Shown here: piece by piece, positions 1 to 64,000 of the stretch
How the letters are laid out: every line of letters starts with the position of its first letter
Numbering within the stretch: position 1 is the first letter of the stretch
Source of the DNA: an uncultured virus (IMG/VR IMGVR_UViG_3300009182_000047)
Taxonomy: Duplodnaviria > Heunggongvirae > Uroviricota > Caudoviricetes
DNA: 64,000 nucleotides
Direction: 5' to 3' (one strand)
Virus record (IMG/VR): IMGVR_UViG_3300009182_000047
Coordinates: 1-64,000 of that record
The notes under the pieces: generated by a model
Database searches by the model: none
Told to the model about the DNA's origin: nothing
Seen by the model: only the letters and a program-made list of their open reading frames with translations
Translations under genes and position numbers: made by a program

Positions 1-4
1 CAAA

Positions 5-628
5 ATGTTCTATACAAATTTACTAAATGATTATCCTACAGAGAATCCTTGGTATAGCGAACATTTAGAAGAAATTCTAAACGGTGAAGAGCCAAAGATT
101 GTACGCACAGGTTGGCCTATGGAATATATGTCTAACACATTAACTCCATACAAGGGAATGCCTAAACGTGATCTTATCTTGTTCCCGCATCGTATTGCAC
201 CCGAAAAGCAGGTCGAAATTTTCCGTGATTTAGCCACACAGCTGCCGCAATACGAATTTGTTGTTTGTCAGGATCAACAATTGGATAAACATGAATATCA
301 CAAGTTGTTAGGTCGTGCTAAGATTGTTTTCAGTGCCAATTTACAGGAAACACTTGGTATCAGTTGTTATGAAGGTGCATTGGTAGATGCCATTCCTATG
401 GTACCAGATCGATTATCATACAGTGAAATGTATTACGACGGATTTAAATATCCTAGCGAATGGACTGACAGTTATGCAGCGTATGAGGCATTTCGTCCAG
501 CACTGTGTCATAAAATTATACAGTATATGACCAATCATGAACAATTTGTATATCAGGTTCGTAAGCAGGCAACTAATTTAACAGAAAAGTTTTTTAGTGC
601 AGATAAGTTATTGGAGAATATTAAATGA
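5..628 (+). CDS. Glycosyltransferase, GT-B/GT4-like, C-terminal part (probably 5'-truncated by the window)
   Basis: FPHRIAPEKQ and ETLGISCYEG match the R..K and E-x7-E nucleotide-sugar-binding motifs of GT4-like enzymes. The frame is open back to the window edge. Confidence 0.7.
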   Translation: MFYTNLLNDYPTENPWYSEHLEEILNGEEPKIVRTGWPMEYMSNTLTPYKGMPKRDLILFPHRIAPEKQVEIFRDLATQLPQYEFVVCQDQQLDKHEYHKLLGRAKIVFSANLQETLGISCYEGALVDAIPMVPDRLSYSEMYYDGFKYPSEWTDSYAAYEAFRPALCHKIIQYMTNHEQFVYQVRKQATNLTEKFFSADKLLENIK

Positions 629-1083
629 AATGGTTTTTAAATTTTCTAGAACGTGTTGGTCGTAAACGTATTGTAATGGATAGACAAGAAAATGAACCTT
701 ACCTCGAACGCTACTATATTTTTCTTAAGGATCGAAAGCATTTCCCCTTTAATGTGTTCATTCACAAGTTTCTTAAGTCAGACCCCGATGATGTGCATGA
801 TCATCCATGGCCTTACGCTACGGTAATCTTAAAAGGTGGATACTACGAATGGAATCCAATCTTTGATGATGCAGGAAAGAAGATTGCAGAAACATGTACA
901 TGGCGCGGACCAGGTCACTTCCGTATTTGTAGCGCCACTAGCTATCATCGTATTGAGCTCGATCCCACAATAACAGCCTGGACCATGTTTATGCCGGGTC
1001 CTCAGAAACGTGAATGGGGATTCCTTGTCAATAACAAATGGGTACATAACGACACCTACTTAACAGAAAAAGCAAAAAAATGA
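625..1083 (+). CDS. Cupin-fold protein
   Basis: HDHPW...ILKGGYYE followed by a downstream YHRI, typical cupin metal-binding motifs. ATG overlaps the upstream stop. Confidence 0.6.
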   Translation: MKWFLNFLERVGRKRIVMDRQENEPYLERYYIFLKDRKHFPFNVFIHKFLKSDPDDVHDHPWPYATVILKGGYYEWNPIFDDAGKKIAETCTWRGPGHFRICSATSYHRIELDPTITAWTMFMPGPQKREWGFLVNNKWVHNDTYLTEKAKK

Positions 1084-1355
1084 ATAGTAAAGAAAAAGAA
1101 ATCCTTGATATTACACAAGAAGAATGTGCAGAGGTAATTGTTGCTATTAGTAAAATTAGTCGCTTTGGCCTGGATAATGTTAAGCCTAGCAAACCTAAAA
1201 CCAATAGAGAACATCTAGCAGAAGAATTAGGAGATCTACAGGCAATGATTGACCTATGTATTAAATTTAACCTAGTAGATAGCGAGCAAGTTAGTATTGC
1301 CGCAGATAACAAGATTGCTAAACTAAAGCAATGGTCAAGTATCTTTACTGATTAA
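1080..1355 (+). CDS. MazG-like nucleotide pyrophosphohydrolase
   Basis: QEECAEV...EELGDL (ExxE...ExxD) in a 91-aa helical protein. Confidence 0.75.
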   Translation: MNSKEKEILDITQEECAEVIVAISKISRFGLDNVKPSKPKTNREHLAEELGDLQAMIDLCIKFNLVDSEQVSIAADNKIAKLKQWSSIFTD

Positions 1356-2199
1356 ATTTAGTAATCAGTTGATCCGATAAGTCCATACAAGCCATCATTT
1401 TACATGGGGCAGGAACTTTAGGTAAATCAAGAGAACCGTCCCATATATTACCTAATTGAAGATTATTACAACTACTACCGCTTACCCAACCTCGATGAGA
1501 AATGACTAATTTCTCAATTCCTACGTTGCACAGCATTCCTGTATAAGATGGATTTGTTTGAATCTTTTCTTCAAATCGTTCTGCAAAAGTAGTTTCTTGA
1601 TGATGTTGATTTTCTTGTACAAGTTCTTCTCCGCGCATAATTCTTAGTTGCTGATCAGTATAATTATACATGCCCATAGATTGTTCAGCTTCGCGGTATA
1701 GTACATTCTTTGAAACAACAATTTCAAATTCTGTTTCTATGTCTAAGGCACGTTTTAAATCTTCACTAAAATAATCAGGTCGCATAGGTACCATAACATT
1801 AACATGTTTATTAGATTTACCAAATGCTTGTAATATGAAACGTATGAGATTAGGATTTTGCCAATAGTGATATGTTAAATTTAATGAATCAATATGTGGC
1901 TCAATTGCCCACCAGTCTAACCAAAGTTTGCCACCGTTGGTTGTTAGATTAATATTGCCGCCACGTTCTTTACATAACTTTAACATCATGGGAAAGTCAA
2001 ACATATCTAAAGGTTCGCCACCGTCGAATGTCCAATCAATTTTTCTACCTAGAGAATCGTAATGGTCTATAAGTTGGGTAGTGACTTGAACATAATCTAA
2101 TATACCTTTAGGTAGTTCTCCTCCCCAAAACTTAGTTGGGCAATAACTACAACCTGCTGTACAATAATCATGCAACATCCAATTAATCTGTGTTCTCAT
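1345..2199 (-). CDS. Radical SAM protein with C-terminal SPASM/twitch-like Cys cluster
   Basis: CTAGCSYC (CX3CX2C), GGEP, TTNG and C-terminal C..C..GNI..C..C. Start moved to ATG 2199, which has an upstream AAGGT. Confidence 0.85.
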   Translation of the reverse strand: MRTQINWMLHDYCTAGCSYCPTKFWGGELPKGILDYVQVTTQLIDHYDSLGRKIDWTFDGGEPLDMFDFPMMLKLCKERGGNINLTTNGGKLWLDWWAIEPHIDSLNLTYHYWQNPNLIRFILQAFGKSNKHVNVMVPMRPDYFSEDLKRALDIETEFEIVVSKNVLYREAEQSMGMYNYTDQQLRIMRGEELVQENQHHQETTFAERFEEKIQTNPSYTGMLCNVGIEKLVISHRGWVSGSSCNNLQLGNIWDGSLDLPKVPAPCKMMACMDLSDQLITKFNQ

Positions 2200-2216
2200 A
2201 TTTTTTACCTTTTTGC

Positions 2217-2244
2217 TTGACAAATCTAAATAAAAGTGTACAAT
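2217..2244 (+). promoter_or_regulatory. Sigma70-type promoter for queE and downstream genes
   Basis: TTGACA(2217-2222)-N16-TACAAT(2239-2244). Confidence 0.6.
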
Positions 2245-2274
2245 TACTTATCATACCAATAAAGGTCATTATTA

Positions 2275-3138
2275 ATGAGCAAAATTAAAGTATCCGAATT
2301 ATTTTACTCCATTCAAGGAGAAGGACGTTTTATGGGCGTCCCTAGTGTGTTTCTAAGAACATACGGCTGCAACTTTACCTGTCGGGGGTTTGGTATGCCG
2401 CGAGGTGAACTAAGCACAGAAGCAGACAAAGTTGCAGTGATGCATGCCATGCATCCATTTAAAGACTATAAAGAACTACCACTAGTAGGCACAGGTTGCG
2501 ACAGTTATGCAAGCTGGCATCCAGACTTTAAAGAATTAAGTCCGATGGTAGAAGTCGACGGACTTGCAAAGAACATTGTAGGCATATTGCCATTTGGTGA
2601 ATGGCGTGATGAACATTTGGTTATTACAGGTGGAGAGCCCTTGTTAGGTTGGCAACGTGCATATCCAGAATTGCTAGATCAACCTTGTATGCAGAACTTA
2701 AAAGAAATTACTTTTGAGACCAACGGTACAATGCGACTGACCAAAGACTTTAGACAATATCTACTTAATTGGACATTGGGCAGTAAGTCCAGAGGTAAGG
2801 ATGCACTTACATTCTCTATCAGTGCTAAACTGCCGTCTAGTGGTGAGCCGTGGGAGGATGCCATTAAGCCAGAAGTGGTATTAGCATATGAGGATGTTGG
2901 ACACGCATACCTTAAATTTGTTGTAGCAACAGAACAAGACATTGAAGATGCATTAAAGGCAATGCAACAATATCGCGATGCTGGATTTAAAGGCAATGTA
3001 TATCTAATGCCAGTTGGCGGTGTTGAAAGTGTATACAGCCTAAATAATAAAACAGTTGCATTGGCTGCAATGAAACACGGTCTCCGTTATAGTGATCGCT
3101 TGCAGGTGCCGTTGTTTAAGAATGAGTGGGGTACTTAA
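2275..3138 (+). CDS. queE: 7-carboxy-7-deazaguanine synthase (QueE-like radical SAM)
   Basis: ELFYSIQGEG..G.PSVFLR..GCN, ITGGEP, ETNGT, LKFVV, YLMP and the C-terminal RLQ are QueE hallmarks. Confidence 0.85.
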   Translation: MSKIKVSELFYSIQGEGRFMGVPSVFLRTYGCNFTCRGFGMPRGELSTEADKVAVMHAMHPFKDYKELPLVGTGCDSYASWHPDFKELSPMVEVDGLAKNIVGILPFGEWRDEHLVITGGEPLLGWQRAYPELLDQPCMQNLKEITFETNGTMRLTKDFRQYLLNWTLGSKSRGKDALTFSISAKLPSSGEPWEDAIKPEVVLAYEDVGHAYLKFVVATEQDIEDALKAMQQYRDAGFKGNVYLMPVGGVESVYSLNNKTVALAAMKHGLRYSDRLQVPLFKNEWGT

Positions 3139-3139
3139 T

Positions 3140-3565
3140 ATGAATAAATTTTTAAAGAAACTATTCGGAATAGATAAAATTGAAGCAGAGGCCGTAGAAG
3201 CTGTTCGAACAAAAATTGAAGCAGAAGCGGCTGCTGAATCTGCCAGAGAAGCTGCTCGAGTAGTAAGTCTGTCTCCAAAAGAGATTGCTACAGAAAAGAA
3301 AGAGCCTTGGGTAGCTGTATTAGATACTCATGTCAATAAAGACAACATTAAAAACGGATTCTTTGAACTTGACTGGAACGAGTACTTTGTGTTACAATTA
3401 AGGGAAGCTGGATACAAAGGTGATTCAGAAGAAGCTGTTGTAGATGCTTGGTTTGGAGAACTTTGCAGAAATGTTGGCAACGAAGCAGGTGTTAATATGA
3501 ATCAGCGTGGTGCTGGATATATTAATGTAAATAATTTAGGCGATGGAAGAACTGAGGTTTCTTAA
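3140..3565 (+). CDS. Hypothetical phage protein
   Basis: ATG 1 nt after the queE stop. C-terminal GFFELDWN region. The stop overlaps the next start (TAATG). Confidence 0.7.
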   Translation: MNKFLKKLFGIDKIEAEAVEAVRTKIEAEAAAESAREAARVVSLSPKEIATEKKEPWVAVLDTHVNKDNIKNGFFELDWNEYFVLQLREAGYKGDSEEAVVDAWFGELCRNVGNEAGVNMNQRGAGYINVNNLGDGRTEVS

Positions 3566-4557
3566 TGAGCAAAACGTATATTCTCGTAGATACTGCAAAT
3601 ACATTTTTTAGAGCTAGGCACGTTATTCGTGGTACTTTAGATGACAAAGTAGGAATGAGTATTTCAACTGTACTCAGCAGTGTGAGAAAAGCATGGCGTG
3701 AATTTAATGGTAGCCATGTGGTGTTCTTCTTAGAGGGACGTAGCTGGCGTAAGGACTTTTATGCTCCATATAAACGACAACGCACAGAAGCTCGTGCGGC
3801 ACAAAGCCCACGTGAAGCAGAAGAAGATCGTGTATTTTGGGAAACGTTTGATCAGTTTAAAGATTTTATCAATACTAAAACAAACTGCACAGTCCTGCAA
3901 CACCCCAACTTGGAAGCTGATGATTTAATTGCAGGTTGGATACAGAGTCATACAGAAGACACGCACGTGATCATTAGTACAGATGGCGACTTTGCACAAT
4001 TGATTGCACCTAACGTGAAACAATATAATGGTGTAATGCAGATTACAACTACACATGAAGGGTACTTCGATGAAAAAGGTAAGCGTGTCGTTGATAAGAA
4101 AACTATGTTGCCAAAGCCCGAACCGGACCCAACTTGGCTACTCTTTGAGAAGTGTATGCGTGGCGATACCTCTGACAACATCTTTTCTGCCTATCCGGGA
4201 GTGCGTGAAAAAGGCACAAAAAATAAGATTGGTCTCCGTGAAGCCTTCGCTGACAGAAACTCAAAAGGATATTCTTGGAACAATATGATGTTGCAGAAGT
4301 GGACCGACCATGAAGGCGTCGAACATAGAGTAATTGACGACTATACTCGAAATGTTAAACTGTGCGATCTTACTGCACAGCCAGATGATGTAAAAGTACA
4401 AATGGCAGAGACTATCGCTGCCGCAATTACCGCAGAAAAGAACATTCCGCAAGTGGGTGTCCGTTTGCTAAAGTACTGTGCCGAATATGATCTGCCAAAA
4501 ATTAGCGAACAGATTACAACTTATGCAGAACCACTCAATGCAAGATATACAGCATAA
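3565..4557 (+). CDS. rnh: T4 RNase H-like 5'-3' exonuclease (FEN family)
   Basis: ILVD..N, SWRK....YK..R, EADD, IISTDGDF.QL and GD.SDNI...PG motifs. Confidence 0.9.
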   Translation: MSKTYILVDTANTFFRARHVIRGTLDDKVGMSISTVLSSVRKAWREFNGSHVVFFLEGRSWRKDFYAPYKRQRTEARAAQSPREAEEDRVFWETFDQFKDFINTKTNCTVLQHPNLEADDLIAGWIQSHTEDTHVIISTDGDFAQLIAPNVKQYNGVMQITTTHEGYFDEKGKRVVDKKTMLPKPEPDPTWLLFEKCMRGDTSDNIFSAYPGVREKGTKNKIGLREAFADRNSKGYSWNNMMLQKWTDHEGVEHRVIDDYTRNVKLCDLTAQPDDVKVQMAETIAAAITAEKNIPQVGVRLLKYCAEYDLPKISEQITTYAEPLNARYTA

Positions 4558-4567
4558 AGGAGATACT

Positions 4568-5053
4568 ATGAACTTTATATCCAAAACAGTAATACCCAAC
4601 AAAGAATGGATCATCGAGGGGCAAGGTGAAAAGATCGGCTCCGTTGCAAAACTCAAAAAAGGCTATGAATTTTTTAGGCATGGTCAAAGACTAGGCGTTA
4701 AAGATTTGAAAGAACTTACCAAACAGTTCGGCGATAATCTTTTTACAGAAAAGAAGATTCCTAAATTTGAGATTGAACCGCTTACACATAGAATTTACGA
4801 CTTTCCTTGTAGCTCAAAGCCGTTTGAAGCAGTGTATAATGTTAAGAAAAAACTGCCGCTATTTGCCAAAAGTGCAAAAAGTAAAAGTCAATACTGTGCT
4901 GGTTACTATGTAATTAAATTCCGTAAAGGATGGGTTAAGAGTTTTTGCCCAAAGTTAATTACATTAGAACGCTATCCGTTTAGCGGTCCTTATAAAACAG
5001 AAGCAGAAATGAAAACTGTTTTAAATACCGTAAATAAAAATGAAACAACTTAA
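4568..5053 (+). CDS. Hypothetical phage protein
   Basis: AAGGAG Shine-Dalgarno before ATG 4568. Basic protein. Confidence 0.7.
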   Translation: MNFISKTVIPNKEWIIEGQGEKIGSVAKLKKGYEFFRHGQRLGVKDLKELTKQFGDNLFTEKKIPKFEIEPLTHRIYDFPCSSKPFEAVYNVKKKLPLFAKSAKSKSQYCAGYYVIKFRKGWVKSFCPKLITLERYPFSGPYKTEAEMKTVLNTVNKNETT

Positions 5054-5264
5054 CACACTGCCTATAGAAGATTTCTTAGATAAGGCCAGGATTGCTAGAA
5101 AAAGTAATCAAAAATCGCTAACACTGACTCCAAAAGAATTTACAGATCTAGCCGATAGCATTAGTACGGTTATGACTAGGTTGTCCGGAAATCTTGATCA
5201 AACATTGAGTGATAATCAGTTGCCCGATGTTATTACTGTCAAAATGGACGGTGGCAAATTCTAA
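5040..5264 (+). CDS. Hypothetical protein
   Basis: 74-aa ORF in operon context, ending MDGGKF. Confidence 0.6.
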   Translation: MKQLNTLPIEDFLDKARIARKSNQKSLTLTPKEFTDLADSISTVMTRLSGNLDQTLSDNQLPDVITVKMDGGKF

Positions 5265-5306
5265 ATAACCTGCTAAATATATACGCACTTTTCGGAGAAC
5301 GTATAT

Positions 5307-5606
5307 ATGAGCAGACCAAAACCCAAAGTTTTATTGGAAATAACAAACAAGAAGTCTTACAAAACTGATCAAGTTTTGGAATCTGATGCCATTTGGGCAG
5401 TGTTTTATCAAGATAAACCGATTAATTTAAAAACCACCAGTGTAGTTGCACAGCAGTTGGGTCCAAAGTATAAAAAAGTTAGTTTCTCAAATAGCGGCCA
5501 TGCGTTTAATCTATCAGAAAAACTAAACAAACTTTTCAGTACTACAGACTTTTCAGTGTATAAACTAACCACTGGCGACAAAGTCGCAGATGAATCCCAA
5601 GTATGA
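5307..5606 (+). CDS. Hypothetical phage protein
   Basis: GGAG SD. Two CTAAATA late-promoter-like boxes upstream (5261, 5273). Confidence 0.7.
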   Translation: MSRPKPKVLLEITNKKSYKTDQVLESDAIWAVFYQDKPINLKTTSVVAQQLGPKYKKVSFSNSGHAFNLSEKLNKLFSTTDFSVYKLTTGDKVADESQV

Positions 5607-5979
5607 AATAACCAAAGCTGTTCTAGAAAGTCTAGGATTACCTGCTGACGAGAAACGGGTCAAAAAAACAATTCCAACTTGGTGGCAAAATCCAAGAAGC
5701 AAAGACACCGGCGGACTCCGCTTAACAGATCAAGGCTTTGAGTGCCTTAAAAAAGCCGATATCAAAAGCTACGAAGTCAAATTTGACGAGCCTATTGTCT
5801 ATACAAATCAATTGGCCATTTGGATAGACCAGAACATAGACTGTCCGTTTTATATTACTAAAAAAGCCATACACGTATTCAGTGAAAAAATGGCTGTCCA
5901 ATTAGTGTTGTTTTCTGGCAACATTGCCAAATTTCATAGAGCACGAAAAAGATTTGCAGAAAAAGACAAAAACTCTTGA
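5590..5979 (+). CDS. Hypothetical phage protein
   Basis: 129-aa ORF overlapping the upstream gene, in operon context. Confidence 0.65.
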   Translation: MNPKYEITKAVLESLGLPADEKRVKKTIPTWWQNPRSKDTGGLRLTDQGFECLKKADIKSYEVKFDEPIVYTNQLAIWIDQNIDCPFYITKKAIHVFSEKMAVQLVLFSGNIAKFHRARKRFAEKDKNS

Positions 5980-6004
5980 CAATATAGGAAAAGTTTGCTA
6001 TAAT
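5976..6004 (+). promoter_or_regulatory. Consensus sigma70 early promoter
   Basis: TTGACA-N17-TATAAT, with TG at the extended -10 position. Confidence 0.85.
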
Positions 6005-6054
6005 TAACATACTGTAAAACATACAGCTCCACAGTTTTTTAAAGAAAGCACTTT

Positions 6055-7137
6055 ATGTCAAAAGAGATGTCAGCAAATCGTACAGTTAGCCCAAACGAAG
6101 CTAAAGCCGCAATCCGCAAATGTATGAAAAAACAACGCCCTGTTTTTATGTGGGGCCCTCCCGGTATTGGTAAATCCGATATTGTTAAACAGCTCGGTGC
6201 TGAACAAGATCGTAATGTGATTGATGTTCGATTGAGTCTTTGGGAACCTACTGATATCAAAGGTATTCCATTTTACAATGCCAATCTGGGTACAATGAGC
6301 TGGGCTCCTCCGCTCGAGTTTCCTCAAGATCCAGAAGATACTTCCATCCTGTTCTTAGATGAATTGAACAGTGCGGCTCCTGCAACACAGGCAGCGGCTT
6401 ATCAGTTGATCCTAAACCGTCGTGTTGGTACATATGTTTTGCCAAAAGGTGTAACAATTGTTGCCGCTGGTAACCGTGAAGCAGACAAAGGCGTTACTTA
6501 TCGTATGCCTGCTCCGTTGGCTAACCGTTTCCTGCACGTTGAACTCCGTAGCGATTTTGAAGACTGGCATACTTGGGCTGTAAGCAATCGCATCCATGAA
6601 CAGGTTGTTGGTTATTTGGGTTTTGCCAAGCAAGACTTGTATGACTTTGATCCAAAGAGCACCAGCAAGGCATTTGCTACACCACGTAGCTGGAGTTTTG
6701 TTAGTGAATTGGTGGAAGAAGATGACGTCTCCGATAGCACTTTGACTGATTTGATTGCAGGTGCAGTCGGTGAAGGTTTGGCAGTTAAGTTTATGGCACA
6801 CCGCAAGGTAGCAAAACAAATGCCTAAGCCAGAAGACATTTTGTCTGGCAAAGTTAAGAAGACTGAGATTAAAGAAATCTCCGCTATGTATTCTTTGACA
6901 ATTAGCCTGTGCTACGAGCTCCAAGAAGCTGATCGCAAGAAGGCTAAGGATTGGGATATTATGGCAGACAACTTCTTTGGCTACATGATGGATAATTTCC
7001 CAACCGAATTGGTTGTCATGGGTGCTAAGGTTGCGTTAACTAACTATCAATTGCCGTTTGATGCTAGCAAGTTGAAGAACTTTGACAAGTTCCACGACAA
7101 ATACGGTAAGTACATTATCCAAGCAATGGAAGGTTAA
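6055..7137 (+). CDS. MoxR-family AAA+ ATPase
   Basis: Walker A GPPGIGKS, Walker B LFLDE, AAGNR sensor, LANRF arginine finger, TPRSW. Confidence 0.9.
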   Translation: MSKEMSANRTVSPNEAKAAIRKCMKKQRPVFMWGPPGIGKSDIVKQLGAEQDRNVIDVRLSLWEPTDIKGIPFYNANLGTMSWAPPLEFPQDPEDTSILFLDELNSAAPATQAAAYQLILNRRVGTYVLPKGVTIVAAGNREADKGVTYRMPAPLANRFLHVELRSDFEDWHTWAVSNRIHEQVVGYLGFAKQDLYDFDPKSTSKAFATPRSWSFVSELVEEDDVSDSTLTDLIAGAVGEGLAVKFMAHRKVAKQMPKPEDILSGKVKKTEIKEISAMYSLTISLCYELQEADRKKAKDWDIMADNFFGYMMDNFPTELVVMGAKVALTNYQLPFDASKLKNFDKFHDKYGKYIIQAMEG

Positions 7138-7141
7138 AATT

Positions 7142-7163
7142 GGACCCTACGGGGTCCTTTTTT
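7142..7163 (+). terminator. Rho-independent terminator
   Basis: GGACCC-TACG-GGGTCC followed by T6 (cUACGg tetraloop). Confidence 0.85.
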
Positions 7164-7165
7164 AC

Positions 7166-7194
7166 TTGCTCTTTGAACTAAATGAGTGTATAAT
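7166..7194 (+). promoter_or_regulatory. Sigma70-type promoter for the vWA gene
   Basis: TTGCTC-N17-TATAAT immediately after the terminator. AAGGAG SD downstream. Confidence 0.65.
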
Positions 7195-7218
7195 TAATTA
7201 TTGTAATAAGGAGTTTAT

Positions 7219-8478
7219 ATGTCTAGTGTAATGAAAGCAGAAAAAACAAAAAAGCAAGATTGGGTCGGTAAGGAATTTACTGCCGCTGAGAAAGCTAAAA
7301 TTCTTGACAAGCTGATTACAGCCCGTGTGGGTCTGTTGCTTCGTCATCCATTCTTTGGCAACTTGGCAACCCGTATGAAGCTGATTGATGCATCTGACTG
7401 GTGCCATACACTGGCAACAGATGGTCGCAATTTTTACTTCAATTATGGTTTTGTAAATAAGCTCACTCCTAAAGAAGCAGAGTTTGGTTTTGCACACGAA
7501 GTCTTACATAATGTGTTTGATCACATGGGACGCCGTGATGGACGAGATCCTCAGTTGTCAAACATTGCCGCTGACTATGCTACTAACCAAATCCTTAAAG
7601 ATGAACGAATTGGTACGGTGCCAAGTTTTATTAAAATCTTTCAGGATGACAAATATCGTGGCAAGAGCTATGAAGAAATTTATAATGACCTTTACGAGAA
7701 AGCCGAAAAGATCGATCTCAGTGATCTAGGTGAATTGTTGGACGAACATTTAGACGGTGAAGGCGATGGAGATAGTGACGGAGAAGACGGTGATGAAAAA
7801 GAAGGCAAAGGTCGTCCTAAACTGACTGCTGAAGAAAAGAAGCAGATCCGTGATGAGATCAAAGAAGCTATGGTGGCGGCCGCTCAGGCAGCAGGTGCAG
7901 GCAAAGTGCCAGCAGGCGTCCAACGTATGATCAAAGACTTCACTGAGCCTAAAATGGATTGGCGTCAGCTGTTGCGTATGAATATACAAAGTATTCTTAA
8001 GAGCAACTTCAGCTTCAGCCGCCCTAACCGCAAGTCACAGCACTGCGGCGCTATCTTGCCAGGCATGATGAACGAAGAAACTATTGATGTATCTGTGGCA
8101 ATTGACATGTCAGGTTCTATTAGCGATGCAATGGCTAAAGACTTTATCAGTGAAGTTAAAGGCATCATGGACGAGTACCAGGACTTTAAATTGGACTTGT
8201 TCTGCTTTGATACAGAAGTATATAACTATGCTCAATTTACAGCTGATAATGCTGACGAGATTATGAGCTATGAATGTAAGGGCGGTGGCGGTACTGACTT
8301 TGATGCTTGCTATGAATTTATGAAGGCAGAAGGTATTGAGCCAAAACGTTTCATTATGTTTACAGACGGTTATCCTTGCGGTAGTTGGGGCGACGAAGAT
8401 TACTGCGAAAGCCTGTTTGTAATTCACGGTAACGAATCTATCGTTTCTCCGTTCGGTCAGACAGCCTATTATAAATAA
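7219..8478 (+). CDS. Metallopeptidase-like (HExxH) + vWA domain protein (DUF2201-type MoxR partner)
   Basis: ATDG, HEVLH, an acidic linker, MIDAS DMSGS, GGGTDF and FTDG. Confidence 0.85.
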   Translation: MSSVMKAEKTKKQDWVGKEFTAAEKAKILDKLITARVGLLLRHPFFGNLATRMKLIDASDWCHTLATDGRNFYFNYGFVNKLTPKEAEFGFAHEVLHNVFDHMGRRDGRDPQLSNIAADYATNQILKDERIGTVPSFIKIFQDDKYRGKSYEEIYNDLYEKAEKIDLSDLGELLDEHLDGEGDGDSDGEDGDEKEGKGRPKLTAEEKKQIRDEIKEAMVAAAQAAGAGKVPAGVQRMIKDFTEPKMDWRQLLRMNIQSILKSNFSFSRPNRKSQHCGAILPGMMNEETIDVSVAIDMSGSISDAMAKDFISEVKGIMDEYQDFKLDLFCFDTEVYNYAQFTADNADEIMSYECKGGGGTDFDACYEFMKAEGIEPKRFIMFTDGYPCGSWGDEDYCESLFVIHGNESIVSPFGQTAYYK

Positions 8479-8490
8479 AGTAGGTACATT

Positions 8491-8781
8491 ATGTCGCTAA
8501 ATAGAGGGACAGTTAATGCGTTAGGTGTGCTAGGATTTAGGAAGGTTCCTTTTATCCCAGCACACTTTTCCAAACTCTCTATTGATCATAGGATAGATAT
8601 CAAGGCTATAGAACACTGGATCGAATATAACTTAAACAGTAGATATTCAATTAAGATGAACTATAAACTTGATTATGCTAGGAAAGTCATAGAAGTCACA
8701 GAAATTGGCTTAGAGGATCCTAAAGAACTAACTATGTTATCACTAGGGTGCCAATACTTACATAAGAAAAAGGAATTTTAA
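8491..8781 (+). CDS. Hypothetical protein
   Basis: TATAAATA (T4 late consensus) at 8470-8477 upstream. AGGT SD. Confidence 0.6.
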   Translation: MSLNRGTVNALGVLGFRKVPFIPAHFSKLSIDHRIDIKAIEHWIEYNLNSRYSIKMNYKLDYARKVIEVTEIGLEDPKELTMLSLGCQYLHKKKEF

Positions 8782-8782
8782 A

Positions 8783-9022
8783 ATGGAAAATCAAGAACAA
8801 GCACAAATGGAAGCTCCAGCAGTCGGCGGAGAGACTCCAGCACCTGCACCGGAACTAACAATCACCGATTTGGCAAATCTTCGCTCAATCGTAGATGTTG
8901 CAGTTCGTCGTGGTGCGTTTGGTGCATCAGAAGTTTCAGCGGTTGGTGCCGCTTTTGATAGATTAAACACATTCTTGAATGTTGTTAATCCACCTAAAGC
9001 AGATACACCTCCAGCACAATAA
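8783..9022 (+). CDS. Hypothetical phage protein
   Basis: AAGGA SD. Helical core LTITDL...IVDVA..RGAF. Confidence 0.7.
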   Translation: MENQEQAQMEAPAVGGETPAPAPELTITDLANLRSIVDVAVRRGAFGASEVSAVGAAFDRLNTFLNVVNPPKADTPPAQ

Positions 9023-9034
9023 AAGGAGAATCGC

Positions 9035-9658
9035 ATGGCTAAAGATACAAAACATGTGGGAAAAATGAAGAACAACTCTGCAAGGGTTGCGGTAGCATAT
9101 AGGACTATACCTGGCGATGCAAGTAGCGCATTGGTTATTGGAACTAACGGATTGGGAGATGCTTATCACGATTCGCTAATGCAATTAATTGATAGTGAGA
9201 CTGGGCAACAAGCAAATGAATTGGCCGATGTACTGGCTACTCGTAGATTTCCAGACGGGACTGTGATGCTTCAGTGGTTGCACAGTAATGGACATTTGAA
9301 AAAAGTTCCTACAACTCTTGTATTAATGACGCCAAATGCTCAAACTGCAATTCCATTGAATGAAGTTAATCAAATGATTGCAGAACAAAAGGGTGTTAGT
9401 ATTGATGAACTAGCAGTATCTGAAGAAGGGGCTGAACCGGTTAAGAAACCGACTGCTCGAAAAACAGAAGAAATTATCATTGATGACACACCTACACCAG
9501 TTGCAGTTGCTCCGATTGTTAATGAAGCACCGGTAACTGCATCAGATCTCCGATCAATGGCTGATAAACTTTCTAAGCAGGCAGCAGAAATGCGCCGTAA
9601 GGCAGATGAAATGGCTCCGCCTGTTAAGAAAGCCAAGGCAACAAAAGCTGAGGCTTAA
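9035..9658 (+). CDS. Hypothetical phage protein
   Basis: AAGGAG SD. KHVG N-terminus and a basic coiled C-terminus. Confidence 0.75.
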   Translation: MAKDTKHVGKMKNNSARVAVAYRTIPGDASSALVIGTNGLGDAYHDSLMQLIDSETGQQANELADVLATRRFPDGTVMLQWLHSNGHLKKVPTTLVLMTPNAQTAIPLNEVNQMIAEQKGVSIDELAVSEEGAEPVKKPTARKTEEIIIDDTPTPVAVAPIVNEAPVTASDLRSMADKLSKQAAEMRRKADEMAPPVKKAKATKAEA

Positions 9659-9722
9659 TGGTTGACAACTCAATCACATCAGGGCGTAATGCCCTGATCT
9701 CACCTTAGAAAGAATACAACAG

Positions 9723-10601
9723 ATGACTCATCCAGAATTTGCTTATCTTAACGCTTTAAAAGATATTTTAGAAACAGGCGAACATCGGCCAGACCGCACC
9801 GGCGTGGGAACTATCAGTAAATTTGGTATGCAAATGCGATTTGATTTACAGCAAGGGTTTCCAGCAGTTACTACCAAGAAGCTAGCATGGAATGCAATGC
9901 TTTCAGAACTAATTTGGTTCATTAGTGGTAGCGGTGATGAACGTAGGCTCAAAGAAATCTTATTTGACAATGCCAATAGCGAAAAGAAAACTATTTGGTC
10001 CGATAATGCAGAAGCTGCATATTGGAAACCAAAGGCTAAATTTAAAGGTGACTTAGGTCGTGTATATGGCGTACAATGGCGTACATGGCGTGCGCCGGTG
10101 TTTGGTGCAAATCGAATGGGCGTTAAGCACATTGATCAATTACAAAATTTAATTAACGGATTAAAAGATGATCCGTACGGTCGCAGACATATTATTTCAG
10201 CATGGAATCCTGGTGAACTTGATATGATGTCTTTGCCGCCTTGTCATATGATGGCTCAGTTTTATGTTAGCAATGGCAAACTGAGTTGCCAGATGTATCA
10301 ACGTAGTGCTGATATGTTTCTTGGAGTGCCTTTTAACATCGCTAGTTATGCACTATTCACGCATATGGTAGCAAGGACTGTTGGATTAGATGTAGGTGAA
10401 CTGATTATTACATTAGGTGACGCACACATTTATGAAAATCATGTGGAGCAGGTTAAGGAACAGCTTACAAGAGAACCATTGCCTCTACCAAAATTAATGT
10501 TTGATTCTGATGTAACTGATCTAACTAAAATGACAATGGATCATATTTGGCTAGATGGATATACTAGCCACGATGCTATCAAAGCACCTATGGCAGTTTA
10601 A
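9723..10601 (+). CDS. thyA: Thymidylate synthase
   Basis: DRTGVGT, ELIWF, YGVQWR, SAWNP, LPPCH, YQRSADMFLGVPFNIASY, GDAHIY. Confidence 0.97.
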   Translation: MTHPEFAYLNALKDILETGEHRPDRTGVGTISKFGMQMRFDLQQGFPAVTTKKLAWNAMLSELIWFISGSGDERRLKEILFDNANSEKKTIWSDNAEAAYWKPKAKFKGDLGRVYGVQWRTWRAPVFGANRMGVKHIDQLQNLINGLKDDPYGRRHIISAWNPGELDMMSLPPCHMMAQFYVSNGKLSCQMYQRSADMFLGVPFNIASYALFTHMVARTVGLDVGELIITLGDAHIYENHVEQVKEQLTREPLPLPKLMFDSDVTDLTKMTMDHIWLDGYTSHDAIKAPMAV

Positions 10602-11878
10602 ACTTTAACTTCTATAACACCAAAGCCTTGGAGATGATTTTCCAAGGCTTTTCCAATGATTGCATGAGGTGAATCCGAAGAGGTAATAGATGCACAGGCA
10701 TAACCTGGATAATCACTAGTCATTAAAAGATCACCCTTACTAATAAACCCATAAACTTTGCACGGAACACGGCCTTTTAAGGCAATATAGGGGTGAGTTT
10801 CGTCGTTTCCGGCGTCGGAATTCATCATATAGGCAGGGTTTTTAGACACTATGCCAGCTACCGCAGTATCGCCTGCAGATGTAGAAATAGTTACTTCTTT
10901 ATCGCCGCCGATTACTAAAACGGTTCCGGGTTCATATACATCATCTGCTTCATAACGCTCTGCCAAATCTGCATACAGTGCCGATGATGCTATGGTATTT
11001 AAAATTCCGCTACTGGGATTGAAATTAATTTTAGGACTTATGTAGACATCATTAGTTAATGTATTGATAAATGGCACATAAAATGTAGCATTAGTTCCAG
11101 TAATTGACGCAGAAATTCCATTGGTAGCTGTGGCAGTATCTGCATGAATAGCCCTTAAAGATTCTGCCGCTGTTCCCCAAAAGTATTTGTCTTTGGCTAA
11201 ACCAGTGACTTCCTTCCTGGATGACCCTGTTATCGGATCTGCTCCTTCTAATGTTATACCTGCTTTAATTTCCGTAAATACATCTGTCCTAGCGGGATAC
11301 GTCGGTGCATCACCTGACACTTCTGTATAATTTGCCAATGCATATCCTTCAGCTGATGCAATGGCAACAATTTCGTTATCAGGTCCTATAATTGCTTTAA
11401 TATTATATACAGGAAGTGCTGATGCTGCATCGTACTCAAAATCTCCTCTCCATTGGGCTTTTATGTCCGAACCAGAAGGAGGACCAATTAAAATATAATC
11501 AGTTCCATTCCATATTTTTAATTGCTGTGAAAGGGTGTCGTACCAGATATCTCCAGTAACTGATTCAGCAGGAGCCATATCACTGATACTCGAAACTGCC
11601 AACCTTCTAAATTTTGCAAGAGTAGTGCCGCTTGCTTCAGCATAGCACACATTTAACGCATTATTTGTTGGGTTATACCAGATCTGTCCTAGTATAGGAT
11701 TTAACGGTGCAGTAGTGTTTGAAAAATTTTCTAATAATTTTAAGAAATTCTCGTTTTGAACTTGACCATACCCGCTATAGTTTTTACCTACAAATGTTAA
11801 ATCAGTAGTTTGGTCAATTGCAGCATCCTGGACTGCTGTAATAACAGTTCCGTTTGTTTTAGATAGAATATATGACAT
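10598..11878 (-). CDS. Tail fibre/virion protein with C-terminal intramolecular-chaperone-like (peptidase G2-type) domain
   Basis: N-terminal ENFLKLLENF..GQIWY module. C-terminal ADLAERY...PGTVLVIGG...IALKGRVPCKV...IGKALE. Confidence 0.7.
   Translation of the reverse strand: MSYILSKTNGTVITAVQDAAIDQTTDLTFVGKNYSGYGQVQNENFLKLLENFSNTTAPLNPILGQIWYNPTNNALNVCYAEASGTTLAKFRRLAVSSISDMAPAESVTGDIWYDTLSQQLKIWNGTDYILIGPPSGSDIKAQWRGDFEYDAASALPVYNIKAIIGPDNEIVAIASAEGYALANYTEVSGDAPTYPARTDVFTEIKAGITLEGADPITGSSRKEVTGLAKDKYFWGTAAESLRAIHADTATATNGISASITGTNATFYVPFINTLTNDVYISPKINFNPSSGILNTIASSALYADLAERYEADDVYEPGTVLVIGGDKEVTISTSAGDTAVAGIVSKNPAYMMNSDAGNDETHPYIALKGRVPCKVYGFISKGDLLMTSDYPGYACASITSSDSPHAIIGKALENHLQGFGVIEVKV
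10622..10652 (+). terminator. Putative terminator hairpin embedded in the 3' end of the convergent fibre gene
   Basis: AAAGCCTTGGAGA-TGAT-TTTCCAAGGCTTT(T), a 13-bp stem 20 nt after the thyA stop. Confidence 0.45.
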
Positions 11879-11890
11879 TATTAAAAATCC

Positions 11891-12955
11891 TTAAAGCACA
11901 ATGTTGGTATTAGTAGATGCTGCCCACAACCAACAAACAGAAGGCCCTACAATAGCAGTAATTGTAGATGTCCAAGAATAAGAGTAGTTATTGAACGGTT
12001 CCCACCAATTAGGTCCGTACAGATTATTCAATACAAATTTTCTAACAGATATTTCATCGTTGTATGCGCAAACTACTGATACTTGAGAACCTAAAAAATA
12101 GGTTGCAGTTGAAAACATCTTTGAAAGACTGTTGGCAATAGAAATATTAGCATCATTGTATGCCTTAAGATTAGAATTTCCTAATCCAAAAGTACTTGTT
12201 GTCATAGTTGCAGTATATATACCGAACTGAGTTATAGGATAATATGCTGTTAAATCCTTACGTGTTCCTTCAATTTGTTCAGAATTAACTTTTAATTTTC
12301 CGCCTAGATACACATCTCTTATAACATTCAAATCTGTTAACAGTGTAACCCCATTAGCAATATATGTAGATTGCCCTTGACGTGATGTTCCTGCAAGGTA
12401 GATTGTAGAAGACGACGCCTCCATTAAAAAAGAAGCAGTAGTAATAATACCAACATAGCTTCCATATGAGTTTATTAATGCAACTTTTTGTGCAACTTTT
12501 GTATAATCATCTCTAATAGGAGATGAAGGAGGAAGAATTCCAATTTTACCCAACAGAGAAGAAGTTGCTGGTCCTACTAAATTATAACTTGCACCATTCC
12601 ACACTCTTAACTGACTATTAACTGTATCATACCAAAAATCACCTGTACTGGTAGTAACAGGTTGTGTTCCACTTACATGAGATCCATATGTAGGTTGAAA
12701 AGATGTACCATCATAAACTTTTAATCGTTTTGCAGTTTTATCAAACCACATTTGACCAATTTGCGGACTTCTAGGTTGTTCAGTATTGGGAGATGCAAAA
12801 CTAGTTAAAAGTCTAATTAAGTTGGTATTGTAGTATTCACCGTAGTTATTTACATTTTTACCTATTAGATCTAAGCTAGTAGAGAAACTATCAACTTCGC
12901 CAATTGCAATAGTTGATAAAACTGTTCCGTCATTGTTGTATATAGTGTAGGCCAT
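11891..12955 (-). CDS. Tail fibre/virion structural protein (paralogous N-terminus)
   Basis: SLDLIGKN..NYG...NLIRLL..F...GQMWFD and GDFWYD repeats. Confidence 0.65.
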   Translation of the reverse strand: MAYTIYNNDGTVLSTIAIGEVDSFSTSLDLIGKNVNNYGEYYNTNLIRLLTSFASPNTEQPRSPQIGQMWFDKTAKRLKVYDGTSFQPTYGSHVSGTQPVTTSTGDFWYDTVNSQLRVWNGASYNLVGPATSSLLGKIGILPPSSPIRDDYTKVAQKVALINSYGSYVGIITTASFLMEASSSTIYLAGTSRQGQSTYIANGVTLLTDLNVIRDVYLGGKLKVNSEQIEGTRKDLTAYYPITQFGIYTATMTTSTFGLGNSNLKAYNDANISIANSLSKMFSTATYFLGSQVSVVCAYNDEISVRKFVLNNLYGPNWWEPFNNYSYSWTSTITAIVGPSVCWLWAASTNTNIVL

Positions 12956-12956
12956 T

Positions 12957-14720
12957 TTATGTTTTTATGAGATAGAAGATTGGAAATCCATTTGTTCCAG
13001 ACACGGTAGCAGTTGTTAAATTAGGAATTCTAAAAAATCCGGCAGTAGCTGTACCATAATTATTGTGAACAAGATTAAACAGACTTGTATAATTTGACGA
13101 AGTGTGCTGTGAGCCATCACATAACAAATATCCTATCTGGGTAGATGTTACTGAAGGAATTATCATGCCTGTTTGTATTAAATTAGGATATACATCAGAT
13201 AAAAAATTAGGCTTTGAAATACTATTCAAAGATGTATTAGTATCAATTGAATCTAACACCATTAATGTCTGAGTGGGCGTAGTAGTCGATGTGCTAACTA
13301 AATCAGATATAAGACTTCTATGAGCAGTTGCCGTAAAGACAACGTTATTTGTTCCGTTAAACAATCCCTGGCCCGAATCTAAACATGCGGTTACTACGCC
13401 AGTTATACTAAGTTTTCTAGCAGTTTCTAATGTAGTAGCGGTAGTAACGCTTCCATAAATCTTAACATATGTGCTCGAGCTACCAATATTAGCCACGTAG
13501 ATATTTTCAAAAGGCTTAGATGATGTTCCTATGCTCCTAGTTAAATTTGCAGGAATAATATCGCCAACTGTCACTGCCGACCCTGTAGAAATTTCAGATA
13601 CTCCATGGATATTTAAATCACCGGCTATTGAGGTGTTTCCAGAAATTGCTGCCGATCCTGTAAGGGTAAGACCAACAGTTGCATTAGTCGGAGCTACAAT
13701 TCTTAAATTATCTTTAACAATCGCAGAGCCATAACTAACAAATGTTCTAACTGTAGATTCACTGACAAATGAAGTTAATGTATTAATGTATACTGTTCCA
13801 TTAGATCCGTCAAATTTTATGTAGGAGCTATTATACACTCCTATTTTTAATGAAGAACTAGCAGATGCGTAATTAAAAACAGCACCGGAAGAAGTGGTAT
13901 AAATTTGAATCTCTTTACCATTTGTTCGTTTAACAAATAGTCCTGTGTTAGATTCTATTACAAGCGAGCCGTAGTGTGTTTGTCTGCTAGAAGTTGGAAT
14001 TCTATTTTTTAAAATTTCACTGGCTAAAATAACTACACCTTTTGATATTTCCAGTGCGCTAGCCCTATCGGCTAGGCCGCCATATTTTGCGGAAACTTTT
14101 GTAGTAAGATTAATGCCTGGATTTAAATTAGAGAACCCGCTAATAACTGTCCTTGGTGTAAAACTATTATAAGCAATGATTTCAACAACATGCCCGTTTA
14201 CCCAATTTAATATTACGGGGTAAGTTTCTCCAGTATTGCTTATTAAATTTACACTTTCACTACCTGTTTTACTATCACCGGTAGATACATTTGGACCTAC
14301 TAATGTCCATTCATTTCCGTATCTAATTTTAAGTTGGGTATTACCTGTATCAACCCACATATCCCCATCTAAAAGAGTTTGGCTGTATTGTATGCTAGGA
14401 TCGTTCGACTGCTGATATATACCGGTTGCACTGGGCCAACGGGCACTTGTTGATGCACCGTTATTAATTCTTAGTATTTTTCTGCTAGGATCACTAGTAT
14501 CATACCATAATTGTCCCTCTATAGGACTTGTAGGAGGATTTGGACTGGCAAAGTTTTCTAATAATTTTACAAAGTTTTGTGCAATAGCTTGACCGTAGGC
14601 CACATATCCAGGTCCTACCAAATCTAAACTAGTATCATATGTATTTCTAACAGGACCAGTAACAGAAATTGTATTAGTTTTGCTAGGATCAGAAAAATTT
14701 AATGTATATGATAACGCCAT
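12957..14720 (-). CDS. Tail fibre protein with C-terminal tail-collar domain
   Basis: Same N-terminal module (LLENF, GQLWYD). C-terminal GMIIP..GYLLCDG..Y..LF..YG..FRIPNL collar motif. Confidence 0.7.
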   Translation of the reverse strand: MALSYTLNFSDPSKTNTISVTGPVRNTYDTSLDLVGPGYVAYGQAIAQNFVKLLENFASPNPPTSPIEGQLWYDTSDPSRKILRINNGASTSARWPSATGIYQQSNDPSIQYSQTLLDGDMWVDTGNTQLKIRYGNEWTLVGPNVSTGDSKTGSESVNLISNTGETYPVILNWVNGHVVEIIAYNSFTPRTVISGFSNLNPGINLTTKVSAKYGGLADRASALEISKGVVILASEILKNRIPTSSRQTHYGSLVIESNTGLFVKRTNGKEIQIYTTSSGAVFNYASASSSLKIGVYNSSYIKFDGSNGTVYINTLTSFVSESTVRTFVSYGSAIVKDNLRIVAPTNATVGLTLTGSAAISGNTSIAGDLNIHGVSEISTGSAVTVGDIIPANLTRSIGTSSKPFENIYVANIGSSSTYVKIYGSVTTATTLETARKLSITGVVTACLDSGQGLFNGTNNVVFTATAHRSLISDLVSTSTTTPTQTLMVLDSIDTNTSLNSISKPNFLSDVYPNLIQTGMIIPSVTSTQIGYLLCDGSQHTSSNYTSLFNLVHNNYGTATAGFFRIPNLTTATVSGTNGFPIFYLIKT

Positions 14721-14722
14721 GA

Positions 14723-15388
14723 TTAGTTCCCAGAATTAGTTAAACTCTGAATTCGAATTGTGTAATCAATTTGAATCAATCTGTTCAAACTTTTTTGTAC
14801 AGGGTGAAAAATTACATGAGTTAATAGCATTCCGGTATTTGGGCCCTCGGTGCTAAAAGATTTTAAACCCAACTCATCAAATACATAAGCCCCGTCTGAA
14901 TTAGTAGAATTATCAAACGCTGCTTGATCGCTCGGTTCTCCAAAATCTAATAAGCAACTTACCAGAACATCCGTATATGCAACGCCGGCCACATGCCTAG
15001 TTTCCATAAAATTTCTTGCAGGGTCTAGAGAATATGATTGTCGAGCATCAACGGTCTTGTAATAAGTTTGGTTATATAATGCTGCAATGTTACCAACGGT
15101 GTTGGGAGTTAGATATGTAATGATGCCAGTAGGATCTATACGTGTTCCGCCGTTGCCGAATACCATTTCGGCAATTGGTCCTTCTCCTCTATTTGCAACA
15201 CTTTGTGCAAGGGCAATACTAAAATTTTCATAATGTATAGCATTTCTTTTGTCAATGAATACTTCTTTAGTTTCAGGATCGTAGATTTTAATATGGCCCT
15301 GAATACTAACACCACTTTTTTCATTTGGTTTAGATTGGGGTGCCGGATTAGAATCTTTTGGTAAATTACTCATATTTTTATCTTCCAT
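14723..15388 (-). CDS. Virion/baseplate structural protein
   Basis: FDELGL...LTHVIFHPVQKSLNR. GATAAATA late box 5 nt upstream. Lies in the tail operon. Confidence 0.6.
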   Translation of the reverse strand: MEDKNMSNLPKDSNPAPQSKPNEKSGVSIQGHIKIYDPETKEVFIDKRNAIHYENFSIALAQSVANRGEGPIAEMVFGNGGTRIDPTGIITYLTPNTVGNIAALYNQTYYKTVDARQSYSLDPARNFMETRHVAGVAYTDVLVSCLLDFGEPSDQAAFDNSTNSDGAYVFDELGLKSFSTEGPNTGMLLTHVIFHPVQKSLNRLIQIDYTIRIQSLTNSGN

Positions 15389-15420
15389 AATGATATTTAT
15401 CCATATAATTTATTAGCATG

Positions 15421-17082
15421 TTATCTTCCATAACGGTAAATCTTAGGTCTAGGCCAAGTCTGTCCTTGGGTAGGTCGATTGCCTAAATTTATTTTAGGTC
15501 CAATTTGTCCAAAAATTTGGCGTTCTTTATAAAAATAGAGATATCTATTTTCCGATCCTTGAAGATCGGTATAATCAGTTGCGCCGCCAGTTCCTGCTGT
15601 AATTTGATTTTTTGTAGAGTGGGATTGTATATATGTAGATATTTGACTTTGTTTCATTGTAGGCCAGGTTTCAGCAACGCAGGCAACCACACCTGCGACC
15701 TGAGGACTAGCCATGGATGTTCCAGATTTTTTAGAAATATAATACGCAGTATTTCTAACATCATTTGAGAATGCGTTAATGGTTGAATTTACAGAACTCA
15801 TTATATAACTACCGGGAGCATAAAGATCTACCCTAGGGCCGCAGTTACTAAACGATGCCTTAGCTTCATTAACAGTTGATCCGACACATCCTACGCAAAT
15901 TGCACCAAGTACTGCTGTAATTGATCCACGCAAATAATAATATATAAAGGACCCAACGGCAAAATAATTATTGTAATCATCAGTAACAGTTGCGCTGTAA
16001 TTGCTTACCTTGCTAAACTGATTTCCGGCGGCGCCTACAACTATTACTCCGGCGGCCATAAGATCAATTAAATCTTGTTCTATTGAAGTATTCCTTACTG
16101 AAGGATACGCATAACCACCAGTATTGTATATTCCGTAGTTACTTAATTGCAAACTTGTAAATGGACCATTTATAATTGTTCCATTTATTCTAACAGAAGT
16201 AATTGAAGTAATTGCAACTTTTCCAGTTAATCCGTAACTGTGATTTGTAACGGTTGGATTTTTAATACCAGTTATTGGGTTGGGCAATTTATTTTGATGC
16301 CACACTTTGACGTAGTCGATGAAATAAATTGTAGATGCACTAGGACTGCTTGCATACGGACTTATATTATATATATTAGCATCATGGGCCCAACCTTGTG
16401 TATTGCCTGCTGTAATTCCAGCAACGTGTGTTCCGTGATCGTTATCGGTTGTTCTGTCTGAATATCCATCTCCATTAGTATCGGGATAAGTTGGATCAAC
16501 ATAGGGAGTATAGATATATGTACCCGCAGATCCTCCAGTAACTGTAGGATTTAAATTGAACCAATTATACTGAACTACTCTAGATCCTCCTGTACCATCA
16601 TTATTGACTGCAAACTCGGGGTGATTAGGATTCATATGCCCGTCTACTATGACAACATCTACATTTTTACCGCTAGCAGTTACATTAATTTCTCCAGTGA
16701 CTGATGACACAGCACCGTTAGATCCCCAACTAGGTCGAGTTGCTCCCTCGACTGATCTTAATAATCCCCAATTTTTGTAATTATCTGCAACTGAATTGGA
16801 TTTATTCCAGTATATACTTACTTCTGTCCAGCTTGGACTTAAAATTAATCCCTGTTCTTTAATTGATAGATCGACTTCTAGAACCCTAGGATCATGTCTA
16901 ATCTGATTGGCTTCTTCTTCAGTTAACAAATAATGTGTATTTCTGCTAACTGGTCGTCTATTGAAAACTTCGACTGCTCTATCAGGAATATATAAATTTC
17001 CACCAGGAGTTTCCATATCCTCATAGAATGAGTCTAAGTCCTCATGCTTGTGTAAAGTTACAACATATTCGCAAGTTTCCAT
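15421..17082 (-). CDS. Subtilisin-like serine protease (peptidase S8) with N-terminal pro-domain
   Basis: Catalytic triad motifs VIVDG, HGTHVAG and GTSMASPQVAG. Oxyanion GAAGN. Confidence 0.92.
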   Translation of the reverse strand: METCEYVVTLHKHEDLDSFYEDMETPGGNLYIPDRAVEVFNRRPVSRNTHYLLTEEEANQIRHDPRVLEVDLSIKEQGLILSPSWTEVSIYWNKSNSVADNYKNWGLLRSVEGATRPSWGSNGAVSSVTGEINVTASGKNVDVVIVDGHMNPNHPEFAVNNDGTGGSRVVQYNWFNLNPTVTGGSAGTYIYTPYVDPTYPDTNGDGYSDRTTDNDHGTHVAGITAGNTQGWAHDANIYNISPYASSPSASTIYFIDYVKVWHQNKLPNPITGIKNPTVTNHSYGLTGKVAITSITSVRINGTIINGPFTSLQLSNYGIYNTGGYAYPSVRNTSIEQDLIDLMAAGVIVVGAAGNQFSKVSNYSATVTDDYNNYFAVGSFIYYYLRGSITAVLGAICVGCVGSTVNEAKASFSNCGPRVDLYAPGSYIMSSVNSTINAFSNDVRNTAYYISKKSGTSMASPQVAGVVACVAETWPTMKQSQISTYIQSHSTKNQITAGTGGATDYTDLQGSENRYLYFYKERQIFGQIGPKINLGNRPTQGQTWPRPKIYRYGR

Positions 17083-17083
17083 A

Positions 17084-17935
17084 TTAGGCTTCCAATTGTA
17101 ATAAGTTTAATGTTACAGTTATAACTCTTGAAGAGATGTCTTTATTGGTAACTGCCAAATATATAGTAGATGTAGTGACAGTATCATTATTAAATCCGAC
17201 AACTCCCGGAGTAATTAATTGTGTTAATGCAGTAGCGGTAGTAATAACTTCTGCAATAACGCCAGCGCCCGGTAACGGATCATTACCTTCTGATCTAGCA
17301 GCATCGGCAGTTCTACTAGCAGCATCGGTGTATATTCTAACCCATGCAGGATAGTTAGTAACAACTTTTGACAATAGATAAGACTTGTATCCAGATGCTT
17401 GACAATTTCCAGTTTGATTTGTAGCTAAACTTGATCCAGTGATTGCTGCAACCGACGACCTCGATGATAATCCTATACCCGTTCCAACAGTAAACGGTCT
17501 CCACATATTAGTACTTGTGCTCCATACCAGGGCCTGACCATTAGTCGGGCGTACTGTTGTTGTATCGACATCGATAAATGAATCAATGCTGGTTGCAGTA
17601 TAAGGAGCAGGACTTCCAATTAAAGACAAATAGTTGCCCGTTGTCGAAACGGCGGCCAGTGTGATCCAGGTAGTAGTATAATTTGCATTTGTAAGTTTTG
17701 ATAAAACTTGTCCAGCAATACCGCCTGTTGGCACCCCAATACCGTCAATTCCATTAACTCCATTAGTACCGGTATTTCCCTTGGGTCCTTTAAATCCATC
17801 ATTGGTTAAATCAGTTTTAAGCTGAGTTTTAAAAGTTTGATAAGTAAGTCGTTTCGTAAGTTTATTGTCAACTACAACAAACGTTGTTAGATCTGTTGCG
17901 ACAGCAATAGTTGGTAATAGCGTAATATTTGGCAT
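17084..17935 (-). CDS. Virion fibre-like protein with short collagen-like segment
   Basis: GPKGNTGTNGVNGIDG (Gly-X-Y), GG..GQVL.K and P.NGQALVW motifs. Confidence 0.6.
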   Translation of the reverse strand: MPNITLLPTIAVATDLTTFVVVDNKLTKRLTYQTFKTQLKTDLTNDGFKGPKGNTGTNGVNGIDGIGVPTGGIAGQVLSKLTNANYTTTWITLAAVSTTGNYLSLIGSPAPYTATSIDSFIDVDTTTVRPTNGQALVWSTSTNMWRPFTVGTGIGLSSRSSVAAITGSSLATNQTGNCQASGYKSYLLSKVVTNYPAWVRIYTDAASRTADAARSEGNDPLPGAGVIAEVITTATALTQLITPGVVGFNNDTVTTSTIYLAVTNKDISSRVITVTLNLLQLEA

Positions 17936-17936
17936 T

Positions 17937-20900
17937 TTAATATCCTTGTAAAGGTTCTCCGTTTTCGTCTGTTAGCGCATTGCTTTCTTCAGTTAGCATG
18001 TTATCTCCACCATAGAAATATATATTAGGTAAGTCAGCTGTTCTAAAACGTAAGAATGTAGCCTGTGTTCCTGTACTTGATAACAATGAAGTCGAAGCAG
18101 TATCTTCCCAGAACTCGCCTTGTCTTTGTACTATTGTAATCCTTGTACCTGCTTTTATTTCTTCAGCAATATTTAATGTAATTTTTGTCGGTTCAATAAA
18201 AGTTAATGGCCATGCTATAGTAATTGCATCTGCAAAGCCAACACCCCAACCATTAAATAGATCATTATGTCCTGAATAAACAACTATATATCGGTGTCCG
18301 CTAGCATCCTGCATAATCCATCCCGGTTGTATCTTCATTGTTTCTGTAGTTTCATGAAACACCCAACCTGATCCATACTGTATATGGCCACCATTTACCA
18401 TTTCAGTAACTAGTACAGTCTTTGGCATATTAATACTAAATTCTGGAGGATATACTATTGTACTTTCTGGAGAATTATAATAAGATATAGATTTATCATG
18501 TACTTCTAAAGAAGTCTTTCTCAGTCTGCGTCCTCCATAATAAACTTCAACTTGATCAACTGCATTAGCTAAGTTGGATAGTATAATTCCTGCTCCAACG
18601 CTAGTGGTTGTATTAACTGAAAAAGTAGCGGTGTTGCCTATTGTACTAATAATATATGTAGTAGCAGTCGACGTAGGAATGTGTTGTACTAAATTACGAT
18701 ACACTGTAGGAATAGATTGCCTAACACTTTGATCGATAACCTTTGTACCAATATCCGAGAACAATGCAGGACCTGTGCCCAATGTGCTTCTTCTCAACTG
18801 ACTTAACACATTTCCATCTTTTTCCAAATATTCGATACGCTCGCCATCGATATAAACAACACCTGGTAAGTTTAATCCAGGATTAGGTTCTAGTAAGTGG
18901 TCTCCATCTTCAACAAATACTCTATCACTATCATATGTCAATGGCTCTGTTAGAGCTGTGCTAAAATATTTTGATATGCGGTGAAAATCTTGTCTATTGA
19001 ACATATCATTGAACAGTCTAAATCCTAAAATTTTATCATCAAAGGTCGGAGGATTTACTGTAACTATCACTATGTCGTCGGTTAATCCCACGTCAATAAA
19101 TTCTGACAATTCAATAGTCTTATAATCATCGAGTAACATGTAATCATAACCACCAATTAATGGTTTGTTGTTAACAGTTACCCATGTATAGCTTTCATTG
19201 ATTGCTGGAAGTGTTAATGTAAATTTTCTAGAGTAATTTCCTTTGAATCGTTCTGTTCTAATCAGCATATTATCGTGATTGGTAAAAGTGGTTACCTTAA
19301 TAGTAGCATCAGAGATAGGCGATGAAAAATACAATGTATCGCCTGCAACCGTGTATTCGTAATCCACCATTGGAGTGATTGCAATAGCATCGCCAGTTCT
19401 GATTGTTGGTACTAAGATTGTTATAGTTTCATTAATTACATTAACTGCGAAATCATATCCCGGACGCAATTCTTTTCCATTTAGGTATACTTTGACATTG
19501 TCTAAACTATATGTGCTCGGACGAGAGTTTTTAGGATCAATTGCAAATGTTGTAATTCCAGATCGAATTTTATAGTAAGTCGCCCACGGAGGAAGCATTC
19601 TGTATCTTCCTGTTGAAGTTATTTTCTCAACAATTATTTCTTCACTTAGTGGTTCAATAATAGTTGGAGGCATCGCTAGTATCATACTAGTGATCGAAGA
19701 AGAAGAAGAAGAAACTGTATTAAATTGTTCATATACTCTGTTAAAAACAGGATATACCGCATCAAAGAACCATGCTTCGAATGTATAAGATCCTGAATTT
19801 AATCCATAAATTTTTACAGAAGCTCGATTGTTAACTAGGCTAACTGGTTCCAAAGTATATCCATAATTATATCCTGGAAGGAGTAGAGGAACCGGATGTC
19901 CGTTTGCAAGAACATAAACACTCTTGACATCGTCTATCATCAATAAACTAGATACCATTGCAGTGCCTGTACCTTCAATTGTAGAAATGTCAACTGCTAT
20001 AAAACTACTATCCATTTTAACATCAGATCCCACAGTGATGAAAGTATATCCAATTTTTGTTATAGCCAGTTGTGCAGGAACAATAATTTCATTTCCAAAA
20101 ATAGCATACTGAGTAGATGAACTAAATGCACCTTCGTTGTCCACTCTGGTATAAGTTATTCCATTTGCATACACTAAAAATCCAGCAGGAGTTGCTGGAA
20201 CATAAGTTAGTTTGGCTCTAGTAGGAACATTAGTAATTGCAGTAAACACACCAGATTGTACCAACGGAGAAGAAGGAGTTCCCACAGTATAGACATTAAT
20301 TCCTAGAGAGTCTCTTACATAGCCTGGAACACATTCTTCTGGTGCGTGACTATCTATTTCATTTAAGAAATTATTACCATCAATTCTAATATCTTCTGCT
20401 TTGTATCCATTAAAATTATCTTGTATATAGGAACCACTAATTAAAGAATCTAAATTACTATATTCAGTATTATAACTATAAAATTCTATTTCAGTAAAAT
20501 CATATAATTTAACATCTACAGTCCCAGATAAAATTGCACCGGTTGCATTTTGTACAGATACAATTGATCTATTATAACCGTCAACTGAATTTGTTACACT
20601 ATACCACACTGTATCAGTACTTGTTGACAATACTTCAGTAGAGTTTAGATACACAGAAGCACGGGCGGTCTGCTCAACAGTAGCAAGGATATTTACAACC
20701 AAATGTGTACTGCTATCAAAAGTAGTAACTGTGTGATCAATTAATTTATTTTTGCTATTAACATAGCTCACATTTTCACTTAATAGATCAAAATATGGAA
20801 AACGGCCACTGAGTGGCATGAGCGGGAGAACAGTTGCCGTGCTGCTTAAAGTAAATTGAGATTTAAATTGAATTTGATTAGTTGTAGCTGCTTCAACATA

Positions 20901-23900
20901 TGCAAATTGATTATATCCAGGGTCCAAACTACCAGCAATGCTACCATACGACTTAAGGGGGCCGCTCAGGTACATATTAGGAGGAATACTATATCCCATT
21001 CCCGGGTTGGTAACTTGTATAATTGTGGCAGTATTTCCATCAAATAGCGGAACAGCAGTAGCTTGAATGCCGCCAGGAAAATCTGGAGGGGCAATTATTA
21101 CTGAAACTGAAGGAATATCTGTGTAGGTATTAACTACAGGTCTGCTTCCTCTAACAAAGTATATAGTTTCAATTCCATATCCGGCAAGACTGTTTACGCC
21201 GTAAATTTTAACTCGATCTCCTTTTGAAATTGCAGTACGGAAAGGATCTTTAGTTTCTATAGTTATAGTAGAACCTTTGGCGGTACCAGTAGACCAAGCA
21301 TAAAAAATTTGTGTATCGACTCGATCTAATGTACTTATATACACGATACCATCTTTGCGTTCTGGAAGTGGACGGTTCACACCTGTAACTACAGTTCCAG
21401 GTTTAAAAATTTGATTATATGTTGAGGTACCAGCAAATCCAATTGATTGTCCTGGAAAAATTCCGTCAATAGATGCTACAGAAAAAGCCTGGGTGGGGAA
21501 ATATAAATCTTGGAGTAATTGTGTTTTAGTATAAGAACTAAGAGTATCTCCCCAGGGCGCAGAGTCAAACCCTGTGCCAGTGCTATCCCAGTTAGGTGTT
21601 TGTTCAAACTTTAATCCTTGGATTTGTGTTCCGGAATATTCAATGCCGTCCATTAGCAACGGTAATTCTTTACCTGGCATCAAATCTGTGGGATTATACA
21701 TTTTGTTAATTCTATCTACAGCATTATATAGGTCAATATTTTTGTTATAGGTAATTTTAAAAACTTGTTCAAAATTAGGAATCTGATTTAAAAATACAAA
21801 TTTGGCATAATGTCTAATATTATCGGGCAAGTTATTAGGCGTAATAGTATTAAAGTATTTGTATCGGTGATCGATCATTCTTTCACCTTCCCAGGAATTT
21901 CTAGGGAATGCTGCGGGAATATTGATACCATCTTTTTCAACTTTTATCTGATAATATTCAATTGTATAATCAGCACTATATACCAATTTTCCATCTACTA
22001 AAGGTGTAATTGTTTTTTTATCCGGGCTAGCAAGCCAAGTTAATGTAAATTTGTTGGTTGTTCCGTCGCATAAAAATTCATCAGTCACTGTTAGATCGAT
22101 TAAGTCACCCGATGAAGAAGTTCTATCAAACTTAATACCAATAAGATTTTTTCTTGTATTAATGTTATCCATTATTACAGATACCCTTGCTACATCAATG
22201 ACAGAACCACCGCCTACAATAGTTGCAAGAGGAGTAGCAGTGTACCCGCTTCCTGGGTTGGTTACAATTACTTTATAAACTTTTCCATTTCTAATGTACG
22301 CTTCAGCTTCGGCACCTGATCCAGAATCTCCAGGAGCCGTGGTAATTACGACCGTGGGTCTTTCACTATATCCCGATCCGGTGTATCCTACTTCAATTGA
22401 ACCAACAAATAATTTATAATTATCGTTCCAATTTTTCCATGGATAATTCATTAATATAGGATCGCCAACATTGACAGTTGTTAAAGAATTAGTCAAAGTA
22501 TTAACATATGCAGGTAAATCAAAATCTGTAATGTTAAGGTTAAAGCCTTCAGATGTTTGACCGTCAACATGACTATATATTGAAGTATAACTACGTATCT
22601 TGGTATGATAAGGTTTTACTTCTTTTATATATTCTTCAAAGTAAGATTCATTGTTTAATTTATAAACAGACGGCTGATCCAGTGATCCTATATTATTTGA
22701 CACATTAATAAAAGAAGTTTTAAATGCCCAGTCTAATAATTTTTGTTCCGTTAGTGCAAATTTAACCGCAGCAAAAAAGAATAAGTTCCAATTAACTTTT
22801 AAATCATTAATAAAAATATTATTTTTTAATGCTAAAAGAATATAGTACAGTTCTTGATCAGGAATTTGATTATACGGAGTTTCTTCAATTGATGCTGCAT
22901 CATATAGATATTTTCCCTTTGTATAATCCCACAACGTGTCAAGCAGTTGAATTGTTCCTAGTTCTCTATATATTATGTCGTATAATGGAATATAATTTCC
23001 TAATCCATTAACTTTCTTTAATATAGCATACCGACCATCGCCTATATTTTTAACTTTGACATACTCGCCGTCGGTAATTGACGTTAACGAACCCAATTCA
23101 GATAGATTAGAAATAGTATAGGTCAAACTTTTATACGAATCAAATTCAGAACTTACCCAATCAACTGCTGTCCAAAATTTTGTAGTGTCGTATTTTTGTG
23201 TTTGAGTTTTTATCCAAGTACGAAACACATAATCAAAAGTGTGTTTAGACCACTTACCGTTAATATCAGAATTAGTTTGAACAATAACAGTATGAGGCCG
23301 TACTGTTGTTTGAACATTAATATCAGTATATCCACTACCTGGATTAATGATTGTTACAGAAATAACTCGACCTTGCGTATCAATAGTTGTTGTTATCTCA
23401 GCAGGCGTTAAAGATGAAGAAATAATATTAATTTTAGGAGCAATACTATAACCAAAACCAGGATTTGTTATGATTACATTTTTTACTTTTCCATTTTCTG
23501 CATAACATTCTAATTCTGCTTGAACATATCTAACTGTATAGATTTCGTTTAATGCATCTAAGTCTTCGACTATTTGATCATATTCGTATGAATATAGTGC
23601 AGGAAGTTCTTCTTTTTTATTAAGATTTTCAAAAGAATAATTTCCCACTATTCTATTTTTTACAAATACTGAATTTATAAAAGAAATTAAATTTCGTAAT
23701 GCAGCAAGTCTGTCTTTAAAGAATGTTTGCTGAGGACGGATTCCGATTCCGTATCTATTTCTATATGTAAGATTTGTACTAGGAACAACATTACCCAAAG
23801 AATCATGTCCTAATAAACTGTCAAATAATTTTTTCTCAAGTAATGTATTAGGAACATTCGTGTGATCTCCTTCGTTTAATAATAACCATTCAGTATGTTT

Positions 23901-26900
23901 GGGAATTATTGAATTTGCATCAGTCGAAATACTGGCATTGATTCTATTCCCAACTAACATAGATTGCACATTGGCAAATGCAACAGCATTAGGCGATATT
24001 ATTTCTATAAACTTTAATCCATTAGCTGTTGGATCTGCAATATAGCTAGCAACTTGATAACTGCTTAATCTTCTATTATTGTTAGGTAATGTTAATTTAT
24101 TCTTTACCCAGAAATAATAAACATTCTCAAAGGAACCAGTGACATTGTTAAACACTTGTTTAACAGAAATAATACTATTATCGGGATACTTAGGTTGACC
24201 GCTGATACCTTTTGTTAGTCCGTTATTTGTGTCAGCTACTGCGGCCCACTCACTAGGTAACATATCAGATTTTACCCATTCATAGACATCAATAGTAGCT
24301 CCTGGGAACATACGTCCCCAATTATTTTTTCTAAATATTTCGTTGCCTTGCTCGTACCACATATATTTGGCAGTACTTAAATCCCACCACAGGTCTCCAA
24401 TATGTTCATCTAACCAGTTTGTCTCATTATTAACAATAGTGCTGGCTAAACCGATAGAGTAGGTAGCAGGATCAAATGCTGCTTTATATTTTAATTCTTG
24501 TTCAGCAATGCCGGCAATCTTGCCTTTTACAGGATCAACAACATCGAGGTAATTGACAATTTCTTCTTTTAAAGTATCAATTAGTGCAACACGGTTAATT
24601 GATGAAACATCGACTGTATCTTCTTGTTCTCTTAATATTTTCCAACTACCGCTAGTAATATCAATCTTATTGAAGATATATAATTTAGATTCGTCAGATA
24701 TCAAAGGCGATGCCGAGTATTGTTGACTAGTCGGAGCTCCAATAATAACTTCATGATTAGTTGCTACAACAGAATTTCCATATCTGCTGCCTTTTAAAAT
24801 AACGGTATCATTTAATTCATCTGCCTGGATAAAATAATTTCCTATTTTATTATAAACATAAACTGTTCCTGCATCTTCAACAGATTCAAAAAACTTGGTA
24901 GAATCGCCGTCAAATGTTGTTTGTCCAACATTGATAGATGCATCATAAACTTGTTTTTTACTTCTATTTTTACCCAATGCACTAATTGCAATAGTAAGTT
25001 CGTCTTTACTGATAGAAATAGAATGACCAAATTTTAAATCATTGGTAGGTAAGGGGTTGCTAATAATTTGATTTAAGACATACATTCCGTTAGTCAATGT
25101 GTAAATTACAACTTTTCCGTACGGGTCATTAGTAGACTTTGTTTCAGGGGCTGATATTAGTAAATATTTTTTTGACTCTGAAAAAGCAATATCGTATCCA
25201 AATTTAGAATTAACACCGAACGGTGAGTTAATTGTTTGCGTATGTGTTAAATTAATATCAAATAATTGAACAACGCCTGTTGATGTAAAATACCCAGGCG
25301 CACTAATTGCAATAGTTGTGCCGTTGAGTGTTCCTGCAACTTTATATCCCCATTGGTTTCCAGCAGACAATGAAATAGATGAAGTTGATACAACCAGAGG
25401 TACTGTATTGGTTAAAGTAAATCCCTTGACAGTTGCAGTAGTCACATTAGTAATTGTATTTGTTATAGCAGTGATTTTATAAGCATACACTGATCCAGGG
25501 CCATTAAAGGATGCGGTACCAGGGGCACTAACTAGCATTGTAGTGGAGCCGGTGGATACTTGATTAATATATATAGAATGGCCAAATCTAGAATTAGCAG
25601 CAGTATCGGCAGTCGTACCGTAAGGATTTACCAATACTAAATCAACATTAATTACACCAAATTCTTCGTCTCTACTGTTTATCTTAACTAAACCTTCCTT
25701 GACAAAAGATTTAATTTCTCCAGATCCCGTACTTAAAATTACGGTACCAGTTCCGATTGTTGTAGACCTAACAAAAGTAGCGTCCGGCGCACCGGCAATA
25801 TATAATTTTTTATTAATGTCGTACTGTAATGAATATCCAAATTGTGTAGAGCTAGTACTACTACAATATTGTTTACTGCTGCTATTTAAAATGTAATCGT
25901 ATTGTCGAGACCACACATTATTAATTTTATTGTAGACTTTAATTCGGCCCCAATTAAATGCATTCTCAAGTCTCCATCCCGGAGCTGATACCAACATAAC
26001 ATCACTGTTATCATTGGCATATATAGAAGAACCAAATTGTTGTCCTAGGGAGGCGGTAGACGCTGCATTAACGGTAGGTGAATAATTTTTAATTTTTTCA
26101 TAAACTTGCCATTTACCATCAATACCAGTATCAATCCAGACTTTGTCTCCCGAGTTTAATTTCAACAAATCTGTAATAGTGCTCAGTTCATCGAGATTGT
26201 TGTACCTGGCGCTGCTAAATGTGAATAAAGAACCATAGTTTAATAGTTCTGCATTTTCAATAGTAGTTAGAGTAGAAGATACTGTAAATTGATTTAATTC
26301 AGATATTGAAGTAACAACATATACTCCATTAACTTGTTGATTAAATCTGACTATAGAAACAATATCTCCTGCTGTTAGATTATGATAACTGTCTGTAACA
26401 AATGTAATTTCGCTACCAGGGGCGCTAACATAAACACCTGTTATCTCTGCTAATTGTTTTACGTATCTATAAACTGTCCAATCACCATTTTCTAAAAAGC
26501 CTAACCATATGGTATCGCCTTCTTTTAAGATATGGTTATTTGCAATATCTAATAAACTATTTTTATTATAAGCCGTTGATGTAATGTCATCTAATCGAAC
26601 ATATCCTGCGGTTGTTAATTTTAAATTATTATCTTCCCATGTTCCTTTATAGGAATCAAATGTATTTGAAGGAACATAATTATTAGGTGTTAGTAGCAAA
26701 GAAGCCGATGTTACATAGTTAACCAAAGGAGCAGTAACAGTCGGAATGCTGTCAGTAAATTTAACGATATAGGGATTTTCTAGAGCAGTGCCCTCTGTTA
26801 AAGGAAATTCAATTTCATTAAATGAGTTGTAGCTCCCATACTGACCTACTCTAAATGCCCATTCTTCTTTAAAGGTAATATTCCCTTTATTTGTATTTTG

Positions 26901-29900
26901 AGCAGCCTTTGATAACTTATCAAGTGCGTTTTTTGTTCCTTTATCTTTAATAAATCCTTGATAGAATTTATACTGACTTATAGAATTAGTAAAAATATTA
27001 TCCAGGTATGTCCTAGGAGTATATCCTGTAAGATGTTGTGCCAACCGCTGCTGACCAAAATCAAAGTTATCAATATCTAAACTGTAAAAGTCTTCAAATT
27101 GATTAATTTTATAATCAAAGTTAGGCAGCAATTGGGGGATTGGCTTGCTCGCCAATTGATCCCACTCTGTAAAATTAAATGTAGGGCTTGCAGATACTTT
27201 GGCCAACGCTTCGTAATATCTGCCATTATATCGAACAACTGTGCCGGGTAAGTAAGTTCCAGAAGCGGACCAATCTATGATTTTAACATTATCAAAAACA
27301 AATCCCGGACTAAACAAATCACCATTCCAATTTTTAGTCCTAAATCCTGATAATTTAATTCTTTGCTGTTTATATCCAGTCTCTACATCATATATAATGT
27401 CGTTAAACATTGTATAATTTTTAAAGACCATGGCATGCTCTTTTTGTACAGAATTAATAGTAGCAAAGAAAAGACCTTCATTGGGATCAGTAGTTTTAAT
27501 TATGCAAACTGTATCTTCCCTAGACATAGTAAAGCTATTAATAGGATATGGTTTTCCATCTGCTTTTAAAAGACTGTATTCGTACTTGCTGGAATTAATA
27601 TCATCTGCTACTGAATTAGGGAAACTATATTTGATATAATTTGCAAAAGGACTTAATGTAATTAAATTGTTTTCGGCCCAATTTTGAGTTGTCCAATACA
27701 AAAATTCTTTACCTGTAAATTTCCAATTTAACATTTCGTTTAAATCGGTACTGAACTCATCAAATATAAATCCTTCAGCTTCAAGGTACGCACCGTATCC
27801 AACAATTATATTATATACTTCTTGTACTGTGGATAATTCAGTGCCGTAAGGGATTTGTGTTATAGTTTTCTCAAAAGAAGATGCTAGTTTTGCTTCGGCG
27901 CCTCCTACAATAGGTAATCCGGGCAAAGGAACATACAATGTAGGATCAAATGTGGATTCAGCAACATGTCCTACTTTAACTCTGTAAAACTTATTGCCGT
28001 ATCTAATAAGTTGACCTTGCTTATAATATCTAGTAGTGGGTCCAGATGCACTTGTTAAATCAACAGAACTTAATCCAGAATTTCCATTGTTAACAACATT
28101 TGACCAATCTGAAAATTCTTCTGATACGCCGCCCACTTTTACTGCACCTGTTGCGGCATTTGAGATAGGGTTAAAAATTTTAAAATATGGATTAGCTACA
28201 TCATATCCTTTAATTACAAAATTACCGTTAGATCTTTGAACAATGATACCAGAAATTCTAGCAGTTTTAATAGGATTGCTTACATTTAATATTAAAGAAT
28301 AATCTTCAGGAGGCAAAACTACACCAGGACTAGTTGATGCAGGATCAATAGAATCAATTGTAATTTGTAATTTTTCCTTGCTAGCAAACCCGCCTAGCTT
28401 GTGGAAAAGATTAGATTCTAAGTAAGTAAGATCTTGTTTTAATACATTGATATAGTTTTGATCTTTCTGATTACCTTTCTCAATAACATAAGATCCATAA
28501 CCTGCAATCATAGAATCTGCATCGCCTTCAATGACCAGCTTTCTAGGATCTAAATAAAGACCAGTGGTAGTGTAAGTTACCTGGCCCAATGGGTTAATGG
28601 TTGTTCTACTGGTGTCATATAACGTAGAACAAAAATTTGTAGGGTCTAATAAGGCGGCAGTAGATATCAATGCAAACGGCCAAGCACTACTATTTCTCCA
28701 TGCATTTTCAGCCGGACCCATATCACCAAATTTCCAACTGGCAAGTTTGTCTTGATAGTTACTTGCCGATACTAAAAACAACTCTGGGCTCTTTAAATTC
28801 CCCAATGCATCTACAGGAATAATATTACTTAACCCTTGACGAACATAATTTGTATCAAAAGTGCCAGTACTTGCGTTATAACCAAGTTCAATATCTGACC
28901 ACATGACCGTATTGGCAGAGGTATATGGAGCCGGTCCATATATATTCTCCCACCAAATTGGTTTGGTTGTTAAACCTAACATTTCCCACGGTCTAATATC
29001 AGGACGCTGGGTATCATAAAAATATCTAAATAAATTCTTAGAGGTACCAGTCACTTCGCTATTAAACCATTTGTCGATACTACCTTTAAAATTCCAGGTC
29101 TTTGAATTACCAGAATCAAATGTAGAATTGGTCTTTACATCAACGTTGTTTATACCTGCCCATCTAGAAAAATCACTAATAAGGATGCTGTTTAAATCTT
29201 CAACAGAATATTTTGTATTTCTAAATGCGCCAGGTTGTATTGCAATAATATCAAATAATTTACTGTTGTATTGAACTTTAATATTATTAAAAATTCGTTG
29301 TTCAAATTCAAGAATAATAGCATCTCTATAATCGCCGTAGGCTTTTATGATACTACCGTCATGCCCTTTAATACATAATGTAGGAACAACATAAGAGGTA
29401 TCTGTATAAATTTCAGGTACTGTTGCAGGATATAGTCCCAATTTACTAGGGGTAGGAGGTACATAACTTCCCAGTGTATTTGGATAACAATTAATAGATA
29501 TAACGTCATTAACTAATAAATCTGTTAAGAAAATAACCGATCCATTAATATAACTAAATGTATAATCTACTCCATATGATTGCTGGACATTGTTCAAATA
29601 AACATTAACTGCTTTAAAACTTAATCTAGTCAGATCAAATTCAAATCCTATAGGATATTCAACATTGTTAATATCTCGAACAGTAAATGTTCTAACTGTT
29701 TTGTTTTGACCATAACCTAACATATCAGAACGCTGATACATTGATTTAATATCTTTGGCTCGATTTAAATTAGTTAAAATAGAATCCACTGCATCAATGG
29801 GAGATGCTTGGTTGTCAATTGCAATTAATGATCTTAAAAAATTCATTTTAAACTGACTATAATGATCGCCAGCTTGTCTAATTGCATCAACTAAATTATG

Positions 29901-31910
29901 TTCTTTCTTGCCAAGAAATATTTGTGCAAACGAAATAGGATTTGCATTAACTATTAATCGAGTCCCGTTCTTAGTATAGTTAACTAAATCTCTTAAATTT
30001 GAACCAGTATATGCAGGAATCTTACTTACCATTGATGACAAATGATCACCTAGTTCACTAAGTGTCATACTAGAAAATGTGCCATTCAATGGGTTATTAG
30101 TTAAACCAATAGGCGTTTCATAATAACCATTTAGATTAGGTTGTTGTGTTGTAAAAACTTTTATTACTATGACATCATTAATATATAATGTATCAGTAGT
30201 AATTGTAATTTCAGCCGAAGTTGCACTAATAATAGATGACAGTTTTTTACCGTTTTTATAAACTTCCACGGTCAGATCAGTAGTAACAATGGGTTTATCT
30301 AAACAAGTTAAAGTCAGTGTATTTGTTTGTTCAGCAATTGTCTGAATCTCAATAATAGGAATCTGATAGTCAGATGCCTCTACCCATACATTAATTAATT
30401 CATTATCTAATTTTAAATAGGTAACTGCTGCGGATATAGTAGTGCTTGCATTATTAGAAATAACAGAGATAGTGTCTGTCATAAAATAATTTTTAAATAG
30501 ATAACTTCCTAATCCAATGCTATTTTGGTATTTTAAAGAAAATTTCAAAACTTTATCATATACAGTACCCAATTCATAACCAAATAATTTAGTACCCGTA
30601 AAGTTATTAATTTCTAAAGATTTAGTAAAACTTGTTCCGTCAGCCGTGAATAAATCAAATAACGGAGGCTGATTTACTTTGTCGTGTTGTTGTGCGTATA
30701 TCCATTTAATATTAGTAGCATCAAAGTACCAGCTTGTCCCATAAAATTCGTTTCCAGAATTGATACTAATTGAATTATGATCAGAAGGAATCGCATCTGC
30801 TGCAGGAATAAGACGTAATAATGGGATTTCTCCTGCGGAGTTTATATCTATCTCAAAAATTCTACCCCTTACAGCATCATTTAGATCGGCATTAAAAATT
30901 ACCCTATTTCCTTTTTGCAACAATGTACCGTCAACATAGAATCCAGGACTGCCGTCAACTTCAACAAATGCATCTCTAACAGAATTATCAATAACATCTA
31001 TATTTTGATTACCAACTTTTCCAAAATTATATAATTGTAAATTTGGTCTAAATTCAACAATAGGACGTTTTGCTCGAGCCCCCAATGGATATAATGCAGG
31101 AACATTATTAATATTAGCAGTAGCTTCGATAATATCTCTATGGAACCATCGATTGTATCGAGACCATGGATTTAGATCTTTACTAGCTCGATTAATAGTA
31201 ATATAATCGGGTTCAACGGGCAATCGCTTGTCTCCACCTGCATCAAATGGATAATTATCAAAATTAATACTATCAAATGTTTCGTCAAAACCTGTTGCTA
31301 TTCTTGCCGACGAAGTTAATAATGAAAAATCAATTAGTTTAATAGATTGTCCGACTCCCTCTACAATATATTCTACATTTGATATAGAAATTTTCATACC
31401 GTTGCTTAAAGGATAACCGTTGCTCATAATATAAGACGGAGATCCAATAATATCATTTATATTGTCAGACTTTAAAAAAATAACGGTAGGGCCGACAGGA
31501 AGCCAATAATAGCTAGTATAGTTGACTAGTTTATCCCAGTCAATTAACGGATCATAAGAATAAAATTTAGATTTTAATAAGGTGTCGAGATTATTTGTTT
31601 TGCTACCTTGTATTCCCAATTCATTAATTAAATCATTATATGCAACAGCATCAGTAATATTTCCTAATTGATCTTTAAAAACTATTGCTGGCTCTAAACT
31701 ATAATTTTTTCTCAAAGGGGATGAATCTTCGAGATAAGAATCCACCGCTGGACGATAATTGGGGGTAATTTTTGAACCAATATATCCATCAACCCGCTCA
31801 ACTTGAGGCGTTTGAATAAGTTGATCGATAGTGCTAGATAAAAACTTAGAGTTTTTATCTGTCCTTATATACTCTGGTAATAAATTAACTGATTTCTTAA
31901 TATCCGCCAT
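17937..31910 (-). CDS. Giant (4657 aa) baseplate/virion structural protein
   Basis: Uninterrupted 14-kb ORF directly downstream of the gp6-like gene. N-terminal LLPE..R...FL, NPGxGY repeats, FG-GAP-like repeats, YVKEVKPYH-type motif. Confidence 0.8.
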   Translation of the reverse strand: MADIKKSVNLLPEYIRTDKNSKFLSSTIDQLIQTPQVERVDGYIGSKITPNYRPAVDSYLEDSSPLRKNYSLEPAIVFKDQLGNITDAVAYNDLINELGIQGSKTNNLDTLLKSKFYSYDPLIDWDKLVNYTSYYWLPVGPTVIFLKSDNINDIIGSPSYIMSNGYPLSNGMKISISNVEYIVEGVGQSIKLIDFSLLTSSARIATGFDETFDSINFDNYPFDAGGDKRLPVEPDYITINRASKDLNPWSRYNRWFHRDIIEATANINNVPALYPLGARAKRPIVEFRPNLQLYNFGKVGNQNIDVIDNSVRDAFVEVDGSPGFYVDGTLLQKGNRVIFNADLNDAVRGRIFEIDINSAGEIPLLRLIPAADAIPSDHNSISINSGNEFYGTSWYFDATNIKWIYAQQHDKVNQPPLFDLFTADGTSFTKSLEINNFTGTKLFGYELGTVYDKVLKFSLKYQNSIGLGSYLFKNYFMTDTISVISNNASTTISAAVTYLKLDNELINVWVEASDYQIPIIEIQTIAEQTNTLTLTCLDKPIVTTDLTVEVYKNGKKLSSIISATSAEITITTDTLYINDVIVIKVFTTQQPNLNGYYETPIGLTNNPLNGTFSSMTLSELGDHLSSMVSKIPAYTGSNLRDLVNYTKNGTRLIVNANPISFAQIFLGKKEHNLVDAIRQAGDHYSQFKMNFLRSLIAIDNQASPIDAVDSILTNLNRAKDIKSMYQRSDMLGYGQNKTVRTFTVRDINNVEYPIGFEFDLTRLSFKAVNVYLNNVQQSYGVDYTFSYINGSVIFLTDLLVNDVISINCYPNTLGSYVPPTPSKLGLYPATVPEIYTDTSYVVPTLCIKGHDGSIIKAYGDYRDAIILEFEQRIFNNIKVQYNSKLFDIIAIQPGAFRNTKYSVEDLNSILISDFSRWAGINNVDVKTNSTFDSGNSKTWNFKGSIDKWFNSEVTGTSKNLFRYFYDTQRPDIRPWEMLGLTTKPIWWENIYGPAPYTSANTVMWSDIELGYNASTGTFDTNYVRQGLSNIIPVDALGNLKSPELFLVSASNYQDKLASWKFGDMGPAENAWRNSSAWPFALISTAALLDPTNFCSTLYDTSRTTINPLGQVTYTTTGLYLDPRKLVIEGDADSMIAGYGSYVIEKGNQKDQNYINVLKQDLTYLESNLFHKLGGFASKEKLQITIDSIDPASTSPGVVLPPEDYSLILNVSNPIKTARISGIIVQRSNGNFVIKGYDVANPYFKIFNPISNAATGAVKVGGVSEEFSDWSNVVNNGNSGLSSVDLTSASGPTTRYYKQGQLIRYGNKFYRVKVGHVAESTFDPTLYVPLPGLPIVGGAEAKLASSFEKTITQIPYGTELSTVQEVYNIIVGYGAYLEAEGFIFDEFSTDLNEMLNWKFTGKEFLYWTTQNWAENNLITLSPFANYIKYSFPNSVADDINSSKYEYSLLKADGKPYPINSFTMSREDTVCIIKTTDPNEGLFFATINSVQKEHAMVFKNYTMFNDIIYDVETGYKQQRIKLSGFRTKNWNGDLFSPGFVFDNVKIIDWSASGTYLPGTVVRYNGRYYEALAKVSASPTFNFTEWDQLASKPIPQLLPNFDYKINQFEDFYSLDIDNFDFGQQRLAQHLTGYTPRTYLDNIFTNSISQYKFYQGFIKDKGTKNALDKLSKAAQNTNKGNITFKEEWAFRVGQYGSYNSFNEIEFPLTEGTALENPYIVKFTDSIPTVTAPLVNYVTSASLLLTPNNYVPSNTFDSYKGTWEDNNLKLTTAGYVRLDDITSTAYNKNSLLDIANNHILKEGDTIWLGFLENGDWTVYRYVKQLAEITGVYVSAPGSEITFVTDSYHNLTAGDIVSIVRFNQQVNGVYVVTSISELNQFTVSSTLTTIENAELLNYGSLFTFSSARYNNLDELSTITDLLKLNSGDKVWIDTGIDGKWQVYEKIKNYSPTVNAASTASLGQQFGSSIYANDNSDVMLVSAPGWRLENAFNWGRIKVYNKINNVWSRQYDYILNSSSKQYCSSTSSTQFGYSLQYDINKKLYIAGAPDATFVRSTTIGTGTVILSTGSGEIKSFVKEGLVKINSRDEEFGVINVDLVLVNPYGTTADTAANSRFGHSIYINQVSTGSTTMLVSAPGTASFNGPGSVYAYKITAITNTITNVTTATVKGFTLTNTVPLVVSTSSISLSAGNQWGYKVAGTLNGTTIAISAPGYFTSTGVVQLFDINLTHTQTINSPFGVNSKFGYDIAFSESKKYLLISAPETKSTNDPYGKVVIYTLTNGMYVLNQIISNPLPTNDLKFGHSISISKDELTIAISALGKNRSKKQVYDASINVGQTTFDGDSTKFFESVEDAGTVYVYNKIGNYFIQADELNDTVILKGSRYGNSVVATNHEVIIGAPTSQQYSASPLISDESKLYIFNKIDITSGSWKILREQEDTVDVSSINRVALIDTLKEEIVNYLDVVDPVKGKIAGIAEQELKYKAAFDPATYSIGLASTIVNNETNWLDEHIGDLWWDLSTAKYMWYEQGNEIFRKNNWGRMFPGATIDVYEWVKSDMLPSEWAAVADTNNGLTKGISGQPKYPDNSIISVKQVFNNVTGSFENVYYFWVKNKLTLPNNNRRLSSYQVASYIADPTANGLKFIEIISPNAVAFANVQSMLVGNRINASISTDANSIIPKHTEWLLLNEGDHTNVPNTLLEKKLFDSLLGHDSLGNVVPSTNLTYRNRYGIGIRPQQTFFKDRLAALRNLISFINSVFVKNRIVGNYSFENLNKKEELPALYSYEYDQIVEDLDALNEIYTVRYVQAELECYAENGKVKNVIITNPGFGYSIAPKINIISSSLTPAEITTTIDTQGRVISVTIINPGSGYTDINVQTTVRPHTVIVQTNSDINGKWSKHTFDYVFRTWIKTQTQKYDTTKFWTAVDWVSSEFDSYKSLTYTISNLSELGSLTSITDGEYVKVKNIGDGRYAILKKVNGLGNYIPLYDIIYRELGTIQLLDTLWDYTKGKYLYDAASIEETPYNQIPDQELYYILLALKNNIFINDLKVNWNLFFFAAVKFALTEQKLLDWAFKTSFINVSNNIGSLDQPSVYKLNNESYFEEYIKEVKPYHTKIRSYTSIYSHVDGQTSEGFNLNITDFDLPAYVNTLTNSLTTVNVGDPILMNYPWKNWNDNYKLFVGSIEVGYTGSGYSERPTVVITTAPGDSGSGAEAEAYIRNGKVYKVIVTNPGSGYTATPLATIVGGGSVIDVARVSVIMDNINTRKNLIGIKFDRTSSSGDLIDLTVTDEFLCDGTTNKFTLTWLASPDKKTITPLVDGKLVYSADYTIEYYQIKVEKDGINIPAAFPRNSWEGERMIDHRYKYFNTITPNNLPDNIRHYAKFVFLNQIPNFEQVFKITYNKNIDLYNAVDRINKMYNPTDLMPGKELPLLMDGIEYSGTQIQGLKFEQTPNWDSTGTGFDSAPWGDTLSSYTKTQLLQDLYFPTQAFSVASIDGIFPGQSIGFAGTSTYNQIFKPGTVVTGVNRPLPERKDGIVYISTLDRVDTQIFYAWSTGTAKGSTITIETKDPFRTAISKGDRVKIYGVNSLAGYGIETIYFVRGSRPVVNTYTDIPSVSVIIAPPDFPGGIQATAVPLFDGNTATIIQVTNPGMGYSIPPNMYLSGPLKSYGSIAGSLDPGYNQFAYVEAATTNQIQFKSQFTLSSTATVLPLMPLSGRFPYFDLLSENVSYVNSKNKLIDHTVTTFDSSTHLVVNILATVEQTARASVYLNSTEVLSTSTDTVWYSVTNSVDGYNRSIVSVQNATGAILSGTVDVKLYDFTEIEFYSYNTEYSNLDSLISGSYIQDNFNGYKAEDIRIDGNNFLNEIDSHAPEECVPGYVRDSLGINVYTVGTPSSPLVQSGVFTAITNVPTRAKLTYVPATPAGFLVYANGITYTRVDNEGAFSSSTQYAIFGNEIIVPAQLAITKIGYTFITVGSDVKMDSSFIAVDISTIEGTGTAMVSSLLMIDDVKSVYVLANGHPVPLLLPGYNYGYTLEPVSLVNNRASVKIYGLNSGSYTFEAWFFDAVYPVFNRVYEQFNTVSSSSSSITSMILAMPPTIIEPLSEEIIVEKITSTGRYRMLPPWATYYKIRSGITTFAIDPKNSRPSTYSLDNVKVYLNGKELRPGYDFAVNVINETITILVPTIRTGDAIAITPMVDYEYTVAGDTLYFSSPISDATIKVTTFTNHDNMLIRTERFKGNYSRKFTLTLPAINESYTWVTVNNKPLIGGYDYMLLDDYKTIELSEFIDVGLTDDIVIVTVNPPTFDDKILGFRLFNDMFNRQDFHRISKYFSTALTEPLTYDSDRVFVEDGDHLLEPNPGLNLPGVVYIDGERIEYLEKDGNVLSQLRRSTLGTGPALFSDIGTKVIDQSVRQSIPTVYRNLVQHIPTSTATTYIISTIGNTATFSVNTTTSVGAGIILSNLANAVDQVEVYYGGRRLRKTSLEVHDKSISYYNSPESTIVYPPEFSINMPKTVLVTEMVNGGHIQYGSGWVFHETTETMKIQPGWIMQDASGHRYIVVYSGHNDLFNGWGVGFADAITIAWPLTFIEPTKITLNIAEEIKAGTRITIVQRQGEFWEDTASTSLLSSTGTQATFLRFRTADLPNIYFYGGDNMLTEESNALTDENGEPLQGY

Positions 31911-31911
31911 G

Positions 31912-34900
31912 TTAGGTTCCGCTAGTAGTTACGATTGTTGATGTTGCTTTTAATTGAGATGCTGTGATAGCATCAATGATTTCTATATCTGCAATTTCGG
32001 CACCACTAATAAAAATTTCGTTAGATTGAGCAGCTACTTCATATAGACTGCCAAAACTACCAATGCTTTTAGGAGTGATAACAAAATTAGTTATGTCCGG
32101 AGATAATTGATTCATTACATAAGTTGATAATTCGCTAAAGTAGAAAGATTGGCCAAATTCCCAATTTTCTAATGCAAAGAATTCATTAATAGCTGATAAA
32201 ATTCTAGTCTTTAAGTCATTGCTAGTAGTAGGCCTATCAGAATTTCTTACAGCCTTGAATTTTGCCTGCAGACTCGATGATGCTTGTCTGCCAAATAATA
32301 CTTTGTATTTTACTGAATGAAAAATAATCTCATCACTAATGGCTTTAATTGGTTCTAAGTAATTAGAATAATTTTGTTCTAAACTATAGCTTGTAGGCGC
32401 AAGAGGTTCTGTAGGAAGATTTCCTGCTAACCAACTTCTAATCTCAGTGTCATATCCTGTAGTCAAAACATATATATCTATAATGTTTGACTTACTGGGA
32501 TCAATTCGCCTTTCATAACCGCTATTATGAACATATTGAAATTTTAAATTAGAGCGGCCAGGTCTTGCAAAATACTGATCAGTATATATCAATGTTGCAG
32601 TAGTCTTGGACCAGTACTTAACTATATTAAGTGACGGATTGTAAAAATAAAATAAATCACCATCATTTACATCTGCAGTATTATATGTAGAGAAAAAATT
32701 GTTTTCAGTATCAAGAGGTACAATACCAGTCGTTAAATCGTAACGTAGTCCATCGCTTCTACGTTTAAAATATACAAAGTTTTTTTTAAATCCTGTAGCA
32801 GGATCAATAAAATTAGGATTAACAATGGTATTAAAAGAATCAGGATCTTCTATTTGTCCTGTATTATTATAATCGTAAAAACTAACTTTAATTTTCTTAG
32901 GGTTAACATACCCATCAGCTTCGATTACAGGGTTGTCTATTTGCCACGAATAGTCAGATACTAGTTTACTTGAATAGTTATTTCCTGCTAACCAGTTATT
33001 TGATACTTTTCTAAAAACAATTTTTGTGTTTGTATTAATATAATAATCACCATTGCTACCAATGATAGAAGTTGGATTTGTTGTATCTGAAAACCAAGAT
33101 TTAGTCGATTCAGGTTCGGTGTTAATAGATAATACACTGATTTTATCTTTAATAACTTTGTTAGTAACAAAATCATAATTTACAGATGTGTTGTCAACAT
33201 AAAAAGCTGTTTCAGCATTACTTTCAAATATAAAATTTAAATTCCTGTATCTTACTTTGTAATTTTTTCCTGTCCATACAAATGCAATAATCCAACTGGC
33301 GTCTGTGCCAGCATCGTCTACATTGCCCTGATTGATTAAATTAAAGGAACTAATTAAATCTAAGTTAGAATTTAAAATTATTTCCCACGATCTTGATTGC
33401 GCAGATATTGTTAAACCAAAATTTCTTTGACTCATACAAAGATTTGCAATTTCATTTTCTATAGAATAATTTAATACATGGGCATATGTGGGAATGACTT
33501 CTACAGGAATTGCTCCCTGGGGAACACGACTTGCAAAAATAACAGGACCAGTTCCGTCATCGAGTGCTCCTGCACCGCTATTACTACCATCACCTATAAC
33601 TTGATACACCATAGACCAAATATAGTCTCGACCACCTGTTGGAATAATACCAGACGACGGAATTGTTATAAGCGCATTGTCTGCATCAAAATATTTTCCG
33701 GTAGTGGGATTAAATTTAACCAATGCTCCAGGGGTTAAGTATCTTAAATTTTGTTCTGAATAGGCTCCCACTGCCAATGCACCGTATGCATTAGTAAAAT
33801 AACCTCTACTCTGTCCAGGAGTTTTATTAACTTCATTCCAAGTTAACAATAAAGAAGAAAGTTCAGGATTTGTAAAATTTGCTATATAAAAAGATTTTAT
33901 GCTGTTAGATAAGACTACCGGAGCAAGTTGATTTTTAATAACTGCTAATACTTGATTTCTACTAGTAAATTCAAATTCAAAATATTCTTCTGATGATTCT
34001 TGATATAAGATACCGTCTGTTGCAAAAATATTAGTGCTACTATATCCGCCTGTTACATCAGAAAGATCAAAATATTTGCTCAGGCCGCTGCTAACTCTAT
34101 TAACACTTTTAATTTTTAAAATGTCTGTGCCAGCTTTTAATGGAGCAATATTATAATCTTCCCCCGTAATCATTCTATTTTGTAGATAGTAAGATTGAGG
34201 AGCATTAGTTTGAATACTGGCGTTTGTTTCAGGTCCTGAACTATTACCAACAGTATATTGCAAGCTAAGTGTCATACTCAATGTATGAGGTTGATTTGCT
34301 GCATTTACATACGGTACTTGGATAAGAATACCGCTCATCTGTTCTGGCTTAATTACATATGTCTTTCCGTTACTCTGGCGATAAAATAATCGAAAATTAC
34401 CTTTAGGTAGGTCGCCAAATACACCGTCGGCAAAGTTTAAATCTATTTGATCATTTTCTCTAGGAGTGACTGCATAGATGGTTCTTAGATCATTACTAAG
34501 ACTGTTATAAATGACATTGTTAGTTCCGGATATTGTAGGAATATTGGTCCATAATGTAGAAAAGTTTCCATTCTTATCTAGTTGCCATAACCATACATCA
34601 GTATCATTGATGTCCGGGGTATTGATTCCTACAATTTCATTTGGTACAGGATGATCTAAACTAAACTGGGCCATACTAATAGAGCCCTGTTTGAACATTG
34701 TAAAGAATCCTGTATCTGCACTGCCAGATCCCTGATTATCATTTTTGTAAATTATGCTAAATTTACCTGCAGGCTTAGGTGCAGATTCATAAACGTATGT
34801 TTTGCCTGCAAAGGTACACGAAGGTACTTCAAAACTCATGTTGATACCGTTAACAGCTTTATTATAACTGAATAACGGTACATCAATCGTCGAGCTGTTA

Positions 34901-35457
34901 AGGTCATATTGTTCAGTTAATATGCCATCAATAGTAGTCCTGTCAGAAGGGACACCGAAATTAGAACTCATAGCAGAGTTCATAATGTTAATAAATTGCT
35001 GATACCAGTTTGAGTTAGTAGGATCGTTCCACCCTATTGTGGTATTAGCTAAGTTAGTACCGTTAGAATCAATCACACTATCAGTGGTAGAAACAGCAGT
35101 TACTTTTAAGAACCCATGTGCAGGGGTATTCCTTTTAGGGTGATAACTGATCAATTGTGCTAGACGTAGAATACTATCGCGGCGCTGGGCAGTTTCTAAG
35201 AAGTTTTCTCGGGCGTTTAGATCAATACGGAAACTTAGGTTCTGTCCCAAATATGCAATTAGATCAATAAGGGCAACATATTCGCTGCTGTCAATAAAGT
35301 CGTTGAAATCTTCAGGATAATTTTCCTGAAGATATTGAATCATTGTTCTTCTTAATGTCTCAAAATCATAGCTTTTGAAGTCAGCATTGCGGAAAGATTG
35401 ATAAATCTTTTTCCAATCTTCGCCGACTAGTAATTGGGTGTTAGTTGAAGGAATCAT
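31912..35457 (-). CDS. Baseplate wedge protein, gp6-like
   Basis: YDFETLR..., LIDLIAY, ENFLETA..R.SILRLA..ISY.P, FADGVFG..P, QNRMITGEDY. Confidence 0.8.
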   Translation of the reverse strand: MIPSTNTQLLVGEDWKKIYQSFRNADFKSYDFETLRRTMIQYLQENYPEDFNDFIDSSEYVALIDLIAYLGQNLSFRIDLNARENFLETAQRRDSILRLAQLISYHPKRNTPAHGFLKVTAVSTTDSVIDSNGTNLANTTIGWNDPTNSNWYQQFINIMNSAMSSNFGVPSDRTTIDGILTEQYDLNSSTIDVPLFSYNKAVNGINMSFEVPSCTFAGKTYVYESAPKPAGKFSIIYKNDNQGSGSADTGFFTMFKQGSISMAQFSLDHPVPNEIVGINTPDINDTDVWLWQLDKNGNFSTLWTNIPTISGTNNVIYNSLSNDLRTIYAVTPRENDQIDLNFADGVFGDLPKGNFRLFYRQSNGKTYVIKPEQMSGILIQVPYVNAANQPHTLSMTLSLQYTVGNSSGPETNASIQTNAPQSYYLQNRMITGEDYNIAPLKAGTDILKIKSVNRVSSGLSKYFDLSDVTGGYSSTNIFATDGILYQESSEEYFEFEFTSRNQVLAVIKNQLAPVVLSNSIKSFYIANFTNPELSSLLLTWNEVNKTPGQSRGYFTNAYGALAVGAYSEQNLRYLTPGALVKFNPTTGKYFDADNALITIPSSGIIPTGGRDYIWSMVYQVIGDGSNSGAGALDDGTGPVIFASRVPQGAIPVEVIPTYAHVLNYSIENEIANLCMSQRNFGLTISAQSRSWEIILNSNLDLISSFNLINQGNVDDAGTDASWIIAFVWTGKNYKVRYRNLNFIFESNAETAFYVDNTSVNYDFVTNKVIKDKISVLSINTEPESTKSWFSDTTNPTSIIGSNGDYYINTNTKIVFRKVSNNWLAGNNYSSKLVSDYSWQIDNPVIEADGYVNPKKIKVSFYDYNNTGQIEDPDSFNTIVNPNFIDPATGFKKNFVYFKRRSDGLRYDLTTGIVPLDTENNFFSTYNTADVNDGDLFYFYNPSLNIVKYWSKTTATLIYTDQYFARPGRSNLKFQYVHNSGYERRIDPSKSNIIDIYVLTTGYDTEIRSWLAGNLPTEPLAPTSYSLEQNYSNYLEPIKAISDEIIFHSVKYKVLFGRQASSSLQAKFKAVRNSDRPTTSNDLKTRILSAINEFFALENWEFGQSFYFSELSTYVMNQLSPDITNFVITPKSIGSFGSLYEVAAQSNEIFISGAEIADIEIIDAITASQLKATSTIVTTSGT

Positions 35458-35502
35458 AATTCTGCTCTATACCATATTTATTAAAAAAATTAACCGCATA
35501 TA

Positions 35503-35940
35503 TTATTGTAGTACTAGGCCAATTTTCTGGTCAAAGGCCATTCGTAATGTTGAGGATTGGTCTGTATTTTTCATCGACAATGCAACTTCAATAAGGTATC
35601 CTTGTGGATATTCTGTAATTTGAATTTGTGTGGGATATACTCTAGGATCTAGATTACATATATCTTCAACATCCTTAGTTAATGCCATCTTAATCTGAGG
35701 AGTAAGAGGTTCCATTAATACATCCCAAACAATACTACCAAAGCTAGGGTTCATTACACGCTGACCTTTACGTGTATTAAAATGGTTAAGGATGTTTTGT
35801 TTAATTAAGTCAAAGTCATATAACTTAGAGGATCTATTGTCAGGATCGACGGTACTGAACCCTTTGTAATAATGAGTTAATACGTCAGTATGCTGGCTGC
35901 TGTAGTTCTGAACATTAATTTCTAAATTCTTGTATGGCAT
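35503..35940 (-). CDS. Baseplate wedge subunit, gp25-like
   Basis: LIKQNILNHFNTRKGQRVMNPSFGS...LMEP...DPRV. Confidence 0.85.
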   Translation of the reverse strand: MPYKNLEINVQNYSSQHTDVLTHYYKGFSTVDPDNRSSKLYDFDLIKQNILNHFNTRKGQRVMNPSFGSIVWDVLMEPLTPQIKMALTKDVEDICNLDPRVYPTQIQITEYPQGYLIEVALSMKNTDQSSTLRMAFDQKIGLVLQ

Positions 35941-35947
35941 GGTATAT

Positions 35948-38272
35948 TTATTTTCCTGCAGAACCAGTTTTTACAGGGTTGCCGCTGCCATCAGAGACAA
36001 TGCCACCTGAGCCTGAACTTACAACATTTCCTTTTAATTGTCCCAAGAAACATTCATAATAGCCTTGCTTCTTAGCATGAATATCTGGAGTACAGAATCC
36101 TACTGCTTTATAACCTTCTTCAAAATAATCAGGTCCAGGATTTGTATTCAATGTTTTTAATCTAGGATGTGTTAAGAAATAGATAACAACAATCTGTCCA
36201 GCTAGAGCCGGATCATTGACTAGTTCTGGGTTATCAACCAATGCCGTTGGGCTACTTACTAGACCTTTTTCATATAACAACTTGCTAAACTTAGTGTAGT
36301 TAGCGCGGCCGGTTAGACCAATATATCCGCGACCGATATACTTTAAGCCGTCGCCTGGCTGTGTATTGCCAAGTCCTTTACCCTTAGCTGTATTGTATCC
36401 ATATAGGAATTCAGGTAAGCTATTGCCAGGGTTACCTGCATATTTCTGAGCTAATTCTTTGTCACCTTTAAACACACTAGGGAATACTTGTAGCAATCTA
36501 TCTGCTTGGTAGTTAAAGTTTTCTACAACCAACTTCCATAAACTTTCTCCTCCGGCAACACCCAACATTGTAGCAATTTGATAAGGATTAGTTATTCCTA
36601 ATTTTGCACAAGCATCTTTGATTGCTTTAATACCTGCTTGACATTGAGGTAAGTTAATCTCTTTTGACCTAGTCGGATCGCAAGTACCTGGTTGTATTTC
36701 AGGTTGGTTAGCAGGTTCTTGAGTTCCGCTTGCCGGATTTGGAGGAACACCCTGAGCACTTCTATCAGCTAATGTTACATCAGTTGCAGCAGAACTAAAT
36801 TTTGTAGGATTAACGTTTTCATGTTGTGGCCAAGGTTCGTGTGTTGGAACACGTTGCATAATTGTTTTAATAGTTCCGGTATTGTAAAACTTGCCATCGC
36901 TCCATCCATACGGAACTTGTTTATCAGGTAAACTATTGATTGTTAAATGTGCAGGGGTAGAGGCTGCAGAAGCAGTTGCAGGAGCTGCTGCACTAGGACC
37001 GTTTAGATGAATATTTGAACCCGATACTAATATATTACCGTTAGCTCCTAGATTCATTACGCCGCCAGTGCCTATGTTAATATTGCTGTTACTTGCCAAA
37101 TTAATAGTAGCGGCCGCGGATAGTTTTATATCACTAGCCACATCAAGATCAAAGCTGCCACCTGTAGTCAATTTAATTGAATCTCCTACAGTTTCGTCTT
37201 TCGTTCCTCTAATTGCAACCTTTTGGTCAGCATCTACAATAAGATATTGATAACCTCCAACGTTAGTTTCCATATTCTTGCCAGCACGCATATGAATATT
37301 CCTACCAGCTTCAATATTAACATCACGATCTGCTCTAAAGTTAAAATCTGCCTCAGTATGAATGCTAACGCTATCGGCTGCATAGATATCAATCTTGCCG
37401 GCACTAGTCATTTCAATCCACGACGTACCTTTGCTATTACCTATATAGATTAAGTCATGACTATTATGTAAAAGAATTTGATGACCTGTTCTAGTTCTTA
37501 ATCTAACCAACTCATTCTGTCCGTTTACATCGCCGTCATCCATTACAAAACTACTGCCGCCCAGTCTACTAACTGGTGCTCTAGAATTTTCTTCATAACC
37601 TAACTTACCACGTTTTGCACCTGGACTGTCGTCAAGAGGGCCAGGTGTGCTAATACCAAATACTCCGCTAGGTACTTCTCGACGAGCACTACTAGACGTA
37701 ACACCTCGAACAGTATCTAACAATAATCCCTGTTGTACTAATCTATCAGCAAAAGGATGTACAGGTTTAGCAAATCTCTCAACATTAGGGTTATCTAACT
37801 TTTTAGATCCTTTGTGAAACTCTGCAACTGGCAAATAATCTGTACCATATTTTCTTCGTTGTTCTTCTGTGACAGCAACTTGTTTGCTAGCAGCAATACC
37901 GGGTACCATATGATTCTGAAATACATCATGTACACATCCCATGAAGAATCCCTGATTAGGATCTCCATCAATAAAGATAACCATTACTGTTGTACCAATG
38001 TCTGGGGGAATAGCCCAAAAACCATAACTCTTTTGTACATCGTTAAAGTCGCTACTATTAGTGCCTTCGTGTCTAATAGAAGTATTTCCAGCAAAGGGAC
38101 TTAGATATCGAACAACATAAGTTTCACCCTGCGATTGTGTAGAACTCGGCATCCCTTTTATCAATGCAACTTCTATACTGCCCATGTAGGTAGGGTCAAG
38201 GTGGTTTGTTACTTCCGCTAGAAACGGTCCAGGTGAAGGTAACTTAGCCGTTTGTCTTTTTTCAAAACCCAT
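35948..38272 (-). CDS. Baseplate hub/spike gp5-like protein with C-terminal GH19 (chitinase/lysozyme-like) domain
   Basis: OB-fold DP..MG..V / PPDIG..V.V.F, beta-helical repeats, RVPTHEPW, and C-terminal GN...GDG.KY.GRGYIGLTGRANY. Confidence 0.8.
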   Translation of the reverse strand: MGFEKRQTAKLPSPGPFLAEVTNHLDPTYMGSIEVALIKGMPSSTQSQGETYVVRYLSPFAGNTSIRHEGTNSSDFNDVQKSYGFWAIPPDIGTTVMVIFIDGDPNQGFFMGCVHDVFQNHMVPGIAASKQVAVTEEQRRKYGTDYLPVAEFHKGSKKLDNPNVERFAKPVHPFADRLVQQGLLLDTVRGVTSSSARREVPSGVFGISTPGPLDDSPGAKRGKLGYEENSRAPVSRLGGSSFVMDDGDVNGQNELVRLRTRTGHQILLHNSHDLIYIGNSKGTSWIEMTSAGKIDIYAADSVSIHTEADFNFRADRDVNIEAGRNIHMRAGKNMETNVGGYQYLIVDADQKVAIRGTKDETVGDSIKLTTGGSFDLDVASDIKLSAAATINLASNSNINIGTGGVMNLGANGNILVSGSNIHLNGPSAAAPATASAASTPAHLTINSLPDKQVPYGWSDGKFYNTGTIKTIMQRVPTHEPWPQHENVNPTKFSSAATDVTLADRSAQGVPPNPASGTQEPANQPEIQPGTCDPTRSKEINLPQCQAGIKAIKDACAKLGITNPYQIATMLGVAGGESLWKLVVENFNYQADRLLQVFPSVFKGDKELAQKYAGNPGNSLPEFLYGYNTAKGKGLGNTQPGDGLKYIGRGYIGLTGRANYTKFSKLLYEKGLVSSPTALVDNPELVNDPALAGQIVVIYFLTHPRLKTLNTNPGPDYFEEGYKAVGFCTPDIHAKKQGYYECFLGQLKGNVVSSGSGGIVSDGSGNPVKTGSAGK

Positions 38273-38275
38273 ATT

Positions 38276-41200
38276 TTATCCTAAATTAAATTTTCCATTA
38301 ACTAATTTGTCTAAGGGACTATTACCCAAAGAATTACTGCCAAATTTAGCAGTTACAGATCCTATTACGTTTTGATCTATCACCGGTAGTTTACCAGTTA
38401 ATTGTGCTATTTGAGCGTTAGCAGTTCCTAATTTATCTTTTATAGAATTTACATCAATCGAATTAAACTGCCCTGGTATGTTTGAGAAAGGATTTATCTG
38501 CGATGTTGGAATATTATTCAATGCCGCAGTTAATGATTCTGTAGGAATTAAATTAGAAGACAATTCTTTAACGCTACTAACTCCATACAAGTTAGCAAGG
38601 CCTGTGACACCTCTCTTGGCCGCTACTTCTTTAACATAGGCATTATCGACTATAGGAGCAGGTGCTGTTGTATAAGGTGTTGTTGGAGGTAAGTTTTTAA
38701 TTTTGCTAGGTGGCAAGTAATCAACAACTACTCCTGCTGCTGCCGCTTGATTTAAATTAACACCTTCTGGTAGATTAGATCCAAAGCTGCCAATTTGATC
38801 AAGAGATTTACTTTGGAAGACATTACCTAAGCCTGATAGCTTAGACGGGTCGAGCCCTACTTGAGCAGCAATGGCTTTAGGATCAGCAGGAGTACCTGCA
38901 AAAGAAGATATTTTACTACCAATATCTTTAATTAAGTTTCCTGCTCCGGCACCTATACCGTTAACAATGCCAACGGCTGATGTTCCTAGTTCTTTTCCTG
39001 CACCTATAACACTGCTAACTGTATCTGATGCAAGTTTTGAGGGATCAATATTGGCACCAAATTTAATTCCTAATGCTGTGGGATCACTAACTGCTTTATC
39101 TAATTTAAGAGTAGCTCCTTCTCCTATACCAGAACCTTTATTTGACTTATTAAGTGCTGTCGCAATCGAGCCACCTAATATAGTAGCTGCTATCGCACCA
39201 ACTGCACTCTTTGCAGGAATAGTTTTAGATAATACCCCTGTTGCCGCAGCAATAAGAGCAACTGATCCAAGACCAGTTTGATTAATATTGCCTAATCCGG
39301 AAGAACTTAATCTAATGTTAGAGGCAATATCAGAGGGCAATGCTTGGCCTATTACAGAAGAACCTGATAGTAATTCGCCAGTCTTAGAAACTCGGCCGGG
39401 ATTTTGCATTAGTAATGCACCGACTGTGCCGCCTAGGCCGCCGCTTGCTGCCGTAAAATTACTCAACTGCCCAGGTAGGCCAGGGCTAGGCAATCCTCGA
39501 TCAAGCTGTTCCATTGCAGTGCTTGAATCTAAACGTTGGCTAGGATTAAATGCTCGAGTAGTATCAGGTACTACTCTGTTCAAATTGTTTGGTAAAGTTA
39601 TTATTACATCTGCAGGATCGCTTGGCTGAATATTTAAATCTAATATCTGTCCAGGTTTTCTTATAATTTCTAAACGTTGTTTAAAGACTCCGTCTTTAAA
39701 CATGTTAGTAGCTTTGATAATTTGATACACTCCGCTGAAGGGGATTAATTTAGGATCAAATTGCATTATTCCTGTTTCAGGATCTATATCAACTGGGTTT
39801 CTAAAATTAATTCTAATTAATACTTCACCCTGTAAGTGGTCAACTTCACCTTCTTTGGTGTTGCCTCGGCCATCGGGTGTTGTATTAAAATTTCCGGTGC
39901 CGCCTGTTGCTATATAAAACGGATCTCCAAGAATTTCCATTTCACCAGTAATCATGCTGGCTTTAGAATTAGTAATTGCCTCGTGCATTTTTTTAGCAAG
40001 AGTTCCGTAAGGATCATTTAACGGTTGACCTGCTTGGCCGCCCTGTGACTGAACCGGAGTTGGTTCTACTTTACTGGGAGGTGTGGGAACTTGTTGCTGT
40101 TTTTGAGTATCAGTGGGCGTTCCACTTGATTGTTTAGTTACAACATTATCACTTGGGCCGGCACCAGTTTTAGATGACGGAGTATCTTTATTACCAAACG
40201 ATGCAGGAACTGCTTCAAAGAATAATGTATTAAAATTTAATTTAAAATTTATTATATCAACATTTTTGCCAGTGTATATATAGTTGTATTCTCTATTACA
40301 AAGTTTAGTTAATTTCTTATCGTCAATTTGTTCTTGACCATAAGTCGGAATCCTGGTGTAATGTAGCTTATACTCGGTGACTACATAGGTAAAATTCTGA
40401 AATGGTTTTTTACTTGTTTCATCAATTGCATCTAGATTAGTTACCTCAATCCTAATCATAAAGTACTTAACCATTCCAAACTCGTCGATGTTTTTCTTTA
40501 CATCTTTTAAAATATTTCTAACATATTCACTATCTCTGATCACAGAAGTAATAGCTTCATGAATATTCATACCTTCTGCAAATTGTACTACTGTTTTACC
40601 GGGGGTGTATTTTATTGCTTCGGGTTCTTTGGCTTGTTTTTCAGCACTAGGTTGAGTACTACCTTCTTTTTTATACGCAGTTGCTTTCTCAGTAGTTCCT
40701 GGGTCAGCCATTTTGTATAAGGCGTTGTCTTTTAAAATTTCTAATAATTTTGATTCGCCAATTTTATTTTCAGGAGTATCTTTCCATCCTTCTTTTTCAT
40801 CTCGGCTAGGAAACTTAATAGCATATATATTGTGTTTATTACCTAAAGAAACTTCTTTGCCGTCTTTATCTGACTTAGAAACTTGTTCGTTGACATTTTT
40901 AATCATGTCGTTAAGGATTTCTTTAACTGTAGTTCCCGACATCTTAATGGGTTTCTTAACGACATTAGGTTCTCCGAAAGCACGCTCATTAAACGGAACC
41001 GCACTACACTTATATCTAGTTCCCTTTTCAGTAATATCAACTTCGAGATTAGTCAAACCAATAGGAAAATATCGTTCTGTCTTTTCAATTTTTTCTGGAT
41101 CACCAAACTCTGATAAGTCATCATCCGGGTATCCCCAGAATTCCATTTTTAAAACAAAGCTGGCTTGTAGATAAGAAGGATATCCAGCCGCAACTGAAGC

Positions 41201-41818
41201 AAAATGCAATGCTTCTATAAATCCATTAACACTGTAAGGTTCGATGACATCAAATTTAATCTGAGTAGGCAGCGTAGCACCACCATTTTCGCTAAAAGCC
41301 ATCAATGTTTCTATTTCAACGTTTTCAATAAACATATCAAAGCGGCCGGGGCTTTCAGAATTAAATCCGTTTAATAATTCACTACCGTAATTTTTTAACG
41401 GAACACTCTTTTGTTCATCAGTTAAATCAATACGGCGAGGGTCTCTAGCAGCATAATCAGACCTTGATTTTTGTGTTATTTCATCTGGAGTTGCTAAAGT
41501 AGCAGCATCACTACGCATAATTGCATCACCTTTGCCTCCAGATTTTAAAATAACCAAATCTAATTCACTTGTTCTATAGGCTTTAGGATCTTTTAAATAA
41601 TTCTTTTTTAATCCAGCAAGAGTAAAACTATAAGTTACTGACCTATAAGAATTTAACGCATTGGATTGACCGGAGGCAGCAACTTTAATCTTGCCATCCA
41701 TATCAGCAGCAGAATCACCGTTGGGATTCTTTTTAGGATCGTCTGTTTTTCTTTCTAACTCGTCGGAGTACCAGTTGTCATCATACCCGCCTTGATCGCC
41801 CATTGCTGTAACAGCCAT
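38276..41818 (-). CDS. Baseplate hub/tail protein (gp27-like position) with long Gly/Ser/Ala-rich C-terminus
   Basis: NALNSYRS.TY, IEPY, YNYIYTGKN and ILGDPFY motifs. Lies between the gp53-like and gp5-like genes. Confidence 0.6.
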   Translation of the reverse strand: MAVTAMGDQGGYDDNWYSDELERKTDDPKKNPNGDSAADMDGKIKVAASGQSNALNSYRSVTYSFTLAGLKKNYLKDPKAYRTSELDLVILKSGGKGDAIMRSDAATLATPDEITQKSRSDYAARDPRRIDLTDEQKSVPLKNYGSELLNGFNSESPGRFDMFIENVEIETLMAFSENGGATLPTQIKFDVIEPYSVNGFIEALHFASVAAGYPSYLQASFVLKMEFWGYPDDDLSEFGDPEKIEKTERYFPIGLTNLEVDITEKGTRYKCSAVPFNERAFGEPNVVKKPIKMSGTTVKEILNDMIKNVNEQVSKSDKDGKEVSLGNKHNIYAIKFPSRDEKEGWKDTPENKIGESKLLEILKDNALYKMADPGTTEKATAYKKEGSTQPSAEKQAKEPEAIKYTPGKTVVQFAEGMNIHEAITSVIRDSEYVRNILKDVKKNIDEFGMVKYFMIRIEVTNLDAIDETSKKPFQNFTYVVTEYKLHYTRIPTYGQEQIDDKKLTKLCNREYNYIYTGKNVDIINFKLNFNTLFFEAVPASFGNKDTPSSKTGAGPSDNVVTKQSSGTPTDTQKQQQVPTPPSKVEPTPVQSQGGQAGQPLNDPYGTLAKKMHEAITNSKASMITGEMEILGDPFYIATGGTGNFNTTPDGRGNTKEGEVDHLQGEVLIRINFRNPVDIDPETGIMQFDPKLIPFSGVYQIIKATNMFKDGVFKQRLEIIRKPGQILDLNIQPSDPADVIITLPNNLNRVVPDTTRAFNPSQRLDSSTAMEQLDRGLPSPGLPGQLSNFTAASGGLGGTVGALLMQNPGRVSKTGELLSGSSVIGQALPSDIASNIRLSSSGLGNINQTGLGSVALIAAATGVLSKTIPAKSAVGAIAATILGGSIATALNKSNKGSGIGEGATLKLDKAVSDPTALGIKFGANIDPSKLASDTVSSVIGAGKELGTSAVGIVNGIGAGAGNLIKDIGSKISSFAGTPADPKAIAAQVGLDPSKLSGLGNVFQSKSLDQIGSFGSNLPEGVNLNQAAAAGVVVDYLPPSKIKNLPPTTPYTTAPAPIVDNAYVKEVAAKRGVTGLANLYGVSSVKELSSNLIPTESLTAALNNIPTSQINPFSNIPGQFNSIDVNSIKDKLGTANAQIAQLTGKLPVIDQNVIGSVTAKFGSNSLGNSPLDKLVNGKFNLG

Positions 41819-41819
41819 A

Positions 41820-42122
41820 TTACACTACTCCTAGCACTCGTTGCAATGTTGTTTCTTTAGGTAGGTAAATTTTAACACCTGCTACCAGATCAAATACAGG
41901 ATCTTTAATTACAGATCTGTTTCTAACTGCAAACACCCACCATAACTTATGGTCTTTATATAAATCATAAGCTAACAAATCAGGACGATGTTCGTAAGTA
42001 GCAGTCACTTGAAATAAAATGTCGTCACGTTCTTTAGGAATATCTCTAAAATTAATAACATCAAGATAGTTGTTTACAATCGAAGTGTTATAATACGGAC
42101 TTGTTTTTGTATATATTGTCAT
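41820..42122 (-). CDS. Baseplate wedge gp53-like / LysM-like protein
   Basis: RPDLLAYDLY....LWWV...N...DP..D...G..I..P. Confidence 0.8.
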   Translation of the reverse strand: MTIYTKTSPYYNTSIVNNYLDVINFRDIPKERDDILFQVTATYEHRPDLLAYDLYKDHKLWWVFAVRNRSVIKDPVFDLVAGVKIYLPKETTLQRVLGVV

Positions 42123-43012
42123 TATAGATATCCTCGATTTCTAAACGAGCCTTCATTATATTCTGATACTGAAAATTGTTGCATTTCGTTTCTGCTGTAC
42201 ATAGGTATGCAGGTTAAATTAAACGTAGACATTGCAGGAACAGCAGTAGTTTCATATAATGGAGTTTGATCAGATCCTCCAAGGGCTGCTCCTGGATTAA
42301 TTGTAAAATAATCAACAGTATTAGGTAATTCAACTCTAAAACTAGATATAGCAACTGGTATATTATGAAACATCATATCCCCGTGAGCATATAATCTACA
42401 AACAGGAGGAGGGGCACCTGCGTCGGGGTCGGTACCAAATCGCATCCTTGTAAGAGATTTTAATAAATGCATTGTACAGATATACATATCTGCATCGTCT
42501 GCATTTTCTACAGAGAATTGACCAGCAATTGATATTGATCCAATACTACTTTTTTGATAAAAGTTAATTGCAAAGTTAGAATGCAGAGGTTGTTGTCCAG
42601 AATAATCTGCTTTGGCTTCATAACTAATAGTAGGAGTATAAGGAAATATAATTCCTCCAGCATTAAAAATTGCGTTATTTGGACCAGCTAGCATCGGAGT
42701 AATATATTTTGGAGGAACTAGGATTCTTGCTCGTAAATCTTTACTTTTATCGCCGGGGCCCATGCCTTTAAAATTAACTCGGGCGCGAGGTGGAACTTTT
42801 AATTTAGCACCAGCTGGTACACCAGGTACTGTTCTCTCGCCCAATGGATTATCAATTCGTCGAGGATCTGTTGCTGCAAATGCAGCAGAACTTTGGCCGG
42901 CTCCGGCATTACTAACAATATTTCCAGGGTTAGCATATTTGGCAGCAGTAGCTATTTCAGATGCAGGAATATTAGCTATAACATTTCCTTGTTCATCATA
43001 TTGGATGGGCAT
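42122..43012 (-). CDS. Baseplate tail-tube initiator/cap-like protein (gp48/gp54-like)
   Basis: IFPYTP.I, GAPPPVCRL..HG...F...PV motifs. First gene of the minus-strand tail operon, with TAAATA upstream (43034-43039). Confidence 0.55.
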   Translation of the reverse strand: MPIQYDEQGNVIANIPASEIATAAKYANPGNIVSNAGAGQSSAAFAATDPRRIDNPLGERTVPGVPAGAKLKVPPRARVNFKGMGPGDKSKDLRARILVPPKYITPMLAGPNNAIFNAGGIIFPYTPTISYEAKADYSGQQPLHSNFAINFYQKSSIGSISIAGQFSVENADDADMYICTMHLLKSLTRMRFGTDPDAGAPPPVCRLYAHGDMMFHNIPVAISSFRVELPNTVDYFTINPGAALGGSDQTPLYETTAVPAMSTFNLTCIPMYSRNEMQQFSVSEYNEGSFRNRGYL

Positions 43013-43067
43013 TCTATAATTCCTCGTATAGTATATTTAACCAATAAATAAAACGCTCTTATAATGG

Positions 43068-43097
43068 TTGACATTGCCATTCCTACAATGCTATAAT
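43068..43097 (+). promoter_or_regulatory. Sigma70-type promoter for the late sigma gene
   Basis: TTGACA-N18-TATAAT with extended -10 TG. Confidence 0.7.
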
Positions 43098-43121
43098 GTC
43101 TTAACAAGGATAATAATAACA

Positions 43122-44033
43122 ATGACCGTAAGTTTAATTCCCACAGGAAGAAAAGTAAAATACCTAAACAATAGAGATTTATTAGCAGAAATTCATAGGA
43201 GCAAGTGTTCTTTTTCAAGTTTTCTAAAACCAGAATACAGCCAACATGACATAATTCTAACCAATTTGGATAAAATTAACATTAGAACTATTGCAGATGC
43301 CAAAAGAGCACAGGCCAAAAGGATAGGCATTGCAGCATTTGCAGCCGCAAGGGCAACAGGTGATAAAAAAGTTAGATTAATTGAGTGTACACCTGATTAC
43401 ACTACAGTTGCTAAAACAGATATTGTCATTCGAATTATGACATTCGATCATATTCCGCTAGCACCGGGTCGTAAAAAGACTGTCAAAAGTACAGCAGACG
43501 GGCACGATAAAGTAAACTTTCCTCCATTCCAGCATTGGAAATTTGATGATGCTGGAGAATTAACGTGCGTAGGTAAGAGTCATTGGAAAGGTCCTTTAGA
43601 CACGGGACATTTTTCTAAAGATCACGGTCGACTCACTGAAAATTTAGGTAAGATGTATATCAAACTAAGCGAACGATATGCACAACGTAGCAACTGGCGT
43701 GGTTATACCTATGTGGAGGAAATGCGGGGGCAAGCAATTTTACAGTTATCACAAATTGGTCTACAGTTTGATGAATCTAAATCTGAAAATCCTTTTGCCT
43801 ATTACACAGCCGCAGTGACCAATAGCTTTACTCGTGTACTGAATATTGAAAAGAAAAATCAAAATATTCGTGATGACATGCTTGAAACACACGGACTAAC
43901 TCCAAGTCTTACAAGACAAAACCAACAAGAGTATGCAGAGGAGAATGCTCGCCAAGCTGAATTGTATAAAAACTTCCGTATGCCTAAGAGTGAGGAAGAT
44001 GCAATTGATGATTCTGAAGAAACTAATCTTTGA
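43122..44033 (+). CDS. Late-transcription sigma factor, T4 gp55-like
   Basis: YLNNRDLL N-terminus, NWRGYTY.EEM, FD..KS.NPFAYYT...NSF...L..EKK. Start moved to ATG 43122 (AAGGA upstream). Confidence 0.8.
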   Translation: MTVSLIPTGRKVKYLNNRDLLAEIHRSKCSFSSFLKPEYSQHDIILTNLDKINIRTIADAKRAQAKRIGIAAFAAARATGDKKVRLIECTPDYTTVAKTDIVIRIMTFDHIPLAPGRKKTVKSTADGHDKVNFPPFQHWKFDDAGELTCVGKSHWKGPLDTGHFSKDHGRLTENLGKMYIKLSERYAQRSNWRGYTYVEEMRGQAILQLSQIGLQFDESKSENPFAYYTAAVTNSFTRVLNIEKKNQNIRDDMLETHGLTPSLTRQNQQEYAEENARQAELYKNFRMPKSEEDAIDDSEETNL

Positions 44034-44058
44034 CTTTGCTCAATCTAGAATGTAAACT
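44030..44058 (+). promoter_or_regulatory. Sigma70-type promoter for gp47/gp46
   Basis: TTGACT-N17-TAAACT, followed by AGGAG SD. Confidence 0.55.
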
Positions 44059-44077
44059 GTTAGTAGGAGAATAACTT

Positions 44078-45091
44078 ATGAACCTTTTTAAGAAGGTAGC
44101 AGTCTTTACAGATCTGCACGTCGGCCTTAAATCAAATTCAACGACCCATTTAAGAGACTGTGAAGAATTTGTAGATTGGTTTATCGAACAAGCAAAAGAA
44201 AATAACTGCGAGACTTGCATTTTTATGGGTGATTGGAGTCACAATAGGAATAGTCTCAATCTTGTCACTCTCAATACATCACTGACTTTATTAGAAAAGT
44301 TAGGTCAAGGGTTTGAAAAGTTCTATTGGTTTCCAGGTAATCACGATTTGTTCTATAAAGACAAGCGTGATATCCATAGCAGTGCGTTCGGACGTCATGT
44401 CCCCGGTGTGACTGTTGTCGAGGGTGTAACAACTATTGACGGAGTCACGCTTGTTCCGTGGCTAGTAGGAGATGAGTGGAAATCGATGAAGACACTTGAC
44501 AGCAAATATGTGTTTGGGCATTTTGAATTGCCCTTATTCTACATGAACGCCATGGTACAAATGCCCGACCACGGTGAGCTTAAAGCTGCTGACTTTGGAA
44601 AACCAGAGTACGTATTCAGCGGACACTTTCATAAACGACAAAGCAAAGGCAACGTACATTACATTGGTAATGCATTTCCACATAACTTTGCCGATACATG
44701 GGATGATGATCGCGGCATGATGACACTCGAGTGGGGTGGTAAGCCAGAATATATCAATTGGGATAATGCTCCTAAGTACAGAACTATTAAACTTAGCGAA
44801 TTAATTGATAAAAAAGATGAAATTATGAAGTCAAAGATGCACTTTAAAGTGAATCTAGACATTGATATTAGCTATGAAGAAGCAAACTTTATTAAAGAAA
44901 CGTTTGTTGCTGACTATGACATCCGTGAAATTAGTCTCATTCAGGATAAAACTAACCTGGACGGAACTATTGATGATAACCCAGATGCTACATTTGAAAG
45001 TGTTGATCAGATTGTATCCGAACAATTGATCAACATTGAATCTGAACAGTTTGATAAAAACGTGCTACTTACCATCTATAATAATCTATGA
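44078..45091 (+). CDS. Recombination endonuclease subunit, gp47 (Mre11/SbcD-like)
   Basis: Metallophosphoesterase motifs DLH, GD, GNHD, GHF and SGHFH. Confidence 0.92.
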   Translation: MNLFKKVAVFTDLHVGLKSNSTTHLRDCEEFVDWFIEQAKENNCETCIFMGDWSHNRNSLNLVTLNTSLTLLEKLGQGFEKFYWFPGNHDLFYKDKRDIHSSAFGRHVPGVTVVEGVTTIDGVTLVPWLVGDEWKSMKTLDSKYVFGHFELPLFYMNAMVQMPDHGELKAADFGKPEYVFSGHFHKRQSKGNVHYIGNAFPHNFADTWDDDRGMMTLEWGGKPEYINWDNAPKYRTIKLSELIDKKDEIMKSKMHFKVNLDIDISYEEANFIKETFVADYDIREISLIQDKTNLDGTIDDNPDATFESVDQIVSEQLINIESEQFDKNVLLTIYNNL

Positions 45092-46872
45092 GCTTTAACA
45101 TCAAGACAATCACAGTTAAGAACTTTCTTAGCGTGGGAAATCAGACACAGGCTGTTGATTTTGACAAGCAACATCTAACATTGGTACTGGGATCTAACTT
45201 AGATCTAGGCGGTGACGACACAGGATCGCGCAATGGTACCGGCAAAACTACAATGATCAATGCATTGAGTTATGCATTGTACGGGCAAGCCCTTACTAAT
45301 ATTAAAAAAGAAAATTTAATTAACAAGACCAATGGCAAATCCATGTTGGTCACAGTTGAGTTTGAGAAGAATGGCGTCATTTATCGTATCGAGCGGGGTC
45401 GCAAACCTAATGTTCTTAAATTATATGTCAACGATCAGGAGTTAAAATCTAAAGATTCAGAGGATGATAGCCAAGGCGATAGCCGTGAAACACAGAAAGC
45501 AATCGAGCAGATGCTGGAAATGAGTCACACTATGTTCAAGCACTTGGTTGCACTGAACACTTACACTGAGCCGTTCCTATCTATGAAGGCTGCGGAGCAG
45601 CGTGAAGTTATTGAACAACTATTGGGTATTACTTTACTAAGTGAAAAAGCAGAAGCACTTAAAACATTAATCAAAGAAAGCAAAGATTCTATACAGATTG
45701 AGACAGTTAGAATTGATGCTGTTAAAGGTGCAAATGAAAATGTGCAAAAAAGTATCGATAGTTTGCACTTAAAAAGTTCAGCATGGGAAAATAAGCACGA
45801 CAGCGAACTAGAAAATCTAGGTCGTGCCATTGTTAATCTTGAAGCTGTTGATATTGAAGCAGAGTTATCAGCACATATTGCATTGCAACAGTGGACAGAG
45901 AACAATAATAAGCTACGCGACCTAACTAGACAACGTGCAACATTGGAATCTGCTGTAGGGCAAGCTGAAAAGACTCTTAAGAAATATAAAACAGAGTTAG
46001 AAAGCCTTGGAAATAAAAAGTGTCATGCTTGCGAGCAAGAACTTCACGACCACAAGCACGAAGAAATGACTGCTACTGCTACGCAGCATTACGACGAAGC
46101 CTATGAATACTGGCAGAAGATGCGGGCACAACTTAAACAGATAACAGAAGAAATTGCTGCTGTTGGTGAGTTGCCACACAAACCTTCTACTTACTATGAT
46201 ACAGAAGCAGAAGCGTTGGGTCATAAAAATAATCTTGCCAGTTTAGAAAGATCATTAGACGCAAAGGTTGTAGAAGCCAATCCTTATAATGAGCAGATCG
46301 AAGAATTGAAAAAGACTGCGATCCAAGAAATCAACTGGGGCACTGTTAATTCACTAACTAAGCTAAAAGATCATCAGGAATTCTTGCACAAACTGCTGAC
46401 AAACAAAGATAGTTTTATCCGTAAAAAGATTATCGATCAAAACTTGAGCTACTTGAACAAGAGATTGAGCTACTATATTGATAAACTGGGTTTGCCGCAT
46501 CGTGTTATTTTTCAAAATGATCTAAGTGTTGAGATTACGCAGTTAGGACAAGATTTAGATTTTGATAATTTAAGTCGTGGTGAGAGAAACAGATTAATTT
46601 TATCTATGAGTTTTGCTTTCCGAGATGTTTGGGAAGGATTATATCAAAGCATGAACTTATTGTTCATCGATGAGCTTGTAGATGCTGGCATGGATACAGC
46701 GGGGGTGGAATCTGCACTGGCTGTATTGAAAAAAATGGCCAGAGAGAGAAATAAGAATATATACTTAATATCGCATAAAGACGAATTAGTGGGCAGAGTT
46801 AATAATGTACTTAGAGTTATTAAAGAAAACGGTTTTACCAGTTACTCAAACGATGTAGACTATGTCGAATGA
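45088..46872 (+). CDS. Recombination ATPase subunit, gp46 (Rad50/SbcC-like)
   Basis: KNFLSVGN, Walker A NGTGKT, coiled coil with CHAC zinc hook, LSRGE signature, Walker B LFIDE, ISH. Confidence 0.93.
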   Translation: MSFNIKTITVKNFLSVGNQTQAVDFDKQHLTLVLGSNLDLGGDDTGSRNGTGKTTMINALSYALYGQALTNIKKENLINKTNGKSMLVTVEFEKNGVIYRIERGRKPNVLKLYVNDQELKSKDSEDDSQGDSRETQKAIEQMLEMSHTMFKHLVALNTYTEPFLSMKAAEQREVIEQLLGITLLSEKAEALKTLIKESKDSIQIETVRIDAVKGANENVQKSIDSLHLKSSAWENKHDSELENLGRAIVNLEAVDIEAELSAHIALQQWTENNNKLRDLTRQRATLESAVGQAEKTLKKYKTELESLGNKKCHACEQELHDHKHEEMTATATQHYDEAYEYWQKMRAQLKQITEEIAAVGELPHKPSTYYDTEAEALGHKNNLASLERSLDAKVVEANPYNEQIEELKKTAIQEINWGTVNSLTKLKDHQEFLHKLLTNKDSFIRKKIIDQNLSYLNKRLSYYIDKLGLPHRVIFQNDLSVEITQLGQDLDFDNLSRGERNRLILSMSFAFRDVWEGLYQSMNLLFIDELVDAGMDTAGVESALAVLKKMARERNKNIYLISHKDELVGRVNNVLRVIKENGFTSYSNDVDYVE

Positions 46873-47167
46873 AGAGATAAACAAGTATAAGGAACTGTAT
46901 AGTCAACTGATTAGTGAATTAGTTGGCTTGCATAATACCCATGCTTCGTTTGTTAGGAATGTTGGTAGAGATACCGGCAATGCTTGTAGGAGACATCTGA
47001 GAGCAATATCAAATATTGCCACTGAATTAAAAAGACAGGGGCAAAAAGTTGGAAAAGAAAGCACAGCTAATAGAAGAGCTGAGAAGAAAGCTGCAATAGC
47101 AGAACAAGCAAGGCTTAACGCTATACCAAAAAAACGAGGCCGTAAGCCAAAAGGAACTATAAAATGA
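46862..47167 (+). CDS. Small basic protein, possible divergent Hc1-like paralog with AT-hook-like tail
   Basis: Helical core resembles the next gene. C-terminal KKRGRKPKG. Confidence 0.5.
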   Translation: MSNEEINKYKELYSQLISELVGLHNTHASFVRNVGRDTGNACRRHLRAISNIATELKRQGQKVGKESTANRRAEKKAAIAEQARLNAIPKKRGRKPKGTIK

Positions 47168-47361
47168 ATGATACTAATACACAATTACAAGCAACCTTTG
47201 CAGAATTCTTAGCTGAAGATGCAAAATTTACAGGTGGTAACTCTGCCGCTGGCACACGCTCACGCAAGGCTCTAGCAGAGTTAAGCAAGTTAGTTAAAGC
47301 CCGCCGTAACGAAATCACTGCCGAGAAGAATGCTCGCAAGGAAGCCAAGGCAACAAAATAA
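47164..47361 (+). CDS. Histone H1-like (Hc1 family) DNA-binding protein
   Basis: F..EDAKF..GNSAAGTRSRKAL.EL.KL.K..R.E matches the Hc1-family core. Confidence 0.7.
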   Translation: MNDTNTQLQATFAEFLAEDAKFTGGNSAAGTRSRKALAELSKLVKARRNEITAEKNARKEAKATK

Positions 47362-47364
47362 TCA

Positions 47365-47793
47365 ATGACTTGGACCTACAAAGGCTCTATAGTTAACGAA
47401 CTTCCTGAAGATTGTATCGGTTATGTTTACTGCATAACCAATATAACCTCAGGACGCCAATACATTGGCAAAAAATTAGCAAAATTCTCTAAAACGACCT
47501 ACAAGACGATCACGTTGAAGAACGGCACAAAAAAGAAAAAGAAGATTCGAAGCAAAATCGACAGCGACTGGCAGGAATATTACGGGTCCAGTCCTAATTT
47601 AACAGCAGATATCAACACCCTAGGCAAAGACAACTTCTCTCGCGAAATACTATACTATTGTAAATCCAAAGCAGAAACATCTTACATTGAGGCCCGCGAA
47701 CAATTCGACCGCAAAGTATTAGAATCCGACGATTACTATAACGGACATATCCAAGTCCGTGTCCATGGCTCTCACATAAAATCTAAAATTTAA
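47365..47793 (+). CDS. Stand-alone GIY-YIG endonuclease (SegE-like GIY-YIG domain)
   Basis: GYVYCITN..SGRQYIGKK, W..YYGSS, F.REIL, E...QF, YYN. Confidence 0.85.
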   Translation: MTWTYKGSIVNELPEDCIGYVYCITNITSGRQYIGKKLAKFSKTTYKTITLKNGTKKKKKIRSKIDSDWQEYYGSSPNLTADINTLGKDNFSREILYYCKSKAETSYIEAREQFDRKVLESDDYYNGHIQVRVHGSHIKSKI

Positions 47794-47799
47794 TCTAAC

Positions 47800-48170
47800 A
47801 CCAAAGGTTGGCGGGCCAGTTTGTAATACCGCTGTGGAAAAACTGGGGAATAACCAGACACGTAACATGATGATGCACTCCCGTGGGTATATCCCACCAG
47901 CCTGAAAAATTGGTCGCGAGTCTAAGAGCACGAACCCTACGCTCAACGCATTGTCATAGTATGAATGTTAGCATACGAAAAACCGTGCTATAAACACTTA
48001 GACACTAGGAACGAGGTCTAAGACGCATTATGCGAGTCGATGTAGGTTGGGAAAGATCAGAGCCCATTAGCATTACGGTAAAAACACCTATTTCCAATGT
48101 CTCGGCCTGTGATAACTCACATGAAGACAAAAAGCGGAACCGCTCAAAACGGTTCCGTCTGACCAAAATA
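47800..48170 (+). ncRNA. Candidate large structured non-coding RNA of unknown class
   Basis: Only large intergenic gap in the window. At least 12 compatible helices found by eye, including nested long-range pairs with G-U wobbles on the + strand (see findings). Confidence 0.6.
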
Positions 48171-48259
48171 ATCTACATGAATTTAAAAAGCTTCGCTGAA
48201 ACAATTGCTTCAAGTAAGAGCGTAAGCGATTACGAAGAAGCAAATGAGCGTCAGCTCAT

Positions 48260-48267
48260 TATAAATA
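48260..48267 (+). promoter_or_regulatory. T4-type late promoter
   Basis: Exact TATAAATA 30 nt upstream of ATG 48297. Confidence 0.7.
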
Positions 48268-48296
48268 AAAGAAACAACTTCTTAGGAAATCCCTTT

Positions 48297-48914
48297 ATGC
48301 GTATCACTGAATTAATAATTGAAAACAATCAAATAGATGAAATATCTCTTAAAGGTATCGGTCAAGGTCTAAGCAAGGCTGCTGATGCAGTTGGAGGTGC
48401 TGTTGGTGGCGTGCAAGGACAATGGGCTGGAATGCAAAATGTATATAATCAAAAAAGAGATAGAGTGGCGGCTGTAGCTCAAAGAAATGCAGAACAAGCA
48501 GGTGGTTATAAAAAGCCCGCCGCACCAGTTGTAGCACCTACTCCAATAGCCGCTGTTCCTCCTACTGCACCAGCAGCTAATGCGGTGCCTAACAGTGGAA
48601 CAATGTCAATTAATGGCAACAAATTAGATCCTAAGAATCCAGCTGATGCTAAAATAATTGCTCAGATACAGGCACAAGATGCACATAATGCTACCCAACA
48701 GGCTGCTCCACAACCAAGTGCAACTGCGGCACCGAGTGCCCCTCCTCGTCGTCTTGTAGGTCCAAAGGGAGTAGCCGCTGTTGAAAAAGCATACAAATCT
48801 TTACCAGATCCGCAACGTAGTCAAGCAAGACAAAGCATTGCAGCGATTGACGCAGGAGTTAAAGAAAGTTTGACTGTTGGTTATAAAAGTAATTTTCTAG
48901 GTCTAGTAATTTAA
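48297..48914 (+). CDS. Late protein, probable internal head protein (Pro/Ala-rich)
   Basis: TATAAATA and AGGA SD point to a start at 48297. N-terminus MRITELIIE..IDE has L/I-x-E motifs like gp21 cleavage sites. Confidence 0.6.
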   Translation: MRITELIIENNQIDEISLKGIGQGLSKAADAVGGAVGGVQGQWAGMQNVYNQKRDRVAAVAQRNAEQAGGYKKPAAPVVAPTPIAAVPPTAPAANAVPNSGTMSINGNKLDPKNPADAKIIAQIQAQDAHNATQQAAPQPSATAAPSAPPRRLVGPKGVAAVEKAYKSLPDPQRSQARQSIAAIDAGVKESLTVGYKSNFLGLVI

Positions 48915-49129
48915 AAGAACGGCATCTGCGTTTCTTTGGTCATTTCTAAATTACCTTCAATAATCTTAGTAAGCAGTTCTCTATCTTCAGGCGATAATAA
49001 AAATGCCTCTGAGAAACTTAGACCACCTCTCATATACCAAGCGAATCTAAAAAGTTCTTCTTTTAAGGCTTTTGTATCAGTCTCGTATTCTTTTATGAGC
49101 TTATTGATACCATTAGTATCAAGATACAA
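48911..49129 (-). CDS. gp51-like / tail-chaperone C-terminal ORF, probably expressed by -1 frameshift from the upstream gene
   Basis: WYMRGGLSFSEAF.LSPEDR motif. No N-terminal ATG or SD (TTG only). In -1 frame to the upstream slippery site. Confidence 0.7.
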   Translation of the reverse strand: MYLDTNGINKLIKEYETDTKALKEELFRFAWYMRGGLSFSEAFLLSPEDRELLTKIIEGNLEMTKETQMPFF

Positions 49130-49134
49130 AAGCC

Positions 49135-50007
49135 TTATACGAAAAAAGTTGCAGGATCAAATACTAATGGAACGTCAATTGTTTCACCAGTGATGCCATT
49201 TGCCCTCATTTCGTCAGTAACTTGAACAGTAATTGGTTTTAAAGAATTTATTTCTCGCAATTGTTCAATGTGATTTTGAACAATATTAAAAATATCTTTG
49301 TCGGCATTGTCAATAAATTCTTTAATGTGCCTTGGATCTTCAGTGCCGCCGTTAGTTGAATCTATTTTGTAAATGCTTTTCTCAACTATACCAATGGTAA
49401 CATCTGATAGCTTGCTAAAACTTTCTTTAAATGCAGCAATTTTGTCAGCTTCACTCATTGCAGCATCGTTGGCAATTTGCAAAATCTTTTGAGTTTCAAA
49501 TGTTTTTACAGCACTTTCACTGATCTGCTTGTAGTTCAAAGGACGAACATACACAGTTAGATCTTGACTTACCTGTACAGCACTTTCCCAGGTAATGTTT
49601 TGCATTAACGAATCCATTATGGTACGTAGATCCGTTGTGTATTCCATTTCAATATCTTCTCCAAACGTAATAGGAGTTGTCATCTTTTCACCATAGGTTG
49701 CCAATCGAATTGCAATTAACAACACATCTAAATCGATACTGGGCACCATCCATGCATTTTTAATATTTGGAATACAATGTTGGATAACATCTACAACGGC
49801 CTGCCCGCTCATTACAGCATCTGGAACTTTAAGCATTAGTTCGTCTTTGGCAGTCATGGAAAACACGGGTAGTTCTCCATTTTCAGACATTTCTAAACTG
49901 CCTGCTGGCCAAAATTGTCCATTGCTGGGCAAACGAATGTAGATTTTTGGTTGCCTCATGAAAGAAGCAAGCGGGTTTGGTTGTATGTTGGTTAGGTTAG
50001 CTACCAT
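49135..50007 (-). CDS. Baseplate hub / tail assembly chaperone, gp26-like
   Basis: NPL...RQPKIY..LPS.G, V.SMTAKDE..L, D.D.LLIAIR.ATYGE. Ends DPATFFV. GGAG SD. Confidence 0.75.
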   Translation of the reverse strand: MVANLTNIQPNPLASFMRQPKIYIRLPSNGQFWPAGSLEMSENGELPVFSMTAKDELMLKVPDAVMSGQAVVDVIQHCIPNIKNAWMVPSIDLDVLLIAIRLATYGEKMTTPITFGEDIEMEYTTDLRTIMDSLMQNITWESAVQVSQDLTVYVRPLNYKQISESAVKTFETQKILQIANDAAMSEADKIAAFKESFSKLSDVTIGIVEKSIYKIDSTNGGTEDPRHIKEFIDNADKDIFNIVQNHIEQLREINSLKPITVQVTDEMRANGITGETIDVPLVFDPATFFV

Positions 50008-50019
50008 AATTTTATCTCC

Positions 50020-50055
50020 GATAAATAAACAATGCGATTAGACCATATATTTATC
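50020..50055. promoter_or_regulatory. Face-to-face pair of late promoters (GATAAATA on each strand)
   Basis: GATAAATA at 50020-50027 (+) and at 50055-50048 (-), between the divergent chaperone and tape-measure genes. Confidence 0.55.
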
Positions 50056-50079
50056 TACGCAGATAACCACTAAAAAACA

Positions 50080-52251
50080 ATGGCAGAAGTCACCGGATCA
50101 ATAGGCAGCGAAGAAGTAGTACTGAATAATGCGGCTACTGAAGCTACGCTACGGCTGATACTTCAAGCATCTCTTGCAACTACCAAAGCACAAAAAGAAG
50201 CTATTAAAGAGCTGGCAACTAAATCAGGACTAGATCCTAAGATAGTTGAGCAGATGAATACCAATGCTAAACAGTCTTCGGGAATGTTTAGCAACTTATC
50301 CACAGTAGGTTGGCAAACTGCTGATAAGATTCGAACATTGGACAGAAGCATTTCTCCGTTGGTTGATAATTTAACCAAAGGTACTGCTACTCTAGGAAAT
50401 GTGTTTGGTGCGTTTGAAGCAATGCCCGGAATACTGGGTGTATTTGCCACAGCACTAAAACGTGTTTCTGATTTTCAAGACGAAAATATGAAGATGTACC
50501 AGCAGGTAAGTACATCTGGTGTTAATTTTGGTGGTAGTTTGACGCAATTGCGTCAAGCTGCTCTCAGCACTTATATGACATTAGATCAGTTTTCTAGCAT
50601 GATGAAAAACAACGGTGAAGTGTTTGCCAAGATGGGCGGCACCGTTAATCAAGGTGCTAAATCGTTTGTTAAGGCCAGCAACACTTTGTTAAGCAGTGAC
50701 GCAGGTAATAATTTAAGAGCATTGGGCTACACTACTGAAGAAGTTAATCAAGGAATGTTAAATTACATTTCATTGACAGGTGGTCGTAATAGACAAGAGA
50801 TGCAGGACACTGCTGCTCTTACCAAAGGTACTACACTGTATCTAGAAGAATTAGATCAGCTGGCTCAAATTACAGGCAAGAGCAGAGAAGAGCAGCAAAA
50901 GAAATTAAAAGAAGAAATGGAAGAAGCAGAATTCCAACTGTTCCTTGCAAGCAAATCAAAAGAAGAACGTGAATTAATTGAACAGAACGTTAAGCGAGCT
51001 ACATCATTATATGGAAAAGGCGGTGCAGATATTGCCAAAGCCAGTGCAATGGGTGTTGCAGTACAGGGAGAAGCAGGTAAAAAATTAACTGCACTTAGCG
51101 GACAAACAGCCGATTCTATAAAAAGAGATCTAGATCTAAGACGTACCTACGGTGCAAAGAGTCAAGAAGTTCAAGATAACGAAATTAAAGGCAGACAATC
51201 TAATGCTAGAGATCTAGGCAGACTCGCTGGAGCAGTGGGCTCGTACAGTGGTGTGCTAAAAGGCAACGAAGATGCAGTTAAACTGGCTGCAAAAGATAGA
51301 ATTGCAGGCGAGCAAGCAATTAAAGAACAATATTCTGAAGCTGCTAAAGAAACAGCAGAAAGAAAAGAATCTGAAGCAAAAGATGCGGCAAAATCTCAAC
51401 AAGCTATTCAAGAGTTTGGCCAAGCAATAATGAAATTAATTGCACCAATTGTACAAGTATTAACTCCGGTAGTTAATGCACTAGCCACAATTATTACCAA
51501 AGTTGTAAAAGGGTTTGACATTATTACATTTGGCTTTGGGGGATTTGTTATTGCATTGGGTGCTGCTGTGCTTGCTATTAACAATTTTACTGCTGCTAAA
51601 ACAGCAGAAGCTGCAAAAGATGCTGCTAGTGGCGGATTAGGTGACTTACTTGATAAAACAGGTAAGGGCGATAAACCTCCTAAGGGCGGTGGAGGTGCAG
51701 GAGGAACCGTAAAAAGATTTCTTAAAAGCCCTAGTGTGATTGGTACTGTACTCAGTGGATTAATGCTAGCTAGTGATCTTAGCGATATTAAAAAGCAAGA
51801 AAAAGAAGGAACAATATCTAAAGAAGAAGCAAATAAAGCCAAAGGTGGAGCCTGGGGCGAAGCAGCTGGCAGCGCGGTGGGTACGGCCTTAGGTGCATCT
51901 ATTGGATCATTGTTTTTCGGCATTGGTGCAGCACCTGGCGCTATTATTGGCAGTATTCTTGGCTCTATGGTCGTAGGATCTCTTGGTAAAACTGCTGGAG
52001 AACGATTAGGAAGTGACTCAAAGAAAGCTGCTGATGGTGCTATAGTTTCCAAAGCAACCAATATAACCGCAGGTGAAGCAGGACCAGAAATTATATCTCC
52101 TATCAAGTACTTTAATAATTTACAATCAGAGCTAGAGACGTTAAATAAGCAAACAATGGAAATGATTAGGTACATGAAAGAAACGGCAGAATACACTAGA
52201 CGTACTCACGATGCTACTAAATCTTTAGGTGGTGATCTTTTCAAATTTTAA
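50080..52251 (+). CDS. Tape measure-like protein
   Basis: Long Ala/Lys/Glu-rich helical protein with hydrophobic and glycine-zipper segments and a C-terminal ADGAIV...AGEAGPE motif. Adjacent to the tail chaperone. Confidence 0.7.
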   Translation: MAEVTGSIGSEEVVLNNAATEATLRLILQASLATTKAQKEAIKELATKSGLDPKIVEQMNTNAKQSSGMFSNLSTVGWQTADKIRTLDRSISPLVDNLTKGTATLGNVFGAFEAMPGILGVFATALKRVSDFQDENMKMYQQVSTSGVNFGGSLTQLRQAALSTYMTLDQFSSMMKNNGEVFAKMGGTVNQGAKSFVKASNTLLSSDAGNNLRALGYTTEEVNQGMLNYISLTGGRNRQEMQDTAALTKGTTLYLEELDQLAQITGKSREEQQKKLKEEMEEAEFQLFLASKSKEERELIEQNVKRATSLYGKGGADIAKASAMGVAVQGEAGKKLTALSGQTADSIKRDLDLRRTYGAKSQEVQDNEIKGRQSNARDLGRLAGAVGSYSGVLKGNEDAVKLAAKDRIAGEQAIKEQYSEAAKETAERKESEAKDAAKSQQAIQEFGQAIMKLIAPIVQVLTPVVNALATIITKVVKGFDIITFGFGGFVIALGAAVLAINNFTAAKTAEAAKDAASGGLGDLLDKTGKGDKPPKGGGGAGGTVKRFLKSPSVIGTVLSGLMLASDLSDIKKQEKEGTISKEEANKAKGGAWGEAAGSAVGTALGASIGSLFFGIGAAPGAIIGSILGSMVVGSLGKTAGERLGSDSKKAADGAIVSKATNITAGEAGPEIISPIKYFNNLQSELETLNKQTMEMIRYMKETAEYTRRTHDATKSLGGDLFKF

Positions 52252-52271
52252 AATGATAGAGGCAACGTAAT

Positions 52272-54005
52272 ATGGCGGGTTGGAGAAAATATTTTACTTT
52301 AGTTGATACATCTGGTGCAATGAGCCCTATAAACGGGTCTGTCAATGCAGATAGTCGCGCCAACCCTACACACAGAAACTACTCTAGCTATTTGCCAGAT
52401 GTATATTCTGGACACCCAAATCGTTTAGAGCGTTATGGTCAATACGATACAATGGATGCTGACAGTGAAGTTAATGCTGCCTTGGACATTTTAGCTGAAT
52501 TTTGCAGCCAAATGAATGAAGAAACTGGAACACCTTTCCGTGTATTCTACAAAGATCAAGCTACTCCAACTGAAGTAACTGTCATTAAAAAGTACATGCA
52601 ACAGTGGACTAAACTTAATAAATTTGACAAACGAATTTTTAAAATAGTCCGAAATACTTTCAAATACGGTGATGTATTTTTTGTTCGCGATCCTGAAACA
52701 CAGGCTTGGATGTTTGTCGATTCACAAAAAGTTGATCGTATTATTGTTAATGAAAGTGAAGGCAAGAAACCTGAACAATATGTTATCCGTGATTTTAATC
52801 CTAATTTAGAAACACTGGCTACAACTGCCATTAGTCCTAGCAATGTAACAGGTGGCGGCAGTCAATACGCCAGTAGCTATGCCGCAGGGCAAGGTGGCGC
52901 TGGCGGCTCACGAGGAATGACAGGTGCGTTCCCTACAAATCTTAACGGTAATCGATTTAGTCGAAATGAAAATCAATATAATATTGATGCAAGACATGTG
53001 CTACACATCAGTTTAAGCGAAGGTTTAGACAACAATTACCCATTTGGAACTAGTCTTTTAGAAAGCATTTTTAAAGTTTACAAGCAAAAAGAATTGCTAG
53101 AAGATGCTATTATCATCTATCGTATACAACGTGCTCCAGAGCGTAGAGTTTTCTACATTGACGTTGGTAATATGCCAAGCCACTTGGCAATGGGCTTTGT
53201 AGAACGTGTCAAAAACGAAGTAAATCAACGCAGAATTCCCAGTGCTACAGGTGGTGGCCAGACAATGATTGATGCTGGTTATAACCCATTAAGTATCAAC
53301 GAAGATTACTTTTTCCCACAAACCGCTGAAGGCCGCGGAAGTAAAGTTGAAGTACTACCTGGTGGTACTAATCTAGGTGAGATTGATGATCTTAAGTATT
53401 TTACTAATAAACTGTTTCGTGCTTTGCGCATACCTAGCAGTTATCTACCTACTGGCAGCGACGATGGCGGAAGTAGTTTTAATGATGGTCGAGTTGGGAC
53501 AGCCTACATCCAAGAATTGCGATTTAACAAATATTGCGAGCGTCTCCAAAGTCTAATGAATGACGTGTTTGATACAGAATTTAAACTGTATTTGCACAAC
53601 AAAGGTATTAATATTGACAGTAATATTTTTGATGTTAAGTTTAGTCCACCGCAAAACTTTGCCAGCTACCGTCAAACTGAAATGGATACAGCCCGTGTAT
53701 CAACATATACCAGTTTAGCCGAAGTTCCTTACCTAAGTAAGCGTTTTTCTTTAAAGAGATTCTTAGGTCTAAGCCAAGAAGAAATTACAGAAAACGAAAA
53801 AATGTGGCAAGAAGAGAATGTTGATGCAGATACAACACTGCCAGCTAATGCTGAATTACGTGGTGTAGGCATTACTGCAAACGCCATGGGAGCTGATATG
53901 AGCGCATTGAATGGCGCAACTACCCAACCTTTACCTGGTGAAGAAGGCGGCGGCGAAGCTGCACCAGCAGGCGGTGCAGGTGCTACAACTGCTCCTCCAG
54001 CATAA
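52272..54005 (+). CDS. Portal protein, T4 gp20-like
   Basis: LLEDAIIIYRIQRAPERRVFYIDVGNMP, EDYFFP...GRGSKVE.LPGG.NLGEIDD..YF..KL..ALRIP. Confidence 0.95.
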   Translation: MAGWRKYFTLVDTSGAMSPINGSVNADSRANPTHRNYSSYLPDVYSGHPNRLERYGQYDTMDADSEVNAALDILAEFCSQMNEETGTPFRVFYKDQATPTEVTVIKKYMQQWTKLNKFDKRIFKIVRNTFKYGDVFFVRDPETQAWMFVDSQKVDRIIVNESEGKKPEQYVIRDFNPNLETLATTAISPSNVTGGGSQYASSYAAGQGGAGGSRGMTGAFPTNLNGNRFSRNENQYNIDARHVLHISLSEGLDNNYPFGTSLLESIFKVYKQKELLEDAIIIYRIQRAPERRVFYIDVGNMPSHLAMGFVERVKNEVNQRRIPSATGGGQTMIDAGYNPLSINEDYFFPQTAEGRGSKVEVLPGGTNLGEIDDLKYFTNKLFRALRIPSSYLPTGSDDGGSSFNDGRVGTAYIQELRFNKYCERLQSLMNDVFDTEFKLYLHNKGINIDSNIFDVKFSPPQNFASYRQTEMDTARVSTYTSLAEVPYLSKRFSLKRFLGLSQEEITENEKMWQEENVDADTTLPANAELRGVGITANAMGADMSALNGATTQPLPGEEGGGEAAPAGGAGATTAPPA

Positions 54006-54013
54006 ATATTGTT

Positions 54014-54259
54014 ATGTTTTTAAGAGAATTTATTTATTTTGACAAAGATCAGGCAGATATGTCCGATGACAATCGTTACGATTCTGATAATGATACGAGT
54101 GTATTGAAGTCTAAAGATCTTCGTAAAACTAGATTAACCTTAAAAATGTTAAACGATTTACGCAAAGCAGGCGATGCTCATGCAGCAGAGCAAAAAGAAG
54201 AACTAGTATTGGTTAGAAAGATGTACGCAGCTCCTCCTCCGGAAGCTGCACCTGCATAA
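54014..54259 (+). CDS. Small head-morphogenesis protein (prohead core-like position)
   Basis: CATAAATA 5 nt upstream. RKTRLTL..LN.LR motif. Lies between the portal and core genes. Confidence 0.6.
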   Translation: MFLREFIYFDKDQADMSDDNRYDSDNDTSVLKSKDLRKTRLTLKMLNDLRKAGDAHAAEQKEELVLVRKMYAAPPPEAAPA

Positions 54260-54434
54260 ACTGATAGTTTAAATATTTTTAGTGAAAACTTAAATATTTT
54301 AACAAGAAATTGCAAAAATTCTTCACGCTTTTATCTGAAATAGGCCGTTTTTGGCCTATTTCCCATACCTTTATACAATCCCACTTAAATAACAACACAG
54401 CCTTGCCGCGAAACTAACATAGGAGATAACCGCA

Positions 54435-55412
54435 ATGTCTACAAAGTTTGAACAACTATTAGACTTAATTGTCAATGAAGAAATGGATAAAGCCAATGAG
54501 CTATTCCATGAAATCGTTGTTGAAAAGTCAAGAGATATATATGAGAATTTAATTGCTGAAGAAGCAGAAGAAGACGAAGAAATGGATGAGTCTGCTGAAG
54601 AAGACGACGAAGAAATGGATGAGTCTGCTGAAGAAGACGACGAAGAAATGGATGAAAACATTGATCTAGAAGACAGCTACAGCATGGAAGCCGACGACGA
54701 AGAAGATGAAATGGGCGGCGACGCTACTGACGACTTCGGTGCTGACATCGGTGATGATGACATGGACGGAGAAGAAGGTCCAGAAGCTGGTGAAGACAAA
54801 GCTATTTTTGACATCAAGAATGCTATTGCTGAACTAGAAGCAGCATTTGCTGAACTAGAGCAAGCCCAAGGTTCTGAAATGCCACATGATGAATTTGGCG
54901 ATGAAGAAATGGATGGCGAAGATGAAGATGAAGGTATGATGATGGGTATGCACGAAGGTCGTCGTATGACACGTGAGTACACAGAAAAAGTTGGAAACGA
55001 CTGGGATAAGAACAGCATGAAAACACAAGGACAGTACGTAGGTGCAGGTTCCGGTGATAAAGAAGGTGCCCCAGTTGAAGGTAAGAGCCCAATCAGCAGC
55101 GGTTCTGGTAAGCCAACAAGCGGTGCAAATGCCAAGAATTTAGTTCAAGGTGGTACAGAAGGTTCTAGTAACACTGGTACAAGCCCAGCTAAAGGCAGCA
55201 AAGGTATTAATCCAGTTTCTGGCGAAAAGTTTGCTAAAGGTATCCACAACGTGGACGGTATGAAGTCTGGCGTTAAGACACTAGCAGGTGTTAAAGGTGG
55301 ACACGGGGCAGAGAAGAAGGGCGCAGGTCCTGGACCAGTTGGATCCGGTACAGGTGACAAGGCTGGACAAACTAGCGTTGGCAAAATCCCTACTTTCCTT
55401 AAGAAACTATAA
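54435..55412 (+). CDS. Acidic prohead core/scaffold protein
   Basis: Extremely Asp/Glu-rich N-half and Gly/Lys-rich C-half. AGGAG SD. Immediately upstream of the prohead protease. Confidence 0.7.
   Translation: MSTKFEQLLDLIVNEEMDKANELFHEIVVEKSRDIYENLIAEEAEEDEEMDESAEEDDEEMDESAEEDDEEMDENIDLEDSYSMEADDEEDEMGGDATDDFGADIGDDDMDGEEGPEAGEDKAIFDIKNAIAELEAAFAELEQAQGSEMPHDEFGDEEMDGEDEDEGMMMGMHEGRRMTREYTEKVGNDWDKNSMKTQGQYVGAGSGDKEGAPVEGKSPISSGSGKPTSGANAKNLVQGGTEGSSNTGTSPAKGSKGINPVSGEKFAKGIHNVDGMKSGVKTLAGVKGGHGAEKKGAGPGPVGSGTGDKAGQTSVGKIPTFLKKL
54573..54655 (+). repeat. 33-nt perfect tandem repeat, 2.5 copies, coding DEEMDESAEED
   Basis: GACGAAGAAATGGATGAGTCTGCTGAAGAAGAC at 54573 and 54606, partial copy at 54639. 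Confidence 0.9.
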
Positions 55413-55425
55413 TTAGAGAATCTGG

Positions 55426-56055
55426 ATGAAACCCACTTATCTAAGAGAACACCTAAGTTTCGATCAGTCCGGCATCGTAATGGAGTCGGACGATAAAGAT
55501 GGCAAAAATCTTCACTTGAAGGGCATTGCCATTCAAGGTGGTATTCGCAATGCGAATCAACGAGTCTATCCTGTAGATGAAATTGAACGTGCTGTGAAGA
55601 CACTAAATGATCAGATTCAAAATGGTTATTCTGTATTAGGTGAAGTTGATCACCCAGATGATTTAAAAGTAAATTTGGACCGTGTATCCCATATGATCAC
55701 TCAAATGTGGATGGAAGGTCCTAACGGTTATGGCAAGTTTAAAATCTTGCCTACACCAATGGGTAACTTGATTCGCACTATGCTCGAAGCTGGTGTAAAA
55801 CTTGGAGTCAGTAGTAGAGGCAGCGGCAACGTTGACGATATGTCTGGCAAAGTTTCTGACTTCGAAATTATCACTGTCGATATAGTTGCACAACCTAGCG
55901 CACCTGGCGCTTATCCTACACCTGTTTATGAGCATTTGATGAACAATCGTGGCGGGTATAGAGCACTACAGGTAGCAAAAGAAGTAAAAGAAGATCCAAA
56001 GGCCCAGAAATATTTGCAAGAGTCTCTCATGCAAATTATTAAAGGTCTAAAATAA
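55426..56055 (+). CDS. Prohead protease, T4 gp21-like
   Basis: N.N.RVYP, LGEVDHP, L.RVSH, ILPTPMG, LGVSSRG.G, D.V..PSAP.AY. Confidence 0.95.
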   Translation: MKPTYLREHLSFDQSGIVMESDDKDGKNLHLKGIAIQGGIRNANQRVYPVDEIERAVKTLNDQIQNGYSVLGEVDHPDDLKVNLDRVSHMITQMWMEGPNGYGKFKILPTPMGNLIRTMLEAGVKLGVSSRGSGNVDDMSGKVSDFEIITVDIVAQPSAPGAYPTPVYEHLMNNRGGYRALQVAKEVKEDPKAQKYLQESLMQIIKGLK

Positions 56056-56072
56056 AGCCCGAGGAGAAAAAA

Positions 56073-57161
56073 ATGTTGGACGCATTCAAACAATTAGTAG
56101 AGTCTGGAGTAATGTCAGAAGAAGTTAAAACTTCTATTGAAGCTGCCTTCACTCAAAAGATTCAAGAGAATCGCGACCATGTTACCGCTGAACTTCGTGA
56201 AGAATTCGCACAAAAATACAATCATGATAAAACTGTGATGGTAGAAGCGATCGACAAGATGTTAAGCGAGCGATTGGCCGCAGAAATGGCCGAATTGTAT
56301 AATGACAAGAAGTCTCTAGCAGAAGCAAAAGTAGCGTACCAACAACGTATTGCTGAAGATGCTAAAAAACTAGAAGGTTTTGTTATTAATCAATTAGGCA
56401 GAGAGTTAGTCGAGTTCCAAGGAGACCGTAAGAAAGTTTCTGAGAACTTTGGTAAGTTAGAGCAGTTTGTTGTACATGCTCTAGCAAAAGAAATTGGTGA
56501 ATTCGCTGTAGACAAGCGTGATCTAGCTGAAACGAAAGTTAAGTTGGTACGTGAAGCAAAGAGCAAGTTTGATCAAATCCGTCAAGCCTTTATTACACAA
56601 AGCGCAAGAGTAGTTGAAAGTACAGTCACTAAAAAGTTAACATCTGAAATTAAGCAATTGAAAGAAGATATTGACAGTGCCCGTAACAATGACTTTGGTC
56701 GTAGATTGTATGAAGCGTTTGCACAAGAGTATTCTGGTTCCTTCCTAAATGAAAAGTCCGAGACAAGTAAATTGTTAAAGATCATCGCTAAGAAAGATCA
56801 AGAACTAGCAGAAGCAAAACAAGTGGTATCGGAAAAAGCAAATCTAGTAGAATCTGCGCAACGTGAAATTCGCGTTACAAAAGATCTAATAGAGCGTAAA
56901 ACCGTTATGGCAGAATTGCTATCACCACTAGCTGGTGAAAAGAGAGTGGTTATGCAAGACCTTTTAGAGTCAGTTCAGACTGTAAAATTGCACGCCGCAT
57001 TTGAGAAATACCTACCCGCAGTAATGGAAGGCGCCCAAAAGCAAGCACCTAAAAAGATGTTAGCCGAAGGCACTGAAGTAACTGGTAATCGTGAAAGCAA
57101 GCCAGCGGTAGGCTTAGATAATATTGTTGATATCCGCAAGTTAGCGGGTTTAACAAAATAA
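56073..57161 (+). CDS. Prohead scaffold protein, T4 gp22-like
   Basis: Coiled-coil protein between the protease and the major capsid gene. FGRRLYEAF..E motif. GAGGAG SD. Confidence 0.8.
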   Translation: MLDAFKQLVESGVMSEEVKTSIEAAFTQKIQENRDHVTAELREEFAQKYNHDKTVMVEAIDKMLSERLAAEMAELYNDKKSLAEAKVAYQQRIAEDAKKLEGFVINQLGRELVEFQGDRKKVSENFGKLEQFVVHALAKEIGEFAVDKRDLAETKVKLVREAKSKFDQIRQAFITQSARVVESTVTKKLTSEIKQLKEDIDSARNNDFGRRLYEAFAQEYSGSFLNEKSETSKLLKIIAKKDQELAEAKQVVSEKANLVESAQREIRVTKDLIERKTVMAELLSPLAGEKRVVMQDLLESVQTVKLHAAFEKYLPAVMEGAQKQAPKKMLAEGTEVTGNRESKPAVGLDNIVDIRKLAGLTK

Positions 57162-57179
57162 TAATTCAAGGAGACGTAA

Positions 57180-58361
57180 ATGTCACAACTATTAAATGAA
57201 AGATGGTCAGAGACCAAAGAAGCTCTGCTTGAAGGCCTATCCGGTACCCGTAAGTCTTCTATGGCAGTTTGCCTAGAAAATACACGCCGTCATTTGGCTG
57301 AAAGCGCAACCGCTGGTGCTACAAGTGCCGGCAACATCGCAACACTTAACCGTGTTATTCTTCCAGTAATTCGTCGTGTTATGCCGACAGTTATTGCTAA
57401 CGAAATCATCGGCGTTCAGCCAATGACAGGACCTGTTGCACAGATCCACACACTACGTGTTCGTTATGCTGATGGTGTTAACTCTGGTGATGTAGTAACA
57501 GCCGGTGAAGAAGCACTAAGCCCATTCAAGATCGCTGCTGCTTACTCCGGTAACAACAGTGCCACTGCTGGTGGTGCTACAACTGCTAACCTAGAAGGTT
57601 CTCCAGGTAAGCGTATGAGCATCCAGATCTTGAAGACACCGGTTGAAGCAAAAAGCCGCAAGCTATCTGCTCGTTGGACCTTTGAAGCTGCTCAAGATGC
57701 ACAAGCCCAACAAGGCATTGACATCGAAGCAGAAATCATGGCTGCACTAGCACAAGAAATCACAGCTGAAATTGATCAAGAGATCCTAGCTTCTTTACGT
57801 AGCTTGGCTTCTGTTGAAGAAACATACGACCAGTCGTTAGTTTCTGGTACAGCTACATTCGTTGGTGACGAACATGCTGCTCTAGCGATCCAGATCAACC
57901 GCGTAAGCAATTTGATTGCTCAGCGTACACGTCGTGGTTCTGCTAACTGGGCTGTTGTTTCTAACCAAGCATTGACAATTCTACAATCTGCTACTACAAG
58001 CGCATTTGCTCGTACAACAGAAGGTACATTTGAAGCTCCTACAAACACTAAGTTTGTTGGTACATTAAATGGCGCAATGAGAATTTATGTTGACGCATAT
58101 AAGTCTGATACAGACGATAATAACCAGATCCTAGTTGGATATAAAGGTTCTAGCGAAGCAGATGCTGCTGCGTTCTACTGCCCTTATATTCCGTTGATGA
58201 GTTCTGGTGTTGTTCTAGATCCAGCAACATTTGAGCCAGTAGTTGGCTTCCTAACACGTTACGGTTATGTAGAGTTGAGCAACACTGCTTCTTCTCTAGG
58301 TAATGCTGCTGACTACTTAGGAAAAGTTGCTATCACTAGCGCAAACGTAAGCTTCAAGTAA
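57180..58361 (+). CDS. Major capsid protein, T4 gp23-like
   Basis: LENT, RRVMP..IA..I.GVQPM.GP, AKSRKL.A.WT.E..QD, EI..EID.EI, FYCPYIPL, TRYG. Confidence 0.97.
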   Translation: MSQLLNERWSETKEALLEGLSGTRKSSMAVCLENTRRHLAESATAGATSAGNIATLNRVILPVIRRVMPTVIANEIIGVQPMTGPVAQIHTLRVRYADGVNSGDVVTAGEEALSPFKIAAAYSGNNSATAGGATTANLEGSPGKRMSIQILKTPVEAKSRKLSARWTFEAAQDAQAQQGIDIEAEIMAALAQEITAEIDQEILASLRSLASVEETYDQSLVSGTATFVGDEHAALAIQINRVSNLIAQRTRRGSANWAVVSNQALTILQSATTSAFARTTEGTFEAPTNTKFVGTLNGAMRIYVDAYKSDTDDNNQILVGYKGSSEADAAAFYCPYIPLMSSGVVLDPATFEPVVGFLTRYGYVELSNTASSLGNAADYLGKVAITSANVSFK

Positions 58362-58389
58362 TCCGTTACTTGTTTTTACACAAACAATC

Positions 58390-58411
58390 AACCCGCTTCG
58401 GCGGGTTTTTT
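58390..58411 (+). terminator. Rho-independent terminator after the major capsid gene
   Basis: AACCCGC-TTCG-GCGGGTT followed by a T run (cUUCGg loop). Confidence 0.9.
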
Positions 58412-58510
58412 GTTGACTATCCAATAAATAGCTTTGTTCGCCCTTTAAGGGTTTTATGCGGTACCATCCGCGTAGATCATAGAACGATCTTAACACAAGG
58501 AGAAAATAAA

Positions 58511-59422
58511 ATGGGACGTCCAATTAAAGACAAATTTTTCGGTAGTTCAACTACCCCTTATCAAAACGCCAACGTTGGCGGCCGTACTGGTGTCGGCGGC
58601 GAAAGCGTAACATCAGTAATTGCTGTTGCTAGTTCAGGAACATTGTATTCCGCAGGTGCAACACTAGTAGTAAGCGCACCAAACATTGCAGGTGGTATCA
58701 GAGCCACTGCCACACCTACAATTAGTCTTCCTGGTATCGGCGGTATTACTGCTGTTACATTAGGTACAGCTGGAACTGGTTATACTGCAACTGCTACCAT
58801 AACAGTTACTACTGCTAGTTCTGTTACTAAAACAACAACTGGTACAATTTCAACAAATATCATTTATCCTGCAGATACAACTGGAGTTCAAGTAGGTATG
58901 AAAGTTGTTGGTACAGGTATTAACGCAGGTGCAACATACGTTACTGCTGTCTACTCAACAGGTACTGTTGTATCGGCTGCAAACGCAGGAGCAGTTAGTG
59001 GCGCAGTGGTCTTCCTTGACGCAGGTTCTGGATTTGCCGCAGTCACAGCGTTAACAACTACTACATTTAACGCTATACAAATCATCTCTTATGTTCCAAA
59101 TGGTTCAAGTGGTATCAGTGGTGGCGACATCATGAAGCAAGAAGGAAGCCGCCGTTACCTAGTTCAAAATGCACAAGGTCAAGGAATCTGCAAATTGTCT
59201 ACTGGTACATTAGTTGCTGGTGGCATGCACATTATTGCTACAGATTCTGCAGGTGACACATATTGGGTTACTAAGTTAACAAGTCGCAAAGCAAACTTGT
59301 ATCCAAGATCAAATACAGGTACATCTATCTATAGTACTATCAAAGTAGCACCATGGACAATTGGCAGTGCATCTGGTACTACTACTGGAACTGCTATTGT
59401 TTCTCTAAGCCACACAGTTTAA
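58511..59422 (+). CDS. Virion structural protein (possible head decoration/fibre)
   Basis: AATAAATA late box at 58423 and AAGGAG SD. Thr/Gly/Ala-rich, MGRPIK N-terminus, I.KQ.G.RRYLV motif. Confidence 0.7.
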   Translation: MGRPIKDKFFGSSTTPYQNANVGGRTGVGGESVTSVIAVASSGTLYSAGATLVVSAPNIAGGIRATATPTISLPGIGGITAVTLGTAGTGYTATATITVTTASSVTKTTTGTISTNIIYPADTTGVQVGMKVVGTGINAGATYVTAVYSTGTVVSAANAGAVSGAVVFLDAGSGFAAVTALTTTTFNAIQIISYVPNGSSGISGGDIMKQEGSRRYLVQNAQGQGICKLSTGTLVAGGMHIIATDSAGDTYWVTKLTSRKANLYPRSNTGTSIYSTIKVAPWTIGSASGTTTGTAIVSLSHTV

Positions 59423-59439
59423 TATTTTGTAAAAATATT

Positions 59440-59460
59440 ATGGGGGGCTTGTCCCCCCAT
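59440..59460 (+). terminator. GC-rich hairpin, probable terminator
   Basis: ATGGGGGG-CTTGT-CCCCCCAT followed by TCTCTT (weak U tract). Confidence 0.5.
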
Positions 59461-59484
59461 TCTCTTATCTAGGTAAATAATGGT

Positions 59485-60009
59485 ATGACCACTAATTGGA
59501 CCTTACCAACAAATGTAATTCAGTACGCAGAAGAAGGCGGAGAAGATGCTCATGTTTCTTGGTTAGAAACAGATAACTTCCATGGTCTAAAAGATATCGA
59601 CGGTAAGTCGGTGCGGACAACTAGAGATTTATTTCACATTGCTAGAGATCCTAGACATGATATATTACAAAAAACATATTATTTAAAATTAACAGGATTT
59701 AATTTTGTAAATTTACCAGAAACATTATCTGGTATTGGAATGCAATTAACTATTAATAGGTATGGTAGAATCACTGATGAAACTATACAATTATGTTCTT
59801 ATGGTAATATAGTAGGTGAAAATCAAGCGTCTTTAAATTTAGACACTAAAAAAATATACGGAAATGCTAATTCTATTTGGGGTAGCAATTTAAATATGGC
59901 ACAAATTCAAGATTCGTCATTTGGAGTTATAGTAAGGTTCCAAAGCCACCCAAGTTGGCCTCATAGAAGTAGTCCTTTGATTGATGCGGTTGAGCTTAGG
60001 ATATATTAA
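59485..60009 (+). CDS. Hypothetical late/virion protein
   Basis: GTAAATA 5 nt upstream. Beta-rich, with LTGFNF and YG...WG motifs. Confidence 0.65.
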   Translation: MTTNWTLPTNVIQYAEEGGEDAHVSWLETDNFHGLKDIDGKSVRTTRDLFHIARDPRHDILQKTYYLKLTGFNFVNLPETLSGIGMQLTINRYGRITDETIQLCSYGNIVGENQASLNLDTKKIYGNANSIWGSNLNMAQIQDSSFGVIVRFQSHPSWPHRSSPLIDAVELRIY

Positions 60010-60036
60010 AAAAAATAAATACAGTGAGGATCAAAA

Positions 60037-63000
60037 ATGGCAACTACTTACTTTTCTAATACACCGCCTGGTGCAGCATCATCAACAACGAATATTACTG
60101 TTGAAAACATTCCTAACGATTATTTTTTAAACGCTAAAGCAAAAATAAATCTCAAGTCCGGTGCTGATACTAGTATCACAGCCGGCGGAAAAGCAGAAAT
60201 TGACGCAAACAGTGATGTAAAAATAATTTCTGAAGGCGGTATTGTTGCAATTGAATCGAGTGCCGACAAAATAACTATAAAAGCAGCAACTGATGTTACA
60301 GTTACTGCTAGAGGCAAGGCTATTGTAGATGCTCCCGAAACTGATATTTTACATGATTCTGTATTAGGATCCGATGTTGGGACTGATACAACTGAATTTA
60401 AATCAAAAATTAAAAGTAATATTCTGCCTAAAGGAACTAATTATAACATAGGCGATGCTAGTAATATTTGGAAAAAATCTTTTTTTGATGAGGGAGAATA
60501 TTTTAGCGAAAATAACGTAGGCAATCAATACTTAGAATACGGCGTTAATGGCCGACCTTATAACCCAGCTGACATATATGATACTGCTGAACACAGAAAA
60601 ACTGGTGCAGTATACGTACACGGTGGTGTAGGTATTGAGAAAGATTTAAACGTTGGTGGTAGAATTTATGGTCGTATTGAAATTGCCAACACATCTTTCC
60701 AAATTGTTGTTACCGCAACAAATGCGGACATTGTATTTCATCCGTTATTTGCAAGAAGTACCGGCGAACAATTTTTATTTGTAGATATCCAAGGTATTGA
60801 CCAAGGAGGCTCAGCAGGACTGACATACAATCCCTATACTGGTAAGTTGGGAACAGAATTATTAAAAGTTGTATCCACTTCTGCTGCAAATTCAACCGAT
60901 GGTGCTGTAAGAGTTGAGGGTGGTATTAGTGTTGGTAAGAACATTGTTACTAAAGAAATTACACCCCCTGATGATGCAGATGTTGCAACAGAAATTTACT
61001 CGGTTGGTGTTAATTCTAGCCAATGGGCAGACGCATACGTACATAATTTATATACTAGGGTAATTGGTTCTACTACTGGTACAATTGAAATGCGTCCAGA
61101 TGCTGGCGTTGTTGACATGTTTAGCGATATTAGAGTAAGAGGACAGAATCCAATCGGTACTGCTCCTGTTGTTACAAACATCTTATATGTCACTATGGAC
61201 GGCGCCGATACTAATGATGGTCGCGCAATGGATCCAAGCCGGGCTTGTCGTACAATTGGGGCAGCATTGAAGAGTCCTTATTATCAGTCTGGCACACAAA
61301 TACGTGTTGCACCGGGACATTACTTAGAAGACAATCCTCTACAATTGAAACCATATACAAGTATTATGGGTTCGGACTTAAGGACATGTAGTATTGAACC
61401 AATTAATAAAACACAAGATTTATTCCATGTTAATAGCGGATGCTATCTTGCATTCATGCAATTCTTGAACGGACGTAGTGGATTGTTAGAAGGCCCATAT
61501 GATCCTCAATATAATCGAGGAGCATATTGCACATCATTTCCTCCTCTAGAAGGTGATGCACGTATTGATCTGTTCCATTCGCCATACATTCAAAACTGTA
61601 CTAATCAAAATGGTCCATGGTTAACAGATGGTACTATGTTTGTTCCAAATCAAACTGTGCAAATTCCTAGAGTTGTTGGCACAGGTACATGGATCGCTAA
61701 CACAACTACTTTGGTTATTCATGCAACTACTGGCACAATTGCTCAAGGCGATTATATTAATGCTGGACAACAAAATCCAGGATTTTTTGAAGCCCGCACA
61801 TTGATGCTAGCCAATAAACCTTTCTTGCAAGAACAAGTTGTTGCTTATGTTGATGTTACATTTAACACGAGCTCTTTTAGTTATAATGTAACAAAATGTC
61901 GTCGAGATATTGGGTTAATTTTAGACAGCATTTCTACCGACATGCTATACAACGATACTAGTGATAGCACATTTGCTGGCTTACAATATTGGAATCAAAC
62001 TAGTTCTGCTATTGCAGGAGAACAAACTACTACTACAAATGCAATTAATTATCTAAAAGGGTTAGCTGCAACTGTTGCATTAAACGCAGGTAGTTCATCT
62101 GCACAAACAAGAGTAAACACGCTGTTTACAGTTATTACTGATATTATAACCAATGGTACTGTTGGAGTAAGTGATTCGATTATTGCAAACGGATTACCTA
62201 GTACTGATCCTCAGTACACTAATGCATATACTGCTTTATTGGCAAATAAAGAAACATTTAAGACACAAGTTCTATCATGGATTGGGTCTAACTATCCAAC
62301 ATTTGTTTATAATACATCTACATGTGCAAGAGACGTTGGATACATTATCGATAGCGTAGCATTTGATGTTCTGCACTCCGGCAATAGACAGAGTATTAAA
62401 TCTGGAGTTTATTATTACAATTACAGTACAACTAGTACAACAATTGCAAATCAAATTCCACAGACTACATTAGCATATAATTTTATTAAATCAATTATTA
62501 CTAATATTGTAACTGGTATTCCGTTACCTACAGTATACCAAACAGCTACTACTCAAGTTATTATTGGCCAGCCTATAGCCAGTAGTTACGAAGCAATTTC
62601 TTTACAAAATAAAATTGATATTATAACTGATATTATTAGGCATGGTCCTAGTGTTGCAGTTAATCAAACACCCGAGTATGTTACTCTTTCGATCAATGAA
62701 GAAAAAGTAAACGCATTTAATATGTTGTTAACTAATAAAGATTTTATTAAAGCAGAAGTAATAGCTTACTTAAATAAAAACGCAAACACATTTAATTATA
62801 GTAAAGAACTTTGCTATAGAGACACTGGAATATTAATTGAAAACGTTGCATATGATGCTGCTTTTGGTGGTAATGAAAAATCCATCCAAAGTGGTTTAGC
62901 ATATTACGACGGAGTTATTAGTAGGATATCTGGACAAGAAACCCAAACTTCTGCTGCCATTGACTATCTAAGTAAAATGGTCCAGTCCATCATTGTTAAT

Positions 63001-64000
63001 AACACATGGACTAATATTTTAACGGTGCCGGCAGTTATTGCACCTTATGGCACACATAACCAAGTTAGAAACACTGTGATGACACGGGGTGCTGTTGCCT
63101 CAAGCGCAATAGATCAGTGTTTCAACACAATTACCGTTATCATTAATAACGGTCCAACAGCAGCACCTGCTATGTATAAGTCAGGCTGCCCCGATGCGGC
63201 ATTTGTCAGTGCTGAAATTTTAATGCAGGCAAATCGTAGATTTATTCAAGAAGATACAATCAACTGGATCAACAACACTGTTAAGGCATTCCCTTACAGC
63301 AGAATAAAGTGCAAGAGAGATATTAATATTATTGTTGATTCTATAGCTTACGACTTATTGTATCCTACTGCTAAGAGAAGTCAAAGTACTTTCTCAGCAT
63401 TACAATATTGGTCTCAAGGAAATTACACAGGCATTATTGAAGCTCAACTTGGCCCAACAATTGATGCAATTAAATATCTAAAAGAATTATCAGTTAAAGT
63501 TGTACAAAATATTAAACCTACTGACGACCTAGTTAATAGATATCAGTTTGTTGTTTCTCAAAATACGTCATTAGAATCTGCTAGCTCAGTAGAGGCCGCA
63601 TTAATTGCTGCAAATTTTGATATTATACTTTCCATTGTTAAAGGAAATAGCAAAGGATGGACTGACAAAATAGTTCCTAACGGACCAGAAACTAATTTAT
63701 TAGGTATTAAAAATGCTTTTAATTTATTAGAAGCTAACAAAGCATATATGGCAGCTGAAGTAATTGCATATATCACAGCAGTTCATCCTAATTTTACCGC
63801 ATATAGTACATCTACCTGTGCTCGTGATGTTGGGTTAATTACTGATTCGATTGCATTTGATTTAAAACATGGCGGTAATAGACAAGCAATTCAAGCAGGC
63901 CTAAGTTATTATTCAGTGTCTGGCTCTACAAATACTATACACGGTCAGGAAACACAAACAATTGTTGCCTTTAATAGGATTAAAGATATTGTTGATGGAA
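60037..64000 (+). CDS. Large virion structural protein with beta-helix/pectin-lyase-like start motif and CxRD repeats (3'-truncated, absent from the ORF track)
   Basis: AATAAATA (60014) and GAGGA SD before ATG 60037. Segments translated by hand are open in one frame up to the window end (~1321 codons). Contains LYV..DG.D.NDG.....ACRTI.AA...I.VAPG.Y.E..P and five CxRD repeats. Confidence 0.85.
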   Translation, partial: MATTYFSNTPPGAASSTTNITVENIPNDYFLNAKAKINLKSGADTSITAGGKAEIDANSDVKIISEGGIVAIESSADKITIKAATDVTVTARGKAIVDAPETDILHDSVLGSDVGTDTTEFKSKIKSNILPKGTNYNIGDASNIWKKSFFDEGEYFSENNVGNQYLEYGVNGRPYNPADIYDTAEHRKTGAVYVHGGVGIEKDLNVGGRIYGRIEIANTSFQIVVTATNADIVFHPLFARSTGEQFLFVDIQGIDQGGSAGLTYNPYTGKLGTELLKVVSTSAANSTDGAVRVEGGISVGKNIVTKEITPPDDADVATEIYSVGVNSSQWADAYVHNLYTRVIGSTTGTIEMRPDAGVVDMFSDIRVRGQNPIGTAPVVTNILYVTMDGADTNDGRAMDPSRACRTIGAALKSPYYQSGTQIRVAPGHYLEDNPLQLKPYTSIMGSDLRTCSIEPINKTQDLFHVNSGCYLAFMQFLNGRSGLLEGPYDPQYNRGAYCTSFPPLEGDARIDLFHSPYIQNCTNQNGPWLTDGTMFVPNQTVQIPRVVGTGTWIANTTTLVIHATTGTIAQGDYINAGQQNPGFFEARTLMLANKPFLQEQVVAYVDVTFNTSSFSYNVTKCRRDIGLILDSISTDMLYNDTSDSTFAGLQYWNQTSSAIAGEQTTTTNAINYLKGLAATVALNAGSSSAQTRVNTLFTVITDIITNGTVGVSDSIIANGLPSTDPQYTNAYTALLANKETFKTQVLSWIGSNYPTFVYNTSTCARDVGYIIDSVAFDVLHSGNRQSIKSGVYYYNYSTTSTTIANQIPQTTLAYNFIKSIITNIVTGIPLPTVYQTATTQVIIGQPIASSYEAISLQNKIDIITDIIRHGPSVAVNQTPEYVTLSINEEKVNAFNMLLTNKDFIKAEVIAYLNKNANTFNYSKELCYRDTGILIENVAYDAAFGGNEKSIQSGLAYYDGVISRISGQETQTSAAIDYLSKMVQSIIVNNTWTNILTVPAVIAPYGTHNQVRNTVMTRGAVASSAIDQCFNTITVIINNGPTAAPAMYKSGCPDAAFVSAEILMQANRRFIQEDTINWINNTVKAFPYSRIKCKRDINIIVDSIAYDLLYPTAKRSQSTFSALQYWSQGNYTGIIEAQLGPTIDAIKYLKELSVKVVQNIKPTDDLVNRYQFVVSQNTSLESASSVEAALIAANFDIILSIVKGNSKGWTDKIVPNGPETNLLGIKNAFNLLEANKAYMAAEVIAYITAVHPNFTAYSTSTCARDVGLITDSIAFDLKHGGNRQAIQAGLSYYSVSGSTNTIHGQETQTIVAFNRIKDIVDG

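Follow-up and report, generated by a model that had tools for sequence, protein, structure and literature searches.

What occupies the stretch of about 500 nt that separates a small nuclease gene from its neighbour in a T4-like phage, and does the nuclease have a part in it? The question is raised by a 64,000-nt sequence of an uncultured virus (IMG/VR record IMGVR_UViG_3300009182_000047, positions 1–64,000; here called the window), which originates from a T4-like freshwater phage and carries a GIY-YIG gene, together with the locus in question, near gp46 and gp47. The original prediction placed a new large structured RNA directly downstream of this gene. The locus is arranged as follows:

44078–45091: gp47, SbcD-like (assigned by PHROG 100)
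45088–46872: gp46, SMC/AAA
47164–47361: Hc1 histone-like protein of 65 aa (PF07432, E 4e-13)
47365–47793, + strand: single-domain GIY-YIG protein of 142 aa (Pfam PF19835 SegE_GIY-YIG, E 1.3e-32, residues 3–129; PHROG 447)
47794–48296: gap of about 500 nt after the GIY-YIG stop, holding no conserved ORF
48260–48267, + strand: T4-type late-promoter-like TATAAATA, 29 nt before the ATG at 48297
48297: ATG start of the gene that follows the gap
beyond the 48297 gene: two minus-strand genes, the second (49135–50007) encoding a T4 baseplate-family protein

Just upstream of the GIY-YIG gene, positions 46862–47361 encode two small basic proteins, the Hc1-like protein of 65 aa and, preceding it, a 101-aa protein whose stretch KRGRKPKG we take to be AT-hook-like by resemblance. 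The gap between the GIY-YIG stop at 47793 and the next credible start at 48297 is real, the latter ATG being preceded by TATAAATA, whereas the description of the genome as otherwise gap-free holds only approximately: ORFs of at least 70 aa cover 92.5% of the window, but 60010–63557 is empty. This 3.5-kb region contains no ORF of at least 70 aa on either strand and could hold many small early genes or more non-coding RNA. No tRNA or tmRNA was found in the window. A second, known orphan RNA motif is present in the same phage window, Rfam freshwater-2 (RF02980) at 58440–58513 on the + strand, which scores 57.8 bits (gathering score 49.9). Gene order around the GIY-YIG gene is kept in all 85 GIY-bearing IMG/VR loci tabulated, which stem from two homologue searches (the GIY search returned 583 relatives, of which 80 were kept), and the downstream gene differs among loci.

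The gap is non-coding, and its + strand encodes a conserved structured RNA whose core lies at 47795–48182. The RNA measures about 390 nt, or about 470 nt when the hairpins at its 3′ end are included, and its GC content is 45% compared with 37% for the window. An alignment of 79 copies with mutual identities below 97% (A1) contains about 93 invariant positions, next to a GIY-YIG gene that in marine loci is only 53–59% identical to that of the window. The longest stop-free run in A1 has a median of 74 aa across the 79 copies, and 177 of 202 gap runs in its freshwater rows are not multiples of three; the region is therefore not coding. An ATG follows ..ATCTAC in 102 of 119 loci, and the “ORFs” behind it range erratically from 2 to 55 aa. 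Folding of the single sequence is uninformative (z = −1.83 and −1.85 for the + and − strands), whereas the comparative evidence is strong: paired positions in A1 show 642 cells with changes on both sides, as opposed to 182 ± 12 in shuffled alignments (0 of 500 as high).

The RNA is common in uncultured lake and ocean phages of IMG/VR. An exact 25-nt core motif matches more than 120 IMG/VR contigs among the matches listed, but only three contigs from genomes of 185,579 species; gp46 and the GIY-YIG gene are also present in all three of these metagenome-assembled contigs, which are thus phage DNA. Among the close relatives of the window, blastn and nhmmer detected the element in a minority, and nhmmer on the loci with the core motif gave full-length matches in most. 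The window element and one marine copy had no blastn match among 50,697 deposited phage records. At gathering scores no family of Rfam 15 matches the RNA, freshwater-2 being the sole match in the window; at E-values up to 10, the segment 47300–48400 yielded three chance-level matches only, and fifteen further loci gave none. A literature search returned no account of the RNA among the matches listed. Both the covariance-model scan and the covariation across homologous loci thus bear out the proposal of a new large structured phage RNA of no known class: the RNA belongs to a family absent from Rfam, widespread in aquatic T4-like phages, modular and pseudoknotted.

The structure was derived with RNAalifold and a covariation scan of our own, counted on A1, and comprises 15 helices, three pseudoknots and 74 pairs:

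47795–47971, + strand: 5′ domain, helices 1–6, each 88–100% paired in A1
47795–47800/47966–47971, + strand: P1, pseudoknot with the P6 loop
47810–47814/47829–47833, + strand: P2
47834–47836/47859–47861, + strand: P3
47843–47846/47854–47857, + strand: P4
47868–47876/47948–47956, + strand: P5
47877–47947, + strand: clade-specific insertion inside P5, including the hairpin GTGGG 47883–47887/CCCAC 47893–47897
47959–47963/47972–47976, + strand: P6
47982–48091, + strand: central core, P7–P11 and PK2
47982–47990/48068–48079, + strand: P7
47997–48003/48016–48022, + strand: P8, loop containing the invariant GGAACGA
48024–48027/48031–48034, + strand: P9
48039–48041/48056–48058, + strand: PK2
48042–48047/48086–48091, + strand: P10, crossing P7
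48049–48051/48063–48065, + strand: P11
48099–48182, + strand: 3′ module with P12, M1, P13, the invariant GTCTGAC and M2
48099–48102/48125–48128, + strand: P12
48116–48126, + strand: M1, CTCACATGAAG, CTC plus a 7-mer
48134–48142/48150–48158, + strand: P13
48172–48182, + strand: M2, TCTACATGAAT, TCT plus the 7-mer

Under this model 95.5% of the cells in A1 are paired, compared with 83.3% in 500 shuffled alignments (none as high) and 35–41% when the model is slid by one to three columns. Changes on both sides are found at 41 of the 74 pairs (31.3 shuffled, 14–23 slid); for the individual cells with such changes, the slid controls reach 47–126. Examples in the 5′ domain are pairs 3:187 (CG 59, UA 20), 43:74 (UA 67, AU 12) and 82:171 (UA 54, CG 25), and in the central core pairs 202:372 (CG 40, GC 16), 228:244 (GC 59, AU 15) and 337:352 (CG 62, UG 8, UA 7, AU 1, GC 1). 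P10 and P11 are invariant and thus offer no covariation evidence, which leaves them unproven as helices. G-U pairs are frequent, for instance UG at 85:168 in 69 sequences and GU at 86:167 in 74, and their abundance places the RNA on the + strand. In the first pseudoknot, the 5′ end (P1) base-pairs with the loop of hairpin P6; in the second, P7 is crossed by P10; the third, PK2, joins in 3 bp the bases just 5′ of an invariant GTAGGT to the loop of P11. Variation is found in the hairpin tips, both ends of the RNA being conserved across the 79 copies. The insertion within P5 is confined to the freshwater clade, where it occurs in 14–15 of the 79 sequences; it is absent from one locus (L014) and replaced in marine copies. 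P13 was considered as a terminator and rejected, its terminator-like appearance being limited to the − strand and to the clade of the window.

The fold proposed from the window alone is partly retained, with 74% of the A1 cells paired and seven of its 14 helices supported, one restricted to a clade and six not upheld. Those retained are GCGG/CCGC (100% paired), CTGG/CCAG (88%), CTTAGAC/GTCTAAG (82%), TGGG/CCCA (98%), GCGGAACCG/CGGTTCCGT (91%), CGCA/TGCG (94.7% in the register of the new model) and GTGGG/CCCAC (100%, but in 14–15 sequences only). The closing helix AGGTTG/CAGCCT is paired in 86% of cells, yet it is clade-specific and lacks covariation. Support is missing in A1 for TTGGTCG/TGACCAA and CGAG/CTCG (61% each), CCTACG/TGTAGG (50%), GCAT..ATGT (51%), TAGCA/TGCTA (65%) and TGTGA/TCACA (57%); the failures include both long-range helices proposed to close the domains.

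The 3′ module contains a pair of motifs, M1 and M2, that lie on either side of P13 and the invariant GTCTGAC, 40–69 nt from each other. A stretch of 6–10 nt is identical between the two in 131 of the 140 loci of window type and in 63 of the 82 others, counts from a scan that is biased towards identity because it required at least five shared bases; most misses are truncated loci. The sequence itself occurs in 15 lineage-specific variants, with identity maintained within one RNA, and an unrelated phage contig (L135) adds a sixteenth, ATCATCAAGT in both copies. No complementary cis partner of the 7-mer was found between −520 and +200, and the window shows no excess of the 7-mer; an extra TCTACATGAA at 44538 lies inside the gp47 coding sequence. 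Two coding interpretations were rejected: a mini-ORF from an ATG in M1 to a conserved TGA fits 37 of 145 distinct sequences, about as expected by chance, and ORFs from an ATG in M2 are erratic. Our guess is that M1 and M2 are competing pairing partners or repeated processing sites. The switch hairpins in which they could take part are short (3–6 bp) and read by eye, and since no cis partner was detected, the idea of a switch rests on them.

Conservation continues beyond 48176 into a 3′ extension:

48189–48260, + strand: hairpins A, C and B, recognized by eye in 20 loci
48189–48197, + strand: hairpin A, weak in the window; elsewhere covarying and often with a UUCG loop
48205–48211/48237–48243, + strand: hairpin C, with the loop motif GAGCGTAAGCGA at 48218–48229
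48243–48260, + strand: hairpin B, its stem also found in a separate promoter/terminator-type scan of the locus

The hairpin C loop motif GAGCGNNAGCGA occurs in 97 of 126 distinct flanks, and the late-promoter-like motif, searched with a strict regular expression, in 60 of them. The assignment of TATAAATA follows the consensus of T4 late promoters. In 58 of the 60 flanks a hairpin of at least 6 bp (24 distinct stems) lies just before this motif; together, hairpin and motif indicate that 48297 is the correct start and that no gene begins at 48030 or 48177, where an ORF seems to open. No sigma70-like promoter was found between the GIY-YIG gene and the RNA. Contigs from RNA libraries, derived from relatives with 85–92% identity, cover 47804–47968 and 47843–48105 and leave 48132–48205 without coverage, a gap that carries no weight, while a 78-nt contig bridges the end of the GIY-YIG gene and the RNA (47755–47832). 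This is a weak hint of co-transcription, weak because RNA libraries may contain carried-over DNA.

A different RNA fills the same slot in related phages. Polynucleobacter-1, as listed by Weinberg et al. (2010; PMC2864571), has 16 representatives and a guessed role in cis-regulation. Its Rfam model (RF01718) matches 3′ of the GIY-YIG gene with 70–122 bits in 32 of the 40 loci scanned. In loci L003–L083 and others the motif begins about 10–25 nt after the GIY-YIG stop. The same model (threshold 37 bits) has no match in the window even at E-values up to 10, nor in the window-type loci L013, L014, L016, L026, L035 and L066. In Polynucleobacter-1-type loci the gap is conserved over about 372 nt, compared with 141 nt for the Rfam motif, and conservation 3′ of the motif equals that within it. 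The two RNA types share their position just 3′ of the GIY-YIG gene and the order of M1, a hairpin, GTSTGAC, M2 and then hairpins C and B, and by eye the first hairpin carries a similar GCC-type loop; however, their 5′ and central folds differ, and Polynucleobacter-1-type loci lack the core motif GTAGGTNGGGAAAG...AGAGCCCA. A search with a covariance model (CM R1, 115 positions) built on the 3′ module of window-type RNAs found L135 and 18 Polynucleobacter-1-type loci at the expected place, with individually weak matches on the latter (E 0.006–0.8) and two stray matches out of 21. The extent of conservation, the common 3′ layout and these matches suggest that Polynucleobacter-1 is just the 5′ domain of a sister RNA of about 370 nt with a common 3′ module. 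Loci L135, L066 and L220 contain the 3′ core only. In L135 this core lies in an ORF-poor stretch of about 900 nt (992–1889), with a hairpin-C-like motif beside its own M1/M2 pair, near a terminase-like ORF from 2818 onward, and no GIY-YIG gene is present.

The relation between the RNA and the nuclease is one of close and constant adjacency. As the prediction of a linkage across genomes implied, a GIY-YIG homologue lies upstream in 77 of the 78 core-motif loci with at least 450 nt of upstream sequence, and in the 61 loci with a full-length element the intervening gap has a median of 32 nt, being at most 80 nt in 49 and 209–1078 nt in nine. Inserts between gene and RNA measure about 270 nt in L013 and L026 and about 280–340 nt in L119, L172, L139, L153 and L155; that of L026 is a 93-aa ORF matching no Pfam family. 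The protein has the catalytic domain of Seg-type free-standing homing endonucleases (PF19835, E 1.3e-32) but lacks their second domain, and unlike these sporadic, mobile genes it is held in fixed synteny (85 of 85 tabulated and 77 of 78 motif loci). A phmmer search against PDB sequences gave nothing usable, and a relationship to T4 EndoII (DenA) is therefore without support.

The original suggestion was that the RNA and the GIY-YIG protein may assemble into an RNP, in which the RNA would supply the nucleic-acid recognition missing from a single-domain protein or regulate that protein. Such a partnership could explain the adjacency and the absence of any domain beyond GIY-YIG, and the 3′ module common to the Polynucleobacter-1-type RNAs in the same slot (32 of 40 loci) could be the bound part. 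The proposal finds no support, however, in how the two components are distributed. RNA type does not follow GIY-YIG similarity: genes 92–96% identical to that of the window adjoin Polynucleobacter-1-type RNA, whereas marine loci with window-type RNA carry the divergent genes of 53–59% identity. Each component also occurs without the other. L135 has the core without the nuclease, and in the three deposited phages compared, Melnitz (where the homologue follows nrdA/nrdB), P-HM2 and phiN3, the gaps after the GIY-YIG homologues are only 148, 79 and 29 nt and give no Rfam match; the nine loci with 209–1078 nt between gene and RNA likewise speak against a partnership. The suggested guide-like segment is not borne out either, since both RNA ends are conserved. 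We therefore regard an RNP with the nuclease as unlikely, and a role of the RNA as its guide as improbable judging from the sequences compared. The RNA is probably autonomous rather than a nuclease partner, and the GIY-YIG gene would be a syntenic neighbor of it; given the tight adjacency, a functional link may nevertheless exist.

Other readings place the function in cis or in the DNA. The RNA may control read-through or 3′-end formation at hairpin B as an antitermination or attenuation RNA with M1 and M2 as competing strands, or act as the 5′ leader of the downstream gene. In keeping with this account, the RNA closes an operon, with a terminator-like hairpin and then the next gene immediately downstream, and it contains the kind of identical duplicated segments that typify pairings excluding one another. 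With about 93 invariant positions and three pseudoknots, however, the RNA goes far beyond known antiterminator RNAs, the U-tract of hairpin B is poor in the window, and the downstream gene is not conserved among loci; moreover, the RNA is not the leader of the 48297 gene because the late-promoter-like TATAAATA intervenes. Control in cis accordingly keeps a small but appreciable probability. More doubtful is a DNA-level element, be it a replication origin, a primer-RNA locus or a protein-binding site, with M1 and M2 as iteron-like repeats around an inverted repeat. Concerted direct repeats do resemble iterons co-evolving with a binding protein, and the recombination nuclease genes gp46 and gp47 adjoin the locus, but the covariation over 15 helices is strand-specific and RNA-like with G-U pairs, the cumulative skew has its extremum at 42–43 kb rather than 48 kb, with no origin signal at the locus, and the 7-mer is unenriched. 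That the region is the decayed C-terminal DNA-binding half of a Seg-type gene, or another pseudogene, is scarcely credible: T4 Seg proteins have a C-terminal DNA-binding domain that the 142-aa protein lacks, yet the length of 142 aa is conserved in more than 580 relatives, and conservation pattern, indels and covariation are all RNA-like.

The explanation we favor, with somewhat better than even confidence, is an autonomous non-coding RNA with a modular pseudoknotted core, an RNA machine with an M1/M2 switch and not a guide RNA of the GIY-YIG protein. It would probably be transcribed as the tail of a rightward early unit comprising gp47, gp46, the 101-aa protein, Hc1 and the GIY-YIG gene, stopping short of hairpin B and of the late promoter that serves the next gene. 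A conserved multi-pseudoknot core (P7–P13) would be joined to exchangeable 5′ domains, that of the window in one group and Polynucleobacter-1 in its sisters. The RNA may work independently as a machine, whether as a ribozyme or as an RNP core engaging a conserved host or phage component, in which M1 and M2 might serve as alternative partners or sites of a conformational or processing switch. A bolder version, to which we give a slim yet real chance, sees a new class of ribozyme or self-processing RNA, with M1 and M2 as substrate or junction copies, or a switch with two states that some universal machinery of the host reads. If true, M1 and M2 would be, for example, cleavage-ligation sites for excising or exchanging the P13 segment of about 50 nt, P7–P13 would be the catalytic or recognition center, and the 5′ domains of the window and of Polynucleobacter-1 would be swappable specificity modules.

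Several known systems resemble parts of this locus. HEARO/IscB and TnpB omegaRNAs are nuclease-associated guide RNAs, and here, too, a structured RNA lies beside a small nuclease gene. In contrast, the nuclease is GIY-YIG only, with no RuvC/HNH effector alongside, the RNA has no variable guide end in any of its 79 copies, transposon ends are lacking, and either of the two components can be found alone. Group I introns can carry GIY-YIG homing endonuclease genes, as exemplified by td and I-TevI of T4, and the present case resembles them in that a GIY-YIG ORF of a T4-like phage accompanies a pseudoknotted RNA of 250–450 nt. However, no gene is interrupted here, the GIY-YIG ORF has its own stop with no exon continuity, and the strand order of the pseudoknots appears unlike the P3/P7/P8 arrangement; the group I intron model (RF00028) had no match at E-values up to 10. 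GOLLD, ROOL and OLE are large orphan “ornate” RNAs, partly phage-borne and, to our knowledge, of unknown function. The window RNA is likewise large, highly conserved and rich in helices, but it matches none of them in Rfam, is smaller (about 390–470 nt), keeps to a single syntenic site among aquatic T4-like phages and has the feature of identical M1 and M2.

Large RNAs that combine many invariant unpaired bases with several pseudoknots are rare and have often proved to be ribozymes or RNP cores. The present one is carried by many uncultured T4-like phages from lakes and oceans. The identity rule of M1 and M2 provides a concrete, mutable handle for functional experiments, and an orphan Rfam motif is redefined, Polynucleobacter-1 apparently being one domain of a much larger phage RNA.
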